A stretch of DNA of 64,000 bases from the NCBI RefSeq assembly GCF_046119375.1, contig NW_027362767.1, positions 262,446,001 through 262,510,000 of the forward strand, given 5' to 3'. Below the pieces are notes generated by a model. That model did not search any database. It was not told where the DNA came from and saw only the letters and a list, made by a program, of their open reading frames with translations. Origin of the DNA: Phyllobates terribilis (taxonomy: Eukaryota). Numbering within the stretch: position 1 is the first letter of the stretch; each line of letters opens with the position of its first letter. This document shows, piece after piece, positions 1 to 64,000 of the stretch. The translations under genes were made by a program, and so were the position numbers.

Positions 1-308
1 AGACAGCGATGGTCACAGTCTCAAAGTCTCTGCTCTCAGAGGCTGAATTCGTACCCACACCCTGTCCGGTGGAGCGTTTGGCCCAATGTATCAGCGTAGA
101 TGATGTTAAACACATCTGGATCCGGACTGGTAACGCTCACACTGATACATTGTAACAAATCTTCAGAAGTGTGTTAGTTCAGGAAAGCTTTCCAGGCTCC
201 GAATCTACACTAAAGTGCTTTCATTTACTGAGAGCAGAGATTTTGGAAAGGCAGCATTAATAAACTGCAGTATCCTTATGTATAGCGTCTGCCCTCCATT
301 CTACTCAC

Positions 309-3725
<3,417 letters not shown>

Positions 3726-4110
3726 GTCTGCTTCTGTGGAAGAGGCCGGGCACTGTAATAAATGAGGGTCTATATAAGGGGTCTGGGGCAGGTATATGGT
3801 TAGGGGGCCAGGTCAATGGGCAGTATAAGGTTAGGGGTCTTGTATAAGGTCAGGGGCTCCGGTATGGGGCCGGTATAAAGTTAGTGTTCCTGGTCAGGGG
3901 TCGGGTCCGGGGCAGGTATAAGGTTAGGGTGTCCGGATATGGTTCATGTCGCTTTCACACAGTAAATCCTGCCCGGTGTCTCGGTTACACCAGGCAGGTG
4001 GCCCACACAGCCAGCACTGAGGAGCTATACTGAGGGGCTCAGTCACCACCGGTTGCTGACACAGCGGACAAAACATGACACCGTTGCGGGGAGAAAATAT
4101 CAGGAATTAC

Positions 4111-4180
4111 CGGAGAAATAACGTCAATTATCTGCTCTCCGCCTCCAACAGCAGCTACACGTTACAGCAACTACTTCCGG
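4111..4180 (-). other. PRPF4: Putative non-coding exon 1 of PRPF4
   Basis: Minus-strand donor CCG|GTAATT at 4111/4110 next to the promoter motifs; ATG lies in the next exon. The 5' boundary is approximate. Confidence 0.5.
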
Positions 4181-4264
4181 GTCATCTGAGGGGAACGGGA
4201 ATGACGTAAACCGGAAGTGAGAAGAGAGGGCGGAAGTAGCGGTTGTGCCAGGAAAGCAGGACAG
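4173..4264. promoter_or_regulatory. Bidirectional PRPF4/CDC26 promoter and CDC26 non-coding exon 1 (donor at 4264|4265)
   Basis: Opposed ETS/GABP motifs ACTTCCGG 4173-4180, CCGGAAGT 4211-4218, GCGGAAGT 4230-4237; CRE-like TGACGTAA 4202-4209; donor CAG|GTGAGG. Confidence 0.75.
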
Positions 4265-4389
4265 GTGAGGACGCCGGGGAGGGTGATGTGCCCGGGGCAG
4301 AGAACACAGGAGGTACCGCTGAGATACATCTACCACAGCTGTATCTAATATCAAGGCTCAGGGGATAAGCTTAGTTGTATCACATCAGC

Positions 4390-7300
4390 TTAGATACAAG
4401 AGCTCAGCAGAGATATTACACAGGATAGGATTAGATACACTGCTCAGCAGTCAGTATCACACTGGATAGGATTAGATACACAGCTCAGCAGACAGTATCA
4501 CACTGGATAGGATTAGATACACAGCTCAGCAGACAGTATCACATAGGATAGGATTAGATACACAGCTCAGCAGACAGTATCACACAGGATAGGATTAGAT
4601 ACACGGCTCAGCAGACAGTATCACACAGGATAGGATTAGATACACGGCTCAGCAGACAGTATCACACAGGATAGGATTAGATACACTGCTCAGCAGACAG
4701 CATCACACGGGATAGGATTAGATACACAGCTCAGCAGACAGTATCACACAGGATAGGATTAGATACACGGCTCAGCAGACAGTATCACACAGGATAGGAT
4801 TAGATACACGGCTCAGCAGACAGTATCACACAGGACAGGATTAGATACACGGCTCAGCAGACAGTATCACACAGGATAGGATTAGATACACAGCTCAGCA
4901 GACAGTATCACACAGGATAGGATTAGATACACAGCTCAGCAGACAGTATCACACAGGATAGGATTAGATACACAGCTCAGCAGACAGTATCACATAGGAT
5001 AGGATTAGATACACGGCTCAGCAGACAATATCACACAGGATAGGATTAGATACACGGCTCAGCAGACAGTATCACACAGGATAGGATTAGATACACAGCT
5101 CAGCAGACAGTATCACATAGGATAGGATTAGATACACAGCTCAGCAGACAGTATCACACAGGATAGGATTAGATACACGGCTCAGCAGACAGTATCACAC
5201 AGGATAGGATTAGATACACGGCTCAGCAGACAGTATCACACAGGATAGGATTAGATACACGGCTCAGCAGACAGTATCACACAGGATAGGATTAGATACA
5301 CTGCTCAGCAGACAGCATCACACGGGATAGGATTAGATACACAGCTCAGCAGACAGTATCACACGGGATAGGATTAGATACACGGCTCAGCAGACAGTAT
5401 CACACAGGATAGGATTAGATACACGGCTCAGCAGACAGTATCACACAGGATAGGATTAGATACACGGCTCAGCAGACAGTATCACACAGGACAGGATTAG
5501 ATACACGGCTCAGCAGACAGTATCACACAGGATAGGATTAGATACACAGCTCAGCAGACAGTATCACACAGGATAGGATTAGATACACAGCTCAGCAGAC
5601 AGTATCACACAGGATAGGATTAGATACACAGCTCAGCAGACAGTATCACATAGGATAGGATTAGATACACGGCTCAGCAGACAATATCACACAGGATAGG
5701 ATTAGATACACGGCTCAGCAGACAGTATCACACAGGATAGGATTAGATACACAGCTCAGCAGACAGTATCACACCGGATAAGATTAGATACACAGCTCAG
5801 CAGACAGTATCACACAGGATAGGATTAGATACACAGCCCAGCAGACAGTATCACACAGGATAGGATTAGATACGCGGCTCAGCAGACAGTATCACACAGG
5901 ATAGGATTAGATACGCGGCTCAGCAGACAGTATCACACAGGATAGGATTAGATACGCGGCTCAGCAGACAGTATCACACAGGATAGGATTAGATACACAG
6001 CCCAGCAGACAGTATCACACAGGATAGGATTAGATACACAGCTCAGCAGACAGTATCACACAGGATAGGATTAGATACACGGCTCAGCAGACAGTATCAC
6101 ACAGCATAGGATTAGATACACAGCTCAGCAGACAGTATCACACAGCATAGGATTAGATACACAGCTCAGCAGACAGTATCACACAGGATAGGATTAGATA
6201 CACGGCTCAGCAGACAGTATCACACAGCATAGGATTAGATACACAGCTCAGCAGACAGTATCACACAGGATAGGATTAGATACACAGCTCATCAGACAGT
6301 ATCACACAGGATAGGATTAGATACACGGCTCAGCAGACAGTATCACACAGGATAGGATTAGATACACAGCTCAGCAGACAGTATCACACAGGATAGGATT
6401 AGATACACAGCTCAGCAGACAGTATCACACAGGATAGGATTAGATACACGGCTCAGCAGACAGTATCACACAGGACAGGATTAGATACACGGCTCAGCAG
6501 AAAGTATCACACAGGATAGGATTAGATACACAGCTCAGCAGACAGTATCACACAGGATAGGATTAGATACACGGCTCAGCAGACAGTATCAAACAGCATA
6601 AGATTAGATACACGGCTCAGCAGACAGTATCACACAGGATAGGATTAGATACACAGCTCAGCAGACAGTATCACACAGGATAGGATTAGATACACAGCTC
6701 AGCAGACAGTATCACACAGGATAGGATTAGATACACAGCTCAGCAGACAGTATCACACAAGATAGGATTAGATACACAGCTCAGCAGACAGTATCACACA
6801 GGATAGGATTAGATACACTGCTCAGTAGACAGTATCACACAGGATAGGATTAGATACACTGCTCAGCAGACAGTATCACACAGGATAGGATTAGATACAC
6901 AGCTCAGCACACAGTATCACACAGCATAGGATTAGATACACAGCTCAGCAGACAGTATCACACAGGATAGGATTAGATACACAGCTCAGCAGACAGTATC
7001 ACACAGGATAGGATTAGATACACAGCCCAGCAGACAGTATCACACAGAATAGGATTAGATACACAGCTCAGCAGACAGTATCACACGGGATAGGATTAGA
7101 TACACGGGATAGGATTAGATACACGGCTCAGCAGACAGTATCACACAGGATAGGATTAGATGCACAGCTCAGCAGACAGTATCACACAGAATAGGATTAG
7201 ATACACAGCTCAGCAGACAGTATCACACGGGATAGGATTAGATACACGGCTCAGCAGACAGTATCACACGGGATAGGATTAGATACACTGCTCAGCAGAC

Positions 7301-8403
7301 AGCATCACACGGGATAGGATTAGATACACTGCTCAGCAGACCATGTCACACAGGATAGGATTAGATACACAGCTCAGCAGACAGTATCACACGGGATAGG
7401 ATTAGATACACAGCTCAGCAGACAGTATCACACGGGATAGGATTAGATACACTGCTCAGCAGACAGCATCACACGGGATAGGATTAGATACACTGCTCAG
7501 CAGACCGTGTCACACAGGATAGGATTAGATACACTGCTCAGCAGACCGTGTCACACGGGATAGGATTAGATACACGGCTCAGCAGACCGTGTCACACGGG
7601 ATAGGATTAGATACACGGGATAGGATTAGATACACGGCTCAGCAGACAGTATCACGCAGGATAGGATTAGATACACAGCTCAGCAGACAGTATCACACGG
7701 GATAGGATTAGATACACTGCTCAGCAGACAGCATCACACGGGATAGGATTAGATACACTGCTCAGCAGACAGCATCACACGGGATAGGATTAGATACACT
7801 GCTCAGCAGACCGTGTCACACAGGATAGGATTAGATACACTGCATAGCAGACCGTGTCACAAAGGATAGGATTAGATACACGGCTCAGCAGACCGTGTCA
7901 CACGGGATAGGATTAGATACACGGGATAGGATTAGATACACGGCTCAGCAGACAGTATCACGCAGGATAGGATTAGATACACAGCTCAGCAGACAGTATC
8001 ACGCAGGATAGGATTAGATACACAGCTCAGCAGACAGTATCACGCAGGATAGGATTAGATACACAGCTCAGCAGACAGTATCACACAGCATAGGATTAGA
8101 TACACGGCTCAACAGATAGTATCACACAGGATAGGATTAGATACACGGCTCAACAGACAGTATCACACAGGATAGGATTAGATACACGGCTCAACAGACA
8201 GTATCACACAGGATAGGATTAGATACACGGCTCAACAGACAGTATCACACAGGATAGGATTAGATACACAGCTCAGCAGACAGTATCACACGGGATAGGA
8301 TTAGATACACGGCTCAGCAGACAGTATCACACGGGATAGGATTAGATACACGGCTCGGCAGACAGTATCACACGGGATAGGATTAGATACGCGGCTCGGC
8401 AGA
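4390..8403 (+). repeat. 41-bp minisatellite array (about 97 units) filling CDC26 intron 1
   Basis: Unit GGATAGGATTAGATACACAGCTCAGCAGACAGTATCACACA; period 41 (4464 to 4505). Confidence 0.97.
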
Positions 8404-8480
8404 CATGATGGGGGTAGTAGTTTTATAGTTGCAGTCCTTTGCAGTACAATGACAGTTCTTCCTTCTTTGCAGTTTATAAG

Positions 8481-9140
8481 ATGCTGCGCAGGAAGCCCAC
8501 CCGCCTGGAGCTGAAACTGGACGACATTGAGGAGTTTGAGAACATCCGGAAAGACCTGGAGGTGAGAAAAGTACAGACTACTCCCCCCATCCTCTCCATC
8601 TAATGGATAATGTACTGCTCTACACTGACACCCTGTGGTGGAGAGAGGTCACTACAGAAATTTATTTTTGGCTCTGAGAACAATTAAGTGGTTCGTTATA
8701 TGATAAGTAACGCTTTTCCAGTATACTTTGTTTCAAATCACCACTGTGTAAAAGACTTGTGCTTCCTGTCAGTGAATGGAAACTTTTGACATCTAAGGGT
8801 TTCTTACAGTTGTATTTGTTCTACCTCAGACAATGGTCAGTGGTTCCAGACTGATACATTGTAACAAACAGGGTAGGGGAGAAATGTTGCTTAGGGATTG
8901 TCCAGAATGGATACAGCCCCTCAGCTGTGACAAGTATGTTATCACGGGGTCTTTTCTCTGCAGAGCCGGAAGAAGCAGCGGGAGGAGGTGGACCTGTCAT
9001 CCAGCGAGCAAGATGCTGCCGCAGTCCTCCTCAGCGCCGACACGAAGACGCGAGAGCAGACTATACACGATCGGATCGGGTACAAGCCACAGCCGAAACC
9101 CAACAGTCACACAACACAGTTTGGAAACTTTGAGTTCTAG
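8481..9140 (+). CDS. CDC26: Anaphase-promoting complex subunit CDC26 (85 aa); coding exons 8481-8561 and 8964-9140
   Basis: [27 protein letters not shown] | [58 protein letters not shown]; GT-AG phase-0 intron; head-to-head with PRPF4 as in other vertebrates. Confidence 0.97.
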
Positions 9141-9529
9141 TGTCTGGGGGGGCTCCAGCACTTAAGACTTTGGGGTCCCATTGATGGAGGGGCTCCATGA
9201 ACAATGTGCATCAAATTCGCCTATAACCTGCGGCCTCGGGGATCTGATTACTTTCTTACTTTTAGAGAATTGGCGTTTTGGATGTGAAATTTGGACTCAT
9301 CATTAACTTAATACAACAGGTGAAATGTCGCAGAATTTGGACCCCAGGGGTGATTTAAAGGAAAGTTAAATATGCAGGCTGCAAGAAGTTATATTAGTGT
9401 CAGTAGCTTTTTAAAAGAAAGATGACATTTTATCTTCTATCTTTGATGTGCAATTGCTTGCCACCCACTACCAGGGAGTAGCCATAGGCCTGATGACGGT
9501 GGCTGTTCAGTGCCGAGACACGAAGCTGG

Positions 9530-9535
9530 AATAAA
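9530..9535 (+). terminator. Candidate CDC26 polyadenylation signal AATAAA
   Basis: First AATAAA I found downstream of the stop (about 390 nt). Confidence 0.5.
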
Positions 9536-10496
9536 GTGACCGTCCTACTTATGGGCTGTCATCTCTTCCAGTGGCACCTTGTCTGTCTTCTACACTTCTA
9601 GTTACCAGGATTAGTGTTCAGTATGATAAACACTAAACCTTGGTTCGCTCAAAAAACAAAAAAAACAACAAAAAAAAGCTGCATTCATTTTGCTTGGGGT
9701 CACATTCACACCGGAGCATGATGACAAATGCTGATGACCTGAGCTACCAGCTATGCAGGGATCAATAATGTTAGATTGGGTCATTAGACCCAGAAAATGT
9801 AGTAAAGGCTAAATAAATCAGGTATCAGTTATATTATGTATTGTGGTAATCTTAAATTACAGCCTCTATTCTAATCCAGTCACATCCAAAGCTGCAATCA
9901 GCCAGCAGCAGTGCTACCAAATACATACATTTTACAATGCACTTTATGCTGCTTCATTGCATTGTGGAAAATATACACATTTCCTACTTTATATTAAAAG
10001 AAAAAAAGGCTTTGGTACTGTGTTAGCAATCTTTTTTTTAAACTGGCTCTGTGGGTAAAAACAAGATAGTCAGTAGAAGGTATCATAACTACAAGATTAA
10101 CAAAAATAAATGAGGATACAAAGCAAGCTGTCGAGACTTGGATCTCTTCCTCAGGCATGGTATAACAAAGTATCTGAAGAAACAAATATACCTGCAGCAT
10201 CGCACCACTTCTGCCGTCACCGGGTTCCAGAGGGAGGTACCCTGCTTCCTGTGCTCCTGTTCCACCACCACCGCAACCCCCTGTTCCTACCCAGGGCCCG
10301 CAGCATTGTTCAACTTCTACCACCGCCGGCTTCCCGAGGGACCATTCCTCCTGTGACCCCCCCCCCCCCCCGCCACAGAAATAAGATACCTATTTGGACT
10401 ATAAGAGGGACCCTCATTTTATAAAAAACTATTTTTCATACCAAAATTTGGGTTACGTCTTATGGTCCAGTGCGTCTTATCTGAAAAATATGGAAT

Positions 10497-11343
10497 ACAC
10501 AAAGAGCAGAGGCATGCCATAATAAATAGACATTTAAATAAACAAACTGAGCTCAGATAATTAATCTTTCATTAGATTAGTGGTGTGAAAGGTTTATAGT
10601 CCCAATATCCATGTAAGATCAGAAGCCTGGTGTCCTCCTGTCTCTGGAGCAGATGCCTCAGATTTCCACACAGGAATAAATATAAAACTAAAGTTTATAT
10701 TCACAAACCCTTCAATGTTTTTTGTGATTTGAAGTTGTCTTTTAATATGACAACTTTCATATTTATGTTGTGTCCTGGACCACAGAAATGTTTGAATAGA
10801 AAAAGTACTTACGTCAGCTCACCCATTGAGGCGTCCGGAGCACGGATAGCCTGCAGTGCAGCAGGAAGACTAATTGATAGCAGAAAAATTATCCAGCTTG
10901 GCAGATGTGTTTCAGACAATCAGGTCTTTCATCATTGCAAGACCTGATGGTATGAAGCACATCTGCCCAGTACCTTCCCCGCATGGGGCTGTGACTATTA
11001 TCCTATCTCATCCTTTCAATTTCTGTGGTCCAGGACACAACATAAACAATATGAAAGTTGTCCTATTAAAAGGCAACTTCAAATCACAAAAAACATCGAA
11101 GGGTCTGTGAATATAAACTTATTAGTCTTTGATTCCCTCCACACAGGACGATCTGTCAGGAGGATTTATGACTCACTACAAAATCGGAGGAATCTGCTCC
11201 CGAGACAGGAGGACACAAGGCTTCTGATCTTACATGGATATTGGGACCATAAAACTTTCCCACCACTAATCTAATGAAGGATTCATTCTCTGAGCTCAGT
11301 TTGTTTAATTGTCCATTTATTACTCCTTGCCTCTGCTCTGTGC
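10497..11343. mobile_element. About 850-bp fold-back/MITE-like palindromic element
   Basis: 10497-10800 is the imperfect reverse complement of 11010-11343; central hairpin GCAGATGTG..ATCAGGTCTT/AAGACCTGAT..CACATCTGC at about 10900-10966. Family not identified. Confidence 0.8.
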
Positions 11344-11621
11344 ATCTTCAGATATTTTGTCATACCATGTGAAAGCAGGAGACAAATGGAGCTTTTTAAA
11401 TGCAAATAAAAAAAATCTTTATTAAATACATATTTGGATTATAAAAAGTCATGTAAAGTACATTAAAATACGGTGTGCTCAGAGCAGAACAGACACCCTG
11501 ACGAGTAACCAGCCAAGGGTAGTGAGGGTATGAATATATTGAAGTGCAAAATGGTATAAAAGTTCATAAATGCACAAGTCCACATGTAGCAAACTGGCAC
11601 AGAGAAAACCTTTTAAATATA

Positions 11622-12457
11622 CAGTACAGACTAAAAGTTTGGACACACCTTCTCATGTAAAGATTTTTCTGTATTTTCATGACTATGAAAATTGTACATT
11701 CACACTGAAGGCATCAAAACTATGAATTAACACATGTGGAATTATATACTTTACAAAAAAGTGTGAAACAACTGAAAATATGTCTTATATTCTAGGTTCT
11801 TCAAAGTAGCCACCTTTTGCTTTGATGACTGCTTTGCACACTCTTGGCATTCTCTTGATGAGCTTCAAGAGGTAGTCACCGGAAATGGTTTTCACTTCAC
11901 AGGTGTGCCCTGTCAGGTTTAATAAGTGGTATTTCTTGCCTTATAAATGGGGTTGGGACCATCAGTTGTGTTGTGCAGAAGTCTGGTGGATACACAGCTG
12001 ATAGTCCTACTGAATAGACTGTTAGCTGCTTTTTTCTTGCCATAATACAAATTCTAACAGTCTATTCAGTAGGACTATCAGCTGTGTATCCACCAGACTT
12101 CTGCACAACACAACTGATGGTCCCAACCCCATTTATAAGGCAAGAAATCCCACTTATTAAACCTGACAGGGCACACTTGTGAAGTGAAAACCATTTCCGG
12201 TGACTACCTCTTGAAGCTCATCAAGAGAATGCCAAGAGTGTGCAAAGCAGTCATCAAAGCAAAAGGTGGCTACTTTGAAGAACCTAGAATATAAGACATA
12301 TTTTCAGTTGTTTCACACTTTTTTGTTAAGTATATAATTCCACATGTGTTAATTCATAGTTTTGATGCCTTCAGTGTGAATGTACAATTTTCATAGTCAT
12401 GAAAATACAGAAAAATCTTTAAATGAGAAGGTGTGTCCAAACTTTTGGTCTGTACTG
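11622..12457. mobile_element. Non-autonomous palindromic Tc1 (DD38E family) derivative, 836 bp, TA TSD
   Basis: Ends CAGTACAGACTAAAAGTTTGG / CCAAACTTTTGGTCTGTACTG; TA at 11620-21 and 12458-59; the empty site is present in the right PLE arm; both arms match the 5' end of the element at 27065. Confidence 0.93.
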
Positions 12458-12631
12458 TATATAGTCTGTAAAGAGGTGCAGACAGTGCTGCTATAATGCC
12501 CCATGAATGGTCAGAGCCAAGAAGCAAAAACTATTAACCCTCATAAGGTATAGTGCCAAGGACGTAACTGAAATTGGACTTATGGTAAGTCACTTACCCA
12601 GAGGCTGGAGATGGAAAAGGTGCTGTTGCGG

Positions 12632-12681
12632 CTTCCTAACGTGCGTTTCGCATTGACCGTGCGTTGCTTTTTCAAGGGAAG
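12632..12681 (-). ncRNA. Hammerhead ribozyme-like motif (type I, U3-A8 core) in the left PLE arm
   Basis: Minus strand CTTCCC-TTGAAAA-A-GCA..TGC-GAAA-CGCACG-TT-AGGAAG. Confidence 0.6.
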
Positions 12682-13549
12682 GTACTAAAATCGCCCCTCT
12701 AGGACCGTTAGGGAACCGTAGCAACCGGTCACATGGGATGTCATGTGACCGGCGGCAGGCCAATGGCGCTGCTTAGAGTGGCACATGTGCGTCCGGCAGG
12801 CCACACCCCCCTCCCCCTGCCGCACTCCCGGCAGTCAAGCCCGCAGGGTGCGCGCACCGCAGACAGTCAGCAGAGAGGGCTGCCGCAGTGCGCGCGTGGG
12901 CATAGAGACACCGAGAGGCAGCAGTGGGACGCGACCCCAGGAGGCGCATGCGCTCCACAGCGCCACCAATGGTGAGTAAACAAGAAAATTATCCATGTAA
13001 TATAGTTATACTGGCAGGGCATAACCAGCCTAAACCCCAGAAATATTACAGGTGGAACAAATAAACAAAAATAAATACAAATAAGAAGAACATCAATTCT
13101 TAATTTGTTCCACAGAAGGGGGAGGAGGTAGGTGTCAATCTTGAACATTTCCTCAAGAAGAATGGTTTATGTCCCGCCTCAGAAACTATCATTCCAGAGG
13201 TGATGTGCATTGTAGGATATGATACTAAGATGCTTGCAAAGGCCAATAATCGGAGACAAAAAGGGTCCTAAATGGAATACATATTACATATAAACCCTCA
13301 TAGAGAACCAATATATAAAATGACTTTAAAACTAATAGTCTATAAATGGAGGAATCCACAGAATAGATCACGGCCTCAGACTAGGGGTGAATCTTCTTCT
13401 AGATCGAGATCATCCCCTCTCAGGTCATCACATGAAAATTTCCAATTCAGCAGCCATAGGACATACAAATAATATTAATCGTGTTAAAACACGTCAGAAT
13501 GCCAAGTGTCAGGGTCAAGGAGGTAGCCAGCCAGAGATGGATGCACAAG

Positions 13550-15638
13550 GAGGGCTACAGGTGATTCATTTGTCTACCCGTGTCCTCTCTAAAAATGAAC
13601 TTGATGTTCTGAGCAGGGGTGTTACTTTTTCACCAACTAATGGGTTTCATTATTTTACAGCTCTGAAAGATCTGCAGCTCTTCTCCCGGAAATTGATTTT
13701 CAAAAAATTATATTACAAAAATCATACTACACCTTCACTTGTGAGTCCGGCCGAGAGGGAGGCCATCCAGGTGCAGGAGGACCTCCTTAATGAACAGACA
13801 TCTGTTACCCAAGGTGGGTTCCCTCAGAACATTCTACCTAAAGGCCCCGTCACACTTAAGCGACGCTGCAACGATCCCGACAACGATACGACCTGTCAGG
13901 GATCGTTGCTGCGTCGCTATGTGGTTGCTGGTGAGCTGTCAAACAGGCAGGCTCACCAACGATAAGGGGAGCAGCGACATCGTGGAAAGAATCTTTCCAC
14001 GATGTCCTGCTCCTGGTTACGAGCCTGCTGAAGCAGGAGCAGGCTGGTAACTATGGTAAACATCGCGTTACTAGGGGCACACGCGCACCTAGTAACCTGT
14101 TATTTATCATGGTTACCACTCTGCTACAGTGAGCAGGAGGTTACCGCTCACTTTAGCAGGCTCGTAGCCATGATAAACAGCGGGTTACTAGGTGCACGTG
14201 TGCAAGTGTATACACTTGCATTGAACATGACGATGGTTTGGAGGCTGTCTGCCTCTTCCTGGGTGCCTCCGACCTGGACGGCCCTTTGTGCGGGTTTATC
14301 CTTGAGCTGCTGCGCTTTATACTTACCCACAATTTTTTTTCCTTTTAAAGACCTGTTTTACCTGCAGAGGCGCGGCATGGCCATGGGTACGGCCTGCGCC
14401 CCCTTTTATGCCAATCTCTTCTTGGGTTCATGGGAGAGATACATTTTTGAGGGGTGTGGGCCGGTGACCATGTGCTGTGCTGGCACAGGTATATTGACGA
14501 TATTTTGTTTTTGTGGAGAGGTACGGCGCAGCAGCTTGGGACTTTCATGGACAGACTAAATAAAAATAATTTAAACATCCGTTTATCATATAAATATCAC
14601 TCAACGAAAATTGATTCCTTGGACGTTGGCCTCGGGGTAGACTCCCGGTCGTCCGTCCAGACTGACGTCTTTAGAAAAACAGCAGCAGTCAATGCTCTTA
14701 TTCATGCTTCGTCTGCCCACGATCCCGCCACCATAAGGGCCTTTCCGGTCGGACAGTTCAGTTTCTCCAGGTGAGGCGGATATGTTCCTCCAACCAACTA
14801 TTTGAGGCACAGGCAAAGGACCTCCAGACCCGATTTATACAACGTGGTTATAGCAGTCGTTCTATTAAGAGAGGATATGCCAGGGCCAAAACAACCCCAA
14901 GATCCCAATTATTATACCAACATAGAAGAGAGGACACAGGGAAAGACAAAATTTGCTTTATTTCCACATTTAATAGCGAGTGGAATATTATGTGGGCAAT
15001 TTTAATGAAACACTGGCCTATCCTGAGTGCGGAACCATGTCTGGCTCACCTTTTGGGTGAACGACCGTCTATGACACCCAGAAGGTCTCGCAATTTAAGT
15101 ATCTTTCTTTTCTTATAATCAGGAGCCATTACGTTCCTCCTAACAGTACGTTTTTGTCATCTTTTAAACCCACACTGGGGTGCTACCCCTGTGGCCACTG
15201 CCTGGCCTGCACAAATGTACTTCGCTGCAAGACCTTTGACTCTGCTGGAGGGGACCGACAATTTAAGATCCTACATTGGACCTCGTGTAGCAGCAGTAAT
15301 GTTATTTATTATGCTACATGTGGGTGTCCCCTCATCTATGTGGGACTCCCCTCCAGAGAACTCAGTCAGGGTCCGCAACGATGTTAGGGACATTAATGCC
15401 GCAAGACATGTGACGAATACCTCGGAACTTAAAACGATTCCCCGTCATTTTAAAGAACTCCACAACTGCAACTCTCGATCCCTCATGATTAGGGGTATCG
15501 ATCTGATACACCTTGGGACGAGAGGTGGCAATATAAAAAAAACTTCTTGCACAAGGCGAAGCATGATGGATCGTTACGCTTGACACCATGGCCCCCAAGG
15601 GCCTCAATGAGTCTCTTAGTTTTGCCTCTTTCCTCTAG
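13550..15638 (+). pseudogene. Disrupted Penelope-like RT + GIY-YIG endonuclease ORF
   Basis: N-term LSKNELDVLSRGVTFSPT; YTCIEHDDGLEAV; YLQRRGMAMGTACAPFYANLF; RYIDDIL; Zn knuckle CYPCGHCLAC; VIYYATCGCPLIYVG; C-term TLDTMAPKGLNESLSFASFL*. Multiple frameshifts; RT N-terminal part missing. Confidence 0.9.
13841..14208. mobile_element. MITE-like fragment replacing part of the PLE RT
   Basis: Starts AAGGCCCCGTCACACT; internal hairpin GGTAAC.ATG..GTTACTAGG/CCTAGTAAC..CATGGTTACC; PLE coding resumes near 14210. Boundaries approximate. Confidence 0.55.
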
Positions 15639-16498
15639 ATGACCTCTCTGTTTTCTTAAAGGATTAAAAAATTGACCAGTTTTGTTATTTTTCTGTTACT
15701 TCCCCTAGCTTTTTTTCTGCTTCAGTGCTGTTTCCCCTTCCCCCACCCTCCCATCCTGCCTTTTCCCTTAGGGTTTTATTTTATCCCCTTTTTCTCAATT
15801 CTCATTTTTATTATTTGTGGATTTGGTGTTTGCTTTGTCTGTGTTATTGCCCCATTTTATATATTGGTTCTCTATGAGTGTTTATATTAACTTTTGTAAT
15901 ATGTATTCCATTTAGGACCCTTCTTGTCTCCGATTATTGGCCTTTGCAAGCATCTTAGTATCATATCCTACAATGCACATCACCTCTGGGATGATCGTTT
16001 CTGAGGCAGGACGTAAACCATTCTTCTTGAGGAAATGTTCAAGATTGACACCTACCTCCTCCCCCTTCTGTGGAACAAATTAAGAATTGATGTTCTTGTT
16101 ATTTGTATTTATTTTTGTTTTTGTTCCACCTGTAATATTTCTGGGGTTCAGGCTGGTTATGCCCTGCCAGTATAACTATATTACATGGATAATTTTCTTG
16201 TTTACTCACCATTGGTGGCGCTGTGGAGCGCATGCACCTCCTGGGGTCGCGTCCCCCTGCTGCCTCTCGGTGTCTCTATGCCTGCGCGCGCACTGCGGCA
16301 GCAATCTCTGCTGACTGTCTGCGGTGCGCGCACCCTGCGGGCTTGGCTGCCGGGAGTGCGGCGGGGGAGGGGGTGTGTGGCCTGCCGGACACCCATGTGC
16401 CACTCTAAGCAGCGCCATTGGCCTGCCGCCGGTCACATGACATCCCATGTGACCGCTGCTACGGTTACTTAAAGGTCCTAGAGGGGCGATTTTAGTAC

Positions 16499-16548
16499 CT
16501 TCCCTTGAAAAAGCAACGCACGGTCAATGCGAAACACGCGTTGGGAAG
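16499..16548 (+). ncRNA. Hammerhead ribozyme-like motif (type I, U3-A8 core) in the right PLE arm
   Basis: Stem I CTTCCC/GGGAAG (6 bp perfect), core TTGAAAA+A, stem II GCA/TGC, GAAA, short near-palindromic stem III, GUU cleavage triplet. Confidence 0.65.
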
Positions 16549-17841
16549 CCGCAACAGCACCTTTTCCATCCCATTGGGGGGTCTCAGCCTCTGGGTAAGT
16601 GACTTACCATAAGTCCAATTTCAGTTACATCCTTGGCACTATACCTTATAAGGGTTAATAGTTTTTGCTTCTTGGCTCTGACCATCCGTGGGGCATTATA
16701 GCAGCACTGTCTGCACCTCTTTACAGACTATATATATTTAAAAGGTTTTCTCTGTGCCAGTTTGCTACATGTGGACTTGTGCATTTATGAACTTTTATAC
16801 CATTTTGCACTTCAATATATTCATACCCTCACTACCCTTGGCTGGTTACTCGTCAGGGTGTCTGTTCTGCTCTGAGCACACTGTATTTTAATGTACTTTA
16901 CATGACTTTATAATCCAAATATGTATTTAAAGAATTTTTTTATTTGCATTTAAAAAGCTCCACGATCAAGAGTCGCTGCAGGTTTTAAGCTGTGTGTTTA
17001 TGCAGCGTCCAGATGTTACAGCATAGTGGATGGGATCTCTAGAAAGCCCATGTCCACTATGCGTCTCCGTGCATCGGGGGCTGCAGATCACCTGTGGACA
17101 CTGACATGCCGCACATCTTTGAGGACCGCAGCATGTCAATTTCTCTTGCAGAGTGGCTAGTCTACGCAACAGAAATTTGAAAATTAGAATGTATTGAATG
17201 CGGTAAATCTGCATGGTTCAGTGAATACATGGATTTACCTGCGTTCAATAGAACGCAGCAAAAATGTGCTGCGTCTGGATTGTGGGCATATAATGTTATA
17301 TTAAAACCACACTGGCGTTTGTGGTTTGGTTATATTTCTGGCTTAATATTTATGTTCCTCACTTATATAGCGCCATCATATTCCACCGTGATTTGCACAC
17401 ATTATAATCACTGTCCCCATTGGGGCTCACAATCTAGATTCCCTATCAGTATGTCTTTGAAGCGTGGGAGGAAACCGACGCAAACACAGGGAGAACATAC
17501 AAACTCCTTGCAGGTGTTGTCCTTGGGGGTGGGGGATTTTAACCCAGGACCCACCCCAGCGCTGCAAAGCAACAGTGCTGCCCAATAGACTTTAATCACC
17601 ACTATCGATTCTTTGCCTGAGGACCGGATTGTCATTGAAAAAAAGCTCAGCACTCAAGCTGCTTTTAGTTTAAAAACTCCTCAACTGTGACCCCTCTGCC
17701 CCAACCCCCCAAAAATGAGCTCTGATGAGAATAACTGCACCTAGCTGCAGTACCACCATCTACCACTAGAGGTCACTCACATCCAGTTGGAAAATTAAAT
17801 AAATGACAAGCACAACATTTGCAAATTGCCACTATTAATAT

Positions 17842-17847
17842 TTTATT
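17842..17847 (-). terminator. Candidate SLC31A1 polyadenylation signal AATAAA (minus strand)
   Basis: TTTATT on the + strand about 760 nt past the stop; GT-rich element downstream on the minus strand. Confidence 0.55.
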
Positions 17848-18609
17848 AAAAGGATTGAATATTTTTAAGGTTTCAACTAGTGGAACAAAAAAAAACCCAA
17901 TCATACATTTCTTCACTAGAAAAAAAATATAAAATAAGATTTTAAATAAAAAAGCTGAAACTTAAAAAAACGACGATTCTTGTGATCTACATTACAGGTC
18001 ACCTATGTGACAACTTCATTTAGTTTTTGATTCTATCATTGATACTGCACCTAATTGTCAAAAAATGAGTAAATGGAGATCCTGAGCAGATCCTTGAGGA
18101 AGGGACTGTGCAGGAGAGGGGCTTACATGCCATTGGCGAGTTACGATTCGTCTGTATCCGGATAGGCAATGATCTCCATGACTTGATTTTTTATTAATTA
18201 CGTATAATTGGGATTGAAGCTGAATTTTTGTCTTAGAAATATGAATTAAAAGTAGAAAACGTCACTGATTGGATAAGGATTTAAGCAATTAAGGAATTGT
18301 CCATGTCAACCATCAACTCGGATTTTAAGGCTTGGCTTGAGTCAATGGGGGCCCCTACTGGTTAAGGGAGGCATTGACTGAGTAACGACAGCGGGGGTTC
18401 AAGGAACAGTCCATAAACAATCCATTACTGGTCAAGAAATCCCCAAGTACGAGGACATCAAGGTGACGGTAATACACATCTGATATAAAATAAAGGCATA
18501 GGAGGATTTGGTTGCGTTGGTCACTCATCATCTCGGTCAAGGAGGCGGAGCTCTGTGCCAGCGTCACCAGAGGTCCCATCACCCAAACCCTTGGGGTGCT
18601 GGTCCTTCA

Positions 18610-19913
<1,304 letters not shown>

Positions 19914-20432
19914 TTTGAAAACCTTCAAGAACAGCTATTCCCTCGTATCAACCCTAAAAAAAAAAAAAACTTCAGAAACATTGTTACATACTAAGAACAG
20001 TGGAAGATACAAAATAACAAAGAACAAATCCCAGAGTGATGGACGGTATTTAAGTAGAAGGGCCGCGATTCGCCCGGACGTCATCAGCGGAGGAGCAGAG
20101 AAAACTCATCCTGTTTTATTAGAGGTTTGTCTGTCCAGATAGCGCCCCCTGGGGACAGCCTCGGCCTTTTACTGGCTCCAACTGCAGATTGGACCATTAA
20201 AGCTGATAACTAATAAAAAGGAGAGACGGCCGATCTGTGTCATCAAGAAACGCCCCAACGGAGGATGAAATGTGGCTGTGTGTGGGTGAATAGTATATAT
20301 CTGAGCACTACCCGTGAGTATATTCATCAATAAGAAACAGTAAAATTATATGATATATTATATAGATAGATATGCACACATTCTGACAGCAAGCAGAGAT
20401 CTTAAAAATGGTAAGGAATTGAGACAAAAGTA

Positions 20433-21946
20433 CACTGCTCAATAAAATAAAGGGAACACAAACAGAATATAACTCCAAGTAAATCAAACTGCTGTGAAAT
20501 CAAGCTGTCCACTTAGGAAGCAACACTGATTGACAATCAATTTCACATGCTGTTGTGCAAATGTAATAGACAATAGATGGAAATTATTGGCAATTATCAA
20601 GACACCCTCAATAAAGGAGTGGTTCTGCAGGTGGGGACCACAGACGACATCTCAGTACCAATGCTTTCTGGCTGATGTTTTGGTCACTTTTGAATGTTGG
20701 TTGTGCTTTCACACTCGTGGTAGCATGAGACGGACTCTACAACCCACAGAAGTTGCTCAGGTAGTGCAGCTCATCCAGGATGGCACATCAATGCGAGCTG
20801 TGGCAAGAAGGTTTGCTGTGTCTGTTAGCGTAGTGTCCAGAGGCTGGAGGCGCTACCAGGAGACAGGCGAGTACACCAGGAGAAGTGGAGGGGGCCGTAG
20901 GAGGGCAACAACCCAGCAGCAGGACCGCTACCTCCGCCTTTGTGCAAGGAGGAACAGGAGGAGCACTGCCAGAGCCCTGCAAAATGACCTCCAGCAGGCC
21001 ACAAATGTGCATGTGTCAGCACAAACTGTTAGAAACCGACTCCATGAGGGTGGTATGAGGGCCCGACGTCCACAGATGGGGGTTGTGCTCACAGCCCAAC
21101 ACCGTGCAGGACGCTTGGCATTTGCCACAGAACACCAGGATTGGCAAAGTCGCCACTGGCGCCCTGTGCTCTTCACAGATGAAAGCAGGTTCACACTGAG
21201 CACATGTGACAGACGTGACAGAGTCTGGAGACACCGTGGAGAGCGATCTGCTGCCTGCAACATCCTTCAGCAAGACCGGTTTGGCAGTGGGTTAGTAATA
21301 GTGTGGGGTGGCATTTCTTTGGAGGGCCGCACAGCCCTCCATGTGCTCGCCAGAGGCAGCCTGACTGCCATTAGGTACCGAGATGAGATCCTCAGACCCC
21401 TTGTGAGACCATGGGCTGGTGCGGTTGGCCCTGGGTTCCTCCTAATACAGGACAATGCCGGACCTCATGTGGCTGGAGTGTGTCGGCAGTTCCTGCAAGA
21501 TGAAGGCATTGAGGCTATGGACTGGCCCGCCCGCTCCCCAGACCTGAATGCGATTGAGCACATCTGGGACATCATGTCTCGCTCCATCCACCAACGTCAC
21601 GTTGCACCACAGACTGTCCAGGATTTGGCGAATGCTTTAGTCCAGGTCTGGGAGGAGATCCCACAGGAGACCATCCGCAACCTCATCAGGAGCATGCCCA
21701 GGCGTTGTAGGGAGGTCATACAGGCACATGGAGGCCACACACAATACTGAGCCTCATTTTGACTTGTTTTAAGGACATTACATCAAAGTTGGATCAGCCT
21801 GTAGTGTGTTTTTCCACTTTAATTTTGGGGGTGACTCCAAATCCAGGCCTCCATTGGTTAATAAATGTGATTTCCATTGATGATTTTTGTGTGATTTTGT
21901 TGTCAGCACATTCAACTTTGTACAGAACAAAGTATTCAATGAGAAT
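20433..21946 (+). mobile_element. Tc1 element (DD34E) with left TIR; right end missing at the Gypsy LTR junction
   Basis: TA then CACTGCTCAATAAAATAAAGGGAACAC; transposase ORF; no matching right TIR before or after the Gypsy element. Confidence 0.9.
20725..21750 (+). CDS. Tc1 transposase, uninterrupted 341-aa ORF
   Basis: [20 protein letters not shown] paired-like HTH; [26 protein letters not shown]; 34 residues between the second D and E. Confidence 0.88.
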
Positions 21947-22134
21947 GTGTGTGTATATGTAGCATTGGCGTCTCTGCCCCCTGCCAGGCAGAGACGCCGT
22001 CCCACTCACCTCCCCGCGCTCCTCTTCCTGCTGCCGGCGCGCGCAGCTCCCCAGGCACTGTCCTTAGGGCGCTCTTAAAGGGGCCGCGCGCGCCGTCCTA
22101 AGGAGTCCCCGGCCAATTGCCGAGGGTTCTCCCA

Positions 22135-22175
22135 TATATAAGGCACCTCCTCCAAAATGGAGGTGCCCGAGCAAA
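22135..22175 (+). promoter_or_regulatory. LTR TATA box and predicted TSS/self-primer sequence
   Basis: TATATAAG at 22135; GCCCGAGCAAA at 22165-22175 is the exact reverse complement of TTTGCTCGGGC at 22731-22741. Confidence 0.75.
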
Positions 22176-22730
22176 GTTGTTGCACAGTGTTTCTGACCTT
22201 TGCTTCAGCCCTCAGGTCCCGCTGCTAGCCTGACTTCCAGTCCTGCCCGCCAGCCTCTTACCTGCCTATTTCCTGCTGTGCCTGCCAGCCCGCTCACCTG
22301 GGAGCACCTGCCTGTTACCTGCCGTGCCTGCCAGCCCGCTCACCTGGGAGCACCTGCCTGTTACCCACTTATTACCTACCGTGCCTACCCGGAGGCTCCT
22401 GCCGTCACTTGCCGTGACCACCTGCCTAGAGACTTCCGCCGTCACTTGCCGTGACCACCTGCCTAGAGACTTCTGCTCACCAGCCTGCCTGCTGTGCCTA
22501 CCTGTTATTCTGGTCAGTTCCTGCCATCTGTACCGTGGGAGTCACCCGCTCCCTTACAAGGTCGTCCCCAGAGTAGCACCTGGTCCCTCTGCTCGGTCCC
22601 TCCCTGGTCACGGAGTCGTTAGCCGCCGTACGACCAGGGTCGGTCCGAGTTGATACTTAGTCACGCCCCCCCTGGGTCCCTCCTTGCACCGTAGCACAGA
22701 GGTTCCACCTCCCGGACGGACCCGTAACAG

Positions 22731-22741
22731 TTTGCTCGGGC
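22731..22741 (+). promoter_or_regulatory. Self-priming-type primer binding site
   Basis: 1 nt after the LTR-terminal CA; complementary to the predicted mRNA 5' end rather than to a tRNA 3' end. Confidence 0.75.
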
Positions 22742-22826
22742 CAACGAACCCGGTGGCACCCAAGCCCCCTCGCTTACGGACCTGTACCAGGAGGTTTCTC
22801 GTCAGAGATCCCAACAGGAAACCATT

Positions 22827-23693
22827 GTGAACTACCTGAGGAATGTCAACTCCCGTCTGGACACGCTGTCTGTCCCACCTGTATGCACCTCGAGTCGTGT
22901 GACTTCCGCTCTGGCAGCACCGCTGCCCACCAATACCACAGCATCCGGCCCAGGTCCCCAGCTTTCTGCGCCTCCTCGTTTTGGAGGTGACCCCGTCTCA
23001 TGTCAGGGCTTTCTGAACCAGTGCACGCTGCACTTTGAACTCTTGGCACATCAGTTCATCTCCGACCGGGCCAAGGTGGCATTCATCATGTCCCATCTCT
23101 CTGAGGAAGCACTGGCATGGCTAAATCCCCTGTGGGAGAGAGGGGATCCCCTGGTGTCCTACCTATCGTCTTTCCTCGCTGCTTTCCGGAAAGTCTTCGA
23201 TGAACCAGAACAAAAATCCTCTTCAGCCTCCTCTCTGCTACGTCTCTGCCAAGAGAGTCTCACCGTGGGCCAATATGCCATACGGTTCCGTGCCCTCGCT
23301 TTTGAGCTTGCCTGGGACAACGAGGCTCTGGTGTCCGTCTTCTGGGAGGGTCTTTCCGATCGGATAAAGGACGAATTAGCCGGTCAGGACATGCCTACCA
23401 CTCTGGATGACCTGGTGTCACTAGCTACACGGACTGACATCAGTTTCCAAGAACGTACCAAAGAGACTACCCGGGAGAGAAAGTTTCCTCGCCTTGCTCC
23501 TACTTTCCAGAGACCTGCCTCTCAACCAGTCACTCCCCGGGCGCACTCGCCCGAACCTATGCAGATCAACCAGACCAAGATGGTCAAATCTCGCCAAGAG
23601 TCACGCCGAGCCGAGGGGAGCTGTTTCTATTGTGGCAGTAAGGAGCACTTCATCCGTTCCTGCCTGGAGAAGCCGGGAAACTCCAGTGTCTAG
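22827..23693 (+). CDS. Gypsy Gag (capsid-like domain plus CCHC knuckle); start uncertain
   Basis: PPRFGGDPVSCQGFLNQC..., CFYCGSKEHFIRSC, ending KPGNSSV*. Confidence 0.85.
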   Translation: MNYLRNVNSRLDTLSVPPVCTSSRVTSALAAPLPTNTTASGPGPQLSAPPRFGGDPVSCQGFLNQCTLHFELLAHQFISDRAKVAFIMSHLSEEALAWLNPLWERGDPLVSYLSSFLAAFRKVFDEPEQKSSSASSLLRLCQESLTVGQYAIRFRALAFELAWDNEALVSVFWEGLSDRIKDELAGQDMPTTLDDLVSLATRTDISFQERTKETTRERKFPRLAPTFQRPASQPVTPRAHSPEPMQINQTKMVKSRQESRRAEGSCFYCGSKEHFIRSCLEKPGNSSV

Positions 23694-23737
23694 GACCGCT
23701 CGGAGAGGTCGTCCTAGGCAAAAGTAAGCCCTCTCCG
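23675..23737 (+). promoter_or_regulatory. -1 ribosomal frameshift signal: G_GGA_AAC plus H-type pseudoknot
   Basis: Heptamer 23675-81 in the Gag frame; stem 1 23687-96/23711-20; stem 2 CGGAGAGG 23701-08 / CCTCTCCG 23730-37. Confidence 0.8.
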
Positions 23738-26700
23738 TCCCTGACTGTCTGTCTCTATCTCCTGGGGAGAGAACCGTCACTTTAAAATTGCTCACCTGGA
23801 TTCTGGAGCTACTGGAAACCTCATTTCCTAGTCCCTGGTAGAGAGATACCGGATTCCCACCAAACCTCTGGCTGAACCATTGTCAGTCGCCTCCGTGGAT
23901 GGAAGACTCCTTCCGGTGACCATCCTGCTCGTCACTGAACCCATAACCCTGCAGGTGGGAATGCTGCACTCTGAGAAGATCTCCTTCCATGTGCTGTCCG
24001 GACTCTCTCACTCCCTATTGCTAGGTCTACCCTGGCTCCAGACACATGAACCCGTGCTGAACTGGCAATCCGGTGAAGTACTCCGGTGGGGGCAGGATTG
24101 CCATAGGACCTGCCTGGTTCCGGTTCACCCGGCTCGTCCTCCACCTACCCCGGCTAATTTACCCGGTTTACCGGCACCTTACTGGTCCTATGCAGATGTC
24201 TTCGGTAAAAAGGAAGCAGAGACACTGCCACCTCATAGGCCATATGATTGCCCGATCGACCTGGTACCCGGCGCCACTCCACCCCATGGGAGTATTTACC
24301 CGTTGTCGTCAGCCGAAACACGAGCCATGTCGGAGTACATCGAGGAGAATCTGGCCAGGGGATTCATCCGGAAATCTACCTCCCCGGCTGGAGTCAGATT
24401 CTTCTTCAAGAAGAAAGATGGTTCTTTACGCCCCTGTATTGACTATAGAGGACTCAACCTAATCACGGTAAAAAACAAATACCCCCTGCCGCTCATCTCC
24501 GAGATGTTTGACCGTCTTAAGGGAGCTAGGATCTTTTCCAAGCTAGATCTACGTGGGGTGTATAACCTGGTCCGAATCCATCAAGGAGACGAATGGAAGA
24601 CGGCATTCAATACCCGTGACGGTCACTATGAATACCGTGTGATGCCTTTCGGTCTCTGCAATGCTCCCGCAGTCTTCCAAGAATTGGTCAACAACATCTT
24701 CCGTGATCTTCTTTACTCTTGCGTGGTGGTGTACCTGGACGATATCTTGGTCTTCTCTCCGGATCTTCCCACACACCGGAGGGATGTTCGTCAGGTCCTG
24801 CTTAGGCTCAGGCAGAATCACCTCTATGCAAAATTCGAGAAGTGCCTCTTCGAGCAGACCTCTCTTCCATTCCTGGGCTATGTTATTTCCCAGACAGGCC
24901 TACGAATGGATCCCGAGAGGCTCTCTGCTGTCCTAAAAAGTGGCCCCGTCCAGAGGGGTTGAAGGCAATTCAGCGATTCCTGGGCTTCGCCAACTACTAT
25001 CATCTCTTCATCCCGCACTTCTCTTCCCGGACTGCTCCCATATCTGCGCTCACCCGTAAGGGAGCAAATCCCAAGGAATGGTCGCCCGAAGCTGAGGAGG
25101 CCTCTCTTTCTTTAAAGCAAGCCTTCTCCTCTGCCCCGGTGCTGCACCGTCCGGACTGCAACAAACAGTTCTACCTGGAGGTTGATGCTTCCTCCTCTGG
25201 AGCCGGAGCGGTGCTCACCCAAAAGTCTTCATCCGGGAGAATGGAAACCTGCGGCTTCTTCTCCAAGTCTGAGAGCAACTACTCCATAGAAGACCGTGAA
25301 CTGTTAGCCGTTAAATTGGCACTGGAGAAGTGGCGTTACCTGCATGAAGGGGCTCTATACCCGGTGATCATCTATAAGGATCACAAAAACCTGGCATATC
25401 TCCAGAATGCCCAAAGACTCAATCCGCGTCAAGGCCAGTGGTCTTTGTTCTTCGCCCGCTTCGAGTTCGTCCTACATTTCCACCCAGCGGACAAGAATGT
25501 CAAAGCCGACGCCTTGTCCCGATCCTTCCTGTCCTCCGATCAAGAGGAGGAGCCTATGCACATCATCGACCCCTCCAAAGTGAAGAATGTGGCCCCCTTG
25601 GATCTGACTCGTCTTCCACCCGGTAAGACGTTTGTAGCGGTACCAGATCGTGAGAAGGTTCTTCACTGGGGTCATTCATCTAAACTAGCCGGCCATGCTG
25701 GCCAAAAGAAGACCTTCCTGCTCATCACCCGGCATTACTGGTGGCCTACTCTGCGCAAGGATGTGGTAGACTTCGTCTCGGCCTGTTCGTCCTGTGCTCG
25801 CAACAAAGTTCCCAGACATCTTCCAGCCGGTCGCCTCCTGCCTCTTCCCGTACCTGCTGCCCCGTGGCAGCACATTGCTATGGACTTTATTACTGATCTC
25901 CCTGTTTCTGCCGGTTGTTCAGTCATTTGGGTGGTCGCCGACCGCTTCTCTAAGATGGCCCACTTCATCCCTCTGCCTGGTCTCCCGTCTGCATCGGAGC
26001 TGGCCAAGTATTTCTTCCGTCATATCTTCCGTCTCCATGGCCTACCCCTCCACATTGTGTCGGATCGAGGGGTTCAGTTCACCTCACGTTTCTGGAGAGC
26101 TACCTGTAAGCTACTGGATGTCACCCCGGATTTCTCCTCTGCTTACCATCCACAGTCCAATGGCCAAGTGGAGCGTATCAACCAAATCCTTACCAGCTAC
26201 CTCTGGCACTTTGTTAACGCTCACCATACCGATTGGGTGGAGCTCCTACCATGGGCCGAATTCTCCTACAACAACCATGAGAGCGAATCTACTTCTAAAT
26301 CCCCGTTCTTCGTGGTCTACGGTCAACTTCCTCGGATTCCGTTTCCCATCTCCGCCTCGGTGGACAACCCTGCCGCGGAGGCTCTTGTCAGCGAATTCTC
26401 AACCATTTGGGAAAATACTAGGTCCGCACTTCTTCAGTCCTCCGAGCGGATGAAGAGACTGCTGACAAGAGACGTCTGGATCCGCCTCAATTCCGCCCGG
26501 GAGATAAAGTCTGGCTCTCTTCCAAACATGTCCGACTCAAAATACCCTCCTATAAGTTAGGCCCTCGGTTCATCTGTCCATTTGAAATTCTCAAACAAAT
26601 CAACCCAGTGGCCTACAAGTTAAAACTCCCGGCCACCTTACGGATTCCCAACTCCTTCCATGTATCTCTCCTCAAACCAGTTGTGTTTAACTCTTTTTCC

Positions 26701-26925
26701 AACAATCTATGTACTCCCCCTGCTCCGGTTTCCGCTGAGGACGTTTTTGAGGTAGAGAACATTCTGGCCACTAAGAGGGTAAGAGGAAAAACCTTTTTTC
26801 TGGTGGATTGGAAGGGGTTTGGCCCAGAGGAGAGAACATGGGAGCCCCGGGAGAACATCCATGCCCCGCTTCTCCTTGAAAAATTCCTTTCTGGCATAAG
26901 AAAGAGGGGGTGTAAAGGGGGGTAC
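23675..26925 (+). pseudogene. Gypsy Pol (protease-RT-RNaseH-integrase-chromodomain), disrupted
   Basis: LDSGA; YLDD; EVDAS/RELLAVK; H-H-CSSC; MDFIT/SDRG/QVERIN; chromodomain FEVENILATKRVRGKTFFLVDWKGFGPEERTWEP. Frame breaks near 23783, 24940 and 26460, and a stop near 23829. Confidence 0.92.
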
Positions 26926-27064
26926 TGTAGCATCGGCGTCTCTGCCCCCTGCCAAGCAGAGATGCCGTCCTACTCACCTCCTCGCTCCCCACGGGCACTG
27001 TGCTTAGGGCGCGCGCGTGCGCTCCCTCCCTCTTAAAGGGGCCGTACTATAATATAGATAGATA

Positions 27065-28676
27065 GAGTACAGACCAAAAGTTTGGACACACCTTCTCATT
27101 TAAAGATTTTTCTGTATTTTCATGACTATGAAAATTGTACATTCACACTGAAGGCATCAAAACTATGAATTAACACATGTGGAATTATATACTTAACAAA
27201 AAAGTGTGAAACAACTGAAAAAATGTCTTATATTCTAGGTTCTTCAAAGTAGCCACCTTTTGCTTTGATGACTGCTTTGCACACTCTTGACATTCTCTTG
27301 ATGAGCTTCAAGAGGTAGTCACCGGAAATGGTTTTCACTTCACAGGTGTGCCCGGTCAGGTTTAATAAGTGGGATTTCTTGCCTTATAAATGGAGTTGGG
27401 ACCATCAGTTGTGTTGTGCAGAAGTCAGGTGGATACACAGCTGATAGTACTACTGAATAGACTGTTAGAATTTGTATTATGGCAAGAAAAAAGCTAAGTA
27501 AAGAAAAACGAGTGGCCATCATTACTTTAAAAAATGAAGGTCAGTCAGGCCGAAAAATTGGGCAAACTTTGAATGTGTCCCCAAGTGCAGTAGCAAAAAC
27601 CATGAAGCGCTACAAAGAAACTGGCTCAAATGAGGACCGCCCCAGGAAAGGAAGACCAAGAGTCACCTCTGCTTCTGAGGATAAGTTTATCCGAGTCACC
27701 AGCCTCAGAAATCGCAGGTTAACAGCAGCTCAGATTAGAGACCAGGTCAATGCCACACAGAGTTCTAGCAGCAGACACATCTCTACAACAACTGTTAAGA
27801 GGAGACTTTGTGCAGCAGGCCTTCATGGTAAAATAGCTGCTAGGAAACCACTGCTAAGGACAGGCAACAAGCAGAAGAGACTTGTTTGAGCTAAAGAACA
27901 CAAGGAATGGACATTAGACCAGTGGAAATCTGTGCTTTGGTCTGATGAGTCCAAATTTGAGATCTTTGGTTCCAACCACGGTGTCTTTGTGCGACGCAGA
28001 AAAGGTGAACGGATGGACTCTACATGCCTGGTTCCCACCGTGAAGCATGGAGGAGGAGGTGTGATGGCGTGGGGGTGCTTTGCTGGTGACACTGTTGGGG
28101 ATTTATTCAAAATTGAAGGCATACTGAACCAGCATGGCTACCACAGCATCTTGCAGCGGCATGCTATTCCATCCGGTTTGCGTTTAGTTGGACCAGCATT
28201 TATTGTTCAACAGGATAATGACCCCAAACACACCTCCAGGCTGTGTAAGGGCTATTTGACCAAGACGGAGAGTGATGGGGTGCTACGCCAGATGACCTGG
28301 CCTTCACAGTCACCAGACCTGAACCCAATCGAGATGGTTTGGGGTGAGCTGGACCGCAGAGTGAAGGCAAAAGGGCCAACAAGTGCTAAGCATCTCTGGG
28401 AACTCCTTGAAGATTGTTGGAAGACTACCTCTTGAAGCTCATCAAGAGAATGCCAAGAGTGTGCAAAGCAGTCATCAAAGCAAATGGTGGCTACTTTGAA
28501 GAACCTAGAATATAAGACATTTTCAGTTGTTTCACACTTTTTTTTGTTAAGTATATAATTCCACATGTGTTAATTCATAGTTTTGATGCCTTCAGTGTGA
28601 ATGTGCAATTTTCAGTCATGAAAATACACAAAAATCTTTAAATGAGAAGGTGTGTCCAAACTTTTGGTCTGTGCTA
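27065..28676 (+). mobile_element. Full-length Tc1-family DD38E (Intruder-type) transposon, about 255-bp TIRs
   Basis: GAGTACAGACCAAAAGTTTGG ... CCAAACTTTTGGTCTGTGCTA; TA on the left, (AT)n on the right. Confidence 0.92.
27479..28435 (+). pseudogene. DD38E transposase with a TGG>TGA nonsense codon (27887-89) and a small C-terminal deletion
   Basis: ORFs 27479-27889 and 27932-28435 are in the same frame; WSDESKF, QQDNDPKH, SPDLNPIE with 38 residues between D and E. Confidence 0.9.
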
Positions 28677-28918
28677 ATATATATATATATATATATATGA
28701 GAAACGTCTGACCTCTAATTGCAAAATTGCAAACAAAGGTTTCAGTACCAAAGTTCTGTTTTTCTATTGAATTAAATGCTAATTTAATGCAATAAAAGGC
28801 AAATTAATTGTGTAAAAATCATAAAATATGATTTTCTGGATTTTTATTTTTAGATTCTGTCTCTTACAAGTGACGTGTACTTACACATACATAAGGTATA
28901 TACAATCTATATATAAAT

Positions 28919-29609
28919 ATGCAGTCACTGTGTACATACATTACATTATTTATCCTGTACTGATCCCGCGTTACATCCTGTATTATATCCGAGAGCTGCA
29001 CTCACTATTCTGCTGGTGCGGTCACTGTGTACATACATTACATTACTTATCCTGTACTGATCCTGAGTTACATCCTGTATTATACTCCAGAGCTGCACTC
29101 ACTATTCTGCTGGTGCGGTCACTGTGTACATACATTACATTACTGATCCTGAGTTACATCCTGTATTGTACTACAGAGCTGCACTCACTATTCTGCTGGT
29201 GCAGTGACTGTGTACATACATTACATTACTGATCCGGTACGGACCCTGAGCTACATCCTGTATTATACTCCAGAGCTGCACTCACTATTCTGCTGGTGCA
29301 GTCACTGTGTACATACATTACATTACTGATCCTGTACTGATCCTGAGTTACATCCTGTATTGTACTCCAGAGCTGCACTCACTATTCTGCTGGTGCAGTC
29401 ACTGTGTATATACATTACATTACTTATCCTGTACTGATCCTGAGTTACATCCTGTACTATATTCCAGAGCTGCACTCACTATTCTGCTGGTGCAGTCACT
29501 GTGTACATACATTACATTACTTATCCTGTACTGATCCCGAGTTACCTCCTGTATTATACTCCAGAGCTGCACTCACTATTCTGCTGGTGCAGTCCCTGTG
29601 TACATACAT
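28919..29609 (+). repeat. 97-bp minisatellite family, second array (SLC31A1 intron 1)
   Basis: Same unit as 887-2127, about 7 copies. Confidence 0.93.
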
Positions 29610-31098
29610 GAGCTGTATGACTGTAGTGGAAGACCATCAGCTGCACATTTGGGTCTTATCTCAGAAACCTGATTACATTGGATGCAGGGAAAGGTCGGTG
29701 GTCGCCTGCAGCTTGTTCTCTGCTGTAAGGAGGACGTCTAATGGATCATGTTTCTTACAGGTAATCACATTAGATTGGACTAAATGCAATTTGTACCAAA
29801 TAAGTGTAATTACGCCTAATATGTCACTGCCTCCTGCTTTTTCCCCTTGTTTTGGACAGATTTTGATTATCAGTTTTAAGACTCTTAGAGGAGCACACAT
29901 TCCACCCCCACATAGCAGAGTCTGAAGAGACCACCTGAGTCAGGCAGTTCCTGCTGTACTCGGCACTCTACAGCATAATAGAGTGCTTAACCGGTGTGGA
30001 CCCCCAGTGATAAAGAACGCACTCCTCATTCAGAGCATCCTCTCCAGGATGTCAAGTGTCAGTATGACTCCAAGGGAAAGTCAGGGCTGCTGAAAACAGG
30101 CAGATATTGAGGGGCAGCTCTAGAGAAGACTGTCAACCAAATTCAGCAAGCAAAAAGTATTAGTGCGTATGATATTACAAGCGAAGATAGCTGTCTATCC
30201 CGGGTGTTAGCATTGTCACCATCAGAGGGCACCCTATTGCCGTCTGTGCTATGGGGTCTCTGTCATTGCCCCCCTGATGGTCCACTATTGAAATACAGAG
30301 CAAGTCACTGTATTGGTTCTGCCAGGTGATGGCACGGATGACAGGTGGCGTTACATAACCCGGACATTCATGGTTAGAATATTGAGCAAGTCTGGAAAGG
30401 AGCACTGAACTGATTTCATCCTGTGAATGTTTAATAATCGGATGACGAAGGACGCGGAGGAAACATCACCGGGAAATCAGAAAGATTGCTACATCGGCTT
30501 TCAACATGGATGTCAGCACCGATGGCGTCTCCCTCTCTGGAGGACCCGGGGCATCCATCCAAGACATAACATGGATTTCAGTGGGTGCTATCCAATATAA
30601 AAACCAAAAAGCGACCAGCACCTTTGAACAGAATAGAGCAAGTGTGAACAGATGCAAGCTGCTATGACCATATAATATAGAAAGAAAAGATTACAGCTGC
30701 CTCTGTAAGCGCTAAATGCAAACATTGGACATATGAAATTTGAACTGCATTACTGCCATATGGAATATACTTATAAAAATGAAGGTACTTGGAGCATAAA
30801 CTGGCCAATTCATGAGAGCCCATGGGCCACAATAAAGCGACCATACATTGATGGGACCCTACACCCAATATTTATCAAAACATGCAGAAGTGGTGATGTG
30901 TTTCGATTATACTTTTGCTCTGTTTGTTCCACTCCTGATTTTGGGTTACAAATACTGGTGTCAAATACTGACCAAATACTGAGGTGTGAACGCAGCCTTA
31001 AACTCACTCTGAAGAGCAAGGGAATAGAAGAAGGATCATTCAACGCTCGACAGGAGAAAACACCAGACAATCACCTAAAGTGATGTTTTCAGTGTGCT

Positions 31099-31647
31099 TT
31101 AAAGGGAAACTGTCACCCCACTGGGAGATATCTGACCTCTACTATGGCCATACAGGGTATAGAAAAGTAAATCTATACATACCTGTATGGTCCATAGTAG
31201 AGGTCTCATTACAGAGAAATGTAGATTTATCTCCCGGCGCATGCACAGAGCGCGGCTCACAGGGAGCGCCCTTTGTTTCCTCCCGGACCCGTTTGGCTGA
31301 GCACAGTGCAGCAGTGCTCTATTGCGCAGGCGTCGGGTTATCACTGCATGTCTATTGCGCATGCGCCGGGAGGTAAGGGAAAAAAGCCCACGTCGGGGGG
31401 GGGGGGGGGAGCAAATATGGTAAACGTGGACATAGGCGGGGAATTGGTGGAATAATAAGCAGATGGGCGTGGCTAGCTTGGCGTCCGGGGGACGCCAAGC
31501 CTGTGAAAAACCAAGTAGATAAAACTACATTTCTCTGTATTCAGACCTCTACTATGGCCATACAGTCATGTACAGATTTACTTTTCTATACCCCGTATGG
31601 CCATAGTAGAGGTCTGATATCTCCAAAGTGGTGACAGATTCCCTTAA
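31099..31647. mobile_element. T2/Kolobok-type MITE
   Basis: TTAAAGGGAAACTGTCACC ... GGTGACAGATTCCCTTAA; about 130-bp inverted arms, each with an internal GACCTCTACTATGG/CCATAGTAGAGGTC hairpin. Confidence 0.8.
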
Positions 31648-34082
31648 GTAAAGCTGCCGGACCAGAGACCAGGGCTGTGGAGTTGGAGTCATGGAGTCAG
31701 TGTCCATTTTGGTGGAGTCAGAATCGGAGTCTGTATAAAATGGACCGACTCCAACTCCTAAAATATATAATAAATTGGGTACAGTAGTTCAATGTAGTTT
31801 GTGGGGAATATTTTTTCATAACAATTTGGGAAAGTTATGAAATGTCCTAGAAATGTCTGTCCTATTCCTGATCTAAGGGTCTAGACTTTTAGCCGAGATG
31901 AATCTGTGCTACAGTAAATTTATCACTTAAACATGAGCCGTGTATGAGGGAGTCAGAGCCAGAGGTTTGGCTTACTGACTCCACAGTCCTGCCAGAGACA
32001 CACGCGATCATATTAAAATCATGATGAAGAGTGAAAGAATCTGTAGAGGGAAAAAAAGTGTGTAGGGAGGGGGTGCAAGTAGGCAAATAGGGAAAAAGTG
32101 AAATACGGAACATGAAAAGAGTGAAAAAATCTGCTTAAAAAGGTTAAAAAAATGAAAAAAAAAGGAAGAAAAAAGTCAAGGAAATTATGAAAAAAAGGGT
32201 AGAAAAAGGGGAAAAAAAAAGGAAAAGCAAGTCAAAACCTGGCCTCTGGTATAAAGGCAGGTGTACTAAGAAGTTTTTGGCACTTGTCATAAATAGGAGA
32301 AATGGATTGTGCAACAAAAATAAAGAATATCACAAATGTAATTGATGAAAGTGAATCCAGAATCAAGTGTGAATGAGATGGGCAGGATATTGGGGGCAGC
32401 GATGCCCAAGAGGGTGATGAAGAAAAACATGGACACATCATGCACAAAAATTTACATTTGTCTCCTAATTATCCCGTTCTTCCCAATTCATTTGCACAGT
32501 CCTGCTATAGTGAACCCCAACTAATCTGTGCCCCCCCCTTGTTAAACATGGTGGTTGAGGAGGCTGAGACATGCGGTGCCGTTTGCAGGCTCCTTAAGTT
32601 GTACAGCTGCTCCTCTATCGGCCTGTGACATGGAGGGGAGAAGGAAGTCAGTGGTGACCCCAAAAACAGCTCCATGCATCTCAACTTCCAGGACTCATGG
32701 AAAAGCGTATCAAAAGAATATTGGGGTTTACAATTCGGCCGTGTGCCATGTACCAAGCATCCATGCCAAGAATAGGTGAAGCAAACGATTGCAGCCATAA
32801 AGGGTCCACTCAGTCTTGCAGGGGCTGCACCTGCATATAGATGACTGCCCCTTTAATTGCAAAAACAAAACTACAATCTAAAATATTGGAGCGTTATTTA
32901 CTATAATAAAAAATCAGAGCTCACCAGCCCAGAGGAGATCTCCTGACGAGTCCCAGAGGTGCGGAAGAGTGAGCAGAGGGTTAGGTACTCAGGAACTCCT
33001 CCCCTACCGGCTAAGAAACCGGCTCATCATTTACATGTGCATCATCCGGAGCGTGGACTCGCACCCCCTGACACATCCCTGTGTCCTAGGACATCCACAA
33101 CACGCAGAAAATCATGGAAGTAATAATGGACATGTACAGTGATTGCAATCTCTATTCCTGCTGATAGCAGCAACATAGTTTCAATCAACTAGGAAGTTTC
33201 CATCCTATTAACATTAGATCTATTAAAAAAGGGAAAAACGAAAAAAGAAAAAAAAAATCCTATTTCATGGTTCCAGATAGAGGTTGTCAAATTACAAGTC
33301 TAGACCGAAGAGGCGAGACCACACTGTCATAACGAAGCCTCACCACTCTTCTTTATTAATTATGATTTTAGCTACATGAAAAAGTGTAAAAACAAACAAA
33401 AAAAACCCCACAAAATATAATCTTTACATTTTGTGCAGTGACAACAAATATATCTAAATACTCGCAATGTATCTGTAGGTCGCCCCTTTAAGGATCTGAT
33501 TTTTACCCTCTTCCTTAATACGTGATGGGTCGAGCTCCTGCACACGACAATCCCTATAAGTACACAGTAAGTGTATGCAAACAGCACAACACTTTGGCAG
33601 AACACAGATTCCTCATCCACGTTTCCTTGATGGGGACAAGTCAAAAAAACAAGAGCAATGTCCAATGTCGCTTCTGTTATACGAGGTGTCAGGCTTAAAA
33701 ACAAATAAATCCAAAAACAAGCAAACAAGATAGAAATAAGATGGGAAAAGTAAAAAAAATACCAAACAGAAGAGAATACAAAAGAAAAACAATGAGGAAA
33801 TGCTACAGGTGATGAGCAAAAATATCAGAAGTACCCTGGTCTGGCGTCCAGTTCAGCCCTCCACTACAGCTGGGCTAGGGCAGTGATCAACCTCTGTCTG
33901 GCACCATGGGCATCTCTGCCACTCATTAGGTGACACAGGATTGCCAAAGCAGAGGTGAACGATGCTCTAGTCCAGCAGTCTCGAAAACCGTACTGGACCA
34001 CGGTACTTTGGTATTTTCAAGAAATTAGCAAAAAAATATACATATAGAAAAAAAAGTTACAAAAATTAGGACATATACATCC

Positions 34083-35180
34083 ACAGTACTGGACGAAAGT
34101 TTGGACACCCCTGCTCATGTAATGGTTTTCCTTGTTCTTATTCGAATGCACACATTGTAGATTCAGACTGAAAGACTATGTGTAACACCTTAGGCTCCTC
34201 ACAGTGCCTCTCTGTAACTCTGATGACGGCTTTACACCCCCTTTTCAGTCTCTCCAGCAGCTCAATCAGGTTGTCTCCTGGAATCGCTCCCAATGAACAG
34301 ATAGCCTTGTCAAGAGTCCATCTGTGGAATCAGAAAGTGTTTGCAACCATCATGGAGGTCAGAATCTGAAAAATTGCTAGAACCTGAAGGTATCTTCACT
34401 TGCAGTCATGAAAATTATCATTCACTAAGATGAAACTGGTCATGAACACCACTCCAGGAAAGGAAGACTAAGAATTACAGTACCTCTGCTGCAGAGGATA
34501 AGTTCATCAGAGTCACAAAATTCAAATTGACAATACTACAGACAACAGCCCGCAAAAATGCCATTATGTAGCAGACAATTTCACATCAGCTGTCCAGAAA
34601 AGACTGCAAGAAGCGGCCTTTATTGTTGAATTGCTGCAAAGAAGATGCTACCGAGGACCGCAAACAATAAGAGACTTGAGTGGACCTAACACAAGGACTC
34701 AATGTTAGATCAGGGAACATCTGTACTGTGGTCCGAGGAATCAAAATTAGAGACTTTTTGTATCAACCACCGTGTCTTTGTAAGACACAGGAAAATCCAA
34801 CTTCAACAGCATGGCACCATAGCTTTCTGCAGTGACCACCGACCCATCTGGTTTGCTATTAGTGGGATCATCATTTGTGCTGCAACAGGACAATGACCCC
34901 AAAACCCTCCAGGAGAGGTATGGCGGCTGCGTAAGAGGACATGGTCTCCACAATCACCGACATCAAGTGAGATGGTTTGGGATGAGTTGGATGCAGAAGG
35001 AAGACATAGCAGCAACAAGTGCTCAGCACTCTGGGAACCCATTCAGGACTGATGGAGCCAGTCCAGGTGACGACCTAATGAAGTTGCTGGAGAGAAAGTC
35101 AAGAGGGAGTAAAGCAGTGATCAGAGTAAAAGGGGGGCACCAGGAGGAAACGAAGGTGCTACACATTCTGATTTGTGTCA
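34083..35180 (+). mobile_element. Old degenerate Tc1 copy related to the DD38E family
   Basis: TIR CAGTACTGGACGAAAGTTTGGACAC; remnants WSEESKLE and SSFVLQQDNDPK. Right end approximate. Confidence 0.75.
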
Positions 35181-36285
35181 CATATTGGCAGCAAAACCAC
35201 GAAGAAAGCAGCATTCAGTCTGAATCTGCAATGTGCACATTCCAAAAAGGACAAGTACAACCACTGCATAAAAGATGGAAGTCCAAAGTTCTGACAAGTA
35301 CAAAATGTGTGTTTGAACGAATTGGGATCACCATTTTTCATAGATTCCCTATCGTATTCCAGGGTCAGGGGCCCCCGACTGCTCGTGGCGATTCAAAAAA
35401 GTGTCCTGCAGTAAAAGCCGGGCAGAGTCCAACAGACGGGTGTGATGGCTCCTTCAAGAAAGTTCAAACTCATTAAGACATTATTTTTTTGGTTTATGAT
35501 GCCACCGTCCTTACAGCCTGACACTATGGAAAGTCATCACATGTCTACAGGTCGCGCCGTCTTATCTATGTGGGATAAATGCAGCTCTCGAGGAGGAGCG
35601 AAGGGGCTATTGACATTGATGTACATGTACTGTACATACTTAGGTACAGGAGAATGTCGCTATTAGTCTTTCACTGAGTCAGCATTTTGCATCACTGAGA
35701 CACTGTCTTATTACGGAGTGTATGAGATAGTCACTGTGCATACAGTACAACTGTAGGAAGGGTCACGTCGTCAACTTACCTTGAAGAAACAAGCCAAAAG
35801 GCCAAGAAGAAAGACCTCTTGTAGTAAGCCGCTGAGTACTTGGGGCTTCTTTGCTCTAGACCTTGGCAGGTGGGCACCCTGAGCCCCCTCCCCCCCCCCC
35901 CCATGATATCCAATAGTCCCCAGTCACAGAAAGTGACAGTAAAGAGGGACACAAAAACTTCCTAAACAACAATGTGATTTACATGCAACCTTTTTTCCAC
36001 TTAAGTCAATTAGATGTTATATATGATGCTTTGCAAAAGTTGCACCCGCAACATGGAGCCTGGAGGGGCCCAATAGGTTGCTTTGGCCCATATGATAAGA
36101 CCAATACAATTAGAGACTCCATGATTATTTGGAAGATTTTGCATCGGGCCCATGAGCTTCAAGTTACGTTACTGGGTAGTGCCACAAAAGGTCTCTATAC
36201 CTATAAGGGGGACGCGTGTTGCAAAAAAAAAAAAACTAAATGAAATAATGCAGCCCCAGCCTAAAGAGTGAAAAAAACCCTCTCA

Positions 36286-36663
36286 GGCTGTGTGCCCACG
36301 TAGCATTTTTCAAGCGTATATGCTGCGGAATTTCCGCAGCGTAAACGCTTGAAAAACGCATGTATATCCGCACCCCATGGTCCCCAATGGGATTCCGCAA
36401 TGTCAATGCCCATGCTGCGGATTTTTCCGCAGCGTTTATGCTGCGTTCAAAAATCCGCAGCATGTCATTTAATTTTGCGTTTCCGCATGCAGAATTGCCT
36501 TTGTCCAATGCATAAAAAACGCAAGGCAATTCCGCATGTGGAAAACGCGTGATAAACGCGCGATAAATGCGTGCGGAATTCCGCATGCGTTTTTTCCGGG
36601 AGAGGACTTGCAGAAATGAAGCAGAAATTTTCTGCTTCATAAATGCAACGTGGGCACATAGCC
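36286..36663. mobile_element. PIF/Harbinger-like MITE with 3-bp TSD (TCA)
   Basis: GGCTGTGTGCCCACGT ... ACGTGGGCACATAGCC, with TCA on both flanks; internal GCGGAATTCCGC-type palindromes. Confidence 0.8.
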
Positions 36664-37559
36664 TCAAAATTCAAAAAAAAAAAAATCAAAGTCACTAGAT
36701 ACAGGGGGCACAGGGCTAATCACGCTTTCCCTTTCTGACTGGGTTGTCACGTCGCAGCAATTAAACAATTATTTCTTCCCCAATTAGGACAGGTTTATTG
36801 ATGTTCAAAGTCTCCCAAGTGAAGTCAATCATCCTCATCACTGATCAGCAAACCAGCGCTCCGCAGATCATTAACCTCACACTGATAAGCCCAGAAAAAA
36901 AAAGAAGAAAAACCCCTGCATGGATTCAGGAGCGAGAGCAAAAGCCATGCCGGATCCCTGGGAAGCCGCTCGTCATTCTGCACTTGGAAATGGTGAAGGA
37001 GCAGATTTAAAGCGTAGACTCCAGAGTCATTTTTACATTTATTTCATGCTTTACGTCCCCCTTACCTCCCCCTCCACTTTGGGCAAAATTCTACGCACAA
37101 ATTAATTATCAATACTAAAAAGACAAGTGACAGGAAATTACATCCTGCACCAGTTAAATAAAAAAAAAGCGCTACCAGCAGTTCATGACGCAAGTAAAGA
37201 TCGGAAAGCAGCGTTATTCCATGTCATAGTGAGCAAGAGGAAACCCTGATCCGTGTCCCCATGTGTGCAGCCGCGGGGCCCGTCCAGCAGTCACACATGG
37301 CTCCTCAGTACAAGGCTTGGCGAGAGGACAGGGAAATAAAGAATGCAAGACGGAAGCAATGACAAAGTCTATCCAAGATGCCAAGAAGCAGGATTAGTCA
37401 GGAACCGATCCAACAAGTAGTTAGGAACTGATCCAACAACGGACCCCCGAGATTACGTCACACCCGACGCCTGATGCATATACAACACAAACTCCTCCAG
37501 AAGAAGCTCACAAATCACACAAAAACCAACATCAAAACGTATAGTATAGTCCATCTGGA

Positions 37560-37645
37560 GGGGGGAGTATTATAGTAATTCTATTCTTTGTACATAGGGG
37601 GCAGAATTATAGTAGTTATATTCTTGTACATAGGGGGCAGTATTA
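37560..37645 (-). repeat. Short remnant of the 35-bp minisatellite family (reverse orientation)
   Basis: TTATAGTAGTTATATTCTTGTACATAGGGGGCAGTATTA is the reverse complement of the unit at 53913-55260. Confidence 0.8.
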
Positions 37646-39439
37646 CATGTCACTGAATCTCATATTTGCCTCATATTTTGGTTACAGCAGTCCTCATTTA
37701 CTTCCACTTCGGCCCACACACAATCACTATTGTTCGGCCCGGTACTCAGTCTCGGCTGCAGATTAATGAGGCTTCTGCTTGTTTGTGAGCGCTGAGCCGG
37801 AGTGTAGACAATAGTCACATATTTGGTGATAGCTGACATGTTGACATATTATTGAGGTTCCCGGGCAGGACCACTCAGGGAGAGAATCCCTTGTTGCAGA
37901 TGAACTTTGATCCCAGTGATTTGTAACTTGTCACTTTTCTACAATCCAGCGGTGAACTGCAGCTTCACATACTACACCTCAACTTTAATGTGACCCTCAC
38001 TAAACTCAATGACAGCACAAACCCAGGTCTCTGCAATGTCCAATAGAAAGAACAATCCTGAGTAGTCCATAAAGAAAGATTGGGATCCTAAGGAATCTGC
38101 GACAATGTTTCCAATTATATTGGTTAAAAAAGTTGCAAAATAAAAATGCAAACAAACCTCCCTTCTATTTCACAACAGCAAGCTCAATTTTTCTAAACAG
38201 AACCACAATCCCCAAGTCTTAAAGGGACAGTTACACAAAAGCTGTTATAGTCTAAACATCGCAGACCCCCGGGATGCAGAAAGCAAGAGCAGCGTGCGGC
38301 CTGACAGCATGTGATCAGGAGCGTGAATGACCGAACAATGCGACAGAGAATGTAAGTTTTTATATCCCTCCCCAGGATCTCTTTCCTCTTTTTAGAGGAT
38401 CAAGGAACAAAACTTTCTATATTCGGGGATAATGGGTCAAATTGTAAATATATCACTTAAAATCTGACATTGCGGATTCTGGAAAAGATGGCTGATACCA
38501 GTGAGGGGTGTAATAGCGGGTGCGGATTGGGTCAGAAGCCGGTAATGAGAAAACACAAAGTAAACTATCCAACAAATAACGCGGGTGCCAAGCACAACAA
38601 GCCGGGCGCAATGTCCATGCAGTGCCTGTACAAATATGTGGGCTGGGATACACACAGGGGGGTGCCCCTTTACAGAATACTCAGACCCTCTCAACAGACC
38701 CATTACTTAAGAGACCTCCAGATTATTGGAACTGACAGATTATAGGACTATATACAGTATTTATAGATTTGGCCGAGAGGAAGAGGGGTAAAAGTGACCG
38801 GAGGGGCGGCAGCTACAATGAACTAGAATACAGACTGCAAAGAAAATGCCCTCACATGACCCCCTTAATCTCAGACAAACCCTCAGCAGGGGCAGCCTGA
38901 CCCTAAAAGTCGGATGGTTAATCCTGGGAATGAGCTGCCAAGATCTGCAGAACTAAGCAGCTAAATCCATGAAGGTAGAGAAAAAAATGGCCTCTAAGAC
39001 GTTCAAGCAGTGGCCTATGGAGGAGTTATATTTCTCATTGGTTATAGGGATGCTCATTTCCAATTAGGAGGAAAATGCCGGGGAGGGCATCTGTACTCGG
39101 GGCTGTGACAGGGGCCACATCAAAGGACAGATTTACAGAGTGAGTGACGTATAAAGTTCTTTTCAGTTATACAGGAATGGAACGTCAGAATCCTTCCCTA
39201 CATAAAACTAGACATAAAGTCACTACATGGCAAAACTTTGTATTTCCTTCACTACATAAATGATACAGAGTAAAGAATTGGGCCACAAGTCCTTAATCAC
39301 TGAATTCTAGTGTACACCCTCTGGCCCCTTCTCCCCCAGCCCATTGCTCCCCCCCTATATATAACCTCCCAGAACTGCTGGTGGTGCAGAGCTCTCTGAT
39401 ACCAGTGTCATCCTGTACTAGGACCAGCGGGGTAAAAAA

Positions 39440-40275
39440 TCCTTTCATGACATTTCCGAAATCATCCCTATCATCTGTGAGTAATATTATTGAGAAGTGA
39501 AAGGAACCGCAGCAACTCAGCTATGAAGTCGAGACCCCGTAATGTTACAGAGCGGGAGCCGAGTGCTGAGGACAGAAAAGTCACCACCACTCTGCAGACC
39601 CTATAACTGCAGGGTCCAGACCTCCTCTGGTATAACCTCAGCACAAACACTGCGCCCCCGCCGGGAGCATCTTGCAGACGTACATCACCAAGCACAATGC
39701 TGAGCGTCAGATGGAGTGGTGTAAAGCCGCAACCACTGGACTCTGGAGTAGACGTGTTCTGTGCAGTGACAGATCGCACTTCTCTATTTGGCATCTGATG
39801 AACGAGCCTGGATTTGGTGATTCCAGGAGAACGTAGATGCATTGTGCCTGTAGTACAGATGGTGGAGGAGGATAATACTATGGGCTGTTATCAGGGGTCG
39901 GCCTTGGCCCTTTGGTTCCAGTGAAGGAAAATCCTACATCTTCATCACTAAACAATACATTATGGACAATTGTAGCTTCCAGCTTTGTGGGAACAGTTTG
40001 AGGAAGACCTTTTTATGTCCCCCGTGACTGTGCTCAGTGCACAAGGAGGGGGAGTTTGGTGAAAGAACATGAGCCCAGACCTCAGCCCCACTCAAGAATG
40101 GAGATTGTGAGCCTCGTCTTCACCAAATTCAGGGTCTAACCTCACAAATTCCCACAGATGCCTCCAAAAGCTTGTAGAAATCCTTCCCAGAAGAGCGGAG
40201 CCATTATATTTGCAGAGGGGACGACTCCATATTAATGTATATGGATGTAGAATGGGAGGTCAGAAAAGTCCTCGA
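39440..40275 (+). mobile_element. Highly degenerate Tc1-like transposase fragment
   Basis: Decayed sequence resembling the Tc1 catalytic region (GAGTGGTGTAAAGC..CACTGGACTCTGGAG, GAGCCCAGACCTCAGCCCCACT); no intact ORF. Confidence 0.6.
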
Positions 40276-40474
40276 AGGGGCAATGTGGAGAGGGCACATA
40301 CTTTTCTCCAAGCAGTGTATATCACACTTTTACCACATTGCATCATTAGTATCTGCCACTTTTTCATATGACACCAGACATAAAGCCCCTGTAATGTGGT
40401 ATTATGTAGACACTATATGACAACATTTTACTACTAATGGCACTTTATGCTTTATTGTTTACATGGCCCTAGAG

Positions 40475-40995
40475 CAGTGATGTCAAACTCAACCACACAG
40501 AGGGCCAAAATGAAAAACTTGGACAAAGTCGCGGGCCAACCATTATACAGTACAACAGAGTCCTCCAATACAGTCTAACGGGCCCCACAGAGTCCTCCAA
40601 TACAGTCTAACGGGCCCCACAGAGTCCTCCAATACAGTCTAACGGGCCCCACAGAGTCCTCCAATACAGTCTAACGGGCCCCACAGAGTCCTCCAATACA
40701 GTCTAACGGGCCCCACAGAGTCCTCCAATACAGTCTAACGGGCCCCACAGAGTCCTCCAATACAGTCTAACGGGCCCCACATAGTCCTCCAATACAGTAT
40801 AATGGGCCCCACATAGTCCTCCAATACAGTATAATGGGCCCCACATAGTCCTCCAATACAGTATAATGGGCCCCACATAGTCCTCCAATACAGTATAATG
40901 GGCCCCACATAGGGGTGATGGTTCTGGTGTCGTGGGCCAAATAAAACCACACCGCTGGCCAGATTTGGCCCACGGGCCAGAGTTTCACATATATG
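40475..40995. mobile_element. hAT-type MITE carrying a 32-bp minisatellite (about 11 units, 40548-40910)
   Basis: CAGTGATGTCAAACTC ... GAGTTTCACATATATG; 8-bp TSD CCCTAGAG/CCCTAGAC; unit TCCTCCAATACAGTCTAACGGGCCCCACAGAG. Confidence 0.8.
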
Positions 40996-42236
40996 CCCTA
41001 GACTGTGCCTGTTTAAAACAGTAATACAGTGCCCATATGACATTTTTACTACTATTGGCACGATGTTTCCTATATGACATTAGATATATTGGCATTGTAT
41101 TGCAGCACTACATTGGCATCATATGGCACTATTACTACTACTACTAATGGCAGCAGCATGGCATGAAACATAACAGTTGCATGACATGAGCGCTATATGG
41201 CACCTTTATATAATGCCGTCACTGTATGACAAATATTAGCACAGTTACACTGGTGTCGCACTACATCCCACATTGTGCACGGTCAGATGTAATTTCATGG
41301 CGCTAATACCTAGTAAGGAGTCCACGGCGATATCATTATCAGATGACCCAGCGCTGGGGCGCAGCCAATATGTCACAGAGAAGCTGCATGTGCCAAACCC
41401 TCCCGGACGGCACCCGCCAAGGATTTTCTGAAGAGTTCCCTTTCATTTTCTCCCAGTCTGGGGGCAGTGGGGAGATTGGCACAATTTTAGTAGAAATGCT
41501 AATTACAAGACTTACGAGAACAAAGTCAACGAGATCAGAATGCACATTAAGCCGCTGTCAACCATTCAGTGACTCCACCCCAAGGACTCCTAACGCTCAT
41601 GACTTTAAAGGGATACTTCACAAATTAGACCCATCAGTCTCCCTCTGCTGGCAGAAAGAAGTATGTGCAAGGCAACAAGTCCAGGGATGCAACATTTTTA
41701 GTGGAGTGTGCCTTTAAGTTAAAGGGGGGAGTCCTTACGGGATGGAGAGGCCAGAGGTAAATATCCAGGTCTCCCTATTATAGGGTCCTATGACTAATAA
41801 CTGAGCACATCCGCCCACATGACTGATGAGCAGTGAACTAGGAGAACTACAACACCCAGCAGAAATCTTCAGAAGATGTCAAAGAAGTTCTCCACCACTG
41901 AGGGTGCCCTAAAGCGGTTACCATGACAACTGCAATGGCAGAAATAGGGGGAGACCCCACTAAACAATGCCATACTACCACACTGGGAACCAGGACAGGG
42001 ACATGAAGCACCAGCTGAGCCCCTCCTGGTCCATGACCCCAATATTCTGGGTCGGTGCTGCTCCTGGGAGGCTCTGCAGAGCATTGCTCTACCAGCGCAG
42101 GACGCAGAGCCTCTCACTGACCATGTAGGAGGGTTACGGTGACCCCTATTAAAGGTGAACTCTGCCTCCACGTGTAACTTTCCACAACTCTGATAGTTTG
42201 GCCCCCAGCGCAATGCCAGGGCCTCTCCCTCCTCAC

Positions 42237-42330
42237 CCGGCTGCCACCGCCGCTGTCTGACCGCTGTTACCTCCGCGCTCCACAGCCACTATCCAGCGCC
42301 TCCGACTCCGAGAGATCCGCCGACAAGATT
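42237..42330 (-). other. SLC31A1: Putative non-coding exon 1 of SLC31A1 (implies an intron 1 of about 22.3 kb)
   Basis: Minus-strand donor CGG|GTGAGG at 42237/42236 in a CpG-rich island beside the FKBP15 promoter; acceptor of the ATG exon at 19922; agrees with the vertebrate SLC31A1/FKBP15 head-to-head layout. Confidence 0.7.
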
Positions 42331-42600
42331 CCGCCCCTTGACGTCATCGAAGGGTGGGGCGTGATCAGAATGCCTCAATGAGCCATAACACCAAGCCACG
42401 CCCTCTCCTGCCAATCACCTTCTACTACCCACGGCAGCCGCTCTCTGATTGGCTAACCACAGCGAGGCGTGAAACCGTCACACCTGCGTTCCAGCGAAAG
42501 CCATGGGCGCCACGTGATACTTTTTGACGTGAATTCCCGACGTTCGCTTTACAGCAGCGGTAAAACGAGATCAGAGTAGGAGTGTAGGGGGTCAGCTGAC
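42331..42600. promoter_or_regulatory. Bidirectional SLC31A1/FKBP15 promoter
   Basis: GC box 42331-37, perfect CRE TGACGTCA 42339-46, opposed CCAAT 42411-15 and ATTGG 42448-52, E-box CACGTG 42511-16; CpG-rich. Confidence 0.75.
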
Positions 42601-42688
42601 AACCCTGTGACTGTCAGGCAGCCCGGAAGAGGCAGCTGGCTGGCGGTGGGGGTTTACTGCTCCGGGTCCTCGCTGCTCTGAAGCTGTC

Positions 42689-45600
42689 ATGTTTGGGCCA
42701 GACGAGGAGGATGCTGACTTTTTGTCCCCTACTGGAGGGTAAGTGGCCCCTGAGAGCTGGGGCCCCTCCACTCACTGTCATAGAGCCTGGCTTCACATAA
42801 AGTGTAAAAACCCCAACAATCACTGTAACTTAGACACTCAGAGGCTGTGTGTGGAACTATAAGCCCCAGCATGCTGTGTCCCTTGGAATGCTGAGCCTTG
42901 TAGTTCATCAATACTTGACTTTCATTGTAATGTGTTTGTGGTCAGTGGAAACAGTCAGCAATGAATGCAGCGGAGGCCGTCAGCTTCATTAACCCTTAAA
43001 AGTTTCACAACTTTCTAATATGCTTTGTACATCAATTCCGCTCCCTGTCCAGGACCTCCGCTCGCAGTCAGTGAATGGATGAAGTATTGCCTGCTGCTAA
43101 ATCTTTTGACTTTCAGATCTTTGTGTGACTATGGTAACTGCAGTGCTGGGAGTTGTAGTTCCACATCAGTCCTGCGTTACAGTATCCTGTATCATTGGAT
43201 ACCACTTTTAAGGAGTTGCAATCTCTTGCTCAATGTGATGTTGGATGTAGAGAGACGCAACCAAGGAAAGAACGACCTGTGCTGCGTTGTCCTGCGCTGT
43301 ATGACGGATTGATTCATCCTGGCTAAAGCTTCCCTATAAATAACAACTGAGGTCACTATTGGCATTACAAGGAAGCGATTATAACCCCATATTGATGCAC
43401 TGCCAGCGGATGACGAAACACAGAGGTCCCATTCACCCACTGCCGGCTCCAGTAATGATCACCGGGAAATCGCTGAAATACCAATGCGCTCATACAGCAA
43501 CAATCCTCCAATCTGAGGTATAAGTGTAATCCAGGCAACGTGACACAGGCTGAAATAGCTGATAACAGGGAGTAATAGATTGTAGCTCTGTCCGACAGTC
43601 TTCTCTCCCCAGTAATGGCTGATAACAGGGAGTAATAATTGTACTCACCTGTCATACAGTCACCTCTCCCCAGTAATGGCTGATAACAGGGAGTAATAGA
43701 TTGTACTCTCCTATCCTACAGTCACCGCTCACCAGTAGTGGCTGATAACAGGGAGTAATAGAGTGTACTCTCCTGTCCTACAGTCACCGCTCACCAGTAG
43801 TGGCTGATAACAGGGAGTAATAGATTGTACTCACCTGTCCTACAGTTACCTCTCCCCAGTAATGGCTGATAACAGGGAGTAATAGATTGTACTCACCTGT
43901 CCTACAGTCACCTCTCCTCAGTAATGGCTGATAACGGGGAGTAATAGATTGTACTCGCCTGTCCTACAGTCACCTCTCCTCAGTAATGGCTGATAACGGG
44001 GAGTAATAGATTGTACTCGCCTGTCCTACAGTCTCCTCTCCCCAGTAATGGCTGATAACAGGGAGTAATAGATTGTACTCACCTGTCCTACAGTCACCTC
44101 CTCCCCAGTAATGGCTGATAACTGGGAGTAATAGATTGTAGTCACCTGTCCTACAGTTGCCTCTCCCCAGTAATGGCTGATAACAGGGAGTAATAGATTG
44201 TACTCCCTTCCCCTGAGCTGGAAATGGCTGCTAACAAAGAACAATAGACTGTCTTCTGTACCTGGTGAGATCACATTTCCTATGCAGTGATTGGGTTACG
44301 AGGAGGAAGTGTTCTTGATAAGCAGAATGCTGAAAAGCAGAACTTCACAGTGGTTCTGCTGTGTAACCAGTGTCAGCTGAACTGATCCGTCATGTGGCTG
44401 CGCTCCTTGTATCAGCAGCTCCAGGGCCTCTCCATCCTGGGAAGGTTTCCTGACCTCTGAGGCAGTGGATCTACTTCAGGAGACGCAGGCGCCTGACACT
44501 GCTGGGTAACAACCTTGTGGGATCAGCAGTACTGGCCGTAATGGTTGTCACCCAACGTTCTAAGACAAAGCTCCATAGACCTATAGTAGTGCGTCCCTCC
44601 TGCTATGATTGCTATTTACACAGATTTGTCCGTGTTTTTATTGACGAATCTTCTGTGGAACTATTAGTCCCAGCAGTGCTGTCAAATCTCAACATGTCTT
44701 CCATAAGTTTGGGGAATTTTGCTGCCCCTTGTTTGATTTTTCATTTGTGAATATGGGGCATTGATGGAAGCATCGCCCCCTAATGGTTGGTTATTCACTG
44801 ATGAATATGGGACAGTGATGGAAGCATCGCCCCCTAGTGGTTGGTTATTCAATGATGATTATGGGGTAGTGATGGAGCATCGCCCTCTAGTGGTTGGTTA
44901 TTCATTGATGAATAAGGGGCTGTGATGGAAGCATGGAATCTTAGGGGTTGGTTATTCTCTGATGTGTATGGGGTAAAGATATAAGTATCACTCCCTGTGG
45001 CTTTCCATTGATAAATATGGGGCAGTGATGGAAGCATCGCCCTCTAGTGGTTGGTTATTCTCTGATGTGTATGGGGCAGTGATGGAAGCATCGCCCCCTG
45101 GTGGCTTTTTATGTTTTTTTGGTTAATGGTGCTTTGGCTGCCCTCGTGGTACTTATCTCTCCATAAACAGTCGTCTTTTTCAATGATCTCTTGTACTGAG
45201 GAGAATTGAGGGAATTGAGGATGTGACTGGGGCACCAGTGGCCGCGCTCCGAAACTGGTGTCAGATGATCTTTATTACTGGCGTTCGGGGCGGACATCCT
45301 GCTGCCTCCACAGGCTCTTTTGCGGCTGCTCAGGGCAGGGGATGCCGATCGCTGGGTGACTTCTTGGACTGAGGTGGTAGAATCTCACGGAGAGGTGACG
45401 GATTTCACACGCTCCTATCCATCTGCGTCACTAGACATGGGTCCTGGAGAGCCGGGGGAGAGCGCACCTCGACCGTGGAAGATAGACTACTTCTGGCACG
45501 AGAACCATGGGTCAGTGGTGGGTCTGGACGTGGAGGCAGACCCTTATTGTGCTCTTTATGCATCACTTTATTGCCAGGTTGTAAGATCTCTGCTTGCAGT

Positions 45601-48600
45601 CAGTGAAGTGGGATCCTCCCTATATACTCATTAACCTAATGTTTCACAGCAGAGGGGTCGGTCCATTTGTATTCACATTGTAGCAAACTTTCTGGAACCG
45701 GATGTGAACTTCCCATGGAGGTTTAGCTCCCAAAGTATTTTCTAGAATGGATACAATTGTAGCAAACCTTCAGCTGTGAGGAATTTCTTGCTCTTTTTCA
45801 GGTTGGATGTAAGGGCTATGTAATCATTCACTGACAAGAAGCAGAGATCTTAGGTATAAAGGACAGGTGCTGTGTGTAATGCCGTCTTCATATATCTCAT
45901 AGGGCCAAGTTGGCATCTCTGTTTGGAATGGACCAGGGCGTCAGCGCGCAGGGGAATGAATCCTTCCACTACACCGCTCCAAAGCAGCCGAAGAAGGGCG
46001 GCGTGCCCGCGGGTGAGGATACAGGCCGCAGATTGCTCGCCGCGGGGAATAAACCTTTGAAGCCATTGTGGGAGCTGGCGGGGGTCTCAGGAAGGGAAGG
46101 GAGGCGGCTGTATGAAAATAATGTCCGCATTGTGCTTGCTTCTCTTTATTCACATTCCAGGTACAAAATCCCCCAAACCACCCGGAGCCTCTGGGGCTGC
46201 ACCCTCCGTCCTGTACGCTACCGCCGTCCACGCCTATAAGTAGTAAGTCCCGGGCCGGCCTTTATATACTGCCCTCACCATCAACACCACCACAGTCTGT
46301 GTGTGGAGATGACGAGAAGGTGACATCTGTACTGTACTGACCCTGTATGATACCCCAGAGCTGCGCTCACTACTCATGTAATGTATGTACACAGTGACTG
46401 CACCAGCAGAATAGTGAGTGCAGCTCTGGAGTATAATACAGGATGTAACTCAGGATCAGTAATGTAATGTATGTACACAGTGACTGCACCAGCCGAATAG
46501 TGAGTGCAGCTCTGGAGTATAATACAGGAGGTAACTCAGGATCAGTACAGGATAAGTAATGTAATGTATGTACACAGTGACTGCACCCGCAGAATAGTGA
46601 GTGCAGCTCTGTACTATGTATGACATTATAAATACACTTGATCTGAATGGCTTCTTTGCCTTTGCTGTACAGTGTGAATGGACAGTATGTGAAGCAGGGT
46701 AAGTTCGGTGCCGCTGTCCTGGGTAACCATACTAGTAAGGAGGTGAGTCTGGATCTGTAGGGGGCAGTGTGTTAGGTGTCCTGCTGGCTCGCTGTGCAGC
46801 TCTCTGACCCCCTGGCTTTGTCTTTGTCCTGTAGTACAGGATCCTGCTGTACATCAGCCAGCAGCAGCCGGTCACCACCGTCCGGATACATCCGGGATTT
46901 GCTTTCACAGTAAGTCCACTGTCATCGTGCAGGACACCCGATCTAAATCCCAAGGGGATGTGCTCTCTCCACCCGGATCCCGTAGAACAATGCTTGTTGT
47001 TAGAAACTGGCAGCGATCCCAACAGACCTTCACATGGAGATGTAGCCGAGCCACCGAGTGTATCGGTGAGGAGCCATCCATTGCTCCCCATCAATTGTCG
47101 CCAGCTGTTCTCTTCCTAATCCTCCAGCACCTCCTCAGATCTAGAGGTTTGCGACCTGAAAGAGCGCCCCATCTCCTGGGGATATTACAGCTGGTCCCAA
47201 TATTATCCTTTTAATGTACCTTGTTATGCTTTATACATGTTCCACAATGTGCCATGCTGCATCTCTGGTGCCCGGCATCGGGCATAACCTCCCGCGTAGT
47301 GTCTGTTCTAGGTACTACAGCTCATCTACAGTATTATAGTGAATGTGATCTGAGTTGCAGTACCAAGAACGGCCACTACATGGTGTGCAGAGCTGTTGTA
47401 TTCGGCTCAGCTGCTGCAAACTGCGTGTGAATGGTAGGTGCTTAGTGCAGACCACCACCAATCCAAAAGCTAATGACAAGTCCCAGAGAACCCCCTTTAA
47501 TGCTGTGTCTTCTGATCTGCGCAGGTGCAGCTTAATCATTACGCAGCTTTCTATGACGAGCAGCGGCAGAGCTGGTCTGTTATGTTCGAGTCCGAAGTAG
47601 CTGCAGTGGAATTCAGTAAACAGGTGAAGTATATACATGTATGTGTGTGTGTATATATGTTATGTATCTGCTGTGTCTAACATGCCGTGCCCATCACAGC
47701 TCTGCCTTGCCAAGTGTAACAGCGCCCCATCCATTGATGCCGTGGTCTCCCAGGATCTCCTCCCCGGTGATGGACAAGCGGCGGATGTTGGAGACTTGAT
47801 GGAAGTGGCGTATACGGGCTGGTTACTCCAGAACCACGGGATCGGACAGGTACCATGAAGGGCATCTAGTAGTCTGTGACTGACCATGTCTTACTCTCAA
47901 TCATGGCTGTGCAAATAATTACATAATTCTTGTAAAGAAGCGCCCTCTAATGAGCACAGAGGGAACTGCAGCTCTGGCATTAGAAGTGTTGATGCAGCTT
48001 TGCTCCTGTCTGACCATCCTGCATGCTTGTGGCTGTCTCTTGTGGTCATCGTCCCCCCTCTCCCCAGGATTCACTCATCACTTTTATTTTTATTTTCAGA
48101 TGTTTGACTCCAACGTCCAGAAGGACAAATTACTGCGCCTGAAGCTGGGCTCCGGGAAAGTGATCAAGGTGATTTCCTCATATAGAGCAGAACTAGGTAT
48201 AACCTGTGATGCCAGCGACCCGTCGGTCTGGCGTTGGACCCGTCGGTCTGGCGTTGGACCCTGTTGACACTGAGGCACTGGAACAAGATTGGGCAAAACC
48301 TATTATATTTAGCTAGAAAACGAGCAGTCCCGTCCAGGTGGAAAATGAATGCAGAGGTGAACGAATCTCTCCATTCACTACTATGGGAGTTACAGAAACA
48401 GCCGGTCATGTCTTGTGACTACCATAGAAGTGAATGGAGAGATCATTCATTCTCCACCTGGCCACTCGCTCTGGAGATAGGTGCAAGGACCCATCCAGCA
48501 TTACGGCATGTCTTCTAGATATGCTATACATTTCTAAGGTAGAAGTGCCCCTTTAAGAGCATATTATAGCAGCAGTAGTATTTGTGGTGCACAGGATGGG

Positions 48601-51600
48601 TCACTTTTTTTTCTTGTTCGTCCAGGGCTGGGAGGAAGGAATGCTGGGGATGAAGAAAGGAGGGAGAAGGTTTCTGGTCATCCCTCCAGCACTTGGATAC
48701 GGTCCTCAGGGACTGACCGGCAGAATCCCTTCTAATGCCACCCTCCTGTTCGAAGTGGAAGTGAAGCGGGTGAGTGACGTTCTACTTTTGGAAGCCATAT
48801 TTTTTTTTTTTTAAATGATTGAGTCAACTATTGTCTGCACAGCTGTCCAAAAAGTATTGCTTCTACTGAGGCAGGAGGGATGTTCTTCATGATTTGCAGC
48901 AGGTGAACTAGTTTCCTGTTAATTAACCCTTTCCCAACATCCGCCATGTATGGCACATGTTGAGGCAAGAGAGCAGAGTTCTCTCCATACGTAGTGGGTG
49001 ACAGCCAGGGCCGGCTCCAGGTTTTTCTGGGCCCCGGGTGAAAGAGTCTCAGTGGGCCCCTTTAACACATACCACGATTCATGATGCACAGATACTGCAG
49101 AGAAATATAAATATATATATATATATAGTACAATGCTGAAGATTTCACTTCTTACATTACATGACCGATATCTATTGTAAATTCCACAATAGCTCAGAAA
49201 CCGGCGAATCGCTGCATACAGAATACTGGCCCCCATATAATGCTCCATACAGGATACTGGCCCCCATATAACGCTCCATACAGGATACTGGCCCCCATAT
49301 AACGCTCCATACAGGATACTGGTCCCCATATAACGCTCCATACAGGATACTGGTCCCCATATAACGCTCCATACAGGATACTGGTCCCCATATAACGCTC
49401 CATACAGGATACTGGTCCCCATATAACGCTCCATACAGGATACTGGTCCCCATATAACTCCATGCAGGCTGCCCCCCCCCCCCCCTTATAATGTCCCATG
49501 CAGGATGTCCCACCCCCCCCCCATATAATGCCCCATGCAGGATGTCCCACCCCCCCCATATAATGCCCTATGCTGGATGTCCGTCCCCCCCCCCCTCCCA
49601 TATAATGCCCCATGCAGGATGTCACTTCTCCCCCCCATGTAATGCTCTATGCAGGATGTCCCTTTCCCCCCATATAATGCCCTATGCGGGATGTCCCTCC
49701 CCCCCCATATAATGCCCCATGCAGGATGTCACTTCTCCCCCCCCCCCCATGTAATGCTCTATGCAGGATGTCCCTTTCCCCCCATATAATGCCCCATGGC
49801 TCCATACATTAAAAAAAAGAAATCAAATACTCACCTCACTCCTCCTCACCTGCTGCCGCTGCTGAGCTCCGGACTCCAGCGTCTTCCCGCTCTGTGCTGC
49901 GCTGTGACGGCTCAGGGGAGGGCGCGGTGGAAAGACGTCACTGCACCCTCTGACCTGAGACGTCACAGGGAGCGCAGAGCAGGAAGACAGCGGATCTGCT
50001 GAGGCACGGGGAGAGGTAAGTATCCGGCTGCCGGGGCCCTGAGCAAGCGGGGGAGAAGGGCGGGCGCTGATACCGCTCTCCTCCGCCCATAGCCCGGCGG
50101 GGTGCCCGACCGCCAGTGGGCCCCCCGCCTGCTCAGGGCCCCAGCATTTGCTCGGGTGCTGGCACCGACCCTGGTGACAGCTGTGTTGTACTGCTGACAC
50201 CTTCCTCTAACAGCCTCCGATGGTTAACCGCTTAAATGCCATTGTCAGTCTCTGACTACTGCATTTAAGTGTCTCAATTGCAGTGGAGCTTGGATTCAGG
50301 CTCCCATTGCCACCCGTCCTCGCCATCTTTATACTCTCATGCTAGGATCATTAATTTCACAGGATATTAAAGAATATAATGCAAGCAATCAAACAATCAC
50401 AGGTTCAAGTCCTATGGGGGTGGAAGGGCTAAAAAATACTGTGAAAACTATTACANNNNNNNNNNNNNNNNNNNNNNNNNNNNNNNNNNNNNNNNNNNNN
50501 NNNNNNNNNNNNNNNNNNNNNNNNNNNNNNNNNNNNNNNNNNNNNNNNNNNNNNNNNNNNNNNNNNNNNNNNNNNNNNNNNNNNNNNNNNNNNNNNNNNN
50601 NNNNNNNNNNNNNNNNNNNNNNNNNNNNNNNNNNNNNNNNNNNNNNNNNNNNNNNNNNNNNNNNNNNNNNNNNNNNNNNNNNNNNNNNNNNNNNNNNNNN
50701 NNNNNNNNNNNNNNNNNNNNCCCAACTTTTTTATAGCTCAAAAATAAAAGAATAAAATAAATAATGTATTTGGTTTTGCAGTGTCCAAAGAGTCTGATCT
50801 ATCAGAATCTAAAATGATTCCACACCCGAACCTCAGTAAAAAGCTTTCCTTATGTTCCCCAAAATAGTATTGATAAAAACCGCAGCTTGACACGCAAAAA
50901 ACGAAGCCCTCACACCGCTCTATAAAAAATCTCCAAAAAAAAAAGTTAGATGTCAGGAAATATTGATGCAAATTAAATTTTTTTTTCTTTTTTTTTATAT
51001 TTTAGAATTCTTTATAAACCGCTAAAGCATTATAAAACTAATATTAGTACCACTGTAATCTTCTTGACCTGAAGAATCATGTCACCAGCTCATTTTTACT
51101 GCTCATTGAATACAGTAAAAAAAAAAAAAAAAAAAAACGAAAAATAAAATTGGCTGTGGCTTTGACAGGGTTAATATCCAATGTGTTTTTTTTTTTTAAA
51201 TTAGATGAAACAAAAGGAGCAGGGATCTGACCGGCAGAGCATCGGTTCCCGGGACTCCCCAGTGTCCATCACAGACAGTATGCCTGTCGAGAGTCTACCG
51301 CAGCCGCCAACATCGGTGCCACCAAAACCTGGGTACGTGCTGATGCCGGCGCTGCAACCAACATGACGCTCTTACAGATCCATTACAGCATGTCATCCAA
51401 GTTTCCTCATGCTTGTGCCATTTACTCATTTATTCTCTTTTTCAGGGATCCGGATGTTCGTGCAAAGTCCAACTCCATCAGCGAGCAGTTGGCAGTAAGT
51501 GACCCGGGGCTGGCAGTAGCTGACCCGGGGCTGGCACGTTAAAGCTTATCAATCATTATTGAAGTTTTCACTGATTGGCAGAATCCTGATATGGCGAAGG

Positions 51601-54600
51601 CGAAGCTGATCTCCCGTATGGCAAAAATGGGTCAGCCCATGTTACCCTTCCTGGCGGGAAGTTCCACTCCACAACCGGACTCCAGTGACTCTGAGATCGA
51701 GGTAAAATGCTTCTCTCACATCGATAGACACCTACGACACTAAAGAGTAACCCATAAGAGTAATCCATATATTCTGCAACTTGCTAATACACTTAGTCTC
51801 CATTCCCTTACATTTCCATGATCTCTGCGTGCTTTCAGTGAATAGTAGCATTCTTTTCACTTCTAATCCCAATACTTTCCGCTACATAGAATTTTCTACA
51901 GTTGCATCCAGACACTTTATATGCTGGGATTGCCTGCATTTACACACCGCAAGGCTTATCTTTACACAGTTTTAGCTCTTCGTTAAAAAATAGTACGTTT
52001 CAATTCCTCGCCCTTTACAAGATCTTTGCCATACGAGAATGGAAACAAAGATTTAATAAATAGATATAAAACATAAGAAAAAAAATTAGTGCTGTGCCAC
52101 ATGAAATCTAAATGTATTTGCCTCAGTATAAAGGATTAAATCAATAAATAAATGTATATATATTTTTTTACAGGATCCTAACGCACAGAGAATTTCACCG
52201 TATCCCACAGCTCCGCTCCCTGTCCGGCCCACCCCACAGATTAGCCAACCCCCTCATATAGCAGCTCCAGGTAATGTGCTTACCCACCTGGGCACTTCAC
52301 TCCTTTACTTTCGTTTTGGACTTTTTAATGGTTCCATTTACAGTCCCTCAGCAGCAGCCAGTGCCGGGGCTCGCCGCCTCGTCTGCCGCCCTGTTACCCG
52401 TCGGGCACCTCCCCTCCCAGGGCGTTCCTGCAGCTCCCGGCTTCCAGGTCAGTACAACTTTTAGCATTTGGTAGATATAACTGTAGAGCCATCTGGTGGT
52501 GGAGTTTGGAAATTGCAAGTGCCAAACTAGTTTATTTGCGAGTTGGTGGCATTGACTTTCTAATAATAAAATGTCTTGCATCCTTGTAAAAATCAGTTTA
52601 TCAATTTTTGCCAGTCATATTAATTGTGCATTCCCCTAATTATCTGCCATTGCTTCCTGGAAACCTGCGGGCAGCTGTAATAAATATTATCTTTCAGCCG
52701 TACACTGGAATCCAGTATACGTATCCGCAGAACCCTACAACCCAGCTGCAGCCAGTCGGCCATGTCTACCCTGCTCCCATACAGCAGCCGGCGACTTACC
52801 AAGGTAAAGGAGCTATTCATTAAGCTGCCGTGATTTTGCAAAGCCGCATGGTTTGTTTTGTCAATGTGATTCTGACTGCAAGCTGAGATCTTGGAAAATA
52901 GTCACCATTCCCATGCTGCTGTCAATCACTGACAGCGGAAAATATATGTGACATGATTGCACCTCCTCCTATCAGCCATCCGAGACTCTATCACGGGTGC
53001 TGATGGCTTGTTACGACAGCTGGGGACTGAAAAGTAAAAAAGTTATGGCTCTTAAAAGAAAGTGAGGAAAATTGGTGGGAAGGGGTTAATGTATTAAGGC
53101 CTTTCGTTGTGTACTTTCAGCCTCGGGTGATGTCACTTCTTTCCTGATGACGGAGGCACGACAGCAGAGCACCGAGATCCGGATGGGCATCGGCAAAGTC
53201 ATTGATAAAATAGACACCCTGGCCTCTAAGGTGAGGAGACCCCCGCATCCTCCGCTCTGCAGTGTCCTCTGCTTCTGGCCATCTCACTTTTGTGTCTGTC
53301 AGAGCAGGTGGACAATCTGCAGAAGGAGAATTCATCCGGAGCCTCTCATCTACTCCCCGGAATATCATCCATCACCATGGAAAGCGCCATGATCATGAAT
53401 AATATCCAACGTATCATCCAGGTGAGAGCAGCGCGGGGCGGCAACTCGTCTCTATGCTGATCCGGATCGTTGGGGTCCTGGCAGGCATCAAAGGGTTACA
53501 TTTTATTTTACCTACCAGGAAAATGAATGTCTGAAGCAGGAAGTTCTGGATAAGAGCAGCCGGATAGAAGAGCAGAACGTGAAGATCGGGGAACTGATAA
53601 ATCGTAACCAGAGGTACGAAGGGGCGAAGATTAGGAATGATTGCTGGGTGTACGGCCGATCAGCAGGAGCTTAACCAGTTATACTAATTTACTTTTCTGT
53701 TTGATTTTGACATTGTTGCATTTACCATCTTCATCCTCTCCGGGAAGATATGTAGAGCAGAGTAATATGTTAATGGAGCAGAGGAACGACTCTCTGAAGA
53801 ACTCAACTGAAAGCACACAAGCCAAGATGCTCCATGCCATGCAAGAAAAGGTATTTATAAGCCACTAGGTGCCTGTGCTTAATTCACCTGTCACTGCCTT
53901 ATTTATAGGGATTATAATTACTACAATACTGTCCTCTATGTACAAGAATATAACTACTATAATACTGCCTCCTATGTACAAGAATATAACTACTATAATA
54001 CTGCTCCTATGTACTAGAATATAACTACTATAATACTGCTCCTATGTACAAGAATATAACTATTATAATACTGCTCCTATGTACAAGAATATAACTACTA
54101 TAATACTGCTCCTATGTACAAGAATATAACTACTATAATACTGCTCCTATGTACAAGAATATAACTACTATAATACTGCCCCCTATGTACAAGAATATAA
54201 CTACTATAATACTTCTCCCTATGTACAAGAATATAACTACTATAATACTGCCCCCTATGTACAAGAATATAACTACTGTAATACTGCCCCTATGTACAAG
54301 AATATAACTACTATAATACTGCTCCTATGTACAAGAATATAACTACTATAATACTGCTCCCTATGTACAAGAATATAACTACTATAATACTGCTCCTATG
54401 TACAAGAATATAACTACTATAATACTGCTCCTATGTACAAGAATATAACTACTATAATACTGCCCCTATGTACAAGAATATAACTACTATAATACTGCCC
54501 CCTATGTACAAGAATATAACTACTATAATACTGCTCCTATGTACAAGAATATAACTACTATAATACTGCCCCTATGTAAAAGAATATAACTACTATAATA

Positions 54601-57600
54601 CTGCCCCCTATGTACAAGAATATAACTACTATAATACTGCCCCCTATGTACAAGAATATAACTACTATAATACTGCCCCCTATGTACAAGAATATAACTA
54701 CTATAATGCTGCCCCCTATGTACAAGAATATAACTACTATAATACTGCCCCCTATGTACAAGAATATAACTACTATAATACTGCCCCCTATGTACAAGAA
54801 TATAACTACTATAATACTGCTCCCTATGTACAAGAATATAACTACTATAATACTGCCCCTATGTACAAGAATATAACTACTATAATACTGCTCCTATGTA
54901 CAAGAATATAACTACTATAATACTGCTCCCTATGTACAAGAATATAACTACTATAATACTGCTCCTATGTACAAGAATATAACTACTATAATACTGCTCC
55001 TATGTACAAGAATATAACTACTATAATACTGCCCCTATGTACAAGAATATAACTACTATAATACTGCCCCCTATGTACAAGAATATAACTACTATAATAC
55101 TGCTCCTATGTACAAGAATATAACTACTATAATACTGCTCCTATGTACAAGAATATAACTGCTATAATACTGCATCTATATGCAAGAATATAACTACTAT
55201 AATACTGCTCCTATGTACAAGAATATAACTACTATAATACTGCCCCTATGTACAAGAATACTGGGAAACGGATAAATCCAGCGACAAACATCTTTCTTAA
55301 ACACTTGTCTTTATTAAATGTGTTCCATAAAAAAATCACATTCCAGTTAAAATGCCAGACAGACGCGTTTCGATCTTCCGACCTCAGTCACTGCACACAA
55401 TAAATCCGGATACATGCTACTTCTTATGTCATTTCCTATGGGTGCCTGTGATCTCCTTGACCAATAGAAATGAAGCACTGATATATATATATATATATAT
55501 ATATATGAGTACATAAAGACATACCCAAGCAGCCATACATCCTCATAAACACACATGAAGCATTTATAATTATAGCAAAGGGAGCTACTTCCAATCCTTA
55601 TTAATAATAATATATCAAGTCCTGTCTGATGTTAATGCCTTCCGGTGATCTAGTTTCCAGGACATAAATCCACCAGGTCTCACCATTAGTCAGCTTTCTT
55701 TTCATATCCCCCCTCTTTCTGGTGGTTTAACCCTCTCTATCCCTCTGACCTCAAAGGATGACACATCCCCATTATGTGCTATAGTGAAGTGTTCGGATGC
55801 AGCGGAGGTTTTATGTAAGATTCTACTTGTAGCATCTGAGAGATGTCTTCTAATTCTGACCTTCAGAGGGCGCTAGTACATCCCACGTATTGCAGGTTAC
55901 CAAGGTTACAAGTGATAAGGTAGGTTACATTAGTGGTATTACAGTTAATAAATGAATCCACATTATGCACACACGTTGTGTTACTGAGGATGTGACATTG
56001 TTGGAGTTGCATATACTTGCAGCATGTACACACCGTGTGTCCGCATTTATATCTGCCTTTCATTGCCATCTAATTTTTATTCAATGAAGAGCTCTCTGTA
56101 ACAAACAAGCTTGGGGAGAGAATGTCCCCTAAACCTGGTGCCCGTTTGGCTACAAAATTCACTGGATTTGTCAGAATTTGCTCCAATTTAGTGTCCTGGT
56201 GGAGTAAGGTGACACGTTTTTAATGATATCAGTGATGGCTGTGAACTGTGGGCTGTATGTGGTGGAGATGGTAGCCCCTCTATCAGGCTCACTTGTATCT
56301 TTTTTCCCATCCTGCAGCATGTTAACCCTTTGTTCTCCACTATCTGATTAGCCCTGTTCAGCATCCACCTGGGGTATTTCCTGGGCATTAGTCCCCCTGC
56401 AGTCTGCTCAGCCTGGTGTTCATAGCAGGACGGGAGGGTAGAGTTCCTCTTAAATCTGAACAGTTCTCCTACCGGGACATTTTTTATAACATGCCGTGGG
56501 TGACATGAAGTGGCAATCTCCTTTCTATAAGGGGAAACTGTAACCCCAATATCCTTGTTAAAGGTTAGGGAGACATCCAAAAAATGTATAGTATTTTCCT
56601 CTATATGAGAAGTAAATTTCAAATTCATTTCATTGTTGTTATCCACAAACTCTGACCCCAGTCCTCTAGGACCACCCCATATCAGGAGCAGGTCGTCCCA
56701 ATATCGACCATACCACCTGATATAGGAGGAGAAGGGACTGGTGCCAGAAATAAATGAACAGGTTCTCCCATTCTGACATGAAAATATTAGCAATAGATGG
56801 TGAGAAGCCCACTCACACCGGAGCACCTTGTCATAGACAGAATTCCCCTTTAAAGGAGAAATAATTATGTTTTAAATGGAATTCTGTAGCCATGACTATA
56901 AACTCCTGGATTGGTCTACAGCAGCTACTAAACTTCCCTAGGTGTCTGGATAGAATTGAGATGGCAGGTCGTGTGGTATGGAGGGATATAGGGCAGCGAC
57001 ATCGCAAGTCACCCATAGACATGTGTCTGGTCTAGGGATACAATAACATGTTTGTGTCTTTCAAAAACCCAGGTAAATTATAGGTCAAAGGTTGTAGGTA
57101 CATATCTACCCATGAGCTTCATCGTTCACTGTAATACCCTATTCCTGCCACAATGGGCCTTAGGGCCGGTGGAAATGTCATCTTGTGTGTCTTGGGTAGT
57201 GAATGGAAAATAGGGGTAATAGGGGATTGTACAGTGAGTATGGAAATAATTCAGACCCCTTTAAATGTTTCACTTTGTTTCATTGCAGCAATTGGGTAAA
57301 TTCTAAAAAGTTCTTTTTTTCTCATTAATGTACACTGTGCACCCCATCTTGACTGAAAAAAAACAGAAATGTAGAAATTTTTGCAAATTCATTAAAAAAG
57401 AAAAGCTGAAATATCACATGGTCATAAGTATTCAGACCCTTTGCTCAGACACTCATATTTAAGTGACATGCTGTCCATTTCCTTGTGATCCTCCTTGAGA
57501 TGGTTCTACTCCTTCATTGGAGTCCAGCTGTGTTTAATTAAACTGATAGGACTTGATTTGGAAAGGCACACACCTGTCTATATAAGACCTCACAGCTCAC

Positions 57601-60600
57601 AGTGCATGTCAGACCTAATGAGAATCATAAGCTCAAAGGAACTGCCCAAGGAGCTCAGAGACAGAATTGTGGCAAGGCCCAGATCTGGCCAAGGTTACAA
57701 AAGAATTTCTGCATTACTTAAGGTTCCTAAGAGCACAGTGGCCTCTATAATCCTTAAATGGAAGAAGTTTGGGACCACCAGAAGTCTTCCTAGACCTGGC
57801 CGTCCAGCCAAACTGAGCAATCTTAGGAGAAGAGCCTTGGTGAGAGAGGTAAAGAAGGACCCCAAGATCACTGTGGCTGAGCTCCAGAGATGCAGTAGGG
57901 AGATGGGAGAAAGTTCTACAAAGTCAACTATCACTGCAGCTCTCCACCAGTTGGGCCTTTATGGCAGAGTGGCCAGACGGAAGCCTCTCCTCAGTGCAAT
58001 ATTGTATCTAGACTAATGTCACTTTGAAAAATGAAGGCTTTTTGCGCATAATTTGGCCAATTTATGTGTGCCCATCAACCACGACAAGGTCACCTTCGTA
58101 TGATGGGAAACTACGCTATGCTACCACTGGATATGCCACTCTTGGGCTGTAAGCCTGTATGGACAATATGTCTCTGCTTGGGCTTTTAACCTACAATGTA
58201 GTTTTGTGCCATGTCTGTGATCTGCTTTTTTTCATCAACATTAAACAACTGAATGAACATCCTCCAAGCCCGGTGATTCCATAATTTTTGCCAGGGGTTG
58301 TATAATACTGCCCCCTATGTACAAGAATATAACTACTATAATACTGCTCCTATGTACAAGAATATAGGTACTATAATACTGCTCCTATGTACAAGAATAT
58401 AACTACTATAATGCTGCTCCTATGTACAAGAATATAACTACTATAATGCTGCCTGCTATGTACAAGAATATAACTACTATAATACTGCCCTCTATGTAAA
58501 AGAATATAACTACTATAATACTGCCCCCTATGTATAATAATATAACTACTATAACTACTATAATACTGCTCCTATGTACAAGAATATAATTACTATAATA
58601 CTGTCCTGTATGTACAAGAATATAACTACTATAATACTGCTCCTATGTACAAGAATATAGCTACTATAATACTGCTCCTATGTACAAGAATATAACTGCT
58701 ATAATACTGCTCCTATGTACAAGAATATAACTACTATAATACTGCTCCTATGTACAAGAATATAACTACTATAATACTGCTCCTATGTACAAGAATATAA
58801 CTACTATAATACTGCTCCTATGTACAAGAATATAATTACTATAATACTGCCCCCTATGGACAAGAATATAACTACTATAATACTGCTCCTATGTACAAGA
58901 ATATAACTACTATAATACTGCTCCTATGTACAAGAATATAACTACTATAATACTGCTCCTATGTACAAGAATATAACTGCTATAATACTGCTCCTATGTA
59001 CAGGAGTTTGGAGAACTGTTAGCATACTTGCTCTGTCTGCCGCATGTTGTGTCCCCAACACCCCAACTTCATTGCTCTGTTATTCTCGGGCTTGTTCTCA
59101 CTGTCGCTGCTTTCTCTTTCCCAGCATGCTTTGCATATGGATCTGGGCAGGTATCAGGTGAGGTCTGTGGGGACTTCCTTCCCTTCCCTTCCTTTCTTTC
59201 CTTTCCCTTTCCTTCCCTTTCCTTTTCTTTCCTTATATAATATGATACATTGCACTGCCAAGATAGGTTGCAGATCATCATAATTTGTCACTCTGCAACT
59301 GTTAGAAAACTACAACTCCCAGCATGCCTTGCCATCTTCAGGAATTACAGTTTTCTCACAGTTGGAGAACTGCTGTATTAGTGATCTCTCCATGATGGCG
59401 TCGCCCACCATCCGCTCCGTCTTACAGGCCAAAGTAGCAGAGGAGCTCTCCTCCGCCACCGGCCAGTTGTCCCGCCTTCAGCTGGAGGTCACCGCCTATC
59501 AGAAGAAGGAGATGGATCTCCGGACACAACTCGCTGCCTCCTTGCAAGAAGCGGAGAAGTGTCGGGTGGAGCTCGACTCTGTGCAGGCTCAGCTCATAGG
59601 TTAGTGCACTCTGCAGGCTCAGCTCATAGGTTAGTGCACGCTGCAGGCTCAGCTCATAGGTCAGTGCACGCTGCAGGCTGAGCTCATAGGTTAGTGCACG
59701 CTGAGCTCATAGGTTAGTGCACGCTGCAGGCTGAGCTCATAGGTTGGTGCACGCTGCAGGCTGAGCTCATAGGTTAGTGCACGCTGAGCTCATAGGTTAG
59801 TGCACGCTGAGCTCATAGGTTAGTGCACGCTGCTGGCTGAGCTCATAGGTTAGTGCACGCTGCTGGCTGAGCTCATAGGTTAGTGCACGCTGCTGGCTGA
59901 GCTCATAGGTTAGTGCACGCTGCAGGCTGAGCTCATAGGTTAGTGCACGCTGCAGGCTGAGCTCATAGGTTAGTGCACGCTGCTGGCTGAGCTCATAGGT
60001 TAGTGCACGCTGCTGGCTGAGCTCATAGGTTAGTGCACGCTGCAGGCTGAGCTCATAGGTTAGTGCACGCTGCAGGCTGAGCTCATAGGTTAGTGCACGC
60101 TCCACTGTGGCCCCTCGGGTCACCAACCAGCAGCGGTGTAATGACTCCATCTATACCCAGAGCTGAAAGAGACGTCAGAGCAGACCAAAAACCGCGCCAA
60201 AACTGAAAAGGACAGCCGCCGCACCCTGGGGCTCAGACTCTCTGCCCTAGAAGAAGAAATCTCAGACTTGAAGATCGAGAAGGAGAATCTGGAGAAGGTG
60301 ACGCACTTCTGCTTTACTGTAATAGAAATCAGTCTGTGTGTGTACTGCAGTGTAAAGTACGGGGGATTTTAGACTAACATAACTTCCAGTAGACTGTGTT
60401 GGAGTCTTCATGTAAGTAGGATATATTTCCTGTGTGTGATGCAGAGTCTGACTGAGAGAAAGAAGAAGTCGCAGCAGGAGCGGCGGCGGGCTGAGGAGGA
60501 GCAGGAGGAGCTGCGAAGATCCTTCCAGGAGGAGAACGAGAACCTCAGGCAACAGCTGAAGAAAAGCCGCGAGCAGGTGACCGCCGAACAGGTCAGTAGG

Positions 60601-63600
60601 AGGCAGAGCGGCGGGTGTGCGGACAGTGGCCGCCCTCTGCACCAGGCCATACAGAAATATTACTGCACAGCGCCTGAATAATTCTCTATAAAGCAGCTGG
60701 ATACACAGGGCCACGTAGTGTGACGGCAAATGGCGTTACACAGGATCCTGGCATAGTGGAGTGAAGGTTAGTGTATGTATCCCTGGTGGTCAGGGGTAGT
60801 AAAGCAATGACAGTGTCAGCATCCTTAGTCATCTAAAGCAGTGAAAGGGTTAATGACCGTATGCTTGCTGTGGATTTAGGGCAGCAAACAGGTTAATATT
60901 CCTATTCTTGATGGTCTAAGACAGTGAAAGGGTTAATGTGAGGATCCCTGGTGGTCTAGGGCAGTAATAGGGTTAAAGGGGTATTCCCATCTCCAAGATC
61001 CTATCCCAATACAGGACCTTAGGTATCCATTGCTACGTCCACTGATAAAGTCACAGTTAGTTAGCTAGTTGCTAGTGGTCTTAACCATGGATTCCTAAGG
61101 TCCTGCGATGCCTACACATGAGGTAAGAGAGATAGCGAATCAAAAATACTATACTACATTTCTAATTGGAGGTATTTGCTAATGTTATTATTACATTGCA
61201 TCCAACCTTCTTCAGCCTCCAACTACACGTGGGACACCGCTCCCAACGCGTTTCGTCACCTCAGCAACTCAGACTCAGACGAAACGCGTTGGGAGCGGTG
61301 TCCCACGTGTAGTTGGAGGCTGAAGAAGGTTGGATGCCCCACTACATGGAGCTGTCTTAAAGCTGGAAGGCGAGAACTGACATTTCATAAGGTGAAGTCG
61401 TTCCATTAGCATACACAAGGTTTGAGTGCTCACCATAATTATATAAAGTGTATCAAGGTCCGTAAGCGCTGAGACATTGTCTTGACAGCTCCACTATTAT
61501 CTGCCACTAATCTCGGTTATGTCACAGGTGGACTATATCTGGTTAATATACCGTTGAATTCCTGTATATAACGATGTATTGATTGGTGTGGTTATTTCTT
61601 ACCACAGGCAGGCATTTACTTGATTTTAGGTCCTATTGACTTTTGTATTAATAATTTTACCTATTCATATTAAAAGTTTTGTTTTAACTCTTTACACCAC
61701 AATATCTGCTTTATTATCTGCTTTACTGTGTTCTTACCTTAGAAACCCCATTGCTGTACTCAGTAAAGAGATTAATATAAATATCTCTAGTGGCTCAGGT
61801 TAAAAAAAGGGGTTAATTTAAGGATCCCTGGTGGTCTCGGGCAGTAAAGGGGCTAATGTAAGGATCCCTGGTGGTCTCGGGCAGTAAAGGGGCTATTGTA
61901 AGGATCCCTGGTGGTCTCGGGCAGTAAAGGGGCTATTGTAAGGATCCCTGGTGGTCTCGGGCAGTAAAGGGGCTATTGTAAGGATCCCTGGTGGTCTCGG
62001 GCTGTAAAGGGGCTAATGTAAAGATCCCTGGTGGTCTCGGGCAGTGACCCTGTTGTGGCGGTCACATGCTTACACTCTTGCTGTCCTGTCTGTGTGCAGC
62101 TCTCCTCCTCTTCCTCCCGGGATCGCGATGAGCAGAGGCTGATGGAGCTCCAGGATCAGGCCGCCCAGTTACAGCCCCTGAAAGAGAAGGTGATTGGGGG
62201 TCTCCATGTATAGGCCTCTATTGATTGTGCAGATTCTGGGTCACTCATGCCGCTCCATGTCTCCTTGCAGTGCACCCAGTTACAGAGCCAGATAACCTCC
62301 CTGAGAGACCAACTCGGAGAAATGCGCGATCGGGAGAGCGACCTGCTCTCTGCGAAAGACCGAGTGGAGCAGGTGAGGGGACACTGTTATTAACAATTAT
62401 TAAAGGTTTTTTTTTTTTCAGTTTTGTATAATTAAGTTGCAATAATTTGCATAATTTCCTGTTTCTCACCATTTATTCCCCACCCTAATATCTCTGCTTG
62501 CTGACATTGAATGCAAACATTCCCTTTTCTATTCACAGCATAATGTTTCCATTTACTGACCACAAGCAGAGATATTGAAAATGGTGAGGAATTTATAGGA
62601 AAAGTATATTAGAAAGTTGCATTAATTATGTAATAAAAAGTTGTGTAACTGGTAAAACTTTGTTTTATTTCTTTCCTGATATTAATGTATTTGTTTTGAT
62701 CACATTTGCGCATCATGACCTCGTCCGTCACAATTACCAATCTCTACTGCTGCCACAAGCAGAAATTATCCCGACTACGAGAGAGGTCAGAGCAGCTAGA
62801 GCCCCTGCTGCTGCAGGTGAGTCCAGAGCCATCCTGACCACAAACGCACGCATGCACACGATCTGACAATCTGGACCCTTTTGGTAACCTTTGTCTCCTC
62901 CTAGTGTACACAGCTCCAGACGCAGGTCGCTTCGCTAACGAGTCAGCTCGGGGACGCTAGTACGACTAAAGAAGAAGGCCGTCCGCTGGGCGATCCTGCC
63001 GAGGAGGTGAGACGCCACGTGATGTCTTAGTCTTCGGTGAGGCCGGGAATAGATGGCAACTAAGGCTGCGCAGTTGCATGACGGATGCATTGAGCTGTAA
63101 CCTATAGGGTCCCTATATTTGTGGGGTCCCAAATCAAAATATCCCGTGGGTCTCCAGTTGTTTGAAAACTGAAACTCCCACCATGGTCATGCTGGGACTT
63201 GCAGTTTCTCATCAGGAGGAGAATCACAGGTTGCAGACTTTTATTATACAAAGTGATGTCATATGATGCCATTCTCTTTACTTTTAGGATCACTGGATTT
63301 ATGCATTAATTGTCATTTAATTAATATTCATGATGTCTAATTAACATTTGTGAAGGTGGGTACTGATTATTATCCTGCTTGTCCCCACTTCCTTAGGTGA
63401 AGAAGATCATGAACGGAGTTTTCCAGTCCCTCCGGAAGAAGTTTGACTTGGAGGAGTCATACACAGGACGGGCAGTGCTGGGCGCCATCATGAGCACCAT
63501 CAAGGTAGAGGTCGCCATTATGGTTCAGGGACATCGACGCACTAGCGAGTTTGTTACGGTGTATCAGTTTTGGTAGTGGCCTGTGCTGCTGTGTTTAGCT

Positions 63601-64000
63601 CACAGAGGATTGCCTACACCGGTACATCATATGTGTGAGAAAAGTAGCCTGTATGCAAAAATCAAAGCAAGCAGAGATCTTGAATGGTGTGGGGTGCTTT
63701 ATATGCAGATGAATGTACAACCTCTTGTATCTTTTCAGGCAACCACACTTCAGTTACTGAATAAATCTCAGGACGAGCCGCCAGCAGGAAGCAGCAGTGA
63801 GGAGGAGACAGAGGAGGCGGACGGGGATGAGGAGGCGGAAAGAGCTGCACACCCTGGGCCACATGCTTTTGTGGCGACTCCTCCAAATCTAAGTGTACCC
63901 CCTTCTGCAGACCATGCACAGATTGACGAGACCCCCGAAACTAAAGAAGTTGTCAATAGGTATCCAAACCAAGAAAAATCCACAACAAAGGAGGAGGAAG
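42689..64000 (+). CDS. FKBP15: FK506-binding protein 15 (FKBP133/WAFL), partial at the 3' end. Exons 42689-42738, 45903-46012, 46161-46242, 46673-46742, 46835-46909, 47525-47623, 47700-47849, 48100-48168, 48626-48769, 51205-51332, 51446-51494, 51582-51701, 52174-52270, 52344-52447, 52698-52803, 53121-53230, 53308-53421, 53519-53613, 53748-53850, 59428-59599, 60161-60297, 60445-60591, 62100-62189, 62271-62372, 62763-62816, 62905-63006, 63397-63504, 63739->64000
   Basis: [34 protein letters not shown]; WH1-like region; FKBP domain [28 protein letters not shown]; [17 protein letters not shown]; FLMTEARQ; coiled coil; [22 protein letters not shown]. All junctions GT-AG and phase-consistent (over 1000 codons). 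Confidence 0.96.
43555..44235 (+). repeat. About 62-bp tandem repeat (about 11 units) in FKBP15 intron 1
   Basis: Unit GGCTGATAACAGGGAGTAATAGATTGTACTCACCTGTCCTACAGTCACCTCTCCCCAGTAAT. Confidence 0.92.
44752..45105 (+). repeat. Degenerate tandem repeat of about 54 bp (about 6 units)
   Basis: Recurring GATGGAAGCATCGCCCC.TAGTGGTTGGTTATTC. Confidence 0.85.
46377..46611 (-). repeat. 97-bp minisatellite family, third array (reverse orientation, FKBP15 intron 3)
   Basis: GTACACAGTGACTGCACCAGCAGAATAGTGAGTGCAGCTCTGG is the reverse complement of the unit. Confidence 0.92.
49006..50173. mobile_element. hAT-type non-autonomous element (1168 bp) with a 31-bp minisatellite (49216-49460) and C-rich repeats (49460-49800)
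   Basis: TIR CAGGGCCGGCTCCAG / CTGGCACCGACCCTG; perfect 8-bp TSD GTGACAGC at 48998-49005 and 50174-50181. Confidence 0.9.
50456..50720. other. Assembly gap (265 N)
   Basis: Run of n in FKBP15 intron 9. Confidence 1.
53913..55260 (+). repeat. 35/36-bp AT-rich minisatellite, left part (FKBP15 intron 19)
   Basis: Unit TATGTACAAGAATATAACTACTATAATACTGCTCC. Confidence 0.96.
55262..57230 (-). mobile_element. Degenerate Penelope-like element (RT + GIY-YIG) on the minus strand
   Basis: [84 protein letters not shown] (stop 55601-03). Confidence 0.85.
57232..57997 (+). mobile_element. 5' half of an IR/DR-type Tc1 element
   Basis: TA|CAGTGAGTATGGAAATAATTCAGACCCC; inner repeat AGTATTCAGACCCTTT near 57428; [32 protein letters not shown], then truncated. 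Confidence 0.85.
57998..58300. mobile_element. Terminal fragment of a different Tc1-like family
   Basis: Ends GGTGATTCCATAATTTTTGCCAGGGGTTG|TA, which is not the inverted copy of the TIR at 57232. Confidence 0.6.
58301..59002 (+). repeat. 35/36-bp minisatellite, right part
   Basis: Same unit and orientation as 53913-55260. Confidence 0.95.
59175..59233 (+). repeat. (CCTTT)n-like polypyrimidine microsatellite
   Basis: CTTCCTTCCCTTCCTTCCTTTCTTTCC... Confidence 0.85.
59581..60101 (+). repeat. 30-bp (some 23-bp) tandem array built from the FKBP15 exon 20/intron 20 junction, 18 copies
   Basis: Unit CTGCAGGCT(C/G)AGCTCATAG|GTTAGTGCACG; the first copy is the authentic donor at 59599|59600. Confidence 0.95.
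61198..61730 (+). mobile_element. Probable 5'-truncated PLE 3'-end fragment beginning with a perfect 60-bp inverted repeat, inserted in a T2-like MITE
   Basis: Arms 61198-61257 and 61278-61337 are exact reverse complements containing GACGAAACGCGTTGGG; a T-rich tail follows; flanks resemble a TTAAAGGGGTATTCCC T2-MITE. PLE assignment is inferred. Confidence 0.6.
61808..62046 (+). repeat. 40-bp tandem repeat (6 units); degenerate copies at about 60775-60980
   Basis: AGGATCCCTGGTGGTCTCGGGCAGTAAAGGGGCTA(A/T)TGTA at 61821, 61861, 61901, 61941, 61981, 62021. Confidence 0.93.
62763..62816 (+). CDS. FKBP15: FKBP15 candidate extra exon 25 ([18 protein letters not shown])
   Basis: AAGCAG tandem acceptor, consensus donor CAG|GTGAGT, phase 0/0, paralogous to the end of exon 23. 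Confidence 0.7.

Follow-up and report, generated by a model that had tools for sequence, protein, structure and literature searches.

Gene identity and exon organization

The window, the whole stretch of 64,000 nucleotides, includes the 3′ part of FKBP15, and its source is a neobatrachian frog of dendrobatid-like character. The protein model published for the source genome (P0094) carries an FKBP-type PPIase domain (PF00254, FKBP_C; residues 190–282, E = 1.4e-27) followed by an FKBP15-like domain (PF23649; residues 543–766, E = 1.2e-82), the order that identifies an FKBP15 orthologue. Its best relatives over the full length are the annotated FKBP15 proteins of Ranitomeya, Dendrobates, and at least 20 other frogs. 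An FKBP exon is visible in the window at approximately 48.6–48.8 kb, and a run of N occupies 50456–50720.

Between an upstream constitutive exon and the exon designated C lie four exons, A1, A2, B1, and B2 (Table 1), and P0094 maps with exact matches onto the predicted exon borders. Joined coding sequence entered the searches solely as P0094 and other retrieved proteins. Each of the four is preceded by AG and followed by GT, has a length that is a multiple of three, and is in phase 0/0. The coordinates and phases given in the first-pass annotation, as well as the short introns of 81 and 88 nt, all match the sequence. The first half of module A is the final 18 aa of A1. Orthologue alignment indicated that A1 is homologous to the ancestral vertebrate exon ending in ...QL.PL.EK. 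B1 is a truncated copy of the A1 tail, and its acceptor follows a weak polypyrimidine tract. B2 ends in the ancestral ...P..DPAEE tail, which precedes exon C in all vertebrates compared. Exon C was used as the search query and as the C-terminal anchor, and the conserved LKKSR motif within the upstream exon served as the anchor for measuring segment length.

Table 1. Positions of the FKBP15 exons and of the B1 acceptor in the window.
Feature	Position	Strand	Length	Description
Upstream constitutive FKBP15 exon	60445..60591	+	49 aa	Ends in ...VTAEQ; exact mapping of P0094
Exon A1	62100..62189	+	90 nt, 30 aa	Exactly P0094 residues 778–807
Exon A2	62271..62372	+	102 nt, 34 aa	Second half of module A; starts with CTQLQ
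NAGNAG acceptor	62757..62762	+		Tandem AAG-CAG before B1; from the sequence
Exon B1	62763..62816	+	54 nt, 18 aa	First half of module B
Exon B2	62905..63006	+	102 nt, 34 aa	Second half of module B; starts with CTQLQ
Exon C	63397..63504	+	36 aa	VKKIMNG...; highly conserved, downstream of the modules

Paralogy of the two modules

A2 and B2 are identical at 11 of their 17 N-terminal residues and at 13 of 34 overall. Their BLOSUM62 local score was 61, which none of 5000 shuffles reached (19.2 ± 4.0; z = 10.5). Between the A1 tail and B1, 6 of 18 residues are identical (z = 3.8, p = 0.003), and the crossed pairs were not significant (A2–B1, z = 1.3; A1–B2, z = 1.05). A2 and B2 are thus adjacent exons of equal length and phase with significant similarity, as is characteristic of tandem exon duplication. 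Over their first 17 codons, identity was 13/17 at position 1, 14/17 at position 2, and 4/17 at position 3, the last of which is the chance level, and the Nei-Gojobori pS value between the copies was 0.87, which is saturated. The residue identities and the synonymous divergence described in the first-pass annotation were therefore reproduced.

A tblastn search of window positions 59000–64000 with each half-module returned the two known copies and no further match of at least 18 bits, which indicates that the resemblance is not a general repetitiveness of the coiled coil. To look for a trace of the duplication, the 81- and 88-nt introns (z = 1.5), the two 390-nt introns (z = 0.5), and the sequences preceding A1 and B1 (z = −0.5) were compared pairwise, and no similarity was found. 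The equal lengths of the two 390-nt introns were dismissed as a coincidence, the values in Eleutherodactylus being 453 and 492 nt.

Coiled-coil exons are biased in composition and the A1–B1 resemblance alone is weak in this species, so that Q/L/E-rich exons might resemble one another by chance, or one pair might consist of predicted but unexpressed pseudo-exons. However, the A2–B2 score was maintained against shuffles that preserve composition, and no other exon of the rod matched. In 16 species, and for more than 140 My, both copies have retained their reading frame, their length, and their splice sites, dN/dS being 0.26–0.37, and a spliced ranid transcript carries the two together. We regard both possibilities as scarcely credible and effectively refuted already.

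Inclusion of the modules in transcripts

All four exons were present in 51 of the 53 annotated isoforms from 11 frog groups, including the three isoforms of the source genome. Both modules were also present in an intron-free ranid transcript contig (L004, SRR16343608). No short transcript-derived protein fragments spanning the modules were found at E ≤ 1e-10 with P0094:770–935 as the query.

The variants observed were few: Mixophyes isoform X3 skips B1, one X. tropicalis model is without A2, and Dendrobates isoforms X1 and X3 carry one extra Q located exactly at the B1 NAGNAG acceptor. Together with the 0/0 phase of all four exons and the features of the B1 acceptor, these variants could suggest that the main role of the duplicated exons is that of a cassette for alternative splicing, with tissue- or stage-specific isoforms tuning the length of the rod. 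However, none of the 53 isoforms drops the whole 52-aa module, and isoforms carrying one copy or the other were not found. Moreover, the skipping of a half-module would break the repeat instead of shortening it cleanly. The complete isoforms and the ranid transcript likewise argue against a regulated cassette, which we consider improbable. The alternative splicing proposed in the first-pass annotation is accordingly mostly unsupported, and inclusion of both modules appears to be essentially constitutive on the basis of annotation pipelines, a transcript of another family, and conservation.

Phylogenetic distribution, age, and selection

Two modules were found in all 16 neobatrachian frogs sampled (Hyloidea, Myobatrachidae, and Ranoidea). 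The spacing of 18/34/18/34 aa was invariant in 15 of them, the exception being Rhinoderma, in which B1 is six residues shorter. The identity between the A1 tail and B1 was 1/18 in Rhinoderma, where the shortened B1 is out of register, and 6–13/18 in the 15 other neobatrachian species. The genomic locus of Eleutherodactylus has identical exon sizes and canonical splice sites with differing intron lengths.

A single module was found in Spea and Pelodytes. Their genomic DNA was checked and contained no hidden second copy, and the introns at the Spea locus are only 112, 179, and 103 nt. Hidden or third copies were likewise searched for in the window and in Spea, Pelodytes, and Hymenochirus, and none were found. 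The proteins of Ascaphus, Bombina, Ambystoma, and Latimeria contain one module, as do those of birds, turtles, squamates, mammals, sharks, and teleosts. The outgroups are therefore single-copy, as in other tandem exon duplications, and the two-copy arrangement is not the state of most vertebrates, since the non-frog vertebrates compared have one. The single module that the first-pass annotation gave for human FKBP15 (QLQEK at the end of one exon and CLALQAQ...DPSEK in the next) agrees with the non-human mammals Ursus, Otolemur, Cavia, Ovis, and Panthera.

In this sampling, which does not extend to Heleophryne, Sooglossidae, Calyptocephalella, Megophryidae, Alytidae, or caecilians, the presence of two modules across Neobatrachia and of one in Spea, Pelodytes, and the other lineages dates the duplication to roughly 140–185 Ma, using published dates for the split of Pelobatoidea (169–185 Ma) and for the separation of Hyloidea + Myobatrachidae from Ranoidea (<140–152 Ma) (PMC7823230). 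The duplicated unit comprises 52 codons: the final 18 of one exon and, beyond a short intron, the 34 of the next exon. It would have been copied in tandem in the neobatrachian stem, after Pelobatoidea had split off and before Hyloidea + Myobatrachidae and Ranoidea separated.

Between the window and Eleutherodactylus, dN/dS was 0.37 in module A and 0.26 in module B, compared with 0.10 in exon C, the mean identity of which among neobatrachians is 91%. Both modules are under purifying selection. These values and the distribution agree with the view of the first-pass annotation that the duplication is old and selected. The lineage-specific lengthening of the coiled coil that it proposed is also supported, with the lineage being all sampled crown Neobatrachia instead of a species or family. 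On the other hand, the lineages of Ascaphus, Bombina, Spea, and Pelodytes have persisted with one module for approximately 170–220 My, which indicates that the extra length is not essential.

Two modules in pipoid frogs

FKBP15 of Xenopus laevis, X. tropicalis, Hymenochirus, and Rhinophrynus also contains two modules, which qualifies the picture of a single lineage. The pipoid genes resemble that in the window in that a tandem copy of the same two exons sits at the same place in the gene, the exons are in phase, and the segment lengths are nearly equal (125–132 aa in pipoids and 122–128 aa in Neobatrachia). In contrast, the pipoid B1 is a full-length copy of 25–28 aa, whereas that of Neobatrachia has 18 aa, and A2 is 29–33 aa in pipoids and 34 aa in Neobatrachia. 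The Xenopus exon sizes were read from the residues absent in one isoform. The Hymenochirus exons are 84, 90, 75, and 96 nt as mapped, the last being 93 nt without a V shared with exon C.

In a module tree built on 38 columns only, the neobatrachian A copies (support 96/76) and B copies (97/77) formed clades that joined each other (98/92). Pelodytes and Spea were successive sisters of this joint clade, and the pipoid copies fell outside. Approximately unbiased (AU) tests rejected both pairings of neobatrachian with pipoid copies (p = 0.005 and 0.002), and a single duplication inside Pipoidea was not rejected (p = 0.25). Both neobatrachian copies have L at column 33, and Q at column 23 has been lost in 8 of 8 pipoid copies. 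These results indicate that the pipoid frogs most likely acquired their two modules by duplicating this exon pair separately.

Concerted evolution would homogenize the copies within a lineage and could therefore mimic independent duplications. A single duplication in the ancestor of Pipanura, followed by loss of a module in Pelobatoidea and by gene conversion in the stems of both Pipoidea and Neobatrachia, would account for two modules at the same gene position with near-identical segment lengths in both clades, and it is compatible with the unrejected duplication within Pipoidea. Tandem repeats are prone to conversion and deletion, and loss by unequal crossing-over is mechanistically easy. 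The first-half exons of Rhinophrynus are identical over 18 aligned residues, which indicates that homogenization or very recent duplication does occur. However, both cross-clade pairings were rejected, the joint neobatrachian clade is nested with Spea and Pelodytes, the exon borders differ between the two groups, and the DNA of Spea and Pelodytes holds no relic of a second copy. Furthermore, synonymous divergence between the paralogues has reached saturation in two neobatrachians, which excludes recent conversion there, and a single origin requires a gain, a loss, and no fewer than two episodes of conversion compared with two gains. We therefore consider a single origin unlikely and retain two separate duplications as the preferred reading.

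Predicted helix and length of the rod

The AF2 model of the window protein (monomer, pTM 0.27) predicts a single helix of 98 residues (783–880) through both modules with pLDDT >90, and residues 881–889 of the B2 tail are predicted to be disordered. A conserved Pro in each module may introduce a kink into the predicted helix, and the heptad register shifts by 3 residues near each Pro. The tail of A2 has been remodelled into a helix-compatible sequence, so that in a crude heptad count the hydrophobic 3-4 spacing continues through the new A2–B1 junction. This change would have involved the loss of an ancestral proline-containing linker. In contrast to the continuous helix of the window protein, the AF2 model of X. 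laevis has a low-confidence break between the modules, at a TSSAS stretch.

Judged from these models, the uninterrupted α-helix at the C-terminal end of the rod would have roughly doubled, from approximately 46 to approximately 98 residues, and the stretch of rod that leads from the FKBP15-like domain to the conserved VKKIMNG segment may have grown by approximately 7–8 nm. Such lengthening might affect endosome, WASH, or retromer function. Taken together, the results make it probable that a duplication in the neobatrachian stem left two intact, constitutive copies that are under purifying selection and lengthen the predicted helix, and that the pipoid duplication was separate.

Possible history of the spacer length

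All frogs are without an ancestral upstream exon of approximately 50 aa (QAELESQWEAKC...) that other vertebrates have, and a search for it in four frog loci gave no match. Exon loss has taken place independently in frogs and in mammals. The segment from LKKxR to exon C measures approximately 134–143 aa in the ancestral form, approximately 73–77 aa after the exon loss in frogs, and 122–132 aa with two modules (Neobatrachia and Pipoidea), which is within approximately 10 aa of the ancestral value. It is possible, and we propose it only tentatively, that the rod length of FKBP15, as an endosomal protein accessory to WASH and retromer, is under stabilizing selection and that the duplications were recurrent, convergent compensation for the lost spacer exon. 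The frog stem would then have lost the exon of approximately 50 aa, and Neobatrachia and Pipoidea would subsequently have duplicated the same two-exon unit independently.

Among the partners of the WASH complex and retromer, FKBP15 is one about which little is understood. The mammalian protein associates with both (PMC4024763) and has been reported to reach endosomes by means of the coiled coil at its center (PMC2850539). Frogs provide a natural series of rod lengths, with a single module in Ascaphus, Bombina, Spea, and Pelodytes, two modules joined without interruption in Neobatrachia, and two separated by a predicted break in Xenopus, that could be used to test the relevance of length to endosome binding or to WASH/retromer association. 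The locus also offers a clean, datable, multi-exon in-frame duplication that has been fixed for more than 140 My, with a probable parallel event in a sister lineage. The mechanism is nothing unusual and public gene models already include the exons, and the value of the case is descriptive and comparative rather than conceptual.

Comparison with known systems

Tandemly duplicated exons occur in a sizeable minority of metazoan genes, and many of these exons are used in a mutually exclusive manner. The FKBP15 modules resemble such duplications in general, being adjacent paralogous exons of equal length and phase that are absent from the outgroups. They differ from the usual case in that two exons were copied together as a unit, and the copies appear to be included together instead of being mutually exclusive, which makes the protein longer instead of providing alternative versions. 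Our search of the literature on FKBP15 with exon duplication or with frogs found nothing relevant. The FKBP15 modules add a previously undescribed case to tandem exon duplication, which is itself a known process.

In regards to FKBP15 (WAFL) of other vertebrates, the domain order is the same and the same conserved exon C follows the module. The unit there also spans two exons, the first ending in ...QL.PL.EK and the second beginning with (C/Y)..LQ.Q... and ending in ...D.(T/A)EE. FKBP15 of non-frog vertebrates has one such unit, whereas that of the window has two.

Gene structure and paralogy of the two modules

With exon C as the query against a representative protein library, we recovered vertebrate FKBP15 proteins, and a region search with one of these gave ~25 anuran FKBP15s. 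The public P. terribilis model P0094 (1208 aa, containing PF00254 and PF23649) is the window's own protein and matches A1, A2, B1, B2, and C exactly, with exon borders where they had been predicted; two other isoforms from this genome have the same module region. The closest relatives are the FKBP15s of Ranitomeya and Dendrobates, as expected for a dendrobatid-like neobatrachian. Module A (the 18-aa tail of A1 plus A2) and module B (B1 plus B2) follow shortly after the Pfam FKBP15-like domain, whose C-terminal end is residue 766. The P. terribilis isoforms are separated by an optional 11-aa insert (residues 626–636 of isoform P0197). Isoform pairs 11 aa apart also occur in many other frogs, and the insert is therefore probably a conserved alternative micro-exon.

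Features of the window (window positions)
Feature	Position	Strand	Description
FKBP15 gene	~45.9 kb to window end	+	
FKBP-domain exon	near 48.6–48.8 kb		
Exon A1	62100–62189	+	90 nt, AG/GT flanks, multiple of three
Exon A2	62271–62372	+	102 nt, AG/GT flanks, multiple of three
Exon B1	62763–62816	+	54 nt, AG/GT flanks, multiple of three
Exon B2	62905–63006	+	102 nt, AG/GT flanks, multiple of three
Exon C	63397–63504		36 aa, VKKIMNG...
Intron after A2	62373–62762		390 nt
Intron after B2	63007–63396		390 nt
Tandem acceptor at B1	62757–62762		AAG-CAG
Optional insert	~59100–59160		11 aa
Minisatellite, 40-bp unit	61806–62045		intronic, 6 copies, 96% matches, ends 54 nt before A1 acceptor
Large minisatellites, 35-bp and 30-bp units	58301–59002, 59582–60101, 54100–54900		intronic, in FKBP15
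N run	50456–50720		265 N in FKBP15 intron, assembly gap or masked stretch
Retrotransposon pol ORF and Tc1/mariner-like transposase	24806–26557 / 27461–28432 region		putative, from translation; pol 584 aa, RNase H/integrase-like; transposase over two adjacent ORFs; both upstream of FKBP15
Exon-like ORFs	2551–2784, 3561–3812	−	resemble N-terminal part of splicing factor PRPF4 (putative); presumably a neighbouring gene on the strand opposite to FKBP15

The four exons were found exactly at the positions given by the first-pass annotation; all have AG/GT borders and in-frame length, and the short introns are 81 (A1–A2) and 88 nt (B1–B2). Its identity counts were likewise reproduced. A2 and B2 share 11 of 17 N-terminal residues, and their BLOSUM62 local score was 61 against 19.2 ± 4.0 for composition-preserving shuffles (n = 5000; z = 10.5). 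The A1 tail matches B1 at 6 of 18 residues (z = 3.8, p = 0.003), and crossed exon pairs between the modules showed no significant similarity in the same test. These results confirm that the similarity of the two modules is far beyond chance. The divergence of synonymous sites also held: A2 and B2 agree at 13/17 first, 14/17 second, and only 4/17 third codon positions, and the Nei-Gojobori pS between the module copies is saturated (0.87 in the window and 0.79 in Eleutherodactylus). A scan of window 59000–64000 with each half-module gave no further resembling stretch. The equal lengths of the introns after A2 and B2 look like a coincidence, because the two introns are dissimilar in sequence (z = 0.5) and their counterparts in Eleutherodactylus are 453 and 492 nt.

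Splicing and selection

Among the annotated isoforms spanning the region in 11 frog groups, 51 of 53 contain all four exons; each of the two exceptions skips one exon, the 18-aa B1 in Mixophyes X3 and the 29-aa A2 in an X. tropicalis model. A single extra Q at B1 in two Dendrobates isoforms fits a tandem acceptor of the kind present in the window. By these annotations, alternative splicing of the modules, which had been proposed for this gene, is a minor feature at most. The Logan contig L004 (run SRR16343608) is 3457 nt long and codes for 707 aa of a ranid FKBP15, and its single uninterrupted ORF through both modules indicates that it is spliced RNA. The dN/dS values between the window and Eleutherodactylus were 0.37 for module A (52 codons), 0.26 for module B (52 codons), and 0.10 for exon C (36 codons), and neobatrachian proteins were on average 91% identical in exon C and 58–70% identical in the four module exons. 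This indirect evidence from annotation, one ranid transcript, and conservation indicates that both module copies are functional coding sequence. Window B1 has four replacements vs Ranitomeya (P0093) and several vs Dendrobates (P0092), and P. terribilis module B has a long terminal branch in the module tree (0.23 vs 0 for module A).

Distribution and dating

All 16 neobatrachians that we read carry two modules: the window and two further dendrobatids, Mixophyes, Pseudophryne, Dendropsophus, Hyla, Engystomops, Bufo, Eleutherodactylus, Rhinoderma, Hyperolius, Aquarana, Rana, Mantella, and Pyxicephalus. Fifteen of them share an 18+34+18+34-aa layout; in the Rhinoderma model, B1 is shorter by six residues. 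In the Eleutherodactylus genomic locus, exon sizes equal those of the window and the splice sites are canonical, but the introns (93/453/399/492 nt) differ in length. Proteins of Spea, Pelodytes, Ascaphus, Bombina, Ambystoma, Latimeria, birds, turtles, squamates, five non-human mammals, sharks, and teleosts have a single module. In Spea DNA, no further module exons were found, and the introns around the unit (112, 179, and 103 nt) leave no room for them; in Pelodytes, a search of the 9 kb surrounding the unit detected no second copy.

The split of Neobatrachia from Pelobatoidea is placed at 169–185 Ma and the branching of Heleophryne at 140–152 Ma (Hime et al., PMC7823230). The sampled neobatrachian clades straddle the next split after Heleophryne, (Hyloidea, Myobatrachidae...) vs (Ranoidea...) in that topology. 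The split dates and the clades sampled date the neobatrachian duplication from ~185 Ma to somewhat less than 140–152 Ma.

The first-pass annotation had suggested a lineage-specific lengthening. The single module of non-frogs and some frogs agrees with this, but the lineage comprises all 16 neobatrachians, and two modules also occur in the pipoids X. laevis, X. tropicalis, Hymenochirus, and Rhinophrynus. The pipoid genes alter the picture, yet they are neither of the contrary findings named beforehand, a module exon lacking junction reads or two copies in most vertebrates; the non-frog vertebrates sampled, with non-human mammals, have one module.

Probable independent duplication in pipoid frogs

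The exons of the Hymenochirus locus map as 84/90/75/96 nt vs 90/102/54/102 nt in the window; the last is truly 93 nt, since the mapped 96 includes a valine also supplied by exon C. The X. tropicalis model without A2 implies sizes of 29 aa for A2 and 28 aa for B1. These sizes indicate that the first-half exon was copied at full length in pipoids, whereas the second first-half exon of neobatrachians is a truncated 18-aa copy.

In a maximum-likelihood tree of 52 module units, whose resolution is limited by its 38 ungapped columns, the 16 neobatrachian A copies formed one clade (96/76) and the 16 B copies another (97/77). These two clades were joined into one (98/92, starred), whose successive sister lineages were Pelodytes and Spea, and every pipoid copy fell outside. 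Column 33 is L in both neobatrachian copies and Y in Pelobatoidea and non-frogs; the Q of column 23, near-universal elsewhere, is lost in 8/8 pipoid copies. The AU test rejected both trees that one shared duplication would give if the copies had not converted each other (p = 0.005 for A paired with A and p = 0.002 for crossed pairing); it did not reject one duplication inside Pipoidea (p = 0.25). On this short alignment, we consider it fairly likely that Neobatrachia and Pipoidea each duplicated this exon pair on their own. One shared duplication, with later loss in Pelobatoidea and concerted evolution, is the less likely alternative; tandem copies readily undergo both.

In Rhinophrynus dorsalis FKBP15 (P0099, residues ~790–915), the 18 aligned residues of the two first-half exons do not differ, and a ...PPATDNTKE tail resembling the ancestral end is kept in the first module. 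Both features point to a much younger duplication or homogenisation in this lineage.

As a process, tandem exon duplication is well known, and the module exons are already within public gene models; our literature search found no paper describing an FKBP15 exon duplication in frogs. The duplication is real, old, selected, and, per the gene models, constitutive, and it is probably recurrent in frogs.

Length of the rod segment

We measured the segment from the conserved LKKxR anchor to exon C. It spans 134–143 aa in sharks, teleosts, coelacanth, salamander, and sauropsids, 102–108 aa in mammals, 73–77 aa in single-module frogs, 122–128 aa in neobatrachians, and 125–132 aa in pipoids. The 31-aa exon equivalent to A1 is missing from mammals. 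An ancestral exon of ~50 aa (QAELESQWEAKC...QLEEK) occurs in all of these non-frog groups and is absent from all frogs examined, with no tblastn match in four frog loci (window 60592–62099, L001, L002, and Hymenochirus L003). The loss of this upstream exon accounts for the short segment of single-module frogs, and the two duplications brought the segment near its ancestral length again. These lengths raise the possibility of selection on FKBP15 rod length; four single-module frog lineages persist since branching ~170–220 Ma. In-phase exons have been gained and lost repeatedly in the rod part that contains the modules.

Predicted structure and consequence

We modelled P0094 residues 690–939 as a monomer with AlphaFold2 using a 23-frog alignment (mean pLDDT 82, pTM 0.27). 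In the model, a helix runs up to residue 777 and breaks briefly at the serine run opening A1. A single helix of 98 residues (783–880, pLDDT mostly >90) then crosses A1, A2, B1, and the first 21 residues of B2, and a disordered stretch (881–889) precedes the exon C helices. By a simple count, the 3-4 spacing of strong hydrophobic residues is continuous across the new A2–B1 junction, and the register shifts by three residues near each module's conserved proline, consistent with 52 = 7×7+3. The last 17 residues of A2 share only 2/17 with the ancestral proline-containing ...D.TEE tail retained by B2 in the window, and this A2 tail is conserved in neobatrachians as a charged, helix-compatible sequence.

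Removal of one module would leave a helix of ~46 residues, and the extra 52 residues, at ~0.15 nm each, would make it roughly 7–8 nm longer. In mammalian FKBP15, the central coiled coil is reported to mediate endosome association (PMC2850539), and the protein associates with the WASH complex and VPS35 (PMC4024763). As modelled, the duplication would most likely lengthen the rod or spacer that separates the conserved C-terminal segment from the N-terminal WH1-like/FKBP part. The AlphaFold2 model of X. laevis differs in that its two modules are separated by a break of low confidence at the TSSAS stretch of the A2 tail, whereas the helix predicted for P0094 is continuous there.
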